From NCBI RefSeq assembly GCF_963921235.1, contig NC_086108.1, positions 55,616,001 through 55,680,000 on the forward strand: a stretch of DNA of 64,000 nt, given 5' to 3'. The stretch's first letter is position 1. Each line of letters starts with the position of its first letter. Shown here piece after piece: positions 1 to 64,000 of the stretch. The notes under the pieces were generated by a model that worked only from the letters and a program-made list of their open reading frames with translations, did not search any database and was not told the DNA's origin. The DNA is from Mobula hypostoma (taxonomy: Eukaryota). Both the position numbers and the translations under genes were made by a program.

Positions 1-308
1 GAATGCTGGATGAAATGTGATAGTTTTTGGGGTAACTGCAAGGTCTGTGTCTTTGCTATTGCCTAGTCCATGCTTGTGCTCAGTAGCGGGTGCGCTTTTT
101 TTTGCCAGAGGGAGGAGGGTTCGTTGCCTTGCTGCCGCTTACACGCGGGAGGGGGTAGCTGGGGGGGGTACTTTGGGGTTCTCACGTTCAACTGTTATTC
201 ATTCTTTGGGGCACTTCGCTGTTTTTGTGGATATTTTGTGAAGAGAAAATTTCATTTCAGGATGTATATTGTATACAGTTCTCTGACCTTAAATTGGACC
301 TTTGAACC
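1..308 (+). mobile_element. 3' part of a non-autonomous LINE-like repeat (same family as 5215-5400 and 31678-32487)
   Basis: End ...ttcaggatgtatattgtatacagttctctgaccttaaattggacctttgaacc matches the reverse complement of 31678-31760. No coding capacity. Confidence 0.6.
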
Positions 309-1249
309 TCTGTTTTGGCTGTACTGAAGCATTCTGTATCATTGTGTAGCACAGGTCCCCAAAGAACTACCACATGATGATTGCATCGTATCTTGTGACA
401 AGTTCTCATGATAGAGGTTTAGGAGGCCACTTTGCACTGATGACTGTGAGGTTGATAGCTGTCCAAGTTCATGGAAGTATCTTGTTGACAGAGTTATAGA
501 AAGACTGGAATGGAAAAAAAGCCTGTATAAACAAAGGAAAATAAAATAAGTGAGCTTGGATTTGTGGATCACTGACTCAATATTTATAGCATGTGAGCAT
601 GCTGTATATTCTTACTAGCTTCCAAATATTTATCGTGTCTGTCTGTTCAAGCCATATCCCGGTATACTGTTTGATTACATTGTGGTTATACTAGATGAAA
701 GCAATTACTGGATGAAATAATGGAACATCATTCTGAATGCAGCCTTTCCTGCTTTCCCAAAGCTTTAAGTACAAGAACTTCCAGTCAGTACAGCAGATGG
801 GGTTGTGTGATAATCTCTACTTGGCTGTCGCCTGCCAAAGTGTAAGGGTATGCCTCAGCAGATTCTACAGTTACTGCAGCTGTCTGCATGAATCCTGGTT
901 GCATTGCAATGCTGACGTCAAAATGAGTATTCAAATGAATCTGGTGAATCCAATAAACCCCACAGGAATTGAATGAATAGCAAGAGCATAAAAGCATTTA
1001 GATGAATAATAAATGCTGACAATTTTCTACAGTTTCCAGCATAGTAAAAGATCAGCAAATATCTGATTCAGAATCTAGCTTGGTTAATGACATTGTACTA
1101 AGTTAGGTAGTGTTAATAATGTCTTTATATATTAAAAAAACACTTTAATGTAGTGTCTGAGGACATTGTTCTGCCAATATATATTTTTCAAATTACAGCA
1201 ATAGCGACAATTTGAAGGAATGAGACCTTATGCTTGTAAAAGTAATGCT

Positions 1250-1470
1250 TGTAGAGGTGCTGCTTCACAGAGCCGGAGACACAGGTTCAATCCGGGCCTC
1301 TTTTGCTGTCTGTTGTGGAGTCTGCACATTTTCCCTTTGAGCAGGAGGGTTTACTCCGATTGACTGTGTGCTTTGGTCTTCTCCCGAAGATGTGCAGGTT
1401 GGTAAGCTAAATGGCCTCTGGCAATTTTCCTTGTTTATGGATGAATAGTAGGATCTGAGAGAGTTGATGA
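1250..1470 (+). mobile_element. tRNA-derived V-SINE (HE1-like), degraded
   Basis: B-box-like ggttcaatcc followed by a V-domain-like core ctgttgtggagtctgcacattttccc...gggtttactcc...gaagatgtgcaggttgg. Confidence 0.6.
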
Positions 1471-1471
1471 A

Positions 1472-1812
1472 TCTGAATCAGAATCGGTTTATTATTACTG
1501 GCATGTGATGTGAAATTTGTTAACTTAGCAGCAGCAGTTCAATGCAATACATAATCTAGCAGAGAGAGAAAAAATAAATAAAATAAAACATAATAATAAA
1601 TAAACAAGTATATCAATCACATATATTGAATAGATTATTAAAAATGTGCAAAAGCAGATTCATATTTTTTAAAAAAGTGAGGTAGTGTTCAAAGCTTCAA
1701 AATCCACTTAGGAATCAGATGGCAGAGGGAAACAAGCTGTTCCTGAATCCGAGTGTGTGCCTTCAGGCTTCTGTACCTCCTACCTGATGGTAACAGTGAG
1801 AAAAGGGCATAA
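1472..1812 (-). mobile_element. Rex-Babar/L2-group LINE 3' fragment
   Basis: (ttctga)-type tail read as gaatcagaatc on +. Closely similar to 41516-41860. Confidence 0.7.
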
Positions 1813-1984
1813 TCATACAATTTAAAGGTTACTTACTCTTGAATAGGCAAGTCTTAACATTTTTGGGACATTCAATGGGTACATGTTGGAACTATGTCCT
1901 TTATTTGCTTGAATGCTAAATTTCAATGAGATATTAATGTTATCAAGGGTCGGCAGGAAAGGGCAAACGAGTTTAGGTGCGGCA

Positions 1985-4900
1985 AACGAGTTTTGGTGCA
2001 CGTATACAGATTGTTACATATTGGTACCATTGACATAGGAAGGAAAAGCAAAGAGGTCTGGAAAAGAGAATTTAGAGAGCTAGGTAGAAAGCTAAGAAGC
2101 AGGACCCTCCTGGATAGTGATTTTTGTATTGTTACCTGTGCCATGCACTAGTGAGGGTAGAAACAGGATATTTTGGCAAATTAATGCATGACTGAGAAAC
2201 TGGTGCAGTGGGGAGAGGTGGGGGAGGGGGTGTTAGATGGGGAGGGGTGGGGAGAAGGGGGAAGAGGAGTGGGGAGAAGGGAGAAGAGGGGAGGGGAGAG
2301 AGGGGGTCAGGGCTTCAGGTTCTTGGATCATTGGGAGCTCTTCTCGTGGTGGTACGACCTGTTCAAAATTTACAGGTTGTGCCTGAACCTGAGTGAAACC
2401 AATTTTCTTGCAGGCAGGTTTGTTAGAGCTGTTGGAGAGGGTTTAAGCTAATTTGGCAGGGGGTGGGAACTAGATCAAAAGGACTCCATAGAATAGGTGG
2501 TAAAAAAGCAAAGATAGCGTGCAGTCTGACTGTCAGGAAGGACAGGCAGATGGTAGTACGTAATTGCAGCCAACAGGGTGAGTATAGGTGCATTAGGAAT
2601 GCAGAAACAAAAGGAGTAACAAATACAGGACTCAAAATGTTATATCTCAATGCATGGAGTATAAGAAATAAGGTGGATGATCTTGTTACAATATTACAGA
2701 TTGGCAGGTATGATGTTGTGGCCATCACTGAATTGTGGCTGAAGGATGATTGTAGTTGGGAGCTGAATGTCCAAGGTTACGTGTTGTATTGGAGGGATAA
2801 GAGGGTCGGCAGAGGAGGTGGTGTGGGTCTGCTAGTAAAGAACAGCATCAAATCAGTAGAAAGATGAGGCAGTGGATTGGAAGATGTTGAATCTTTGTGG
2901 GTTGAGTTAAGAAATTGCAAGTGTAAAAGGACCTTGATGCCAGTTATATACAGGCCTCCCAACAGTAGCTAGGATGTGGACCATAGATTACAACAGGAAA
3001 TAGAAAAGGCGAGTCAAAAGGGCAATGTCGTGGTAGTCATGGGAGATTTCAACATGCAGATCAATTGGGGAAAATCAGTTTGGAAATGGATCTCAGTCAG
3101 TGAGTTTTTGAATACCTTCGTGATGACTTTTTAGAGCAGTTTGTCATTGAGCCTACGAAGGGATCAGCTATACTGAATTAGGTGTTATGTAGTGAAACGG
3201 AGGTGATTAGGGAGCTTAAGGTAAAAGAACCCTTAGGAAACAGTGATCACAATATGATTGAGTTCAACTTGAAATTTGATAGGGAGTAAGCAAAGTCTGA
3301 CGTAACAGTATTTCAGTGGAGTAAAGGAAATTACAGTGGTATGAAAGAGGAGATGGTTAAAGTAAATTGGAAGGAGATGCTGGCAGGGATGACAGCAGAG
3401 CAACAATGGCGTGAGTTTCTGGGGGAAATTAGGAAGGTCCAGGATAGATGTATTTCAAAAACAAATACTCAAATGGCAAAATAGTACAACTGTGGCTGAC
3501 AAGAGAAGTCAAAGCAAGTGAGAGGGCATGCAACAATGCAGAAATTAGTGGGAAGACAGAGGATTGGGAAGTTTTTAAAAGCCTACAGAGAGCATCTGGA
3601 AAATTGTAAATGTCACTCCCAGTTAGTCTGACCTCGGCGGTTGGGAAGATGTTGGAGTCAGTTGTTAAGGATGAGGTTATGGAGCGCTTGGTGACACAGG
3701 GCAAAATAGGACAAAGTCAGCATGGTCTCCTTAAGGGAAAATCTTGCCTGGTGAACCTGTTGGAATTCTTTAAGGAGATTTCATGTGGGATAGATAAAGG
3801 GATTGGAGTGGATGTTGTATATTTGGACTTTCAGAAGGTCTTTGACAAGGTGCTACACATGAGGCTGCTTATCAAGGAATCCATGGTATTACAGGGAAGT
3901 TGCTGGCATGGTTAGAGCATTGGCTGATTGGTAGGAGGCAGCAAGTGGGAATAAAATGAACCTTTTCTGGATGGCTGCCAGTGATAGTGGTGTTCCACAG
4001 GGGTTGGTGTTGGGTCCACTTCTTCTTATGCTGTGTACCAATGATTTAGATGATGGAAAAGATGGCTTTCCTGCCAGGTTTGCAGATGATGCAAAGATTG
4101 GTGAAATTGCAGGTTGTATTGAGGAAATAGAAGGACTTAGACAGATGAGGAGAATGGGCAAGAGATTGGCAAATGAAATACAATGTTGGAAAATGTATTG
4201 TCTTGCATTTTGATAGTAAAATAAATGTGCAGACTATTTTCTATTGGGGGGAAAATCCAAAAATCTGAGATGTAAAGGGACTTGTGCAGAACACCCTAAA
4301 GGTTAACTTGCAGGTTGAGTCAGTGGTGAAGAAGGCAAATGCCATGTTAGCATTCATTTTAAGAGGACTAGAATACAAGAGCAGGGATGTGATGCTGAGG
4401 CTTTAAAAGGCACTGGTGAAGCATCGCCTTGAGTGTTGTGAACAGTTTTGGGCTCCATATCTAAGAAAAGATGTGCTGACTTTGGAGAGGGTTCAGAGGA
4501 GTTTCACAAGGATGATTCTGGGAATGAAAAGGTTATCATACAAGGAACATTTGATAGCTCTGGGTCTGTTCTCTCTGCAACTTAGAAGGATGAGGGGTGG
4601 GGGGTGTTCTCTTTGAAACCTTTCGAATGTTGAAAGGCCTAGTTGGAGTAGATGTGGAAAGGATGTTTTCCATGGTGGGGGAGTCAAGGACAAGAGGGCA
4701 CAGCCTCAGTATAAAGGGGCATCCATTTAAAATGGAGATGCAGAGAAATTTCTTTAGCCAGAGGGTGGTGAATTTGTTGAATTTATTACAACAGACAACT
4801 GTAGAGACCAGGTCATTTGGTGTATTTAAGGCAGAGATTGATAGGTTCTTGATTGGGCATGGCATCAAAGTTTATGGGTAGAAGGCTGGGGAGAGGGGCT

Positions 4901-5010
4901 GAGGAGAGGACAAAAGGATCAGCTATGATTGAATGGTGGAGCATACATGATGGGCCAAATGGCCTAATTCTGCTCCTATGTCTTCTGATCTTAAGATCTT
5001 ATCTTATCTT
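1985..5010 (+). mobile_element. CR1 LINE, long degenerate copy (ORF1 esterase remnant plus APE-RT ORF2)
   Basis: ORF1 SGNH-like remnant near 2015-2450 (HIGT.DIGRK...FRELGRKLRSRT; GFRFLDHWELF). APE start LYLNAWSIRNKVDDL. RT motifs YLDFQKVFDKV, SGVPQGLVLGP, FADDAK. CR1 3' hairpin and tail near 4950-5010. Many stops and frameshifts, and an internal deletion near 3600. Confidence 0.92.
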
Positions 5011-5214
5011 ATTTCATTTCCTTCTACCAGATCTAAGTCGATGTGACTTTTTAAAATGAATACTGACACTACTACTTTTGATTGTAGATTTCCCCCAATA
5101 TTTAACTTTCTGTCTTTCAAACAAAATTTTATACAAAACCAAGTTGTGCAACATGAATTCATAGTAGAATTTCACTTTAGTTTGGCTGCTCACGTCCAAA
5201 TGCTTCTGTTGATT

Positions 5215-5400
5215 ACCAGAGAATGTATACGGTATACAACCTGAAAAACTTGTCATTTCAGAGAAATAGAAGAACCCCAAAAGAATGAAGAATGCTAGAA
5301 CCGCAAAGTCCCCTCTCCCCGCAAAAGCAACAGCAATCATCAAAGCATCAACCTCTCCCCTCCTCTCCCCACCCCCTGCACATTTCAGCAAAAAGCAAAA
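5215..5400 (-). mobile_element. Fragment of the 31678-32487 repeat family
   Basis: agagaatgtatacggtatacaacctgaaa...gcagcaatcatcaaagcatcaacct aligns by eye to 31703-31860. Confidence 0.5.
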
Positions 5401-5479
5401 GCTGCAAATTGTAGTGTTCTTGTGAGGTGTATGATTAATCTCACTTTGTCAAGTCTCAACCCTTGCAACCTAACTGCAG

Positions 5480-6340
5480 CTTCCATCTGGGTTACCAACA
5501 CCACTCTCCTCGAATACTTCTTTACCAAGACCATATTGAGTGAAATTGCCCTTGTCTGGTTTTACTCTTATCTGCTAACTTGTAGACAGGCAATCACCCT
5601 GCAGTGGCTCTATTTCCATTTACCCCAGTAATCCCTCAATGGTCCATCCTAATGCCTTCAGTTTTAGTTCTTTATCTCTTTTATATGCATCTGCCGGAAG
5701 CTTCATCTGAGAACAAAACACCACTTTCTGCACACACACTGAAAGCGGCAGCTCAATCTTACCTCAAAGCATCTCGACTTTTGGTGCCTCTCATTTGCCA
5801 TGCTGCTTGTCCAGTATTCAAAATGAGTGAACAGAAATCTTCGCAAGCCCAACAACAGGGAGACTGAAGCCTTTGTCTTTGATCTATGTTGTAAAATTCA
5901 TGTGCTCAACATAATTTGTATGCTTCTCCCTGCCTGTGGTCTAAAGCCATCAGACCTTTCAGACTTGGATTTGATTTTGGTACCAATGCTGTCCACTTGC
6001 ATGTGCATACCATTACCAAACCTTATGCAACTTTAGCTCACCTATAGCCGAAACTACTCCCGCCCCCCTTCCTATGGCTGGCCACCCTTGTTTGAACTTG
6101 TGTAAACTTGTGCTCCTCCAAAACACTTCTCCCCATTCACTGACATCTGATCTGTTCACTTATCTTCTTCGCATTCTTTGACCTGTGCTGGATATTACAA
6201 TGATAGTGCATCTATTTCATAATTCCTTTGCTTGTTTTCAAACCTTGCACCCGCCCCCCCCCCCCAGTCTTGCCTCTTCCTACCTCTGCAATGAGATCTT
6301 TCTGCTCCTCCAGTCCCCTGATCTTTTAACACTGTGCCTT
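5480..6340 (+). mobile_element. Ancient L2-like LINE relic
   Basis: Remnant MNRNLRKPNNRETEAFVF resembles the L2 C-terminal motif WM..NFLQLN..KTE.IVF. Heavily decayed. Confidence 0.45.
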
Positions 6341-6599
6341 TGGCAAAATGGGATGCATATTTGCATTTCTGATATTTTGAAATACTTCTTTTCTATTTTA
6401 TTTGATCTTACTGAAAATCATTACACTACAACTTGGAGTTGTGTGGCAACTGAATTGGTGTTTTATGTGAGAAAATCTTGTATTTGCATGTCCTTCAAAG
6501 CTTACTGATTAATGGGAATTTATAATAGTCAAGGACTTTAAAAGTCAGAATGTTACTGAGATCATGAAGGATCATTTCCAGAAGATAAAAATCCCGGTA

Positions 6600-7210
6600 T
6601 TCATTGAAACAGATTCAACTCTGTCAACTTGCTCTACTCAGGTATATCATTGTGTACATGCAGAACAGGGAGTGAGCGTGTACCAGATCAGCTTGGACCA
6701 GGAGAAGGCCTTTAATCACTTACTGCATGTGCACATCATGGACAAAATGGGTTTTGGGGAAGGAATCAGGAATTGGATAAAATTGATAACAGTAGCACAA
6801 TCAAAATTAATTGTTGGGGAACAAGAAGCTTTCCCTTCAAATCAGGAATCAAGTAAAGCTGCAACTTTCTTTCAAGCCCTTGTCCAAATACATCTGGAAG
6901 AACATAAGTCAAAGCCTGCTTGTAGATGTATGACATCATGGTCTTCTGATCAAATCCACTGTTTCTCTGCTGGTTCATCAGCATTTATAACCAGTTTAAA
7001 CTGGCCTTGAAGGGCCAGTTAACTGAGGTGGCCCTTACCCTGCTTCTACACTGTAGCAGTTACCTGAACCATCATATGCTTTATCTGGTGATACAGTCTG
7101 GATAGTCTCTTTCAGGTCATGGTGTATATGTCTCCAGAGTAAAGAAGAACAAATATACCAAATATAATTGTCATCCTGATGGCCCACTTTATATGTGGTG
7201 CATAGGTAGT
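6600..7210 (+). mobile_element. Tx1/L1-clade RT relic
   Basis: ORF 6564-7010 contains ISLDQEKAFN...MDKMGFGEGIRNWIKL, typical of Tx1/L1 RT. Confidence 0.75.
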
Positions 7211-8780
7211 GCCAGAATGTGCAAACACCAAGAATTACAGAAAGACTTCATTGCTGTTCCAGAAGAAAGGAAATTGATGAGATAAAAAGGAAAATGTCTG
7301 AAATAATATCAGTAAAGTTGGATAATACACAGCAGATAAATCTGAAAGAGAAAAAAAACACATTTCAGATGTTATCAACCATTTTAATTCTTGCAATCAG
7401 ACGTTAAATTTAAATTTTAATATGAGCAACTATTTTGGAATACTTCACATCTAATTAATTATTATTGAAGTGTGCTTGCTGCTACATATGTAAGTAAACA
7501 CACTATTTTATTGGACACAGTAAAATTTGCACAAATTGCCAAGAATTAAATAGAATATGTGCCACATTCAACCCAATCAGACCAATGCTGCCATTTTAGC
7601 TTCACTGTCTTTATCCTCATCCAAATCTATCAGCATCTGCTATACTCCCTATTCACTCATCTGCTTGACCAGGCTTGCTTTACGTGCATCTATACCATTT
7701 GCCTTAATTGAACGATCAATGGCATAATAAAGAACTTTCTTTAAAAGACAAAAAACCTCATCCTCGATTATGGTGGAGCTCAAACCAAGAATACCAAAAA
7801 CAAACATGTTCAGCCTGAAGCATTGAGTGGGTAAGCCATTTTGATTTATTTTTGCGAAACCCACCATCACTGAACCCAGCCTTATGCTAATGTGATTTCC
7901 TTTAGGTGATATGTACAAATATACAGCTGACAGCCTTAGATAAAGTAGACTCCAAATTTACATCAGCAGTTTTATCTCACCACAAGTGGTTTCTAATTTA
8001 AGTAGGTTCTTGAGAATTCAAAATTCTCAATTTTGGAAGTGTCATAATGAATAATTTCTCAGTGTTTGGAATAAAATTTATAAACCAGAAAGGAATGGCC
8101 AATTTACTACATTCTGAGGAGCTTACCAATCTAAATTAGAATGTAACTGCAAGTCGTGGACAGAATGTATTAATCACACAAAATTAACTTTAAATTTGAA
8201 CTATTCATCCATTGAGACTATTAATAAAATTTGCAATACTCTTGAACTTTGTTTAAGGATTCCAACTACAGACTGTTTTTGATGTGCTTATGAGTCACAC
8301 AAAGATAAGCAAAGGAGTACAAACTCCTTTGCACACAGATACTGAGAAATTAAACCCATTTGCAACAAAATTATAGAGGAATAATTGTCTTACTGTTGTT
8401 CTGAATTAATTACTCAGATCAGTGAACTGTTACATCAATATTATCCACATAGCTCCATTTTAAATATCAACAATATCTTGTAATTGTACTGCTATTGAAA
8501 GCAAGTTCACTTGCTATATGAGATTTGTGATCTGTAAAATCACAATTTCGTAAATGGAGTTCAACAGATATGTCCTCTTTATTACGCTTTACACACAGAC
8601 AACTGAGGACAAATTTCTGCCCATGTTGCTTATATAATATTAAGGTAATTGGAGGAAAGTATAGGGGGGATGTCAGCGGTAAGTTTTTTTCACATAGAGG
8701 GTGGTGGGTGCATGCAAGGCCCTGCCAGGACCAGCAGTAAAGGTAGGTACATTAGGTCATTTAAGAAACTCTTAGAGAGG

Positions 8781-9351
8781 TGTAACTCTTGCTTCAGCTA
8801 GTGGCTTGATATAGACCCCTGGCCCCGCCAAACTTAAGAATTCTCATTTGGGTGGATGCTGCGCAATGTGTCCCCTGTTACAAATCAGTACCGCAAAATA
8901 ACAAACAGTACACAATATGCGATTAAACGATTGAGCTTTATAATTCTTCATTTGACTATATGGTGAGTAAAGAAAACAAAAAAAAGAAAAAGTGTCCATT
9001 CTCATGAAACAGTCTATTGCTCAAGGTTGGAGCTCACTGATAAGGCTGTTCATCCACCATCGACCTCCTCCGATCATCGCTGACCTTCAGACCCTCGCTG
9101 CAAGTTCACTCCGTCCGAGGTCTACCATCTCTCCCCATTCGTGTCTTCTTTCCTCATCTCTCCCCGGCAAAAGACTGCGATTTCCCGGCTCCCAGACGCA
9201 CAAGAAAGAACAACATCCCGCTCATTGGCTAGCATGCCCCGTTATCTCTGGTCGTAACCTAAACATTGCTGTTACAGAGAAGCCATCACCTCAGTGTGGA
9301 GCATTATGGAGAAGCCATTACATTAGCAGTGAAACTTTACAGCGTGTTACA
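8781..9351 (-). mobile_element. Solo LTR (Gypsy/ERV-type)
   Basis: Termini tgtaac...gttaca (TG..CA, 6-bp inverted). Flanks gagg/tagg (4-bp TSD with one mismatch). Homologous to 21224-21813. Strand is inferred. Confidence 0.8.
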
Positions 9352-9355
9352 TAGG

Positions 9356-9830
9356 CGACACAGATAAAATCCTGGGAGAGCTCAGCAGATCAGGCAGCAT
9401 CTCTGGAAAAGAGTAAACTGCCGACATTTGGGCTGAGAACCTTCTTCAGGACTGAGGGAAGGGGTGAAATGCCTGAATTAAAAGGTAGGGGAAGGGGAAA
9501 GAGGCTAGCTGGAAGGTGATAAGTGAAACCCCGGTTGGTGGGAAAGGTCAAAGGCTGGAGAAGAGTTAATTTGATAGGAGGGTAGAGTGAATAATAGGAG
9601 TAAGGGAAGGAAGGGTCCCAGGTGGAAATGACAGGCAGGTAAGAAGTAAAGGGTCAGAGTGTGGAACAAAGGGCGGGGGGGGGCGAAGGAGGATTTTTGT
9701 TCACCAGAAGGAGAAATCAATATTCATGCCATCAGGTTGGAGGCTAACCAGAAGGAATAAAAGCTGTTATTCCTCCACCCTGTGGGTCTCCTAATCTTGG
9801 CACAAGAGGAGGCCATAGATCAACATGTTG
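9356..9830 (-). mobile_element. Penelope-like element 3' fragment with a decayed hammerhead
   Basis: Reverse complement of the GIY-YIG C-terminus (LQPDGMNIDF-like), the pyrimidine tract and the terminal segment of 43270-43825. Confidence 0.8.
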
Positions 9831-10976
9831 GATAGGCACATAGAAGATAGGAAAATTGAGGGCTATGTAGGAGGGAAGGATTAGATTGATCTAGAGTAGG
9901 TTAAAAAGGTTGGCACAACATCATGAGCCAAAGGGCCTGTACTGTGTACTGTATCGTTCTATATTCTATGTACAGAGAAAGCTAATCTCGCAAGCTTGAG
10001 GCTTTGGTAATGCCAGACCTGCAGAGTTTCTTAAGTATTGGATATTTTCCTGTTAATATCCTAATATACTTTAAATTCATTTTTATTTTGAATATTATGC
10101 AGTATAATGAGTTTCCCAGCAAAACTGATAAGTTTAAGTGAAGAAGTAGAAACAGAACCTTCATAGGTGTGAAGGGAGTGGGAAGAGCTGGAGTCTGAGG
10201 TGTTGAGGAGAGCATTGAAAGCCCAGACTCCGGTCTGTGCAGAGGAGAGCAGGAGCCATCCAATCTGCAAAATCATTGGGATTTCTGAATAACTGGGCAA
10301 AATATAATCGGAGTTACATCATGAGTAGTGATAATATTCAAGCAAGTTAACGATGAACAATGTAGAGGATATTATAAGCTAGTGTACATTATTGGTATTG
10401 CGTTGTTAGAGTTAATCTTCCTATTAATTTGGATATTTAGTATTTAGTGCTAATATAACTAAGTTTAGTTGTGTTCCGATATAAACAGAAATTGCTGAAC
10501 AAGCCAGGCAGTTTTTGTGAAAAGCAAAACACAAATATTTCCTGGCCTGTTGAGTATTGCCAACATTTTCTATTTCAAATTAAGATTTACTGCATCTGCT
10601 GTTTTGTTTTGCTTTTTAATATAGGTGTGCTCAGTGTCTTTATCAAATCCATTGCACTTAACATGCATTTAATTTAGCAAAGTGCGATTGTATCATTTTA
10701 TTACTGGCTTATATTTTGTGCTTTCCACTGACAGATTGGCTTTGAATGTATTCATGGTGTGTTGTCTGTTCATTTTGCAAGAAAATGAATATACATGATT
10801 CGGATTTTCCAATACATATTTATATCAACACATTAAAATCCACAGTGGAAAGAGAAAGCAGTATAAAAGTTCCACCCACATATTTCCAAATATTACAAAG
10901 TAGAACTACTTATTTAATGATGGCATTTTCTGTTCAGTTACAAAATACACGTGGACTAAGATGTTAACTGTCCTGT

Positions 10977-11101
10977 GCTATCACCAGTGGGATCATCAGT
11001 TGATCTGCCACCTGTCTTCAGGAGTTTCGGCCCGCCTATGATCAAGACTCCCTCGAGGTGGTGGGCCAGCAGTGCTAAAGCACCACCTCCCACTGGTAAG
11101 C
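10977..11101 (-). ncRNA. Putative rearranged (non-circularly permuted) hammerhead ribozyme with a kink-turn, in the 3' UTR of the Hero-like element
   Basis: GUC at 11048-11046, GAAA at 11028-11025, CUGAUGA at 10999-10993. Stem III GGGAGU/ACUCCU, stem I UUGAUC/GAUCAA, plus four further helices (see findings). Confidence 0.75.
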
Positions 11102-11221
11102 TTAAAAACTTGGCATATGCCTCTATCAGAGTTATTGGTCACTTCCATCCAACAGATAGTCTACTCTTCAGGTCTCTATGCAACTACCGAAGGGTTTGCA
11201 AGATATGTATACACTGTCTGA

Positions 11222-14200
11222 CTATCTGCCCCTCTGGACATACTTGGTCCACACCCATGCTGACCCTTTCTCTGCTGCCTCAGCTACAGCCCTGCTGGTT
11301 GACTTGATCTCTCTTCTAGTGAAGCCAAGGTCACGCAGCCACTTCTGGAGAGTGAACGCAATAAACCCATGGCAGCCTACTTTGAGTGGATAGCATGAGA
11401 CCTTCCACCCTCTGTCTCTGCACTCTGATCTTAATTCTGCATACTTGGTTAACTTGCGCTCATGGGTTTCATCGATTTTGTCTTCCCAGGGGACTGTGAG
11501 TTCACCAATAACCGTTTCCCTACTGGTGTCAGACCATATGATTATATCTGGACGCAATGTAGTGAAAGCTATTGCTCCGGGAAATTGCCTTTCCCGTCCA
11601 GGTCAACCTTGACACACCAATCATTGGCTGAAGAAAGTATGCTTGATCGTGAGCCTATACTGTACACCCTTGACTTGGAGCCTTCTTTCACAAATGATAT
11701 GCGAAGTTCTGTGCAGCATGGGGCATGAGATAAGTTGTGCTGCAGTACTCTCTGCTCCACCGCTTCTGTTACAACTTTGAGAACATTGTTATGTCTCCAA
11801 GTGTACATGCCGCTGGAAAGATTGACTCTGCATGCACTCAAGATATGTTGAAGTGTTCTCTTCTCACCACAAGCAGCACACCTGTCTGTCTTAACTTCAT
11901 ACCAGGTGCTGAGGTTGGCAGGTGTTGGGAGCAGATCGTATGCTGCTCTGCATAAAAAAGAAATGCGGAGTGGTTCCATCTGCCACAGAACATTCCAAGA
12001 TAGGTGTCATTGTTCAACACTTTCCCACCGGGTCCAAGCCCCTTGTTTCGCCAGGCCAGCTGTTTCAGTTAACCTCTTCTCCTCTTCTACCTCTCGTATT
12101 TCTTGTGTTACAAGCTCACGGCGTTTCTTACCTATAGAAGATGACCACCACTTGTGGGTTGTCCATCCAAGTCCCTGGTGGCCTAGCTGGATAGCCCCAT
12201 CCTCCTCCTTGTGCTTCAATCTAGACTCTGCCTCATCAACTGCTACACGGGCTGACCACTTCCTGCCTGATCTCACATCCGGCCGGGTGTTCTTGATGAC
12301 AGGGTCTTTTGAGTCTCGAAGCATCAAGAATGATCTTACCTTGGCTACTTTGACCTCCTCAACAAGGGATTGCACTGGGATGGTAAGCTTTGTCTGGCTA
12401 CTGTGGATTGCAACATTGGTGAGGCTGCTCGGTACTCCAAGCCACTTCTTCACATACTTGTTATCTTCCGTTCCGTTGCCTCAACATGGGACATTGCCAC
12501 TTTGTAGACAGTTAGTGGCCACATTATCTGTGGCATCAGTCCGTACTGCAAGCACCACAACTTCAACTTGCTAGGCAAGCCACACTTGTCAACAGACATC
12601 AGAGCTCTGCTGATCTGTTTTCCTGTCTCTTGAACCCTCTCGGTGTCTCTCAGCTCCTCTGTGTACCATCGCCCGAGGCTCTAAACTGGTTGGTCCTGAA
12701 TGGATGGAATCTCCTCGCCACAAAGGGTGAAATGAAAGTCAACCAGCTTTCCTCTCCTAAGAACAAGGCTCCTTGAATTCTTGGTCTTGAACTTCATTCT
12801 TCCCCAGTCCATTAGCTCCTCAAGCCTAGATAGTACAATTTCCACTGCCTCCGTGCTGGGACCCAAAAGGGTAAGATCATCCATGAACGCTCGTATTGGT
12901 GGTAACTCCTCTCTGCCATCAAGTGCGACACCTGGTCCCACTGATTCTGCAGCCCTCACAATGACCTCCATGGCTAACACAAAAAGGATGGGTGAAATTG
13001 CACATCCCATTGGAATTCCAACATCCAAGCTCTGCCACCTAGTTGTAAACTGCTGAGTGGAAAACCTCATCTGGAAATCGTTGTAGTACTGAATAACAAA
13101 TTTCCTCACCTTAGCAGGAATCCATAGGAATTCCATCACAAACTCAATCAGGACATGGGGAACAGAACCATATGCATTTGCCAGATCAAGCCAAACTACA
13201 CCCCAGATTTCTTCTCAACCTTTTTGACTCCTGGATGGTATGCCATATCATACTAGAATGTTCAAGGCATCCTGGGAAGCCTGGTATTCCTGCCTTCTGC
13301 ACAGATGTATTTACTAATCCATTCTCAATCACAAATGAAGATATTTTTTCTGCCAGAATGCCAAACATAATCTTCCCCTCGACATTCAGGAGTAAAATTG
13401 GTTGGAACTGATTCAATGTAGAAGAATTCTCTTCCTTCGGGATGTATACTCCTTCAGCCTCACTCCATGACAAAGGAACAACACCTTGTCTCCACACCAC
13501 CTTTAACAATCTCGACAAGTATTTCCTCAGCTGTTCACTCTTCTTGAACACCTTATACGGCACTCCATTAGGTCCTGGCACTGAGCCTGACCTTGCCTTT
13601 CTGATGAACCGTTCAACTTCTGCCAGTTTGGGTTCTGACAGATCGAACTTCACTTCTGGCTTGGTAGGCTTCACAAGCCCTGAAATGTCAAGCAAAGGAG
13701 CCTCCTGCTGTTCGTTAGAGTAAGTGCTTGCTAGGTGATCTCAAGTTCTTGTTGAGAGATGTTAAGCTGCCCGCTCTTGCTTCGTTCAAACAGTTTCTTT
13801 GTGAACTCGTGAGGGTTCTCAAAGAACGACTTTCTTGCCTTCTCTCTCTTCTTTCTCTTTGTACATTGTGACTCTGCATGATGGAGTGATGCTAACTTTA
13901 TTTGAAAATGCTCTGGGAGATCAGCAAGCCCTGGCTTGTCACCCTCACTTGCTACCTTCCACCTCTGTCTCAACGATCTAAGCTCTTTCCTCAACCTACT
14001 AATCTCCTTCTGGCGCCTGCTTTGTTGCTGTGTAGGCTTTGTTTTCTTCAACTCAACCAAACCAAACCTGTACTATCCAACGTCGTAAATCATATCGCCC
14101 ATCACTTCCAACTTTCTCTTTGATGTTCCCCTGAGAGTGTTCTCCAACATCATACTGATATCCTCATCAAACACATGCCAAGCCTTCTCATCCGCGTTTG

Positions 14201-14761
14201 CTGGCCACTTGACCTTCCTCTTCTTCTCTACCTCCTCACCACCGCCATCATGCGAAGAATCTACCTGGGAACTGTGGTCTGAAACCTGACTTGGGTTATC
14301 TCTCGTCTGACCTGGAGTATGATGACACTCTCCAGAGTGAATCGCTGTGGCTTGTGAATCAGTGGTTGAAAAAAGACCACATCATCTGTGCTTGGTGAAG
14401 AAATCTCATCTTCATCCACTGGGGTGGAATAGCACTTCAACTTTGCTTGGTGGACTCGTAAACCTTTAATGCTGGAAAACGCTCTCCCACACCAACACAC
14501 TGGACACTCAGAGCCTCTTAGCCTAGCTCTTGGTCGTAGACGTTCCCTGTAATTAACTGTATTCGTCCGATTGGGTCCATCATTCTCCCTCCCTTTCAGA
14601 GGACCCCGAGGGCATGTTTCTCCATGTAAACTAGAAGCTTCAAGGGGTTGGTGCTCTTCTGAGCTGGTGCCCGGACTGCCAGTCCTGACACCCCCGGTGC
14701 CAGTCTTTCCTGGCTGTCCGCTGTCTCTCCACGCTGTCACCGGACTATTCCCGGTTGTCAA
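11222..14761 (-). pseudogene. Disrupted single ORF (ZnF-RT-CCHC-RLE) of the Hero-like element
   Basis: Seven ORF fragments (14261-14761, 13731-14060, 13186-13695, 12681-13139, 12007-12453, 11569-11979, 11222-11557) in the expected domain order, separated by stops and frameshifts. Confidence 0.9.
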
Positions 14762-14814
14762 CCAGACTATTCCTGGTAGTCACCTTCATAAAATAGATAC
14801 AATGATAATAGGGT

Positions 14815-15600
14815 AACACATACAAAATGCTGGAGGAACTTAGCAGGTCATGTAGCATCTGAGGAAAGGAATAAATAGTCGACATTTTGGGCTGAAGTCC
14901 TTCATCGGGATTGGAAAGAAAGGAGGAAGGTGCCAGAATATGAAGGTGGGGGTGAAGTGAGTAGCTGGGAGGTGATAGGTGGAAAATGTAAAGGCCTGAA
15001 GAAGAAAGAATCTGATAGGAGAGGAGAGTGGACCATGGGGAAAAAAGGGAAGAGGAGAGTCACCAGGGGGAGGTGTAGGCAGTTGAGGAGAAGAAAAGTG
15101 GTAAGAGGGGAACCAAAGTGGGAAATGGAAAAAGAGGGAACGGGAAGGGGGAACAATTACTGGAAGTCAGAGAAATTGATGTTCATGCCATCCATTTGGA
15201 GGCTTCCCAGATGGAATATGAAGCGTTGTTGCTCCAACATGAAAGTGGCAGTAGAGGTGACCTCAGGCTGACATGTCAGAATAGGAATAGGGATTGCAAT
15301 TAAAATGGCTGCCCACCGGGAAATCCTGCTCGTTGCAGATTGAGTGAAGGTGCTCGGCAAAGCGGCCCCCCAATCTATGTCAAGTAGATTGGAGGAGCAA
15401 CACCTCATATTCCATCTTCCCCCCCACCTTCTTATTCTGCCTTCTTCTACCCTTCCTTTCCAGTCCTGATGAAGGGTCTTGGCTTGAAACATCGACTGTA
15501 AATTCCTTTCCATAGCTGCTGCCTGATGTACTGAGTTCCTCCAGCATTCTGTATATGTTACTCTGAATTTCCAGCATCTCCAGAATCTCTTGTGTTTGTG
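14815..15600. mobile_element. Penelope-like 3' fragments in inverted arrangement
   Basis: Minus copy at about 14815-15375 encodes EQQRFIFHLGSLQMDGMNINFSDF. Plus copy at about 15385-15600 carries the terminal segment. Confidence 0.85.
15461..15498 (+). ncRNA. Minimal Penelope-type hammerhead ribozyme (slightly decayed)
   Basis: CAGTC-CTGATGA-AGG(gtcttgg)CTT-GAAA-CA-TC-GACTG. Confidence 0.65.
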
Positions 15601-16381
15601 ATAATGATTATAGTTTTTTTAAAACCAAATAAAAGGACAATGAAACATGAGCAGTAATCAGTAAATAGAATGCTACGCTGGCTTGAAATAGAGGATTGCT
15701 GCAAAATGTTAAATTTCAATATTTTGATTATTTTTTCAATTTTAACAAATTCATCTATGAAAAACAACACTATTTCCAGAAGCTTACAAGAGGCAGTAAA
15801 AGTAAACTATTGTAGAAATCCACGCTGAAAAATGCTGATCCGAATGATGAGGTACATAGTCTGCAATCAAAGCATAGTCACGTGTTTATGCAGCTGCTTC
15901 CAACTATTGATATTTCTAAGCAACAATGCATAAATTTACGCTTTACCCCCTGCAGAATGAAGGATGAGCCAGCTGTCTTAGCAGATAATTAGAGGTTTGT
16001 ACCTCTAAAACTCCAACTCTCCTAGCCTACCATTGATTACAGTTTGGATGCTTCCTTGTAGCTTTGTCTCTGTTTCCTTGCTTGATTATTGCCAGATTAT
16101 CAGTTTCAAATTACTTAGTAATTTCAGCTGCTGGACCTATGGATGCCATTTGCTATTGTGTAGTATTCCGACATGTATCAATCAGTGCTTTTACATGTGT
16201 GAAAGAGGGCTGATCAGCATCTATTTGTGTACATACCAATAAAAATTGCCCAATATGCTGTGCAATCTTTCCGTAACACCTTGTGTCAGCTTATTGTCTC
16301 CAGACTTTGTGGTCAATCTTGGAAGAATGACTTATACTGCTGACCTTAAAGGAAATTGCCCAAAGATCTAGTGATCCCTTG

Positions 16382-16578
16382 AGCAACACACACAAAATGC
16401 TGGAGGAACTCAGCAGGCCAGGCAGCATCTATGGAATAAAGTGTAGTCGACGTTTTGGGCCAAGACTCTTTGGCAGGACTGGAGATAAAAGAGGAGGAGT
16501 AGGCCTGCTGAGTTCCTCCAGCATTGTGTGTGTGTGTGTGTTGCTTGGATTACCAGCATCTGCAGATTTTCTCTTGTT
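16382..16578. mobile_element. Fold-back Penelope terminal remnant
   Basis: aatgctggaggaactcagcaggcc ... ggcctgctgagttcctccagcatt inverted arms around a decayed hammerhead. Confidence 0.8.
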
Positions 16579-16616
16579 TGTGGCAATCTTTCGAACATGT
16601 GTTCAACCATTCTCAC

Positions 16617-16709
16617 CATGATCGTTGTCAGCTACCAGTTTTGGCGAGTTTCTGGCAAAACTACCAGCAACAAAGCAGGTATTGACGAATTCTGTTGGAC
16701 TCAACAAAC
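16617..16709 (-). CDS. Candidate 93-nt host exon (phase 1-1), product unknown
   Basis: Acceptor ttttcacttccag|G, donor CATG|gtgaga, one open frame (G)LLSPTEFVNTCFVAGSFARNSPKLVADNDH, locally CpG-rich. No recognised homology. Confidence 0.3.
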
Positions 16710-17361
16710 CTGGAAGTGAAAACACAATTTTCATTTCACCATTTAAGCAATATATAGCTCTGACCAGCATTTCACAGCTAAAATGAATTCCTTTATTTGT
16801 TTGCTTTACTTCTCATTGTCCTCCATCAGACAGTTCTACAACATTGAAATCATTTGAGCAATCCTGGCATCAGCTTCTTCTAAAAAATAAAATAAAAATT
16901 GGAACGTATACGTATAGTTATGGTTGCAGCTGAAAGATCATAATTTTTAAAGAAATCCAAAGCAATCCAAGTCCATTCACACAATTAATTTATTTCATAG
17001 GATTATAGCAATTATTAATTGGTAAAAATGATTTGGTACATAATTAGAACTTTGGTTACATCTCATAAAAACAAAAGAAACCATGAAGTCTAGACTGTTC
17101 GGCCCCTTGTGTCTACTTTGTTGTTCAGTAAGTGTTGCCTCAGAGCCACTTTCCCACACAAACTCCATATCCTTTGATTTATTAATATCCAAAAATATAT
17201 TAATCTCTATCTTGAATATATTGAGGACACATTTCTCTGCTCTCTGGTGATTTGTCATCCACTTATCTCAATCTTCTCAAGGCTCCTGGGTTATTTTATG
17301 TAGAAGGTACAATGTAAATAACTGTGCTTCTCATAAGATAATACAATTCCACTAATATAAA

Positions 17362-17500
17362 AGACACAAGAGGTACTGCAGATGCTGGAAATATAGACCA
17401 ATACACACAACGTCCTTCAGGAGCTCAGCAGGTCAGGCAGCATCTATGAATGGTAATAAACTGTCCATACTTTGGGCCAAGACCCTTCTACAGGACTGGG
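17362..17500 (-). mobile_element. Penelope terminal remnant
   Basis: ctgcagatgctggaaat...ctcagcaggtcaggcagcatctatg...gggccaagacccttctacaggactg. Confidence 0.75.
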
Positions 17501-17535
17501 CTGATGTCCAATAATATAATGCTCATAAGATAATA

Positions 17536-17729
17536 GCCAGCCAGTGGTGTAGTGGCATCAGCACCGGACTTTGAAGTGAGTGGTCTGAATCCAGCTGGCT
17601 CTTTGCACACTTTCCATCCGTGCTGGGCTGAGCACTGAGCTTGCAACTTGGCCTCGTAAAAATCAGACAAAATGCTAAAGAAACAGCAAGGTTGCCACCC
17701 GATGCACCACAAGGCGCGGACAGGAATAA
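17536..17729 (+). mobile_element. Short tRNA-derived SINE with a 12-bp TSD
   Basis: A-box tggtgtagtgg near the 5' end. Flanked by exact cataagataata at 17524-17535 and 17730-17741. Confidence 0.8.
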
Positions 17730-20639
17730 CATAAGATAATACAATTTCATCTATTTCTACCTTTGCATCTTTCTATTATTATTAATGATGATTGACTGTT
17801 GTACATATAGTCTAATTGATGTATTGTGAAGCCATATTATAATATGTACAAAAGAGTATATTTGGCCACGTTGCATAGAGCCTGCTTCGCCATTGGCTGA
17901 TCTGTAACCTAACTTTGCCTCTTTCCCTAGAAAATCATTGATCAATGAACAATCTATCATCACTTGCTATTTGTAGGAAAGCTACAAATTCTACCCTTCA
18001 CTGGGTCCTGCATGTTTGTTGGCTATTTTAATTTGTTCACTGTCTTAACTGGAAATGTTAAGTTAAATAACTTTGATAAATGATTTTTTGAACAAGTTTT
18101 GTTCCATTGTCATGCTGAATGTCACAAAGGGATATTTTGCCTGACATCTAATGCTTTAAATTGTTTACATTAAATATCATTTGTCTTTGGTTCATTCAAT
18201 TACAGAACTTTGCAAAAGCCATTAACTGGGCTATTAATCATATCTTGATATTAACCTTATCTTCAGTTTTGCAAACACCTCGTTAATTTTAGCCTCCATG
18301 CGATTTACATTAGAAATGTTATCGGTGAAACAAAGATGAAACAAAGATTCCTGGACAGATTTCATTCAGAGACTCACATGCCATGCCTCTCATTAATAGA
18401 TTTTGATTCAATAACAATAGTTAAAAGGCACATGGACAGGAACGTGTATGGAGAAATTTAGAAGAATGGGTCAAACACGAACAGATGCAAGTAGCTTAAA
18501 TTGGAATCTTGCACACTATAGACCAGTTGGGCTGAAGGACTTGTTTCCATGCTGAATGACTCCTTTTTTTAAAAAAACTTATTTAGCCACTGTCTTGTTC
18601 TATGCTAAACTTGAATCTGTTTGTTTGTACCTACAATAGTGAGTTTATATCACAATATAACTGACTTTCCCAAACCCACATAATGGATGCTGCCCCTCAT
18701 GCCTGAAAGAGATCAGCTCTAACAGCAAGGATGTGGACCTTTTGATCTACTCTTGAGTTTCAAACTCCACCAGAAGTTATTACCACCCCGCCCTCGCCAC
18801 CCCCCACTCCCAGACCATTGGGTGAGGGAATGGCCTGCTTATGATTGCCAATTCAATTCTGCACTGTATCACAGCTGGCTACAGGAATCAAGTAGTGTAG
18901 GAGAAATCAATTACCATATGGCAAGACTTATAAGTCTTCCAATTGATTGTTCTACCTATTTTAGATATCAGCTTATTTGGGAATACATTCCATGAAAATT
19001 TGTCAGATTGTATGAAATATGAAAAATAAATAAATAGAAGACTATTGTGTGCATTTCAAAGCTGTGAATGATGGAAACCAGATGGTTCTCTAATGTAACT
19101 CTATATATCACGGACTGAAGATTAGACAAACAATTACCTTTCAAAGAGATGGGAACGAATAAGCATCTGTTTAACTAACTGTTTGAATAAAGAAAGACAT
19201 AGTATACCGAAGTCAGTGCTGATGCAAGACCATTAAACAGTCACGGAAACTTTAGAATGTGTAATTTTTGGGAAAGAAAATTATTTACAATTAAATGCAG
19301 TTGAATTTTTTTTGTTGGTGTTTCAGTAGTTTCTTAATGTCATGCAAAAATAATTAGTTTCACATTGCATTTCCTAGATGTAAATAATCAGGAATCTTCT
19401 GACCTATGTGTTTCCCATGTTTATGACAGTTTTCCATAAAAGGTCTCATGGTTTTATAATTTTTATCCCTCTTGTATACTCCAGAAAATCTTTACAACGT
19501 TGCTGAAATGATTTGCCATGCCTGACGTTGAAGGTTATTGATTTATTATCTCAGCTATTTTAAATCTGTACATTAAATTCTTTGTAAAATTAAGATAGAA
19601 GTGTAATTTTTGAGGTACTTGTATAATTGTGAATAATTATGCTACTCAAACTCCAGAGTGAATGGACCTGGTGAGAAGGTGTTCTAGTGAAATCCTGTTA
19701 CATGTAGCATTTTTATTTGATGTTGCATTCGTAATTTCTAGCTCTCACTGCTTGATATCCCTGTGCCTGCTGGGTCGCACTGCAGAATATATTGTCCACA
19801 AGGTCTACAGCTACTTCTGACACAATAGACTCATGCTGTTACTTAATATTTATATGTAGTTGGAAACAAAAGTTACATGGTACACTATTATAAAAAAATT
19901 GTTTAGTAAAATAAAAGTATTGGAAATAATCATCAGCAATAAAAATTCATAACTATATAAAGTTGGCAATGAAGTTGTTCTTGCAAATCCTTGAAATAGT
20001 TGTAGTGGCTGTAGATAACCTGGTAATATATAGACTGCAATTTCAATCAGGCCACATTCATGTAACCCTAATACAGTTAAACCCTCTGGAAATATAGATA
20101 TTTATTGAATAGGGTCAGGACAATCCCATTACTTTGTTTTCTGTTACAGTACAGACACCATACATTCATGTGTAACTTTCAAACGGTGAAGAATAAAGGA
20201 AAGACAGATGTTAATTTGCTTTTATTCTGGTCTGAGTTCTGTGGTGTAACAGTCGAGGTTCTGGCATGGTTACCTACATTTAGTTGCATCCATTGCATTC
20301 TGTGTAACTATTTTCTCAAACAATTTTCTCATGAAACACTCTGCTTATGCATGAGGCTGCTGTTCATAAATCATGCTGCAGTTTCTTTGGATGTTTCCCA
20401 CACCACTGCTCTTCACTATGTTCTTAATCCTGAATAACTACTTTATAGTACTAAAGTGTTGATGAATCAGTTGTTTTTTTATTGATCTGAATTATGCTAG
20501 TTTGAAGCAGTCTTCACTTTTGAAATCTACTTTTCTTCTGAGGGTAGTAATTACTCAGTCAGATTAGGTGATTGGCTCGAATCCATAGTTCATTATGGTA
20601 TGATTGAATAATATGCATTGGCTTTATGTAAGAATATGA

Positions 20640-21020
20640 TTCATCCCACACAACAACCTCCTGCTCAGTTTATCCAATATTGTCAACAATCTTGAATCTC
20701 CTTGCAAGGACATCATCTTCCCCACAGGAAATCAGACTTCTGAACCAATCACCTCTTTTACACCCCCTTCCTGGTGATGCTGTCTCTGTCTCTTAATTCT
20801 GCCTGTCTCGGTGATTCCATTATTGTTACTTTAGCATTTCTTTTTGCACTAATTCAGGTTGTGCTGCTGTCTTTTCACCATTTTGCTGTGCTTTGCAACA
20901 CTCCATTATTTTGCCCTCATTGCTGTATTATTACTGGGTATGATGTTCACTCTGTAAGCTTCATTTGAGCAAGGAATTTCATTGCACCCTTGTGTATATG
21001 ACAATAAAGTAATCCGAATC
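20640..21020 (+). mobile_element. Rex-Babar/L2-like 3' end relic
   Basis: Ends gaatttcattgcacccttgtgtatatgacaataaagtaatccgaatc. Confidence 0.45.
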
Positions 21021-21223
21021 TCATTTGTACTGCTGAAAACTGTCAGACTTCCCTGTTCCCTCTCTGTTCTGATGCTGGATGTGCACTCAGAAGGTTGACT
21101 ACAACAATCATTTCCACAGACGCTGCTTGAACAACATTCTCCTTTTTATATAGGTTGGAACAGTTTGGACTTGAAGATAATGTGACAGAAATTGAGCATT
21201 ATTTAATTTATTATCCAAACATA

Positions 21224-21813
21224 TGTAAGACTCGTTGTATCTAGTGGCATGATCTCGAGGATGGCGCCCACTACCCGGCCAAACTTTAGCACTCTTGTTT
21301 GGGTGGATGCTGCGTGTTGTGTCCCCTGTGTAACATCTGTACCCCGAAATAACATTCAGCCCACAATGTGCAGATAAACGATTAAGATTTTGTATTTAAG
21401 TATGGGGTTAGTAGAGAAACAAAAGAAAAGGAAAACAAATAAAAGGTGCCAATAATCTCATAAATGTGTCCAGTGCACAAACATTGCAGCTCACGGATTC
21501 CCTTTCGCTGTTGGCCCCTGGGCTCCTGCCCCGAGCCCAGGCCCAGCAGGTCTGGCAACTGTCTGCTCAACCCACCTCTTCTCTCTTCATCCGCCTCGCG
21601 CCTTCTCTCTCAAATCCCGCGCAAACAACAGCTTTCAGATACACAAGAAAGAATAACATCTATCCCAATTGGTTAGCAAATGAATATAAATCCCGTTATC
21701 ACTAATTATAACCCAAACATGTTGCTGCAGAGAACATTACCTCATTAGTTAACATTACAAAGAAGCCATTTTATTAGCCTTAGCAAGTAACGTGAAAGAA
21801 GAAACCCCTTACT
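21224..21813 (-). mobile_element. Solo LTR related to 8781-9351
   Basis: tgtaag...cttact termini. Exact 4-bp TSD cata (21220-21223, 21814-21817). Shares gccaaactt...tttgggtggatgctgcg...tgtgtcccctgt with the first LTR. Confidence 0.8.
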
Positions 21814-21929
21814 CATACAATGGGGGTTAAAAAATAGAAGTTTTAAAAAATAGGCAAGTTGGAAGGCTATGCTCCAGGGTGCAAGGAACTTTCTGTATCA
21901 TCATCTTGTTGGTGGTAAGCAACACACGT

Positions 21930-22130
21930 GCAATGTTAGCGTTCATGAGCAGGAATTTCATTAGCCAGAGGGTGGTAAATCTATGGAATTCATGGGCACA
22001 GACAGCTGTGGAGGCCAAATCATTGGGTATATTTAAAGTGGCATTTAAATAGGATTGAGGGGAGCAAACCTCAATCTGAAAGGGCAAATTGACTCATTCT
22101 ACTCCTACATTTTATGACCTTATTGGTCAT
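21930..22130 (+). mobile_element. CR1 3' fragment
   Basis: aggaatttcattagccagagggtggtaaatctatggaattc...gtggaggccaaatcattgggtatatttaa. Confidence 0.7.
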
Positions 22131-22987
22131 CTTCCTATTTTTAGACAGTCCCTCAGTATTGAGAATGACTTGCATCCACCTTGGTTATGTGGGTTCTGAG
22201 GTGACTATTGATGCCAATCTGAGAATGACAGACTTTTCCACAGATGGCATTAGTAGCGGTCATTGGGGTTGGTGGGTTAGTAGTTTGTGAGACAGAGTGG
22301 CCCTAATAGGGTGGGTGAGCGGGTAAGTAGTGCGTGACTTGCAGAGGGCTTCTTTGTGCTTCTAGTTAATGGCATTGAAGTTCCATCATGCATGCTCGCT
22401 TTTAGGCCAATGGTTCCCAGCTATCTGGGGTGATATTGTATATTTTCAAGGAAGTTTTGGACATGTCTTTTGGATCTGTCTCTCTTTGCCTGGTAACTCT
22501 CCCCACAACCGTACTCAAAGCTTTTCTGAATTCCCCCAAAAATGATTCTGAGATTTTCCAATGAGTAGCCTAATGTCAGGTTAAAGGGTCATGGGATAAA
22601 TAGAGCTGCCCCATTATGACAGGAGTTGCTCCCAATCTGTATGGATACAGCGTGGATAAGCTCGGCACGGATGCAGCTTTGGAACTGGTTGCTGCTATAA
22701 ACATGTGCTCCTGCTGCCTCCACACAGGGCTCCCACAGAGCCTGTCTTGGTCATGACCAGTGCCACTTCTGCTACGCTTCTCACAGGATGCTTACCTCAG
22801 TAGATTCCTGACAAAGTGAGCAGCTCAAAACCTATATGCTGGAACAGACCAGCTGCTAGCTTCTGTCATGGCTCAACAGGTAGTACTGATTTAAATGATT
22901 CACTTCTCAGCTGGCTGAAGTCATCCTGGTTGGGACATGTATTAGTTAATGCAGTGAAATCTATGGACGTGGTCTAGCTGTTGAAAC

Positions 22988-23030
22988 AGGAGAGAAGAGA
23001 GAGAGAGAGAGAGAGAAAGAAAGAAAGAAA
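22988..23030 (+). repeat. (GA)n/(GAAA)n purine microsatellite
   Basis: Directly visible. Confidence 0.9.
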
Positions 23031-24206
23031 CTCATCCAGCAACAAGCTTAACTAATGTGGTCAGCTCTGAACTCAAGGGTGATCTATTAGGTGTTTAAGC
23101 GTGTTAACTGTCATTGAAGAGAAAAGCTGCAACATACGCTGTCAGATAGATGATGGTTAAAGAAGTGTGTGAGGACCGTGCATATTGGAGATGAGTACAC
23201 ATCCATGCAGGCAGAGACAATGGTGTTGGGCTCATTTTCTGGCCAGTCTAACTGTATGAGGTAATCGGACCATTTAGAGGAGAGAAGAGATTTCTGCTCA
23301 TAAGGGAAATAATCAGATGCTTTTTATGGTGTACAGGCATGCAATAAGAAAAATGCTTGCCTGTATGTAGTTGTGGTCTTATAATATTGTGGTTGTAAGT
23401 TGCATTGCATCTGAGTGCAAAGAGTTGGTAACTTGAATTGTCAAATAGCTTTGTTACACTTCTATGTTTTTTTTAACACCGGGTCTAGATAAATTGCTGT
23501 TTATCTCAGAACAAGAGATTGAAAGTCTTAGGAGGCAGAATTATTCTTTATAAGAAAACGACCCATAGTTGGCCAGAACTATTTTCACTAAACATTGGGC
23601 TTTCCATGGTTTAAACACTTTTTAGATGTTTTCATTCAGGAAATGAGGCAAGGATCAACAACAACTTTACAGTTAGAGCCATTTCAATTTTTGGGTTCCT
23701 GGGCATCATTATTTTGCAAAACATCATGTGGGAGAACCATATTTCCTTCATTAATAAGAAAGGCTCAGCAGAGGATGTACGTCCTGTGACAATTTGTAGA
23801 ATTCCTTCTTCCCCAGAATATTATGGCGCAATTCTACACTGTCACCATAGAGAGCATCCTCAGTATTGTTAGGTGCCTCATCCTCTCATAATATATGAAA
23901 ACTACAGCAAATTCTCAGGTCAGTAGAAAGTACAAGAAGAGAACAATCAATATTGACCATTGCTGCAGGTAAAATAGTGAATTCATCATTGTGAAGCCTT
24001 GAGTTACATTTGAAACCTCTTTGATCAGAGTTGTCTCCATGCTGATGGATAATAACCATTGATCAAGCTCCCACAGCTCATTAGCTGGAAACCAGCATCT
24101 TCATTTTTTAAAGTCCTGATGCTGAAAGTTCACCTGAAACATTCACATTTTGTTCCCTCCACAGATGATGCTCAACCTGCTGAGTTGTTGAGGATGTTGC
24201 TGTGCT

Positions 24207-24430
24207 TCAAGGCAATGAGATATAAAGAGAGATTGAACAAGCTAGGACTTTATTCATTGGAGTGTTGGGGAATGAGGAGTGATGTATAACTGTATAAAAT
24301 AGAGTGAATGCAGACAGTCTTCCCAGAACTGGGGAATCAACAACCAGATTACAGAGACTGAGAGTGAGAAGAGAGAGTTTTAATAGGAATCTGAGAGGCA
24401 ACTTGTTTTTTTATCCAGAGGCTGGTCTAT
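24207..24430 (+). mobile_element. CR1 ORF2 C-terminal fragment
   Basis: YKERLNKLGLYSLE..MRSD. Confidence 0.75.
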
Positions 24431-25419
24431 ACATGGTCTCTTGTTCCTCCTTAATTTTCCTGTCAGTCTAAAGCACGTCAGCAGGAAGAGCAGAACTGTT
24501 ACTTCACATGCCGTACTAGTCAATTGCTACCTTCTGAAAATTCAGGGCGAAGTGACTGAAAGTTTGCATCTGGGGTTCACAGATTAAACTAAAATGTTTC
24601 CTTTCTTTTATTTTCATGTAAAATTCTAGTGCTTGCATTGAAATTGAAGCTGTCTTTTAATCTACTCATATTATAATTGCTCTCTTCTATAGTGCCTGTG
24701 CAAGACAGAAAATAAAACTAAAACCTGTCCATTTTTATGTCAGTAATCAGTGGACAAATGAATTAAAAATAAATTAACTCAGAATGCATAAACCTAAGAT
24801 GTGACTATATTACGATTTACAATGGATGAACACTGTCTTAAGTTTGCCTATATTAGTATTTCTCCCTCTCTTTATGAACACTGTGTCGTTTTATGTAGAA
24901 TCCTGCCTCCCTGTGGCTAAATTAATAAATATTCAATTGAGACAAGACCGAACATAAACCAAGAAACTGATATATTTCCTATAGGTTATGGAACTGAACA
25001 AAATATTGTTGTTTATTTCATGCAACTTCCAATAGCACAGAAAATAACAAAAGATTGAATTGCCAAATATAGTGCCTAGCAATCATTAACCAGATTTTTT
25101 TTGCCACTTTTCCTATTAAAGCTTAGTTCAGACAGTATTTCTATCTTGGTTGTGTAAATGATAGATTTGACTGCTGATTTTTCCTTCAGCTCTCTGCATT
25201 AAGGGAGCTTTTACTGAATTTGAAATCAAAATGTTTTAACCTTAATCAGAAATATTATTACCCTTGGTTTGCTTCATCCTCAACCATTTTTTCAGCTAAG
25301 GTTCTTGATAATCTGATATGCTCAAGATATCAAACTTTCAATAAGTTTCAATTTCCCAATTTGCTAATGAACTGTTTTGTCTCAGATTAAAATGCAAATA
25401 GAAATGCCACTAGTGATGT

Positions 25420-26080
25420 CCATAAGACCATAAGATACAGGAGCAGAATTAGGCCATTTGGCCCATCGAGTTTCCTCTGCTATTTCATTATGTCTCATCC
25501 ATTTTTCCTTGCCGCCCCAGTCTCCTGCCTTCCCCCTATAGCCCTTCATGCCCTGATTAATCAAGAATCTGTCAACTCTTGCCTTAAATATACATAAAGA
25601 CTTGTCTTCCACAGCTGCCTGTGGCAAAGAATACCACAGATTCACCACTCTCTGGCTAAAGAAATTCCTCCTCATCTCTGTTCTAAAAGGATGCCCCTCT
25701 ACTGAGGCAGTGTCCTCTGATCTTCGACACTCACACTGTAGAAACATCCTCTCCACATCCACTCTACCAAGGCCTTTCACCATTTGATAGGTTTCAATGA
25801 GGACACCCCTCATTCTTCTGAATTCCAGTGAATAGACCCAGGGCCATCTAAAGCTCTTCATATGATAAGCCATTCAATCCTGGAATCATTTTCATGAAAC
25901 TTCTTTGAACCCTCTCTGGTTTCAGCAATCCCTTCGAAGATAAGGGGCCCAAAGCTGCTCACACTACTGTAAATGATGACTCACCAGTGCTTTATAAAGT
26001 CTCAACATTACATCCTTGCTTTTATATTCTAGTCCTCTTGAGATGAATGCTAACGTTACATTTGCCTTCCTCACCACAGT
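25420..26080 (-). mobile_element. CR1 3' fragment
   Basis: YSLEFRRMRGVLIETY...RRNFFSQRVVNLWYSLP. cataagac tail repeats at 25421. Confidence 0.9.
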
Positions 26081-26989
26081 TATCTATTATCAGTCAATGG
26101 ATTTAATTCGTCTGGCCAATCTGACCAAACCGTTTGAGAATTAGAAATTATTAGCTTTTTGTGTTCTGATTTTAATAATATCTAAACATTTTCTTGAAGA
26201 TAACTAACCAAAGCTATTCATGTTATAAAGCCTGTCCCTCATTCAATCCCAGAACTTGATATTTTGCTTCCTGGCAAACAGACTGGTGTTTAGCTGTGAG
26301 GAGGGGGTAAGGAAAACGCCAAGGAAACAGCCTTCAACCAAGAAAACTGAAGCAGTAAGTTCTCCCCTTCGGTTATTTTGCTTTATTTTTAACCAGGAGT
26401 GGAGCAACCCCTTTATGCGAGAGCTGTCGCTTCTACATAGCTTCTGCTCTGAATTACAAACAGGATCAGCCCTGAGATCTCAGGTGATCGGTCTGATGTG
26501 CTTTTGGTGACAGTTATTCAATATAATGATCTTGAGAATGAAATTCAATGTGAGCATGAGTAGAACGGACCAGGTGAGGACAGGCAGGTTTCTTTCATAA
26601 ATGACATCAGTGAAGCAGATGGTTTTCACAAGACAGTGCTTCCAGTAACCATTAGCAATACTGGTGTTCTTTATGTTCTGAGATTATGTTTAATTCAGTG
26701 GATTGAAATTTTCAGCTGCCGTGATGGACTTTGAATTTGTGCCTCCAGAACCCCACTATAGTAATAATGTCAACAGATTAAAACATTAAACTCTGGATTA
26801 AAAAATCAAAAAGTTGTAAAAGATTGGAATGCAGATTGAAAAGGAATATGGTTGAAACCTTGAAGTTGAATCTCCAACAGAGTAAATATGATTCTTTTCA
26901 AGTGAAAAGCTTAAATGATAGGCCAAGGTACAATGCAGTGCATTACTAAGTCTGAAGAAAATAAAAGACAATACAATAAAGGAATAAAC

Positions 26990-27120
26990 ACAACAGGTTC
27001 TGCGTATGCTGGAAATCTAGAGTAACAAACAGACTGCTGGAGGAACTCAGCAGGTCAGGTAAAATGGATGGAAAGGATTAAAGAGTTGGCATTTTGGGCT
27101 GAGGCCCTTCATTAGGACTA
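26990..27120 (-). mobile_element. Penelope terminal remnant
   Basis: tgctggaggaactcagcaggtcagg...ttttgggctgaggcccttcattaggact. Confidence 0.7.
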
Positions 27121-27229
27121 TGATGAAATAAGTGAAGAGGTAGTGTAGAGGATAGCAAAGTTGAGTTTCACCTCTGTAGGTTATAAAATGAAGTGAAAAC
27201 TGTGAGTTGCCGGTTTGAGTTTTGGAGTC

Positions 27230-27570
27230 ATACAGTATGAAAACAAGTCCTTCAGCACACCAAGTCTTCAAGCACCCATTTACTCTAATCCAATTACATT
27301 CTCCCTATATTCCCATCAATTTCCCCAGATCCCACCACACAACTTACAATGTGTGGGTTATCACACAATTTACAGGGATAATATACAGTGGCAATCAACC
27401 TGACAATCTAAATGCCTTGGGGAGGAGCAGGGGAGAGAAACTTAAAGCACCTGGAAAAAAAACCCACACAGTCACAGGGAGAATGTGCTAACTCCTCCCA
27501 AAGCACTCGATGCCAGGGTGGTCCATTCATTGTGGCTGTGAGGCAGCAACTCTGCCGTCTGGATCATTAT
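27230..27570 (-). mobile_element. V-SINE (HE1-like), degraded
   Basis: Reverse V-core aaagcacctggaaaaaaaacccacacagtcacagggagaatgtgctaactcc, plus a tRNA-like head near 27520-27570. Confidence 0.6.
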
Positions 27571-28057
27571 GTAGCTTTTATTCTGAGAAAGAATGCTTTC
27601 AAATTAGAAAGTACTTGGATGAATATTTATTGATGCCTTTGTATATTAAGTTATAGATAGAGCTGGGAAGTAGGATACACTAAATAGATTTTCTTCATTT
27701 AGCATGTTTGCACTGGGTAAACCGGCCATCAGGTTACTGATCAATGAAGCTTAACTTGACCAAAATCTGATTTTAATCCAATCTCTATATGCTGTAACAT
27801 TTTTGTATATGTCAAAGAAGAAGTTTATTTCAGTACCAGTGTAATGTAAAAAAAAATACCTTTCATGAAGAAAATCTCAAACACAATAAAAGTAAAAAAA
27901 AAATGCAGGGACTAAATAGAAGGTGAGAAGTTGATTTGAGAAGAACTCCAAACTATCTTTTACTCTTCTTTTGCACATTGTTATCTGCGAAGCTAGAAAC
28001 ATTTTTTGGTTTTTTTTGTAAGTGTCCTCTGTTAGGTCTATGTCCAAATGCCTTGCA

Positions 28058-28480
28058 TTGAATTGACTTGAATTGACTTTACTTCTTACATCCTTCACAT
28101 ACATGAGGAGTAAAAATCTTTATGTTACGTTTCCATCTAAATATGCAATGTGCAATCATAGTAATTTGTAATAATTTATAATAAATAGAACAGTCAATGT
28201 AATATAGAGTACACTCAAGTCAGCGTGAGTTCATCAGTCTGATGGCCTGGTGGAAGAAGCTGTCCCGGAGCCTGTTGGTCCTGGCTTCTATGCTGCAGTA
28301 CCATCTCCTGGATGGTAGCAGCTGGAATAGATTGTGGTTGGGGTGATTCAGGTCCCCAGTGATCCTGCAGGCCCTTTTTACACACCTGTCCTTGTAAATG
28401 TCCTGAATCATGGGAAGTTCACAACTACAGATATGCTGGCCTGTCCAATCAGCGCTTACAATCTGATCCAGGCCGTGTGC
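28058..28480 (-). mobile_element. Rex-Babar LINE 3' fragment
   Basis: CELPMIQDIYKDRCVKRA...FQLLPSRRWY...RTNRLRDSFFHQAIRLMN. (ttcaa)n-type tail. Same family as 46103-46816. Confidence 0.85.
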
Positions 28481-29689
28481 AAACATTGTGTTTACCTCAG
28501 TGTGGCAGATAATTTTCATATGAAACATCTGCAAAGAGCCCAATCCTACCTCCTTAACTCTGATTTAGAATGATAGTTCTTGTTTGTGGAAGGACAGATT
28601 TCAAGAAAATAAAATTGACTGAATTCTGCCACCTACTGTCGGAACAATGAACTTCATCCTTATGATACATTTTTAATATTCTAGGCAGTACTTGCAATGA
28701 CTGAATAGAAGTCAAGAAGCAACAGGGAAACTTATATTTTTTTTTAAATCATGGAAATGAGGGCCACGGAGAACTAGCACAGAGACATGAGGCCTGAGGC
28801 AGATCAGACATAATTGTATTGAATGGGAAGGCAGGATTGAAGGGCTAAGTGAATTACCCTGCGCCTGTGTTCTTAAGTTGACATGCTGCCTTGGAGAGGA
28901 TTTGCGCAGTATGTTAGGGTGACATTTTTATTTGTATAACATGCCATCAGTTTATAGTTAAATATCGGTCAAGGTAAGCTTCTTTTCATAGAATCACAGA
29001 ATTGTTACAGACATTAGAGTTTATTTCTACCCGTCCATGCCAACTCTGTCAGTAATCCAATCAGTCCCACTCTCTAATTGTTGAATGCAACAATTGAATC
29101 TTACATCAATTTGACCCCTCACAGTACATTCTAGATGTGAACCACTTGTTGGGCAAAAAGATTTTCTTCATGTCACATTGAGCACTTTTACTGATTACTA
29201 GCTTGCTACAATTTTGAGTTTGATCGTGGCCGAGCCATTGTTTTATAAAGTCATTGTTGTAATAGGTGTTGATCCCCCTGCCCATGGAAACAAATTCTCT
29301 TTATCTGCCTTTCATTACTTTTAAATTCCCCAGTCAGATTTGTCACAACTACTCTATCCAAAGATTCCACACTGACCATTACACACCCATTTTTGATCCT
29401 ACATTAATCCCATTTTTAGTCTCCCCACATTCTCATCTACCTCAACAACCATAGCTTCTATGGTGTATTCAAAATACTGAAATACTTTATCTCCAGAATC
29501 TCGTCTACAACTTTAATAAATTTGTATCATTCCTGAGGTGAGCCACGTAGAGCTGGGCATTACAATCCAGTTGTGGCCAAGTTAGTGGTCTACAGAGGTT
29601 CATTGTGACTTTTTTGCTCCAGTGTTCTTTCCTGTATCAATGAAGCACATGGTCTATCCTTCATTTTTCTGTGGAGCTTGAGGAAATTG

Positions 29690-30150
29690 GCTCTCTCACC
29701 AAACAGGTGTACAGTGGCGAGCAGTCTTACTGGTTGCATCACAGCCTGGTGTGGAGGTTCCAATGCACAGGATCGCAAAAGATTGTAGACGATTGTAGAT
29801 TCAGCCTTGCTTTCCATAAAGACATCTTCAAGAAGCATTGCCTCAAGAAGGCAGCATCCAACATTAAAGACCCTCACCACCTGGGATAGGTCCTCTTTCT
29901 GTTACTACCTTCAGAGAAGAGGTAGGCACAGGATCCTGAAGACACACACTCAACATTTTAGGAATTCCTTCTTCCCCTCTGCCATCAGATTTCTGACTGG
30001 TCCATGAATCCATGAATACTACCTCATTGTTCATTTTTTATACTGTATATTTATTTTGTAACTTGTCATTTTTATGTTTTGCATTGAACTGCAGCTGTAA
30101 AGTATTGTTTCACAACATATGTCACTAATAATAAACCCGATTTTGATTCT
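29690..30150 (+). mobile_element. Rex-Babar LINE 3' fragment (older subfamily)
   Basis: KHCLKKAASNIKDPHH; THTQHFRNSFFPSAIRFL. Tail aataaacccgattttgattct. Confidence 0.75.
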
Positions 30151-31677
30151 TATGCTTTAGCTCACTCTAATGGATTATATAAATATATAGTATCCCAATG
30201 CCTTTCTCTTCTTGTACCACTTTTGAATTGTGCATGCTACATTCCCACTTCTTATTACCAAAATGTATATTTTCAGCTTGACATTTTGCTAGTTAGTGTC
30301 TCCACAAATGAGTCAGGTGCTGGGCAGTTCTTATAATATCTTGGGCAGGTAACAGTTCTGTTTCATAGGATTTGAGATAGTTAATCTTGTAGTAGGTAGC
30401 TAAGAGCAATTATAACTACTTGTATTTATAATTCGGATGTTGATTTCCAAGTTCCCATCAACATTAATGAACTTAACTTTCAGTGTTCCTATCGTAGACT
30501 TGCTCCCCATCACTGCTTTATTTCATTAAATGTTCTTGTATTCTTTATTATTTCTAGTATGATCAATTAAACTATATTTACTAAATATTATATCCTGTGC
30601 AAATTAAACAATCGCTATCTACAATGGCTTAGAGGACTACATGGTTCTGATTATACCTAATCATCTGGAAGTCAGGAGTTTCCAAAAGAAGTAATACTTT
30701 GTGATTTTTAATTCATAATGTAGAGGAACAAAATTGCATGGAAGTCAAGCAATTCAGAAGTGGAAACATGAGTAATTTCTTCCTCTAGGTTAAAATGGAC
30801 AAGCTGAAGTTTATATATGTATCTTTGTAGTTCATCCCAAGAAAAGTGACAGCACATTGCAGTGGTCCAGTATAGCAGAAAAAGATCCAAGGACAAAGTG
30901 TCAGAAGTGCCAGTCTTATTCCAAACACAGGACTCATTACTTCCGGTCCAATTTCTACCCAAATGAAGTTGAGTTTTTCAGGCATGATCACTTAAAATTA
31001 TTCAATTGGAACAAAATACTGCAGATACTAGAAATCCAAAATGAAACAAAAAATTGGTCAGCAGGTTGAGCAGCATCTGTGGAGAAAGAAATGGATTTGC
31101 TGTTTCGTGTCAAAGGCTGTTCTTCAGAATTGGAAAAGTAAGAAGACGAATGTGTTTTATGTTGCAGAGGGGCAGACAGAAGAGGCAAAAATACTTCAAA
31201 AGAATTATTGGTTGGAGGATGGGGGAAAAAATAAACAACTAAAGCAAAGAGGTACAGCCTGATCTGAGGAAAGAAAAAAATAAAGACATGAGGCCATTGA
31301 AGTTATAGAGACTGGTAGGCTGAAAGCTGAGGATGTTATACCTTGACCTGGCGTAAATGAGATGAGATGAGAAGGTGAGAGCAGAAGTGTGGATGAATGA
31401 AGAATTGCCTCTGAAAATAAGGGAAGTTTATTCTTGGATTGCATATATTATCACATGAGGGCTGTCAGGCTTGGTATATTGCATGATGTTTGAAATTAAA
31501 ATCTTAATTAAGGATAACTCTTGTTTCCTTCAAGAATGTTACTCTTCATCCTGTTCTAAGCTTCCAGTGGTCTTGCAAGCAAAATGATCAATTTTGTATA
31601 AAGTTAGTGAAAGTGAGGAGAGTAATTGTGGTGTGAATGTGTTAGCAACTGAAGTTAGTGGATGTAATTTTTCAGGT

Positions 31678-32487
31678 GGTTCAATGGTTCCAGTTACTAT
31701 CAGAGAATGTATACAGTGTACAGCCTGAAATTCTTATTCTTCACAGACATCCACGAAACAGAAGGAAAAACCTCCAAACAACGAATTACAGAATAATGTT
31801 AGAACCCCAAAGCCCCTCCTCCCCTCCCATGCACAAGCAGCAGCAGCAAAGTATCAACCTTCCCCCTCGCCTTCCCCCCACCTGCTTCAGCATGTATCAG
31901 CCCCCACCACTCGCCCACTCGCCGTGCAAGCAGTAGCAAAGCCCCCAAGGAGACGATGATCTGGAGTCCATCAAAAACCACTGTCCATCCCAACAGTTCA
32001 AAATCGCACAATCTCTGTGAGAGAGGGAGAGAGAAAAGAAAAAAAAAGAGAGAATTCCTGCCACCACAACAGGGGAGAGTAGCAGCTTGCTGTTTCAACG
32101 TTAGTCTATAACATCACTTTAGTTCTAGTTCTCCTGACTCGAGATCAGCAACAGACTGTCTCTCACCATCGAGAGAGAGAGAGAGAGATTACTGGAGCGC
32201 AAAGGTCACTGTTTCAATATTCCAATCTCCCGTGACACCAGCGAGGAATCGGGTTGTCTACAAGGCTGCACCCTGAAGGCTCACATCTTACAGGCTGTTC
32301 CTGGAGATATCAAAAATACTAGGCTGCTCGGTGAGCTTCGAGAGTGGGAAGCCACTCTGCAGTTTTGGTGCAGCTGTAAATCATGGGCTCCAACAGGATT
32401 CTGACCACCTTGAAAAGGAAAGAAGAAACATTAAAGGAAAGATGAACTAGAAGAAATCACCCTCTGGTGCCATATTTAGCTCCTCCC
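31678..32487 (-). mobile_element. Non-coding, non-autonomous LINE-like element (about 810 bp)
   Basis: Minus strand starts ggaggagctaaatatggcacc and ends gtatacattctctgat...ggaaccattgaacc. Other copies at 1-308 and 5215-5400. Confidence 0.6.
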
Positions 32488-32837
32488 TCTTATGTATTGA
32501 TGTGCTGTATACTTAACAATGTGCCGGAGTGGTATGCTAGAATTGTTAAGCCTCATTTGTAACTGTCCAAAGGTATTTTGTGTCACGTTTCAAACAATAA
32601 GTTTTTATCTTATTAGTTTTGGCTGTATTCAAACATAAATACCAGAAGCAAAATATCTCCTAACCCCTGTTCCTAACCCAGTGGAGCAGCAGTCCATAAT
32701 GGTCATTGTGGGAAGCTTTTGGTATTTGTATTTGTAGCCTTTTATTAAATTTTTGATGATAATGTATTTTGCTATTATATTTTCATTGTTCAAAAAGGAA
32801 CTTCTGTTTCTCCTTCCTTAATATTCACTGAATTAGT

Positions 32838-33162
32838 TGGCACATGACCAAGTGGTTAAGGCATTGGTCTAGTGATCTGAAGGTCGCTAGTTCAAGCCTT
32901 GGCTGAGGCAGCATGTGTGTCCTTGAGCAAGGCACTTAACCACACATTGCTCTGCGATGACACTGATGCCAAGCTGTATGGGTCCTAATGCCCTTCCCTT
33001 GGACAACATCGGTGGCGTGGAGAGGGGAGAGGCAGCATGAGCAACTGCCGGTCTTCCATATAACCTTGCCCAGTCCTGCACCCTGGAAACCTTCCAAGGC
33101 GCAAATCCATGGTCTCACAAGACTAATGGATGCCTATATATATATATATATATATATATATA
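32838..33162 (+). mobile_element. tRNA-derived CORE-like SINE with (TA)n tail
   Basis: A-box tgaccaagtgg, B-box agttcaagcc, CORE-like gtgtccttgagcaaggcacttaacc, ends in (ta)n. Confidence 0.8.
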
Positions 33163-33867
33163 ACACCTCAAGCTTAATGGATATTACCTGACTTTTAGTG
33201 AAGTACTGCAAAGAACATTTCCTGATTCTTCTGCACTGATTGTTTTGAGTAATTATTGTCAGTGTCAGTGTCAGAGTTTGACTTGACCTATCATGGATTT
33301 TCAAGCTTTATCACAAATAATTGGTTATATCAGCTTGTTCGTCTGAATTTCAAAATATAACATATAAGAATGATTGGACCTTCAACAATCAGTGGTGAAT
33401 CCTAAATGATTTTGTGAATAAACATCACTAATGATGTATGTTTTTGAGACTTCAATGTTCAGTTCATATATTTGCTAATTATTGACATTTAAAGTGGTTA
33501 TACAATTCCTTATATATTATTTGGCTTCCATTCCCTCCATAGAAATCATAGAAAGGATATAAGAACATTTAACAAAATAAAACAGGGGTAGGAGAGCAGA
33601 GCAGGTTGAAGGATGGTAGTATTGTGGGAAATAATCTCTTTGTTGAAACAATATCTAGCAAAAAGAAGCTGGGAAACTTTATAATCACATAACACAGATG
33701 GAGGCTGTTCTACCATTATGACCATGCCATCTCTTTGAACGGCCTGTCAAACTAGTTCATTTCCTCACCTCTTTTCTTTGGGCTTTCATATTTTCCCCTT
33801 CAAGTGTGTAACTAATTCATTTTAAAGTTTTTGTTACAAAATCATCAAGCTACTATGCTTTTAAGCA

Positions 33868-34035
33868 AACAAAAGAAAATCTGCAGAGGCTGGAAATCAG
33901 AGCAACATACACAAAATATCGGTGGAACTCAACAGGCCATGCAGCATCATTGGAAAAGAATAAACAATCGCCAATTCAGGCTGAGACCCTTCACCAGGAC
34001 TCAAATAGTCAACGTTTCAGGCCAAAGCCCTCTCA
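33868..34035 (-). mobile_element. Penelope terminal remnant with two tandem decayed hammerhead halves
   Basis: ttcaggctgagacccttcaccaggact followed by agtcaacgtttcaggccaaagccct. Confidence 0.7.
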
Positions 34036-34304
34036 AGCAGTTCTTTTTAATGGGCTTCTCAATTTGTCATGTCATGTTCAAAGATTTGTATTCTGCTATC
34101 TTTTTCATGCACCCACATTAATATTGTACAATGTAGTTAATATTATCTTTCTGCATCCTTCCTGCAAAATGTGTTATTTCACGTTTCTCTGTTTCTTAAT
34201 GTATCTATCAGTCCAACAGTTTACAATATTTCCAAATTTTGTCATTACAAACTTTAAAATGATGCTTTGTGTGCAACAGACCAGATAATTATATATTTTA
34301 AAAA

Positions 34305-36726
34305 GAACCATAGAACCATAGAACCATAGAAACTACAGCACAGAAACAGGCCCTTTGGCCCTTCTTGGCTGTGCCGAACCATTTTCTGCCTAGTCCCACT
34401 GACCTGCACACGGACCATATCCCTCCATACACCTCCCATCCATGTATCTGTCCAATTTATTCTTAAATGTTAAAAAAGAACCCGCATTTACCACCTCGTC
34501 TGGCAGCTCATTCCATACTCCCACCACTCTCTTTGTGAAGAAGCCCCCCCTAATGTTCCCTTTAAACTTTTTCCCCCTCACCCTTAACCCATGTCTTCTG
34601 GTTTTTCTCTCCCCTTGCCTCAGTGGAAAAAGCCTGCTTGCATTCACTCTATCTATACCCATCATAATTTTATATACCTCAATCAAATCTCCCCTCATTC
34701 TTCTAAGCTCCAGGGAATAAAGTCCTAACCTATTCAAACTTTCTCTGTAACTGAGTTTCTCAAGTCCCGGCAACATCCTTGTAAACCTTCTCTGCACTCT
34801 TTCAACTTTATTTATATCCTTCCTGTAATTTGGTGACCAAAACTGAACACAATACTCCAGATTCGGCCTCACCAATGCCTTATACAACCTCATCTTAACA
34901 TTCCAGCTCTTATACTCAATACTTCGATTAATAAAGGCCAATGTACCAAAAGCTCTCTTTACAACCCTATCTACCTGTGACGCCACTTTCAGGGAATTTT
35001 GTGTCTGTATTCCCAGATCCCTCTGTTCCAGTGCACTCCTCAGTGCCTTACCATTAACCCTGTATGTTCTACGTTGGTTTGTCCTTCCAACGTGCAATAC
35101 CTCACACTTGTCAGTATTAAACTCCATCTGCCATTTTTCAGCCCATTTTTCCAGCTGGTCCAAGTCCCTCTGCAGGCTCTGAAAACCTTCCTCACTGTCT
35201 ACTACACCTCCAATCTTTGTATCATCAGCAAACTTGCTGATCCAATTTACCACATTATCATCCAGATCATTGATATAGATGACAAATAACAATGGACCCA
35301 GCACTGATCCCTGTGGCACACCACTAGTCACAGGCCTCCACTCAGAGAAGCAATTCTCTACCACCACTCTCTGGCTTCTTCCATCGAGCCAATGTCTAAT
35401 CCAATTTACCACCTCTCCATGTATACCTCGCGACTGAATTTTCCTAACTAACCTCCCATGCGGGACCTTGTCAAAGACCTTACTGAAGTCCATGTAGACA
35501 ATATCCATTGCCTTCCCTTCATCCACTTTCCTGGTAACCTCCTCGAAAAATTCCAATAGATTGGTCAAACATGACCTACCACGCACAAAGCCATGTTGAC
35601 TCTCCCTAATAAGCCCCTGTCTATCCAAATGCTTGTAGATTCTGTCTCTTAGTACTCCCTCCAATAACTTACCTACTACTGACGTTAAACTCACCGGCCT
35701 ATAATTTCCCGGATTACTTTTCGATCCTTTTTTAAACAACGGATCAACATGAGCCACTCTCCAATCCTCCGGCACTTCACCTGTAGACAGCGACATTTTA
35801 AATATTTCTGCCAGGGCCCCCGCAATTTCAACACTAGTCTCCTTCAAGGTCCAAGGGAACACTCTGTCAAGTCCCAGGGATTTATCCACTTTAATTTTCC
35901 TCAAGACAGCAAGCACCTCCTCCTTTTCAATCTGTACAGTTTCCATAGTCTCACTACTTGATTCCCTCAATTCCATAGATTTCATGCCAGCTTCCTTAGT
36001 AAATACAGACGCAAAAAACCTATTTAAGATCTCCCCCATTTCCTTTGGTTCTGCACAAAGCCAACCACTCTGATCTTCAAGAGGACCAATTTTATCCCTT
36101 ACAATCCTTTTGCTCTTAATATACTTGTAAAAGCTCTTTGGATTATCCTTCACTTTGACTGCCAAGGCAACCTCATGTCTTCTTTTAGCCCTCCTGATTT
36201 CTTTCTTAAGTATTTTCTTGCACTTCTTATACTCCTCAAGCACCTGATTTACCCCCTGTTTCCTATACATTTCATACAACTCTCTCTTCTTCTTTATCAG
36301 AGTTGCAATATCCCTTGAGAACCAAGGTTCCTTATTCCTATTCAATTTGCCTTTAATCCTGACAGGAACATACAAACTCTGCACTCTCAAAATTTCCCCT
36401 TTGAAGGCTTCCCACCTACCAATCACATCTTTGTCAGAGAACAATCTGTCCCAATCCACGCTTTTTAGATCCTTTCTCATTTCTTCAAATTTGGCCTTCT
36501 TCCAGTTCAGAACCTCAACCCTAGGACCAGATCTATCCTTATCCATGATCAAATTGAAACTAATGGTGTTATGATCACTGGAACCAAAGTGCTCCCCTAC
36601 ACAGACTTCTGTCACTTGCCCTAATTCGTTTCCTAACAGGAGATCCAATATTGCATCCCCTCTAGTTGGTCCCTCTATATATTGATTTAGAAAACTTTCC
36701 TGAACACATTTTACAAACTCTAAACC
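34305..36726 (-). mobile_element. Young 5'-truncated CR1 LINE
   Basis: Uninterrupted ORF2 frame. 3' hairpin and (ccatagaa)n octamer tail at 34305-34332. Confidence 0.97.
34390..36726 (-). CDS. CR1 ORF2 (C-terminal APE part plus complete RT and C-terminal domain), N-terminally truncated
   Basis: 785-aa ORF: PTRGDAILDL, GSSDHN, NYRPVSLTS, QHGF, YMDFSKVFDKVPH, SGVPQGSVLGP, FADDTK. Confidence 0.9.
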   Translation of the reverse strand, partial: GLEFVKCVQESFLNQYIEGPTRGDAILDLLLGNELGQVTEVCVGEHFGSSDHNTISFNLIMDKDRSGPRVEVLNWKKAKFEEMRKDLKSVDWDRLFSDKDVIGRWEAFKGEILRVQSLYVPVRIKGKLNRNKEPWFSRDIATLIKKKRELYEMYRKQGVNQVLEEYKKCKKILKKEIRRAKRRHEVALAVKVKDNPKSFYKYIKSKRIVRDKIGPLEDQSGWLCAEPKEMGEILNRFFASVFTKEAGMKSMELRESSSETMETVQIEKEEVLAVLRKIKVDKSLGLDRVFPWTLKETSVEIAGALAEIFKMSLSTGEVPEDWRVAHVDPLFKKGSKSNPGNYRPVSLTSVVGKLLEGVLRDRIYKHLDRQGLIRESQHGFVRGRSCLTNLLEFFEEVTRKVDEGKAMDIVYMDFSKVFDKVPHGRLVRKIQSRGIHGEVVNWIRHWLDGRSQRVVVENCFSEWRPVTSGVPQGSVLGPLLFVIYINDLDDNVVNWISKFADDTKIGGVVDSEEGFQSLQRDLDQLEKWAEKWQMEFNTDKCEVLHVGRTNQRRTYRVNGKALRSALEQRDLGIQTQNSLKVASQVDRVVKRAFGTLAFINRSIEYKSWNVKMRLYKALVRPNLEYCVQFWSPNYRKDINKVERVQRRFTRMLPGLEKLSYRESLNRLGLYSLELRRMRGDLIEVYKIMMGIDRVNASRLFPLRQGERKTRRHGLRVRGKKFKGNIRGGFFTKRVVGVWNELPDEVVNAGSFLTFKNKLDRYMDGRCMEGYGPCAGQWD

Positions 36727-37164
36727 AGAGAGTGGCCTTTCTCTCAATCTTGAGAGACAAAACTGCGTACATCATTTCAACTTTTTAGCTGCTTTCTGAG
36801 CCTTGATATCTTTGTTTCCATGTTGTTACTTCCCTTTGATACTTTATTTGTCAGTTTTACTTGCATATATTAAGACATTTTTGCCAAACACCTTACGAAA
36901 CCTCACACTCAGGGGGACATGCCCAGCAGCCAGGGTTATGCCCTGTAACTATATACCCAATAAAAGTCACTCAGTGAGTGGATTTGTTAGTTCCATGTGT
37001 GTATCTTTACTGCTGCTCAGATGCCAGCATTTTGGGTCCAGAAACAATCATTGCATTCCTTCTCTCAATTACTGAGGAGCCATCAGTGTATAGAATCAAA
37101 TCTTTGGCAGAGAAGTCTTCTCTTCTCCTTGAATTAATACTGTGACCACGTGTTTCTTGTTGAC

Positions 37165-39440
37165 ATGTAAGACCATAAGATGTTGGAGCAGAAATAGGCC
37201 ATTTGGCCCATTGATTCTCCTCTGCCATTCAGTCATGGCTGATCCTTTTTTCCCCTCCTCTACCCCATTCCCTGGCTTCTCCCTGTAGCCTTTGATGCCG
37301 TGTACAATCAACAACCTATCAATTCCTGCCTTAAATATACCCAATGACCTGGCCTCCACAGCTGCCTGTGGTTACAAATTCGCCACCTTCTGGCTAAAGA
37401 AATGTTTCTGCATCTCTGATTTAAATGGACTCCCCTCTATCTTGAGGCTGTCCCCTCTTGTCCTAGACTCTCCCACCATGGGAAACATCTTTTCCACTAC
37501 TCTTTCTCTGCTCTCTCTAGGCCTTTTAAGATTCAAAGGTTTCAATGAGATCCCCCCTCATCCTTCTAACTTCCAGCAAGAACAGACCCAGAGCTATCAA
37601 ACGTTCCTCATATGGTCACCATTTCATTCCCAGAATCATCCTTGCGAACATCCTCTGAACCCTCTCCAAAGTCAGCACACCTTTTCTAAGATGAGGAGCC
37701 TAAAACTGTTCACGATACTCAAGGTGAGGCCTCACCTGAAGCCTTATAAAGCCTCAGCATCACATCCCTGCTCTAGTATTCTAGACTTCTTGAAATGAAT
37801 GCTAACATCGCATTTGCCATTCTCACCACTGACTACAAGTTAACCTTTGATGATGATTTTGAGGACACGCAGTCCTCTTTTATTGTCATTTAGTAATGCG
37901 TGCATTAAGAAATGATACAATGTTTTTCCAGAATGATATCACGGAAACACATGACAAAATGACTTAAAAACTAACAAAACTACATAATTATAACATATAA
38001 TTATGACGGTGCAAAGCAATACTGTAGTTTGATAAGAACAGACCATGGCACGGTAAAAGTCTCAAAGTCTGTTGAAAGTCCCATCATCTCACGCAGATGG
38101 TGAACCTCCAGTGCCGCCAAATTGCCGATGCAGCATCCTGGAAGCATCCGACCACAGTCCGACTCCGAGTCCATCCGAAAACTCCGAGCCTCCGACCAGC
38201 TCTCCGACACCGAGCACCACCTCTGCTGAGAGCTTCGACCCCAGCCCTGGCAATAGGCAAAGCCGCGGATTTGGGGCCTTCCTCTCCGGAGATTCTTGAT
38301 TGCACAGTAGCAGCAGCAGCGAAGCAGGCATTTCAGAAGTTACTCCAGGTGTTCCTCCGTGCTTCTCATGGCTGTCTTCATCAAATCCGAATTGTGCATG
38401 GCCCCCTAGTTACACATACGATATTCATTCGGAACAGCCGTGTGCGTTGCGTCACGCCGCCATCTTCTCCTCCATCTTCTCCTCCCTCCTTTAGGGTGTT
38501 CTGCACAAGGACTCCCAAGTCCTTTTGGATCTCTGATTTTTGGAATTTCTCCCTATTTAGAAAATAGTCGGCACATTTACTTCTACTACCAAACTGCACG
38601 AGCATGCATTTTTCTACATTGTATTTCATTTGCCACTTTCATTCTCCTAATCTGTCTAAGTCCTTCTGCTTCCTACCTGCTTCCTCAACACTACCTGCTC
38701 TCCACCAATCTTGGTATGATCTGCAAACTTGACAACAAAACCATCTTTTCCATCATGTAAATCATCGATATACAGCATAAAAAGAAGTGGTCCCAACACC
38801 AACCCCTGCAGAACACCACTAGTCACTGGCAGCCAACCAGAAAAGGATTCTTATTCCCACTTACTGCCTCCTACCAATCAGCCAAGCTCTTACCATGTTA
38901 GTAACTTTCCTGTGATACCATGGGCTCTTAACTTGTTAAGCAGCCTCATGTGTGGCACCTTGTCCAAGGCCTTCTGAAAGTCCAAATATATAATGTCTAC
39001 TGCCTCCCCTTTATCTATTATACTTGTAATCTCCTCAAAGAATTCCAACAGGTTTGTCAAGCACGATTTTCCCTGAAGGAAACCATGCTGACATTGTCCT
39101 GGCTTGTCCTGTGTTGTTAAGTACTCCATAACCTCATCCTTAACAACTGACTCCATCATCTTCCCAACAACTAAGGTCAGGCTAACTGGTCTATAATTTC
39201 CTTTCTGCTGCCTTCCACCCTTCATAAAGAGTGGAGTGACATTTGCAGTTTTCCAGTCCTCTGGCACTATGCCAGAGTCCAATGATTTTTGAAAGATTAT
39301 TGCTAATACCTCCATAATTTCTACTGCTACCTCTTTCAGAGCCCTAAGATGCAGTTCATCTGGTCCGGGTGACTTATGTACCCTTAGCTCTTTCAGCTTA
39401 TTCAGCACCTTCTCCTTTGTAAAAGTAACTGCTCTCACTT
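37165..39440 (-). mobile_element. CR1 ORF2 3' part, interrupted at 37849-38487
   Basis: KSPGPDELH, NYRPVSLT, YLDFQKALDKVPH. taagaccataag tail at 37168. Confidence 0.92.
37849..38487 (-). mobile_element. Complete non-autonomous LINE-derived element (about 640 bp) inserted in CR1
   Basis: ccttt duplicated at 37844-37848 and 38488-38492. 5' end ggagaagatggcggcg. 3' end aataaaa-gaggac(tgcgt)gtcctc hairpin-(atc)n. CpG-rich body with no RT. Confidence 0.75.
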
Positions 39441-40671
39441 CTATATAGGGTGATTTGCCCAGTTTAACAGGGATTCTTAATGCAAGTGCTATATACAATC
39501 TTACCTTTAAAGTCTAAAACACTTTCAGTTGTTCTTCATTAGGTCACAGGGTTGTCAGAGCATTTCTTGACCTTCAGCAGATTGTTAAGCGGTTGAGCAA
39601 TAGTCAATTGATCTGCTACTAGCTTGTCAATACATTAGTTAGCAATAATTTCATCTGACATAGCTGTCAATCTTTTTTATTTCATCACTATCATTCTCAC
39701 ATGAATCACTAGGGGCCGCTGTAGAGACCTTCTACTGTTCATCCTGGATTTCTTTGAAGTTCAGATGGTGGCGCTGTTTCTGGAGTCTTGTAATGCTCCC
39801 GAGTACGGATGGTGGCACTATATAATGAGACTATTCAATGTGAGCTGCAATTCGTCAGGCAGAGCTCCGGAATTAGGTGTTCCCCAGGGCGGAGCACCAG
39901 CAGTAGCATTTCAAACAGACCACCCACTTGAGGTCTCAGTGGTGCGTTTCCATTTTCTTTTAGTTTGCTTTGAAACTTCATACAATGCATATTCATTGAA
40001 CTACAATGTTCTTTTGCTCACTTATTTAATGCAGAAGTTTCCTCTTTAGACTCTTTAAGCTGTTTTCGTAGTTTATCACATTTTTGGCATTTCTTTTGAT
40101 TAGTCAGACTATTCGCATCGTTAGTTTTCAATCACTCACACATATTACTAAGCTTGTTTTTAATCTTTCCATTCATTCTTTCTACTAAGCCTGCTGCCTG
40201 AGGATGGTAGCTGTAATGGAAATGTTGGTCATGCTGTAAGGCCTTATATACTTCCTTTATTACCTTCCCAGTAAAGTGGTAAACATTTAGCTACTGTAAT
40301 TGCATCATTCTTTCTACAAGGAAATGCTTCACCCCTTCATGAAAAAACATCAATGATGGCCGATGTATATTTATATCCTTCACACGAAAGTAATTCTATG
40401 AAATCCATCTGTACGGTCCATCAGAGGGCAGTGTATCAGACCCTTCCACTCACTAGTTTTCCTGGATTTTGTAAAACCTGTATCATGCATTGTTCACAAA
40501 CTTGAGCTTGCAATAAGCCAGGGGCATACTATATTTGATTTTTACATTCTAACAATACCCTTTATAGCCTCCAGGTAAAGAAGGAACTGTGCCCCACAGG
40601 GTGGTGGAGCATTTGGGTTGACGGTCGCTATATACAGCTCAACTAGAGTCATAGAAAAGTACAGCACAGAA

Positions 40672-40880
40672 GCAACACAAAATGCTGGAGGAACTCAGCA
40701 GGCCAGGCAGCATCAACCGAAAAGAGCACAGTCCACTTTTTGGGCTGAGACCCTTCAGCAGGATGGGTCTCAGCTCGATAAATGTACTGTACTCTTTTCC
40801 ATAGATGCTGCCTGGCCTGCTGAGTTCCTCCAGCATTTTGTGTGTGTTGTTTGATTTCCAGCATCTGCAGATTTTGTTTT
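40672..40880. repeat. Fold-back (palindromic) Penelope terminal remnant
   Basis: About 39-bp perfect inverted arms cacaaaatgctggaggaactcagcaggccaggcagcatc / gatgctgcctggcctgctgagttcctccagcattttgtg, with an inner gggctgagaccc/gggtctcagctc pair. Confidence 0.85.
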
Positions 40881-40884
40881 GTTT

Positions 40885-41330
40885 GTGGTCAGTAGGTGTA
40901 GGAGTAGACCATTCGGCCCTTCGAGCCAGCACCACCATTCACTGTGATCATGGCTGATCATCCACAATCAGTATCCAGTTCCTGCCTTATCCCCATAACC
41001 TTTGATTCCGCTATCTTTAGAGCTCTATCCATCTCTTTCTTGAAAGCATCCAGAGACTTGGCCTCCACAGCCTTCTGGGGCAGAGCATTCCATATATCCA
41101 CCACTCTTTGGGTGAAAAAGTTTTTCCTCAGCTCTGTTCTACATGGGGCTACCCCTTATTCTTAAACTGTGGCTTCTGGTTCTGGACTCACCCATCAGCG
41201 GGAACATGCTTCCTGCCTGCAGCTTGTCTAATCCCTTAATAATCTTATATGTTTCAATAAGATCCCCTCTCAGCCTTCTAAATTCCAGAGTATACAAGCC
41301 CAGTCGCTCCAATCTTTCGACATATGACAG
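40885..41330 (-). mobile_element. CR1 3' fragment (different subfamily) nested in CR1
   Basis: ggagtagaccattcggcccttcgagcc 3' hairpin and ORF2 C-terminal sequence. Confidence 0.8.
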
Positions 41331-41515
41331 TCCCCTTGGCCCTTTGGTTCATCTAGTCCATGCCAGACCATTTAAACTGCTTAACCCTTTGACCTGCACC
41401 CAGACCATAGCCCTCTATACCCCTGATATCCATGTATCTAACCAAATTTCTCTTAAGCATTGAAATCAAGCTCGCATGCTCACTCCACACTCTCATGACC
41501 CTCTACGTGAAGAAG

Positions 41516-42220
41516 TTCAGATTCAGAATCAGGTTTATTATCACCGGCGTGTTTTGTGAAATTTGTTAACTTAGTGCAGCAGTTCAATGCAAAACATAAT
41601 ATAGAAGAAAAATAATAATAATAAACAAATAGATCTTATTCAGTATGCTTTATACAGTATACGTATATTGAATAGATTAACAATTGTGCAAAAAGCAGAA
41701 ATACTATATATAAAAAAAAGTGAGGTAGTGTCCAAGGGTTCAATGTCGATTTAGGAATTGGATGGCAGAGAGGAACAAGCTGTTTTTGAATCACTGAGTG
41801 TGTGCCTTCAGGCTTCTGTACCTCCTACCTGATGGTAACAGTGAGAAAAGGGCATACCCTGGGTGCTGGAGGTCCTTAATAATGGACGCTGCCTTTCTGA
41901 GACACCGCTCCTTGAAGATGTCGTGGGTACTTTGTAGGCTAGTACCCAAGATGGAGCTGACTAGATTTACAACCCTCTGCAGCTTCTTTCAGTCCTGTGC
42001 AGTAGCCCCTCCATACCAGACAGTGATGTAGCCAGTCAAAATGCTCTCCACAGTACATCTATAGAAGTTTCTGAGTGTATTTGTTGACATGCCAAATCTC
42101 TTCAAACTCCTAATAAAGTATAGCCGCTGTCTTGCCTTCTTTATAACTGCATCAATATGTTGGGACCAGGTTAGATCCTCAGAGATCTTGACACCGAGGA
42201 ACTTGAAACTGCTTACTCTC
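41516..42220 (-). mobile_element. Rex-Babar LINE 3' fragment
   Basis: ttcagattcagaatcaggtttatta tail. Same family as 1472-1812. Confidence 0.8.
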
Positions 42221-43074
42221 TCATGTTCTCCTTAAACTTCCCACCTTTCACCCTTAACCCATGACCTCTCGTTGTAGTCTCACCCAAACTCAGTGGAAAA
42301 AGCCTGCTTGCATTTATCCTATCTATACTTTTGATAACTTTGTATAACTCTATCAAATCTCCCTTCAATCTTCTATGTTCCAAGGAATAAAATCCTAACC
42401 TACTCAATCTTTCTTTATAACTCAGGTCCTCCAGTCCCAGCAACATGCTTGTAAATTTTCTCTGTACTTCCTAAACCTTACTTATATCTTTCTTGTAGGC
42501 AGCTGACCAAAACTGCATACTACAATGACTCTCACAGCTATCTGGACTATTCCTCTTCTCACCCTGTCTCTTGCAAAAACGCCATCCCCTTCTCACAATT
42601 CCTCCGTCTCCACCGCATCTGCTCTCAGGATGAGGCTTTTCATTCTAGGACGAGGGAGATGTCTTCATTTCTTAAAGAAAGGGGCTTCCCTTCCTCCACT
42701 ATCAACTCTGCTCTTAAACGCATCTCCTCCATTTCACGTACATCTGCTCTCACTCCATCCTCCCACCACCCCACTAGGAATAGGGTTCCCCTGGTCCTCA
42801 CCTACCACCCCACCAGCCTCCGGGTCCAACATATTATTCTCCGTAACTTCCGCCACCTCCAACGGGATCCCACCACTAAGCACATCTTTCCCTCCCCCCC
42901 CTCTCTGCATTCCGCAGGGATCGCTCCCTACACAACTCCCTTGTCCATTCGTCCCCCCCATCCCTCCCCACTGATCTCCCTCCTGGCACTTATCCGTGTA
43001 AGCGGAACAAGTGCTACACATGCCCTTACACTTCCTCCCTTACCACCATTCAGGGCCCCGAACAGTCCTTCCAG

Positions 43075-43401
43075 GTGAGGCATCACTTCACCTGTGAGTC
43101 GACTGGGGTGATATACTGCGGCCGGTGCTCCCGATGTGGCCTTTTATATATTGGTGAGACCCGACGCAGACTGGGAGACCACTTTGCTGAACATCTACGC
43201 TCTGTCCGCCAGAGAAAGCAGGATCTCCCAGTGGCCACACATTTTAATTCCACATCCCATTCCCATTCTGACATGTCTATCCATGGCCTCCTCTACTGTA
43301 AAGATGAAGCCACACTCAGGTTGGAGGAACAACACCTTATATTCCGTCTGGGTAGCCTCCAACCTGATGGCATGAACATTGACTTCTCTAACTTCCGCTA
43401 G
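43075..43401 (+). CDS. GIY-YIG endonuclease domain of the Penelope ORF (fragment)
   Basis: 108-aa open frame with GVIY/YIGET motifs and the C-terminal GMN. Confidence 0.85.
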   Translation: MRHHFTCESTGVIYCGRCSRCGLLYIGETRRRLGDHFAEHLRSVRQRKQDLPVATHFNSTSHSHSDMSIHGLLYCKDEATLRLEEQHLIFRLGSLQPDGMNIDFSNFR

Positions 43402-43692
43402 GCCCCACCTCCCCCTCGTACCCCAGCTGTTACTCATTTTTATGCACACATTCTTTCTCTCACTCTCCTTTTTCTCCCTCTGTCCCTCTGAATATACCTC
43501 TTGCCCATCCTCTGGGTCACCCCCCCCGTCTTTCTCCCTAGGCCTCCTGTCCCATGATCCTCTCGTATCCCCTTTTGCCTATCACCTGTCCAGCTCTCGG
43601 CTCTATCCCTCCCCCTCCTGCCTTCTCCTATCATTTTGCATCTCCCCCTCCCCCTCCAGCTTTCAAATCCCTTACTCACTCTTCCTTCAGTT

Positions 43693-43728
43693 AGTCCTGA
43701 CGAAGGGTCTCGGCCTGAAACGTCGACT
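43693..43728 (+). ncRNA. Minimal type-I hammerhead ribozyme (Penelope-associated, dimer-type)
   Basis: AGTC-CTGACGA-AGG(gtctcgg)CCT-GAAA-CG-TC-GACT: stem I AGUC/GACU, stem II AGG/CCU, palindromic ACGU stem III. Confidence 0.85.
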
Positions 43729-44709
43729 GCGCCTCTTCCTATAGATGCTGCTTGGCCTGCTGCGTTCACCAGCAACTTTGATGTATGTTGCTTGAATTTC
43801 CAGCATCTGCAGAATTCCTGTTGTTTACAATACTCCAAATCGGGCCTTACCAACACTCTATACAACTTCAACAAAACATCCCATCTCCTTACTCAATACT
43901 TTGATTTATGAAGGCCAATGTACCAAAAGCTTTTTTCATGACCCAATCTACCTGTGCCGACACTTTCAATGAATTGTGGATCTATTTTTCCAGATCCCTT
44001 TGTTCTACTGCACTCCTCAGTGTGTTACCGCTCACTGTGTAAGAACTACCCTGGTTGGTCCTACCAAAGTGCAACACCTCACACTTGTCTGCATTAAATG
44101 CCGTCTGCCATTTTCCAGCCCATTGTTCCAGCTGGTCCAGATCTCACTGCTTGCTTTGACTGTCTCCCTTGCTGTCCACTACACCTCCAATCTTGGTGTC
44201 ATCCACAAATTTGCTGATCCAGTTAACCACATTATATCCAGATAATTGATATCGATAGCAAACAACAACGGATCCAGCACTGATCCCTACAGCACACCAC
44301 TAGTCACTGGCCTCCAGTCAGAGAGGCAACCATCTACTACCACTCTCTGGCTTCTCCCACAATGCCAATGTCTAATCCAACTTACTACTTCATTCTGAAT
44401 GCTAAGCGACCGAACTTTCTTGACCAACCACCCATGCGGGACTTTGTCAAGTGCCTTGCTTAAGTCCACGCAAACAACATTCAGTACCTTGCCTTCATCT
44501 ACTTTCCTGATAAATTCCTCAAGAAACTTCATAGGATTGGTTAGACATGACCTGCCATGCCTGAAGTCATGTTGACTATCCTTAGTCAGTTCCTGTCTAC
44601 CAAAAATACTCATTTAGAATACTTTCCAATAACTTTCTGACTACTAATGTCAGTCTCACCAGCCCATAAGTTTTTGGTTTATTTTTAGTGCCTTTCTTAA
44701 ACAGCATCT

Positions 44710-45560
44710 TACCCATTTCATTTGGCTGGAGGGCCCAAAGTTGCAGTGGACCTTGGAGAGCAGAGGTTCCACATCAGCAATGAATGGAAACCGCCCTCCT
44801 ACAACTTCCTGTTCAAAGGTTGCCTCTGTTCCTAATGTACAAGAGAGCAATAAAGGAAAGCCCTTTCCTCCTTCCAAACACCACTGACTTCATCCAGTCA
44901 TTGACAAGACCTACCGACCTGGCATTCCTTGCAGACCATACCATTGGTCAAAGGTCCTTTGTTGCCCTACCTCTGGAACCTGCTAGACTTAGGTAAGGTT
45001 TCCTGTTCTGCTGATTTTGTATTATCCACTGAACCTTGTAGGCAAGCCATGATGCCCCCCCCCCCCGCAATACTAGAATCACGCACATTCATTTCAGAAG
45101 TGCATAGGACAAATTTTCTTACTGATATAGTGATCCACTTTCTACAGTGAAGATAACAGCAACACTCACTGAGTTTTAGATTTAAGCGGAATCTAGAGAA
45201 ATCTCTAGAGGCTTTCAAGGCACTTGCACAAAAATGTTTCCAACTCCTTGATAGGTGGGTAGTGAGTAACTGCCACTTAAACAACATTGGTTGACTACTA
45301 CTGAAATAATATAGTCCACCATGGCTCTCTGATATACAGATATTAAGTCCCTCAGGAATGCAGGTAATAGTAGCTCCCATTTTACAGAATAAATCTCTTC
45401 CACATAAGTTTACAGGCAGATCCGGAGAAAGGACAAAGGTATGATGTAAATCCTGATCCCCTATGCTAATCTCCATGGAGTATGATGTTCTTGGAGCCCT
45501 GAAATTTAACCTCATATAATTCAAACTTGGGGCCTAATGATACTCTCATTAATGTTTCCA
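44710..45560 (-). mobile_element. Endogenous retrovirus (class I/epsilon-like) pol fragment: protease C-half plus a 2H-phosphoesterase-like region
   Basis: HTFVLSPDLPVNLCGRDLFCKMGATITC (retroviral protease PVNLLGRD motif), then YLHC and, after a frameshift, PYLSLAGSRGRATKDL*PMV. Confidence 0.7.
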
Positions 45561-45714
45561 AGTGCATAATGCTAGGTTTGTGACACAAAACAATAGCTTT
45601 AAGTTTCTGAAGAGCTTTTTCTAAACCTGTCTCTGGATCAGGCAGTTCTACTATTGTGCGTTATTACCAATTTCTAGTCGCCCTTCCTCACCCTACTTGG
45701 TATATTTTCTCAAG

Positions 45715-45840
45715 CACGAGAAAATCTGCAGATGCTGGAAATCCAAAGCAACACACACAGAATACTGGAGGAACTCAACAGGTCAGGCAGCATCTATGGA
45801 AAAGAGTAAACAGTCAGTGTTTTGGGCCAAAACCCTCTTG
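45715..45840 (-). mobile_element. Penelope terminal remnant
   Basis: aaaatctgcagatgctggaaatccaaagcaacacacacagaatactggaggaactc...tttgggccaaaaccct. Confidence 0.8.
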
Positions 45841-46102
45841 CTCTTGATGTGTGTATAGAATGCCATGGGATTCTCTTTAACCCTAGTTGCCAAGGACTTG
45901 TCATGTCCCCTCCTGGCTTTCCTAATTCCCTTCTTGAGTTCTTTTCTGGCTTTTTTATAATCCTCAAGGACTCTGTTTGATTAAAGTTTCCTAAGCTTCG
46001 CATGCTTCTCCTCTTTCTTCTTGACTAAATTCATTACCTTCCTCGATATCCAAGGTTCTCTTACTTTGTCATCCAAGTCCTTCCTTCTGACTGGAACATA
46101 CC

Positions 46103-46816
46103 AAAACAACCTCTCCCTCAATGTCGCAGAAACAAAGGAGCTGGTTGTGGATTAAAGGAGGAATGGAGACGGGCTAACCCCTATTGACATCAATGGATCT
46201 GGGGTTGAGAGGGTAGACAGCTTTAAGTTCCTCGGCATCAACATCACCGAGGTCCTCATATGGTCTGTACGCACCAGCTGTGTGGTGAAAAAGGCACAAC
46301 AGCGCCTCTTTCACCTCAGACGTTTGAGGAAGTTTGGTATGGGCCCCCAAGTCCTAAAAACTTTCTACAGGGACACAATTGAGGGCATCCTGACTAGCTG
46401 CATCACTGCCTGGTATGGGAACTGTACCTCCCTTAATCGCAGAACTCTGCAGAGGGTGGTGCAGACAGCCCGGCGCGTCTGTCGTTGTGAACTTCCCATG
46501 ATTCAGGACATTTACAAGGACAGGTGTGTAAAGTGGGCCCATAGGATCATTGGGGACCCGAGTCACCCCAACCACCATCTGGGAAATGGTACCACAGCAT
46601 AAAAGCCAGGACCAACAGGCTCCAGGACAGCTTCTTCCACCAGGCCATCAGACTGATTAACTCACACTGATTTGAGTGTACTCTATATTACATTGACTGT
46701 TCTACTTATTATAAATTACTATGATTGCACATTGCACATTTAGATGGAGATCTAACGTAAAGATTTTTACCAAACATACATGTGAAGGATGTAAGCAATA
46801 AAGTCAATTCAATTCA
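46103..46816 (+). mobile_element. Rex-Babar LINE 3' fragment
   Basis: NNLSLNVAETKELVVD; KKAQQRLFHLRRLRKFGM...ILTSCITAWYGNC. (caatt)n tail and atacc TSD. Confidence 0.9.
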
Positions 46817-47049
46817 ATACCTGTCCTGTATTCTGTGCAATTGGTCTTTAAGCACTCTCACATGACAGATGTGACTTGCCGAAAAATAGTAGTTCCCAAT
46901 TAACTCTCCGAAATTCCCACCTAATGTCCTCATAATTTACCCTGCCCCGTTTTAGTACTCTCCCACAAGGTCCATACTTATCTATAGCTATCTTAAAACT
47001 TAAGAAGCTGTTGTCACCGTTCCCTAACTATTCAGCCACTGAAACATCT

Positions 47050-47524
47050 CTTTAAAATCTTTTTATTATTATTATCCAAAATTAACGCGAGTACATCGAA
47101 GTAAACAACACTTACAATGTCTCAAGAAAAAAAAACATTATTTTAAAGATTGAAAAAATTTTGGTGATTAAAAAAAACCCTACTAAGCAAGAAAAAATGG
47201 GAAAAAAAAACCATTAGGTGCTCAACCCTGGAGCCATGCATCATACAAAAAGCTTCTAAAGATAAACATCAAACTGCCAGCAAGAAAAAAAAATGTACCA
47301 AAAATTTACAATTAGATCGTGGAGGAAATTTATTAACTCAAATGATAATAATGAGCAAATGAACCCCATCTTTTCTCAAGATCAAACATAGGTTCATAGG
47401 TTCGACTTCGAATTTTCACCAAACTAAGACATAGCATCACTTGAGAGAACCATTGTGACAAAGTAGGAGCCAATGTACCCTTCCACTTCAACAAACTGGC
47501 CCTCCTCACTATCAGACTGCACCC
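47050..47524 (-). mobile_element. L1 3' fragment with a 9-bp TSD
   Basis: Encodes LIVRRASLLKWK...QWFSQVMLCLSLVKIR...RWGSF (L1 ORF2 end), T-rich 3' UTR, aataaa. gaaacatct at 47041-47049 and 47525-47533. Confidence 0.85.
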
Positions 47525-47892
47525 GAAACATCTGTCACTTGCTCAGGCTCATTACCCGACACCATGTCCTGTACAGCCCCTCATTTTGTTGGACTATCTA
47601 CATATTTACTCTGCCCCATCTAAACCTTTTGCACTCAGAAAATACCAATTTATATTAGGAAAGTTGAAATCCCCCCTTTTGTTTTTACACTTTCCTTAAC
47701 CTGCCTGCATATCTGTTCCTCAATGTCCCTAACCTATTGGCTACTGGGGCAGCGGGGGGGGGGGGGGGAACGCGGTTGTAACACAATCTTATTAGCATGA
47801 TTGCACCATTTCGAATTTTGAGCTCTCCCCATATAGAGTCAGTGGATGAGCCTTCCATTATGTCTCCTCTGAGTGATAAGTAATGCAACTCC

Positions 47893-47925
47893 TCTGTCTC
47901 TGTCTCTGTCTCTGTCTCTGTCTCT
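47893..47925 (+). repeat. (tctctg)n microsatellite
   Basis: Directly visible. Confidence 0.9.
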
Positions 47926-48814
47926 ATCAAAATATCAAAACCCTAGGGCATTAAGTACTCATTCCTGTTCCTCTCTCGACCAAGTCTCTGTAATGACCAC
48001 AATATCATAGTTCCGTGGACTGATCTATGCTCTACATTCATCACCTTTACCCATAATAGTCCAAACAGTTTTTACTGGCCCAGACATCTCTCCACCTTCC
48101 TCTCCATCCTTCTGCTTTCTGTTCTGGTGCTCTGGTTCCCATCCCCCTGTCAAACAGTTTTAACCCTTCCACATAGTCCTAGCAAACTTCCCAGCCAGGG
48201 TATCAGTTCCCTTCTAGTTTAGTTTTGGTGCAAGCTGTCCCTCTTGTACAGGTCACTCCTGTTGCAGAAAATTTCCAAGTATTTAAGAACCTGAAACCCT
48301 GCTCCCTGCACCAGTTCCTCAGCCACTCATTCATCTGTACCATCCTCCCATTCCTGCCCAAATGATGACGTAGCAATCCTGTAATCCTGAGATAACTACC
48401 TTGGAGGTTCTGGCTCTTCAGCCTCTCTCCTAACCCTATACTCACTGTTCAGGATCTCTTCCCCTTTCTACCCAGGTATGCATTGGTACCAATGTGCACA
48501 ACGGCCTCTGACTGCTTACTCTTCTTCCTGAGAATATCCTGCTGCCATTCTCAGACATCCTTGACCCTAGCAGGTTGTGGATTTCCTTTTATTTTAAGAC
48601 AGCTGGACTTCGCTCCAAAATCATTCCCGAGTGAGTCACGTTTCATGTTGACATATGAATTCAGGAGTACCCTTGTAAGAATTGTATAACCAAGTTAGCT
48701 TTAAATGAACTTTCTCTGCAACAAAACAAACAATTTTTGAGTTCACCTATGCATCGGATATTCATGTCTAATCAACTTACTTTTAACGGCTGTGGCACAA
48801 CCAGGAGTATGTTT

Positions 48815-50270
48815 ATCTTGGATTCAGAATGTTGCTGTTTTAAGCCCTACTCCAGAGACACAAGTGGCAAATGAAATACAATGTTGGGAAGTGTATGGCC
48901 ATGCACTTCAGTGGAAGAAATAAACGGGCAGACTATTATTTAGATTGGGAGAGGATTCAAAACGCAGAGATGCAAAGGGACTTGTGAGTCCTTGTGCAAG
49001 ATATCCTAAAGGTTAACCTCCAGGTTGAGTTGGTTGTGAAGAAGGCGAATACAATGTTGGCATTCATTTCTAGATGTATAGAATATAAGAGCAGGGATTT
49101 GATGTTGAGGCTCCATAATGCACTGGTGAAACCACATTTGGAGTATTGTGTGCAGTTTTGGGCTCCTTATAGGATCTACTGACATTGGAGAGGGTTCAGA
49201 GAAGATTCACGAGAATGATTCCAGGAATGAAAGGGTTACCGTATGAGGGACGTCTGGCAGCTCTTGGGCTGTATTCCCTGGAGTTCAGGAGAATGAGGGG
49301 GGATCTCATAGAAGCATTCAGAGTGTTAAAAGGCCTGAACAGATTAGATATGGCAAAGTTATTTCCCATGTTAGGGGATTCTAGGACAAGAGGGCACGAC
49401 CTCAAGATTGAACGATGCCCTTTTAGAACTGATTGCGGAGAAATTACTTTAGCCAGGGGGTGGTAAATCTGTGGAATTTGTTGCCACGAGCGGTTGTGGA
49501 GGTCAAGTCATTGGGTGCGTTTAAGGTATAAATAGATAGGTGCTTGATTAGCCAGGGCATCAAAAGGTATGGGGAGAAGGCAAGGGAGTGGGGATGACTG
49601 GAGGAATTGGATCAGCCCATGATTGAATGGCGGAGCAGACTCAATGGACTGAATGGCCTACTTCTGCTCCTATATCTTATGGTCTTACAAGTATGAAATT
49701 CTAAGCTAATAAGTTGCAGTATTGAAGGTGCACTGCATTGCTGAAGATATTGCCCTTTTTTATTCCTTGAATGGATGCAGGCTTTTCCAGCTGAGCCAAC
49801 ATTTACTTGTCCATCTCGATTTGTCCACGTGAAGGCTGTGACCAGCATCTACTTGTCCACCCCTTAATTGCTGAGAGGAAGGTGGTGATGAACTGCTTTC
49901 ATGAATTACTGCAGCCCTTGAGGAATGGGTATCCCCACCATGTTGTTAGGGAGGGAATATGCCCAACAGCAATGAAAGAAATGCAATCCATTTCCAAGTC
50001 GGGATGGTGTGGCTTGGAGGGCAATTTCCAGATGGTGGTGTTACCTTGTTTTAAGTGCCTTTGTTAAACTGATGGGCCTGTTTCTCTGACCCTGGTGAAC
50101 CTCAAAGATTCCATGTAACAATTCTGAGAAGAATAGGAAGTTATATCAATACACTTGTCAATATTTGTTCTGCAATCAGTATCACTAAAACAATTTATCT
50201 GGTCACTGTTGTTTGTGAGATATAACTGTTCAAGTTAGATTTTGTGTTTCATACTTAGCAACAGTTTCTG
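48815..50270 (+). mobile_element. Ancient Deu-domain SINE (SacSINE1/AmnSINE-like) split by two later insertions
   Basis: Head tcagaatgttgctgttttaagccctactccagagac (48825-48860), middle gcagtattgaaggtgcactgcattg (49715-49745), Deu-like tcactaaaacaatttatctggtcactgttgtttgtgag (50180-50220). Match is to a recalled consensus. Confidence 0.6.
48863..49690 (+). mobile_element. CR1 3' fragment
   Basis: VKPHLEYCVQFWAP; ERVQRRFTRMIPGM. tcttatggtctta tail. Confidence 0.92.
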
Positions 50271-51029
50271 AAAGATAAAGCAAAGATCTATAGACAAATA
50301 TAAAAGAATAGGAGGTGAATTTTTTGAAATATAAAAATATGTTTCAAGTCTTTATAGGATAGCTAGAGAGATGAACGGGGATTTAGGGGAAAGAGTTACA
50401 AATTTAAAGTAGGCACCAAAATAAAATAGGAGCAGGAGTTGGCCATCAGTTCCTTAACACCTGCCCCACCATCTAATATGATCAAGGCTCATTCATCCTG
50501 GCTTTAACTCCTCTTCTGTGACATTTCTCTCTACCCCTATGTTCCTTGATCAGTCAAATATCATCCACTCCACTTCAAGTACTTCAAATGATTCGGCTTC
50601 CGTCACCTCACAGGGCACAGATTCCCAGAGGTTCACCGTACCCTGCAATGAGAAATTTCCACGTACCTCAGTTTTAAAGGGCTATCCCCTTACCTTGTAG
50701 TTATGCCCTCTTGTTATTGAACACTCCAACATCAATCCTGTGGAGCCCCCTAGGATCTTATGTGGTTGACTTTGTTCCCATTCAGAATGGAGTGATTGAC
50801 AAGATTAACCTTTCCAGGAGTTAATTATCTAACATCTAATAAAACAGGCACCATAATTTATTCACAAAGCTTCTAATAGTCATAGTTATAAAGCCTATGG
50901 ATCAAAGCAGTCAGGTTTTATAATGTATGTGGGAAGATCACTTTCAATTAGCTGCTGTTGAATTCTTGCCTTTCATAGGAAAGTGAGCTTTCTATCTTGA
51001 GCTTATTATAGCTTCAAAGTTAGTCCGTC

Positions 51030-51930
51030 AAGATCCAGGATGGCTTGCTTCTATTTTAATTCTATTATTTCTGAGGTGTTTCCCAAGTCAATGTGATATC
51101 CACAGGGCAGCACAAGATTCTTGAATGTGCATGAAGATCAGTACATACTGTGGAAAGTGTTGTGCTCCTTCAGTCATTTTTGTTGGGGTTTTGTGTGCTC
51201 CTAATGAGAAGGTGGATGTTGGAAGCTTTATCTTTCCAAGGGATTTGAACAATTTTGCAGAGGAAGCATAAGTGGCGTGTTGCCAGTATTTCAAAGCGCT
51301 TAGTGAAGATTGTAGATCTTTCTGAAGTATAAGGAGGGTGGCATTTCTACTGCTTATTTGTTGGTCATTAGTGTACTGTTTTTGAGTCCTGATCTCTCTA
51401 ATCCCCAAACAGCATAACACTCTGCTGGTGTACTGGGGGCTGTGGAGAAAATTGTCATCGACATGAATCATCAATGAGAATTTCCACACATTTCAGGATC
51501 TTACTCTGGATATTTATTGGTGGAGGATGTGATATGATCACAGTTTGTGCAGTTTTTCTTATGGATATCTAGGGTAAGATCCATTTTCTTTCACTTTGGA
51601 GTGAGTAAGTCAAGACTTGGAGCTGGGTCTCCGAATATGTGTGTATGTCATCTGTTTACTGATGTTGGTCCAGGAGTGAAGATGATGAGGGTTCATCCTG
51701 CGGGCTAGCTCCATGTCGGCAGGAATCTTTTGCAGTGGAGGTACAGAGTTACAGTGAGAGATATTGCTTGACATCATTCAACACTGAGACTGTGTCAGTG
51801 GTGAAACCACTGATGAGAATTATGTGAAGGATGTATGATTTTGATATACATCTGAGGAGAATAAGATTTCAGAAGAATTTTCCACAGTATCTCTTGGATG
51901 AAGGCTTATACAATGTCAGAAAGGACCATG
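51030..51930 (-). mobile_element. RTE-clade LINE relic
   Basis: Highly decayed RT and C-terminal similarity read by eye. A similar relic lies at about 22150-22560, and an RTE-like EEVNACWRENFKEFLN occurs near 55420-55510. Confidence 0.4.
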
Positions 51931-52264
51931 TATACTGGCTAATGCATTTTACCTTTTCATATTTTCTAACAACATAGAAAACCCATTTAGCTCGTCAAGT
52001 TTATGCAGGCTCTTGGGTCTACCCTCTAAATCTCAGTCCCTGCATTTGTTTCCAAAAAATCCATTCTCTTACACATTGTCATTAATACCTCTTCTCATTA
52101 AACTACCCTTGTATTGTTTTGTGGTGAAAGCCATTGTGCCTCATGATGGACAGAATCTACTCGGTCTTCTTCAGCCACTAGGAGCGATCAGTTGAGGAAG
52201 ATCATTGCAATGACTTGCAGACATTTGGAATTTGGATCTATCTCTTTTAAGAGATAGTAATGAT

Positions 52265-55200
52265 TAAGACCATAAGACATAGGAGCTGAATTAGACCATC
52301 TGGCCCATTGAGTCTGCTCCACCATTCAATCATGGCTGATCCTTTTTTTTATATCCTTCTCAACCTTAGTTCCCAGCCTTCTCCCTCAGCCATCTTTGAT
52401 GCCATGTCCAATCAAGAACCTATCAATCTCTGCCTTAAATACACCCAATGACCTGGCCTCCACAGTTGCATGTAGCAACAAATTCCACAAATTCACCACC
52501 TTTTGACAAAGTAATTTCTCCGGTATCTCTGTTTTGAAAGGGTGCCCCTCACTCCTGAAGCCACACCCTCTTGTCCTAGACTCTCCCACCATAGGAAACA
52601 ACCTTTCCACATCTACTCTGTCTAGGCCTTTCAACATTCAAAAGATTTCAGTGAGATCCCCCCCTCATCCTTCTGAATTCCAGTGAATACAGACCCAGAG
52701 CTATCAAACGTTTTTTGTATGATAACCCTTTCATTCCTGGAAGCATCCTTGTGAACCTCCTCTGGACCCTCTCTAATGCCAGCACATCTTTTCTAAGATG
52801 AGGGGCCCAAAACTGTTCACAATACTCAAGGTGAGGCCTCACCAGTATCATAAAACCGCAGCATCACATCCTTGCTCTTGTATTCTAGACTTCTTGAAAT
52901 GAATGCTAACGTGGTATTTGCCTTCCTCACCACTGATTCAACCTGCAAGTTAACCTTAAGGGTGTTCTGCACAAGGAATCCCAAGTCCCTCTGCATCTCA
53001 GATTCCTGGATTTTCTCCCCATTTAGAAAATAGTCTGCACATTTATTTCTACTACCAAAGTGCATGATCATGCATTTTCCAACATTGTACTTCATTTGTC
53101 AATTTCTTGCCCATTCTCCTAATCTGTCTAACTCCTGCATCCTACCTGTTTCCTCAACACTACCTGTCCCTCCACCAATCTTTGTATCATCTGTAAACTT
53201 GGCAACAAAGCCATCTATTCCATCATCTAAATCATTTATATACAGCATAAAAAGAAGTGGTCCCAACACCAGCTCCTGTGGAACACCACTAGTCACTGGC
53301 AGCCAACCAGAAAAGGATCCTTTTATTCCCACTCACTGTCTCCTACCAATCAGCCAATGCTCTAACCATGTTAGTAACTTTCCTGCAATAACTTGAGCTC
53401 TTAACTTGGTAAGCAGCCTAATGTGTGGCACCTTGTCAAAGGCCTTCTGAAATTCCAAATAAACAGCATCCACTGCATCCCCTTTATCTATCCTACTTGT
53501 AATCTCCTCAAAGAATTTCAACAGCTTTGTTGGGCAGGATTTTCCCTGAAGGAAACCAAGCTGACTTTGTCCTATCTTGTCCTGTGTCACCAAGTACTCC
53601 ATCACCTCGTCCTTAACAATTAATTTCAACATCTTCCCAACCACTGACAGGTCTATAGTTTCCTTTCTGCTGCCTTCCATCTTTCTTAAAGAGAGGAGTA
53701 ACATGTGCAATTTTTCAGATTTTTGTAAGATCATTTCTAATGTCACCACAATCTCTAACACTACCTCTTTCAGAACCCTATGGTGCAGTTAATCTGGTCT
53801 GGGTGACTTATGTATCTTTAGGTCTTTAGCTTTTTGAGCACCTTCTCACTTGTAACAGTAACTGCACCCACTTCTCTTCCTTCACTCACTACAACATCAG
53901 GCATATAGCTAGTGTCTTCCACAGTGAAGACTGACGCAAAATACACATTTAGTTCATCAGCCATCTCCTTGTCCTGTTATTATTTCTCCTGCCTCATTTT
54001 CCAGCGGTCCTATATTCACTCTCATTTCTTGAATAAACTTTTACTATCCACTTTGATATTATTTGCTAGCTTGCTTTCATACTTTATCTTTTCCCTTCTA
54101 ATGATTTTTTTTAGTTGCTCTCTGTAGGTTTTAAGAACTTCCAATCCTCTATCTTCCTACTAATTTTTGCTTTGTTGTATGCCCTCTGTTTTGCTTTCAC
54201 AGTAGCTTTGACTTGTCAGCCATGGTTGTACTATTTTACCATTTGGGTATTCTTCATTTTTGGAATGCACGTGTCCTGCACCTTCCTCATTTTTCCCAGA
54301 AACACATGCCATTGCTGCTCTGCTGACATCCCTGCCAGCAGCTCCTTCCAATTTACTTTGGCCAACTCCTCTCTCATACCACTGTAATTTCCCTTACTCC
54401 ACTAAAATACTGCTACATCAGACTTTACTTTCTCTCTATCAGATTTCAAGTTGAACACAATCATATTGTGATCACTGGTTCCTAAGGGTTCTTTTACCCT
54501 ATGCTCCCTAATCGCCTCTGTTTCATTACACAACACTCAACCTAGTATAGCTGATTCCCTAGTAGGCTCAAAGACAAACTGCTCTAAAAAGCTGTCTCTT
54601 AGGCATTCAACAAACTCACTCCCTTGAGATTCATTACCAACCTGATTTTCTGATTGACTTGCATGTTAAAATCTCCCATGACTACTATAACATTGCCCTT
54701 TTGATACGTCTCTTCAATTTCCAGTTGTAACCTATGGTCCACCTCCCAGCCACTGTTGGGAGGCTTGTACATAACTGCCATCAATGTCTTTTTACTGTTA
54801 CACTTTCTTAACTCAACCCACAAGGATTCAATATCTTCTGATCCTATGTGACATCTTTCTACTGATTTGATGCCATTCTTTACCAGTAGAGCCACATCAC
54901 CCCCTCTGCCTACCTTCCTATCTTTCCGATATAGCGTGTAGCCTTGGACATTCAGCTCCCATCTACAACCATCTTTCAGCCATGATTCAGTGATGGCCAC
55001 AACACCATACCTGGCAATCTGTAATATTGCAACAAGATCAGCCACCTTATTTCTTATACAATGTGCATTTAGAGTACCGTATTTGCTATCCTTTCTGATT
55101 CTGCATCCCTAATGATTTGATACTCAGCCTGTTGGCTGCAACTAAGTCCCATCACCTGCCTGTCCTTCCTGACAATCTGACTGCATGCTATCTTTACTTT
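52265..55200 (-). mobile_element. CR1 LINE, whole ORF2 region, degenerate (same subfamily as 2490-5010)
   Basis: APE ADLVAILQIARYGVVAITESWL; RT SGVPQELVLGP, FTDDTK. taagaccataagac tail. Confidence 0.93.
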
Positions 55201-56037
55201 TATAACCCATTTTTCAACTCATACAGATTCAGCCTTCTCTTTGCATATGAGTAAAATTAGGTTCATAACTTGTGTCCAGATTTAGGAGCTTGAATACATA
55301 TACCAGCAGAAATAAGGTTAATTTGGTGTTTGGGCTTCACACTGCTTGTGGTTCTGCTTGTCTGGAATGGTGGGAAGTTTGCGTCAGATAGTACATTGTG
55401 GAATGGAGTCAAGGTCACTCTCATAGTCTCATGGTTCAGGAATTCCTTGAAGTTCTCTCTCCAACAGGCATTAACTTCTTCACAATCCCTGACAAGTTCT
55501 TCATCCCTGGCTTTCACTAAGAAGAACATTTGGAATGTTTGCACCATAAATGATCTTGACATCATAGAAGAATCCACATGTGGTCCTTATTCTGACCCCA
55601 GTGATATTAATTTCACTGGTTGGGAAACAGCTCCAGCAATTTTTATTTTACTGTACACTGGCAGTCCGTTCCAAGTAAAATAGAAAATCCACTTCAGGAT
55701 TCTGTATGTGCAGATTACAGCTCACAGTAACAGGAGTCTAAGAAAGTTTTTGTGTGCATGTATTACGGTATATTCGGATTACGCAGATCTGAAATGTCAG
55801 AGAGATACCACTAACTACGATGATTCTTCGCTCTTCTTTATGGGACTTTCCTGTAAAACATCCCAATAAAGTACATTTCTCCTTCAGTGAGGAAGATATT
55901 AAACGAGCTCGTCTGTCTGCTAAACTCGGGTTTGTAATTCCTTTCTGCACAGGAGTGTTTCTTTCATGCTTTGAATAGCTGTTAAATTTAGAAAACTTAT
56001 CTAGCATTTCATGAATATGTTTTTGTATAATTACACT

Positions 56038-56533
56038 GCAAACATTTGCTTGGCTTTATTTATCTGAACTGTCAGGCTTTGGATAATTTTGCTGTTTTTA
56101 TTATATCATAACAAATAGTGAAATGGAGGTTTCACCTGAGTACACTTTCTTGGGTCTGAAATATAACTGCATCAAGTGCATGAGGAAAAACATTGAGTTA
56201 AACTTGTGACGTGAAATATTAACAAAAGTATGTGAATAAAATTGTAATGAAGACAATCTATTTGTGAGGACATTCACTGCATTTGTGGTGAGGATAAATT
56301 TGTACAGGATCTCCCCAGTTTACGATTGCCTTACTTAAAATGCATCTGGTACATACAAACACAAACATTTGGGAGACCTGGAGTATGGATGTTCTGGCTG
56401 TCGTGGGGCAAACATTTGCTTGGTTTTATTTATCTGAACTGTCAAGCTTTGGATAATTTGCTGTTTTTATGATATCATAACAAATAGTGAAATTAAAGTC
56501 TCACTTGAGTACCCTTTCTTGGGTCTGAAATAT
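56038..56533 (+). repeat. About 126-bp direct duplication (56038-56164 and 56408-56533)
   Basis: gcaaacatttgcttgg...cttgggtctgaaatat present twice with few differences. Confidence 0.95.
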
Positions 56534-56626
56534 CTTCGGCCACTGCTACACTTCAGATATGAACTGTTTGTGTTGTTAACACTGTGGGGACAGGACCTCG
56601 GAGTTATCTGGCGAGCAGCTGTGTAG
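56304..56626. mobile_element. Old Tigger/pogo-like MITE carrying a copied flank segment
   Basis: ta-caggatctccccagtttacg left end and a decayed right end ...gcagctgtg-ta. Contains a duplicate of 56038-56164. Confidence 0.45.
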
Positions 56627-57092
56627 GTGTTGCATTCATTAATATCGTACAGCTTAATGCAATTTAAAAGTTGGTATTTCTACCAATTGGCTCATAAAAT
56701 TAAAACATTGTTACTTTCAATTTTGTGCTTTACCATGATTATTTTAACCATTGTTCATATGCTAATTTTGATGCATTAGTCGATTTTCTGTTGCCCTCCT
56801 TAAACCTCATCCTACTTGGCATTTACAAGTACGTTTACAATTAAAGGTTACTTTTTCAGTATGACAATAACTTCAAAACTTAGAAGAAAACAATGGTTGA
56901 AATGATGTGTCTTAGATGTGTTTACTCCTTACTGTTATATTCTACATTTAGTGACTCAAGGTGGTATTATTTCCATAGCTTTTCATACATTTAAATAACT
57001 TCTTTAAAAGTTTTATTGATCTGTGACAATTGTAACTGCAAAGCTTTTTTTTTACTTTATTCACCCTTGAATGACAACAGTGGGTCATTTCA

Positions 57093-59960
57093 TCATAAGA
57101 CCATAACACAGGAGCAGATTTAGGCCACAGGGCCTGTCATGTCTGCTCCACTGTTCGATTATGGCTGATTTATTTTCCTTCACAACAACATTCTCCTACC
57201 TTCTCTGTGTAACCTTTGACACCCATACTAATAAAAAACCTATTAAACTCCACTTTAAATGTACCCAATGGCTTGGCCTCCCCAGTCATCTCTGGCAATG
57301 AATTCCATAGATTCTCCGCACTCTGACTAAAGAAATTCCTCCTCTCTGTTCTAAAGGGACAGCCTTCTATTCCGTGACTGTGCCTTCTGGTCTTAGACTG
57401 TCCCTTATTGGAAACATCCTCTCCATGTCCACTTTATTTAGGCATTTCAATATGCAGCAGGTTTCAAAAAGATCCCCCCTCATTCTTCTAAACTCTAACA
57501 ACTAGAGGCCCAGAGCCATCAAAAGCTCCTCATACATTAACAATTTCATTCCCAGGATCATTCTTGTAAACCTCCTCTGGACCGTCTCCAAAGCCAACAT
57601 GTGCTTTCATCAATGAGTGGTGCAGAACTGCTCAGAATACTCCAAATGTGATCGGATCATTGCCTTTTAAAGTCTCAGCATCACATCTTGGTTTTATATT
57701 CTAGTCTCTTTGAAATGAATGCTAACATTGCACGTCCTTCCTTTCTACCAACTCAAACTGCAAGTTAACATTTAGAGAATTTTCCACTAAGACTCCCAAG
57801 TTCCCTTGTACATCGGATTTCTGAATTTGCTCCCCCTTTGGGAAATTGTCTATGCCTTTAGTTCTTCTACCATTACTACCTCTCCAGTGTTTTCTTTTTC
57901 CCAAGTGGTCTGTTGTTCGCTCTTCCCTCTCCTTTACTCATTATATATCTGAAAATAAAACCTTTTGGTATCCTCTTTTATATTAGTATTGGCTAGCATA
58001 CCTTCATAATTCATGTTTTCTGTCTTAATTGCGTTTTTAGTTGTCGATTAGTTGGTTTTTAAAAGCTTCCAACTCCTCTAAATTCACTCTAATTTTTTCT
58101 ATATCTTATACCCTCTCTTTTGCTTTTGTGCTGTCTCTGACTTGTCAGTCACGGTTGCTGCATCCTCCCTTTAAAGTGCTTCATCTTCTTTGGGATGAAC
58201 TGATCTTCAATCTTCTGAATTACTCCCAGAAACTCCTGCCTTGCTGCTCTCCTGTCATCTCTGCTAGTGTCCTTTTCCAATCCAGTTCTCTCTCATGCCC
58301 CTGTAGTTTTCTTTACTCCACTGTAATACTGATTCATCTGATTTTAGCTTCTCCTTCTAAAGCAGCAGGGTATATTCTATCGTATTATGATCGCTGCCTA
58401 CTGAGGGTTCTTTTACCTTGAGCTCCCTAATCAAATATGGTTCATTACACAACACCCAATCCAGAATTGCCTCTTCCCTAGTTCACTCAAACATTGTCAT
58501 AGAAAAGTACAGCACAGAAACAGGCCCTTCAATCCATCTAGTCTGTGCCGAACCATTTAAACTGCCTACCCCCATCGATCTACATTGGGACCTGAGTGCT
58601 CTGTACAACATGAACTGCTCCAAAAGCTATCTCATTAGAACATCAGCGAGCAGGACAAGTCCTTCAGCCCACAATGTTGTGCCGACCTTTTAGCTTACTC
58701 TAAGTTCTATCTAACTCTTCTCTTACATAGCCCTCCATTTTTTTTTTATCATCCGTGTGCCTACCTAAGAATTTCTTAAATATTCCAAGAAATTCCAAGC
58801 GAGGTCTAATGTTGCAGTAGCTGCAGCATTATTTTGTGGCTCTTGAACTCAATTCTCAGACCAATGAAAGCCAACACACCATACACATTCTTAGCCGTGC
58901 TATCAACTTACATGGTAGCATTGAAGGATCTATGGATATTGTCCCCAAGATTCCTCTTTTCCTCCACACTTTCAAGAATCCTGCCATGAAACGTGTATTC
59001 TGCCTTAAGGTGCAACCATTCAAAATTAATCACCACACTTTTCTGAGTTGAACTAAATCAGCCACTTCTCAGCCTATCTCTGCATCCTGTCAGTGTCCCA
59101 TTGCAACCTTTAACAACCCTCCACACTATCCACAACTCCACTAACCTTTGTGTCATCTGCCAACTTACTAACCTATCCTTCCATTTCTTCGTGCAAGTCG
59201 TTTATAAAAATCACGGGGCAGAGATCCCAGACAGATCTGTGCAGAACACCACTGGTCACTGACCTGCAGGTTGATACTGTCCATTTCTTACCACTCTCTG
59301 CCTTCCATGTGCAAGTCAATTCTGTATTGACAGAGCCAAGTTTCCCTAGATCCCATGCCTCCTGATTTTATGAATGAGTTTCCCGTAGGGAACCTTGTCA
59401 AACACTTTACTAAAATCCATATACACCACAGCTACTGCTCTACCTTCATCATTGTGCTTTGTCACATTCTCAAAGAATTCAATTAGGATCACAAGGCATG
59501 GCCTGCACCTTGCAGAGCTATGCTGATTATCCCTAATTGTAGGCATTCTCTTAATTCTGGGATCCAGCACTAACCTGATTTTCCCAATCTACTTCCATAT
59601 TGAAACTCCTATGACCATGACCATTGTAACATCGCCCTTTTTACATGCCTTTTCTCTGTCCCACTATAATTTCTGCCCCACATCCCGGCTGTTGTTCGGG
59701 GGCCTGTATATAATTACCTACAGTGTCTTTTTAACCCTGCAGTTTCTATGCACGATGGCTCTACATCTTCTGATCCTATGTCACTTCTTTCTAAGGATTT
59801 GATTTCATTTTTTACCAACAAACCCACCCCATCCCCGCTTCCCACCTGCCTGTCCTTTTGATATGGATGTTAAAGTCCCAGCTGGGATCCCCTTTCAACT
59901 ATGACTCACCTGCTACTTTATAACTGTGCTGCAAGATCAACATTAATTTGTATACTGTTC
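57093..59960 (-). mobile_element. Internally deleted CR1 with nested CR1 fragments (58495-58605, 58635-59540)
   Basis: cataagaccataa tail at 57093. ORF2 C-terminus, then APE region resuming near 59540. Nested copy encodes VYMDFSKVFDKVPYGKL. Confidence 0.75.
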
Positions 59961-60674
59961 ATTGAAGTATGAAGGATCAAGGATTAACTTTATTCACCAA
60001 ATGCATCGACATGTATTAGAACTTTGCTGTGTTGTGTTAGTGTGACTTGTAACAAAATTGACATTCAACAATTATAAAGAATAAAGAATTTTATAAGAAT
60101 AAAGCTAGAGGCTAAAGTACAAATGTGGAATGAAATGTGCATAAATACATTAAAATGCAAAGGTAAATTACAAAATAAAATATCAAAGAATATTGAAGAA
60201 GCAAAAAAATCTCTAGCTATATAAATAAAAGGAAGATCATGAGGTGGATGGGCTTACTAATATATATACACAATAAACTCACTTTTAATGGCAAGAAATT
60301 GTAGAAAAAATGGGCCAGATTTTATAATGTTATGACAGCTTCTTCATGTATAACTACCATGTTTACTTTTGTTAAGTGGGGCATGCTTAGGGCTTCAATG
60401 TGTAAACTCACTGATAGCAATTTGCTGGTGTTTCTTAGACTGATCTGCAATTCTGAACTCTTGGGTTCAATGTCATCCTTTACAGGAGGAATAAATTTCA
60501 ATTTTGAATTTTAAAATTTGTTGAAATATAAATTACATTTTGACTTTCCTTAAAACCACCAGAAATTGTATTCATAGTAAATCCTCTGAAATGCTAGTTT
60601 TGATATCTATTCATACAAACCTTATATTTATCTTGGTTTTCTGCCTCAATAATCTGCCTGTGCATATCTCTCAA

Positions 60675-60892
60675 AAAGACAAGAGATTCTGCAGATGCTG
60701 TAAATCCGGAGTAAAACACACAAAATGCCGGAGGTACTCATCAGGTCAAGTAGCATCTATGGAGAGGAATAAAGACCCCACTTTCAATCCGGTGCCTGAT
60801 GAAAGTTCTTGAACCAAAACATTGACTTTTTATTACTCTTCATTGATGCTGCCTGACCTGCTGAGTTCCTCCAGCATTTTTTTGTGTGTTAC
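60675..60892. mobile_element. Fold-back Penelope terminal remnant with a decayed hammerhead
   Basis: Inverted terminal arms around cctgatgaaagttcttgaaccaaaacattgact. Confidence 0.8.
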
Positions 60893-63429
60893 TTTCCATA
60901 TCTTTCCTTGTTCCATTGATTTCTTGCTTGTCTCTGCACTTTCAAATTATTATGTCAGGCCTAATTAACCCCCAATTTTGGTCATGATCTCAGCAGAAGT
61001 TATTGATGTTCAGGAAACTGGACCTAGGCATTACCATATAACATTACTTCTTAATGGTTTCCTCACTGTAAGTTAGTGGGATTTGGATCAGGTACATTTA
61101 TATGCAATATCCAACTTCACATCATAGCATTACCATCAGCTGCCTTGCCCTATGGGCAAAAAAAAACTCTACTTCCCTTTCCTTCTTTAAGAAACTTTGA
61201 AGATGATGTGCTTATAACTGATGGACAAGAGTGAAAATAAATATGAGTGGGCCAGCAGAGAAGGATAATTATTACATTGTGTCTAATCATCAGTAAGGTT
61301 GAGAAAGATAATGATTAAAAGTACCACGGTCAGACCTCTACCATTCTTATGTGCCGATGAAACGTAATCTCACAATCACTTTGCAAAAATCTTTCTGGAA
61401 TTACTTGTTTAATTAAACTCTTCCTCCTATTTTCAACCAAAGACCACCTTTACAGTGTTTCTAGATTTCATTTGTGTCACATTCAAGCATGGTAAAATAT
61501 AACTGCAAAACTAAAGAACCAGTTTTCAAGGCTGCAAACTTTGATATTATGCCAAACACTTCGACTAAGTCCAAATGCTGCAGAAATCTAAGGTCCTTTC
61601 ACTTTGGACTTTGTTCGTGTTGGCATATATTCTGAGTTTTTAAAGAAATGAAAATAAAGTGCCTCGATGAAAGAAAATATAATGTTACTGGTTTAGTATT
61701 TTCATGGTAAAATAAAGAGAATCATGAACTTTGATCCCTAAAAATTGGTAAAAGTCTGGGAATATCGTCTAATAAAGAACTGTTTCTTTGGTACAGTTGT
61801 TGTAAGTCACTGATAACCATAAATCTGAAAATTCCTTGTGTATCAGATGACATAAAAATAAGTACATGCTGTTGGAAAACATATCCTTCTGATCATTGTA
61901 ATCATGAACACATAAATACATGTAAGGAATGTAGGTCCATAACAGTTCAGAGATCACAGTCAAGCATATCAAATGCAGAAACAGAAAGACAATCATTCAG
62001 TGGTTGTTTCTTTTCAACTGGTACCAGAAATTTCTGTTTGAGCAATATAAGAAGGTTTCTTACCTGACTCTTTCCTGTAGATTAGCAGGGTTTTGGATCA
62101 GTAAGGATCAAAACAAAAAGTCAAGCAGGTGCAACCATTGAGCCGATAGTATATATTGCCTTGGATTTTTTAAGACACAGTTTGTTGTTGTGTTTAATTG
62201 CTTGAGGTCCAGAGGCCCTGCAATTTTCACCAATACTTGAGATGTTGTAAGATTATATTCACTGATTTATTGAATGAATGGGTCCCTCACTCATCCCAGT
62301 TCCGGTGAAGTACAAACATCGGTGAAGCCTATTTACTAAACAACTGAAATGTGTAGATCATCAGTGTGGCGTATCATACAAACTGCAACACTTCCAACAA
62401 AACAGCATTCCCTCACTATTGTAATCTGTTGCCAATTTTGATTATAGAATTACATTCTGAAGCAGGTGCTGCATTACTATCTTTAAATCTGTAAAAAAAA
62501 AAGTGCATTCTCATTGTTAGAATAAATTATCCTCTATCTACTATCTTATATCAAACACAAAAGTATAGGACTGCTTTAATTTGGTTCTGGGTAGATACCC
62601 TGTGCAAATCCCAAGATAGGTGTAAGGCCTAACGTATACTTAAATATCATGCTCATCATAGAAGCAGTAACTTGGAAATGAGGTGGTAAGTCCTAACAAA
62701 TAATTCACTACAACGCGGAGCAAGCGAGCCTCCTCTTGCCCTGGCCAACATGTGCACTTCAGCCTCCATTACTAAATACAGAGAAAAAGCACATTTTCGG
62801 GGATTTTGCCATGCAAAAATATTGCATTGTTTTTCCTGTCTGTACACCATTGGCTATAAATTGTTACAACATGTCCCAAGAAAATTGCATCTATATAGTG
62901 AATTCTTGTAATTTCCATTAAAGTTGGTAAACTATTAAGAGCAATAGAAAATATGTCTCTTTGAAATATGTGAGATCATCTTCTAAGATTTATTCTGCAT
63001 CTGACTGATCAGTGCCAGATGTAGAGTGCTGAAAGGGTTCTACTTTCCAAAATCAGTAGTTTGGTTAATTTGTTGTTATTGCTGCATGTACTGAGATACA
63101 GTGGACGGCTTTTGTTTTATGTGCTATCCAAGCAGATCATGTCATATGTAATTAGACAGAGATGGTAAAAAGAAAGATACAAGTGTTACAGTAACAGAAA
63201 GAGTGTATTGTTAATTTAACATGGATGAAAGCAACTTCGTGGTTTTCAACTCCCCAGTGTGTAATGCCTGAACTGTATAAACATGGCTGAAGGGTTTTAT
63301 GATTGACAGTTATTCCTGTGAATGTGGTTATTGCATATGTAATATAAGTTAATTATTGAGAAAAGCTGTATGAAATATTGGCTGTTCTTTTTACTCTGAC
63401 GTAGTAAACATATTGTATGAATCAAGCAC

Positions 63430-64000
63430 ATGCCACACATGAGGCTACTTATCAAGATAAGGGCCCATGGAATTACGGGAAAGTTACATACATGGATAGA
63501 GCGTTGGCTGATTGGCAGGAAACAGAGAGTGGGAATAAAGGGATCCTATTCTGGTTGGCTGCCGGTTACCAGTGGTGTTCCACAGGGGTCTGTGTTGGGG
63601 CCGCTTTTTTTTACATTGTACATCAACGATTTGGATTATGGAATAGATGGCTTTGTGGCTAAGTTTGCTGATGATTCGAAGATAGGTGGAGGGGCCGGTA
63701 GTGCTGAGGAAATGGAGAGTCTGCAGGGAGACTTGGATAGATTGGAAGAATGGGCAAAGAAGTGGCAAATGAAGTACAATGTTGGAAAGTGTATGGTTAT
63801 GCACTTTGGCAGAAGTAATAAACGGGCAGACTATTATTTAAGTGGGGAAAGAATTCAAAGTTCTGAGGTGCAACGGGACTTGGGAGTCCTTATGCAGGAT
63901 ACCCTTAAGGTTAACCTCCAGGTTGAGTCGGCAGTGAAGAAGGTGAGTGCAATGTTGGCATTCATTTCTAGAGGAATAGAGTATAGGAGCAGAGATGTGA
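63430..64000 (+). mobile_element. CR1 RT fragment running off the window end
   Basis: SGVPQGSVLGP, YINDLD, KFADDSKIGG. Confidence 0.92.

What the first reader, a model, noticed from the sequence alone, without database searches (positions are those of the whole stretch)
10977..11101. Rearranged hammerhead ribozyme with a four-way junction and kink-turn in the 3' UTR of a Hero/R2-group retrotransposon
Seen in the sequence (minus strand, 5'->3'): GCUU-ACCAGUGGGA[P1] GGUGGUGC-UUUA-GCACUGCU[P2] GGCCC[P3] A CCACCU[P4] CGA GGGAGU[III] C^ UUGAUC[I] AUAGGC GGGCC[P3'] GAA ACUCCU[III'] GAA GAC AGGUGG[P4'] CA GAUCAA[I'] CUGAUGA UCCCACUGGU[P1']. All hammerhead core nucleotides are present with the correct neighbours: GUC lies between stems III and I, CUGAUGA follows stem I, and GAAA precedes stem III. 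The strand order is NUH -> GAAA -> CUGAUGA, which is not a circular permutation of types I, II or III. There is no ordinary stem II: the strand after CUGAUGA pairs upstream (P1, 10 bp, 11097-11088 with 10992-10983), the strand before GAAA pairs upstream (P3, a pseudoknot), and P1-P2-P3 abut with no unpaired bases, forming a perfect four-way junction on the tandem G.A pairs. Stem III continues into P4 through a textbook kink-turn (3-nt GAA bulge, tandem G.A/A.G). Established: R2 and several other LINEs use 5' HDV-like ribozymes and Penelope elements use hammerheads; I recall that natural non-circularly permuted hammerheads have been reported, so novelty must be checked. Inference: a self-cleaving or ligating, possibly L7Ae-family-protein-bound RNA module shapes the 3' end of Hero transcripts. 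The integrated copy retains about 100 nt downstream of the predicted cut (11046/11045), implying regulated cleavage, religation, or that the cut strands stay paired during reverse transcription.
Basis: partly seen in the sequence, partly recalled or inferred. Interest (0 to 1): 0.92.

Follow-up and report, generated by a model that had tools for sequence, protein, structure and literature searches.

The report
Permuted hammerhead ribozyme in LINE tail
The untranslated tail of a jumping gene (an R2-like LINE) folds into a rearranged hammerhead, a self-cutting RNA motif; distant relatives keep the same fold, so it is probably a working ribozyme of a shape and setting not described before.

Summary
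A covariance model built only from 8 distant relatives in metagenome contigs finds the window's motif at 10985-11095(-), 73.7 bits, E 4e-17. It is the only hit in the 64 kb.

The module lies 3' of the ORF in 48 of 60 relatives with enough flank, 53 of 60 with a strict motif scan. All six helices covary: 93.5% paired against 61.5% shuffled, and 34 of 36 pairs change on both sides. The hammerhead core is near-invariant, with N7 free and H17 almost never G.

There is no ordinary stem II. A flush four-way junction (P1/P2/P3) replaces it. A kink-turn signature links stem III to P4 in 31 of 52 rows.

The Site-GAAA-CUGAnGA order was published in 2023 as "type-SGC" (PMC10085705), for circular RNAs and with a normal stem II. 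The LINE setting, the split stem II and the k-turn were not found in print.

Cleavage is untested. Most full-length copies are partial tandems, so I favour processing of co-transcripts. This is a new variant of a known kind.

The parts
10936..14783 (-). One copy, about 3.85 kb, of an R2-group (restriction-like-endonuclease) LINE. Its reading frame is broken in this copy.
   Evidence: Other copies share the 5' boundary at 14783. Flanks diverge after the 3' tail near 10936 (loose ends at 10936/10942). RVT_1 and zf-RVT hits on ORF pieces. ORF pieces lie in several frames.
10936..11221 (-). 3' UTR, about 286 nt
   Evidence: The stop codon ends 222 nt before CUGAUGA in copies with an open C-terminal frame. 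The last minus-strand ORF piece is 11222..11557.
10983..11097 (-). Whole hammerhead module, P1 to P1'
   Evidence: Sequence read. Model R1 hit at 10985-11095.
11088..11097 (-). P1 5' strand
   Evidence: Pairs with 10983-10992. 8 of 8 counted P1 pairs change on both sides in relatives.
11068..11087 (-). P2 hairpin, flush with P1 and P3
   Evidence: 8 of 8 pairs covary.
11063..11067 (-). P3 5' strand. It takes the place of the stem II strand that normally follows CUGAnGA.
   Evidence: Pairs with 11029-11033. 91.4% paired, 4 of 5 pairs compensatory. This helix was not part of the model that made the alignment.
11056..11061 (-). P4 5' strand
   Evidence: Pairs with 11008-11013. 6 of 6 pairs covary.
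11053..11055 (-). Non-bulged strand of the k-turn-like loop (N-G-A)
11047..11052 (-). Stem III 5' strand, ending in U16.1
   Evidence: Pairs with 11020-11025. 98% paired. The core pair A15.1-U16.1 is U-A in 51 of 51 counted rows, with one gapped row.
11045..11046 (-). Predicted cleavage site, between C17 (11046) and U1.1 (11045)
   Evidence: By analogy with hammerheads. H17 is U 23, C 17, A 10, G 1 and 1 gapped, among 52 rows. Cleavage was not tested.
11040..11045 (-). Stem I 5' strand
   Evidence: Pairs with 11000-11005. The first 3 bp are 96.8% paired and 3 of 3 compensatory. This helix was not part of the model.
11029..11033 (-). P3 3' strand, directly 5' of GAAA
11025..11028 (-). G12 A13 A14 A15.1 (GAAA)
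   Evidence: G12 51 of 52, A13 52 of 52, A14 51 of 52, A15.1 51 of 52.
11020..11025 (-). Stem III 3' strand
11014..11019 (-). Bulged strand of the k-turn-like loop (3-nt bulge, G-A, N)
   Evidence: The NNN-GA-N / NGA signature is present in 31 of 52 rows.
11008..11013 (-). P4 3' strand
11000..11005 (-). Stem I 3' strand
10993..10999 (-). C3-A9 (CUGAUGA)
   Evidence: C3 49, U4 52, G5 52, A6 51, G8 50, A9 52, each of 52. N7 is U 26, C 13, A 10, G 3.
10983..10992 (-). P1 3' strand, directly 3' of A9
   Evidence: An insertion after A9 occurs in 1 of 52 rows.
10936..10982 (-). 3' tail of the element, ending in a short repeat-like word
   Evidence: 30 copies agree up to here and then diverge.

Best explanation
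Window 10983-11097 (minus strand) is one copy of a conserved RNA module in the 3' UTR of an R2-group LINE.

What it is. It is a hammerhead ribozyme whose three core blocks stand in the order Site, GAAA, CUGAnGA, which is the published 'type-SGC' order. It has one further rearrangement. The strand that should follow CUGAnGA as stem II lies upstream of the cleavage site. As a result the G.A pairs of the core abut a perfectly paired four-way junction (P1, P2, P3) instead of a stem II. Stem III runs through a kink-turn-like bend into P4. P4 ties the far ends of P3 and stem I together.

Shown: the fold and the core are under selection across distant relatives.

Inferred:
- The RNA cuts itself after C11046.
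- Because full-length copies usually sit behind a partial upstream copy, the module also lies about 111 nt before the next unit's 5' end. There it would free that unit from read-through or multi-unit transcripts, as HDV-like ribozymes do for R2.
- In the terminal 3' UTR, about 27 base pairs span the cut. They would hold the pieces together or allow religation, so reverse transcriptase copies across.

My odds:
- A real hammerhead-type core under selection: about 0.85.
- Active cleavage, alone or helped by protein: about 0.7.
- The co-transcript processing role: about 0.35.
For: Detection:
- The model built without the window hits the window once, E 4e-17.
- The module is found by the model in 48 of 60 relatives with at least 200 nt of 3' flank, and in 53 of 60 with the strict scan added.

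Covariation:
- 36 pairs are 93.5% paired, against 61.5% in shuffles.
- 34 of 36 pairs change on both sides.
- The covariation score is 0.787, against 0.214 in shuffles (0 of 500 reach it) and at most 0.135 with slid partners.
- P3 and stem I were not in the model that made the alignment. They score 91.4% and 96.8% paired, with 4 of 5 and 3 of 3 pairs compensatory.

Core and junction:
- The core varies only where hammerheads vary, at N7 and H17.
- The junction is flush. An insertion after A9 occurs in 1 of 52 rows.

Spread in this genome:
- The GAAA-to-CUGAnGA half of the module, written as a pattern, matches 2900 places, against 102 for the reversed control.
- 7 of 7 sampled places from several sequence families gave full-length model matches of 30-106 bits.

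Tandem layout:
- There are 58 exact 5'-end words and 35 exact tail-to-head junction words.
- 5 of 5 and 17 of 20 inspected 5' ends carry a partial upstream copy.
- The model also finds upstream modules in L038, L061, L065 and L090.

Precedent: type-SGC hammerheads cleave in vitro (PMC10085705, sections read).
Against: - No cleavage assay exists for this form.
- Of 559 exact copies of the 29 nt after the cut site, 0 have four non-element bases before it.
- The upstream partial copies are 27 to over 1500 nt long. None starts near 111; the nearest start at 92-96.
- Contigs from runs guessed to be RNA cross the cut site (records 9, 11, 17, 25).
- 9 of 52 rows carry a core defect, as decayed copies would. 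A tenth flagged row, L084, is an alignment slip.
- In Penelope-like elements the hammerhead was not needed for insertion in vitro (PMC11167929, passages). A processing role is therefore not guaranteed by analogy.
- The model's seeds all had the core, so its hits lean towards sequences that have the core.
Confidence: 0.62

Rival explanations
1. The module is a non-catalytic protein-binding fold. The element's reverse transcriptase recognises it to start target-primed reverse transcription, as R2 proteins recognise their structured 3' UTRs. The hammerhead core is kept as a structural scaffold only.
For: - It sits in the 3' UTR about 50 nt from the tail, where R2 proteins bind a pseudoknotted RNA (abstracts of PMC12222951 and PMC11194090, seen in the listings).
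- Copies keep both sides of the cut site, with no pile-up of ends there.
- The PLE hammerhead is dispensable for insertion in vitro and needs protein to cut (PMC11167929).
Against: - The invariant positions are exactly the catalytic set, with freedom only at N7 and H17 and G avoided at 17. A mere scaffold would not need this pattern.
- A second repeat family, 64 exact copies, keeps only the last ~90 nt and lacks the Site and GAAA blocks. If the same enzyme moves it, which is not shown, the full fold is not needed for recognition.
Confidence: 0.2
2. The module works mainly as a ligase or circulariser. Two cuts in a tandem transcript give a unit-length RNA. Its ends are rejoined through the same fold into a circle, and rolling reverse transcription on that circle makes the partial tandems, as proposed for retrozymes.
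For: - The partial-tandem layout has one constant tail-to-head junction (35 exact copies).
- The upstream pieces vary in length.
- About 27 bp hold the two cleavage products in register.
- Circular hammerhead RNAs are known in animals (abstract of PMC7229834, listing).
Against: - No circular junction can be told apart from the genomic tandem junction.
- No joints were reported in the laid runs apart from one 51-nt skip in a single contig.
- Template jumping by R2-type enzymes, or transcripts that start in the upstream copy, explain the same layout without a circle.
Confidence: 0.1
3. The resemblance is chance: ordinary UTR hairpins happen to carry CUGAUGA, GAAA and GUC.
For: No Rfam family, hammerhead models included, matches at E up to 10.
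Against. The same arrangement recurs with compensatory changes in dozens of lineages, while slid and shuffled controls fail.
Confidence: 0.01

Closest known systems
Type-SGC hammerhead ribozymes (HRIMA-1 and variants). Eckert, Friedrich, Weinberg and Weinberg 2023, PMC10085705. I read the abstract, sections 13, 15 and 18, and searched the supplement.
   Same: The block order is the same: Site, GAAA, CUGAnGA. The core is the same. Stem I runs by a short linker into the strand before GAAA. The core helices form pseudoknots. The published forms were shown to cleave in vitro.
   Different: [quoted passage not shown] Here that pairing is absent (46.5% paired against 44.2% in shuffles; the 10.1-11.1 pair forms in 3 of 51 rows). 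A four-way junction replaces it, so their 'Block C' is interrupted.
- P4 and the k-turn are new.
- The published examples come from metatranscriptome contigs that also carry hairpin ribozymes. Apart from one bacterial RefSeq record, the supplement says all accessions are from IMG/M, and no retrotransposon context is mentioned.
Minimal hammerheads in the pseudo-LTRs of Penelope-like elements. PMC4209133, abstract in the listing. PMC11167929, abstract and passages.
   Same: A hammerhead sits in the repeated UTR of a retroelement that inserts as tandem or partial-tandem copies. In both cases the role of the ribozyme in transposition is unclear.
   Different: PLE hammerheads are type I, minimal, and carried by GIY-YIG elements. 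Here the element is an R2-like LINE with no GIY-YIG hit, and the ribozyme is permuted and large, about 115 nt.
5' ribozymes of LINEs: HDV-like in R2 (PMC3774820, abstract in listings) and twister variants in Perere-3 (PMC8501958, abstract).
   Same: Self-cleaving RNAs carried by non-LTR retrotransposons free the element RNA from co-transcripts.
   Different: The ribozyme classes differ. Those ribozymes lie at the element's own 5' end. Here the module lies in the 3' UTR and reaches a 5' end only through the tandem layout.
R2 3' UTR protein-binding pseudoknot (PMC12222951 and PMC11194090, abstracts in listings only).
   Same: A structured, pseudoknotted 3' UTR in the same superfamily of elements.
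   Different: No hammerhead core is reported there. I did not read the full texts.
Kink-turn motif. The definition is recalled, not taken from a call.
   Same: A 3-nt bulge is followed by tandem G.A pairs, with a canonical helix (stem III) on the 5' side of the bulge. This holds in 31 of 52 rows.
   Different: In 21 of 52 rows other loops replace it, for example a 6-nt bulge on the opposite strand. A bend rather than a k-turn as such may be what is kept. Protein binding was not tested.

Membership tests
Hammerhead ribozyme (core definition) | CUGAnGA with C3, U4, G5, A6, G8 and A9 conserved and N7 free | tested here: met
   49, 52, 52, 51, 50 and 52 of 52. N7 is U 26, C 13, A 10, G 3.
Hammerhead ribozyme (core definition) | GAAA with an A15.1-U16.1 pair, and H17 not G | tested here: met
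   G12 51, A13 52, A14 51, each of 52. The U-A pair is present in 51 of 51 counted rows. H17 is G in 1 of 52.
Hammerhead ribozyme (core definition) | Stems I and III flank the site and covary | tested here: met
   Stem III is 98% paired, with 5 of 6 pairs compensatory. Stem I (3 bp counted) is 96.8% paired, 3 of 3 compensatory.
Hammerhead ribozyme (core definition) | Stem II formed by the strands next to A9 and G12 | tested here: not met
   46.5% paired against 44.2% in shuffles. The 10.1-11.1 pair forms in 3 of 51 rows. P1 and P3 of a four-way junction take its place.
Hammerhead ribozyme (core definition) | Site-specific self-cleavage 3' of H17 | not testable with these tools
   Only contigs were available for the runs guessed to be RNA. 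They cross the site.
Hammerhead ribozyme (core definition) | Match to an Rfam hammerhead model | tested here: not met
   No hammerhead hit at E up to 10 in window 9000-17000 or in 7 other copies.
Type-SGC hammerhead (PMC10085705) | 5'-to-3' order Site, GAAA, CUGAnGA | tested here: met
Type-SGC hammerhead (PMC10085705) | Uninterrupted Block C: CUGAnGA followed by the stem II strand | tested here: not met
Type-SGC hammerhead (PMC10085705) | Helix joining the free sides of stems I and II | tested here: inconclusive
   P4 joins the far ends of P3 and stem I but pairs with a strand upstream of stem III. This is a different connectivity.
Kink-turn | 3-nt bulge plus tandem sheared G.A pairs between a canonical and a non-canonical helix | tested here: met
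   The sequence signature is present in the window and in 31 of 52 rows. Geometry and protein binding were not tested.
R2-group (restriction-like endonuclease) LINE | RT domain followed by a CCHC finger and a PD..(D/E)..K nuclease motif | tested here: met
   RVT_1 and zf-RVT. Invariant C240, C243, H251, C256, R349-P350-D351, E366, E372 and K382 in 16 relatives. The best solved matches are R2 proteins, E 1.6e-49. Reading the motif as a nuclease is recalled knowledge.
Hero clade | Placement with Hero reference elements in an RT tree | not tested
   No named Hero reference sequence was available. Sources name homologues only as uncharacterised or R2-related.
Penelope-like element | GIY-YIG endonuclease | tested here: not met
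   No GIY-YIG family among the Pfam hits of the window family's C-terminal fragment or of two full-length homologues.

The most novel reading that the evidence does not exclude
R2-type LINEs across animals carry a previously unseen hammerhead topology: SGC order, stem II split into a four-way junction, and closure by a k-turn. It would act as a reversible nick. The RNA cuts and rejoins within a fold that never falls apart. Through palindromic P2 loops it would pair two element RNAs. Together these would let the reverse transcriptase pass from one template to the next and build the partial tandems. This would be the first ribozyme known to serve the 3' end and the template switching of a LINE.
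Probability: 0.2. Interest if true: 0.92.

Novelty: new variant of a known kind. Interest (0 to 1): 0.8.

Why it matters
- It adds a third group of retroelements with hammerheads, R2-like LINEs, beside Penelope-like elements and retrozymes. This one animal genome holds thousands of copies, and the module recurs in many unrelated contigs.
- It widens what a hammerhead can look like. The helix next to the G.A pairs can be replaced by a junction, so descriptor searches that demand a stem II miss such forms.
- It gives a compact, testable RNA, about 115 nt, for asking how cleavage, ligation and protein binding are combined in a LINE tail. This bears on R2-type systems now used for gene insertion.

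Tried and rejected
1. Rfam with permissive thresholds gave no ribozyme family. Only chance-level hits appeared, including C/D-box snoRNA models at E 2-7 that share the UGAUGA word. Rejected as chance.
2. A protein scan of viral contigs found no relative.
3. The first MAFFT alignments (A2, A3) were misaligned in the 5' half. I did not use them for counts.
4. I searched for copies whose 5' end lies at the cut site and found 0. The upstream partial copies show no pile-up at 111 nt.
5. Laid runs were contigs only, and no begin or end places were reported. Two runs guessed to be RNA (X9, X13) show higher word depth over 10937-11031. The step lies near 11031, not 11045. It coincides with loose ends at 11024, the boundary of the second repeat family. 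I do not read it as cleavage.
6. Six rows have 7 bp and the remaining 46 of 53 have 6 or fewer. It is not a conserved feature.
7. A single-sequence search of the solved structures with the C-terminal fragment gave nothing. The profile search did.
8. Earlier notes of this scan list only Penelope-type hammerheads. There were none for this sequence or for these words.

Full report
**Observation.** All stated coordinates hold: P1 is 11097-11088 with 10992-10983, C17 is 11046, GAAA is 11028-11025 and CUGAUGA is 10999-10993. A thermodynamic fold recovers the nested helices P1, P2 and P3 (-55.1 kcal/mol, z -3.25). Rfam gives no ribozyme hit at E up to 10.

**Setting.**
- The motif lies in the 3' UTR of a LINE copy about 3.85 kb long, spanning 14783 to about 10936 on the minus strand. 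The 5' boundary is shared with other copies. Thirty copies agree up to the tail and then diverge.
- The window's copy has a broken frame and carries RVT_1 and zf-RVT pieces.
- One other copy, L026, has an open C-terminal frame of 458 residues that ends 222 nt before CUGAUGA. Aligned with 15 homologues it shows an invariant CCHC finger and an R-P-D ... E ... E ... K pattern.
- A profile of these proteins matches solved R2 proteins best (E 1.6e-49), ahead of LINE-1 ORF2p. No GIY-YIG domain is found. The element is therefore an R2-group LINE. The label 'Hero' could not be tested.
- Homologues occur in fishes, lamprey, amphioxus and a scallop.
- The family is young and abundant. The first look gave 1569 candidates, and the best 40 are 98-100% identical. 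The 29 nt after the predicted cut occur 559 times exactly.

**Comparative test.** Copies within the family are too alike to inform. I therefore fetched 79 loci of relatives with 31-59% protein identity from metagenome contigs.
Of these, 41 lie just 3' of the ORF end, among the 60 loci with at least 200 nt of flank. Three lie in upstream tandem copies and 4 are stray.
- Eleven of the 19 flank-bearing loci without a strict hit show the same module with a single defect.
- I built a covariance model from 8 of these relatives, without the window and with only P1, P2, P4 and stem III as pairs.
- Over the window plus all 79 loci (315 kb) the model gives 53 hits at E of 0.01 or less. One of them is the window at 10985-11095(-), 73.7 bits, E 4e-17, its only hit there.
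- The model finds the module in 48 of the 60 loci with flank. Model or strict scan together find it in 53 of 60. Seven loci have none.

**Covariation.** Counts were made on the model's alignment (52 distinct rows) with the full pseudoknotted structure of 36 pairs.
- 93.5% of cells pair, against 61.5% in shuffles.
- 34 of 36 pairs change on both sides.
- The covariation score is 0.787, against 0.214 in shuffles (0 of 500 reach it) and at most 0.135 when partners are slid.
- P3 and the first three pairs of stem I were not part of the model, so the alignment was not fitted to them. They are 91.4% and 96.8% paired, with 4 of 5 and 3 of 3 pairs compensatory.
- Caveats: rows are related, cells count sequences rather than events, and P1, P2, P4 and stem III were fitted by the model.

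**Core.** Counts are.
- In the 52 rows C3 is kept in 49, U4 in 52, G5 in 52, A6 in 51, G8 in 50 and A9 in 52.
- G12 is kept in 51, A13 in 52 and A14 in 51. The A15.1-U16.1 pair is U-A in all 51 counted rows.
- N7 is U 26, C 13, A 10, G 3. H17 is U 23, C 17, A 10, G 1, with one gapped row.
- This is the hammerhead pattern: freedom at N7, and H rather than G at 17.
- Nine rows carry a core defect, as expected for decayed single copies. A tenth flagged row, L084, is an alignment slip (one search shows it intact).
- The seeds all had the core, which biases hits towards it.

**Junction and bend.**
- The pairing that would make an ordinary stem II, between the strand before GAAA and the strand after CUGAnGA, is not supported. 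It is 46.5% paired against 44.2% in shuffles, and the core-adjacent pair forms in 3 of 51 rows.
- Instead the strand after A9 pairs far upstream (P1), and the strand before G12 pairs with a strand just 5' of P4 (P3). P1, P2 and P3 abut without unpaired bases. An insertion after A9 occurs in 1 of 52 rows.
- Read on a circle, the block order is that of the SGC/CSG/GCS class, with two helices inserted between A9 and the stem II strand.
- Between stem III and P4, 31 of 52 rows have the k-turn signature: N-G-A opposite a 3-nt bulge, G-A, N.
- Other lineages have a different asymmetric loop, so a sharp bend may be what is selected.
- Whether the fold is sterically sound was not modelled.

**What is known.**
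- Eckert et al. 2023 (PMC10085705) described natural 'type-SGC' hammerheads with the same block order and showed cleavage in vitro. I read the abstract and sections 13, 15 and 18, and searched the supplement. [quoted passage not shown] They were found with hairpin ribozymes in metatranscriptomes, and no retrotransposon context is mentioned.
- Full-text searches for hammerhead together with Hero/NeSL/non-LTR, restriction-like endonuclease, four-way junction/kink-turn, type-SGC and related terms found no paper that links such a ribozyme to LINEs.
- The library lacks most subscription journals, so this is not proof of absence.

**Clues to function.**
1. *Tandem layout.* Full-length copies are mostly partial tandems. 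All 5 other 5' ends first inspected are preceded by the 3' end of another copy. The genome holds 58 exact 5'-end words and 35 exact tail-to-head junction words. In 20 junction loci, 17 have an upstream piece detectable by BLAST, 27 to over 1500 nt long. Upstream modules also occur in four metagenome lineages. The module therefore also lies about 111 nt before a unit's 5' end, as hammerheads do in the pseudo-LTRs of Penelope-like elements (PMC11167929).
2. *No trace of cut ends.* None of the copies that match the 29-nt word has four non-element bases before the cut site (559 copies match the word). No upstream piece starts near 111. Either templates are uncut or religated, or the enzyme copies across a nick held by about 27 bp.
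3. *A second repeat family.* This family has 64 exact copies, often as direct repeats about 4.1 kb apart. It shares only the last ~90 nt and lacks the Site and GAAA blocks.
4. *Other lineages in this genome.* A pattern for the GAAA-to-CUGAnGA half matches 2900 places, against 102 for the reversed control. Seven of 7 sampled places from several sequence families carry the full module.
5. *Sequencing runs.* These gave contigs only. They cross the cut site and cannot show ends.

**Reading.** The fold and the catalytic core are under selection (shown). Self-cleavage after C11046 is the simplest reason for that pattern (inferred). I favour processing of read-through or multi-unit transcripts at the upstream copy, with the tightly paired fold tolerating or reversing the cut in the terminal UTR. 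This role rests on layout alone. The main rival is a protein-binding scaffold for priming. A circularising role is a variant of the main reading. Chance is excluded.

**Verdict.** This is a real, conserved RNA. It is a new variant of a known kind: a hammerhead of SGC order with a split stem II and a k-turn, in a new biological setting.

Noticed in passing
Alignment A5, P2 hairpins of L031-L109 (for example L037:1787-1811). The window's P2, 11068-11087, lacks the feature.: 28 of 51 P2 hairpins carry a perfect palindrome of at least 6 nt at their apex. Seven different words occur (UGAUCA 14, UGGCCA 6, GACGUC 4, and others). Shuffled loops give a mean of 4.2 and a maximum of 11. This suggests loop-loop pairing of two RNAs. 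It was not tested.
   Followed up: partly
L116-L125 (own genome), matching window 10936-11024 only: A second repeat family, 64 exact copies, shares only the last ~90 nt of the LINE from just after GAAA. Its upstream sequence is unrelated. It often occurs as direct repeats about 4.1-4.8 kb apart. It may be a non-autonomous or LTR-like derivative that borrowed the tail.
   Followed up: partly
Own genome; examples L146-L152: The GAAA-to-CUGAnGA half of the module matches 2900 places against 102 for the control. At least five distinct sequence families are visible, and 7 of 7 sampled places have the whole module.
   Followed up: partly
window 10937-11031 against 11032-11126: In two runs guessed to be RNA (X9, X13), contig word depth is several-fold to about 40-fold higher over the last ~95 nt than just upstream. 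The DNA run shows about 3-fold. The step fits the boundary of the second family (loose ends at 11024), not the cut site.
   Followed up: partly
window 16403-16518: A 17-bp perfect inverted repeat around an 82-nt spacer drew chance-level Rfam hits on both strands. Similar words appear in the flanks of other loci (L009), so it is probably another repeat.
   Followed up: no
L128, L130 and L136 (own genome): Three of 17 upstream partial copies begin 92-96 nt from the tail, at the P3'/GAAA edge. This is close to where the second family's homology starts. It may be a stop or switch point of reverse transcription.
   Followed up: no
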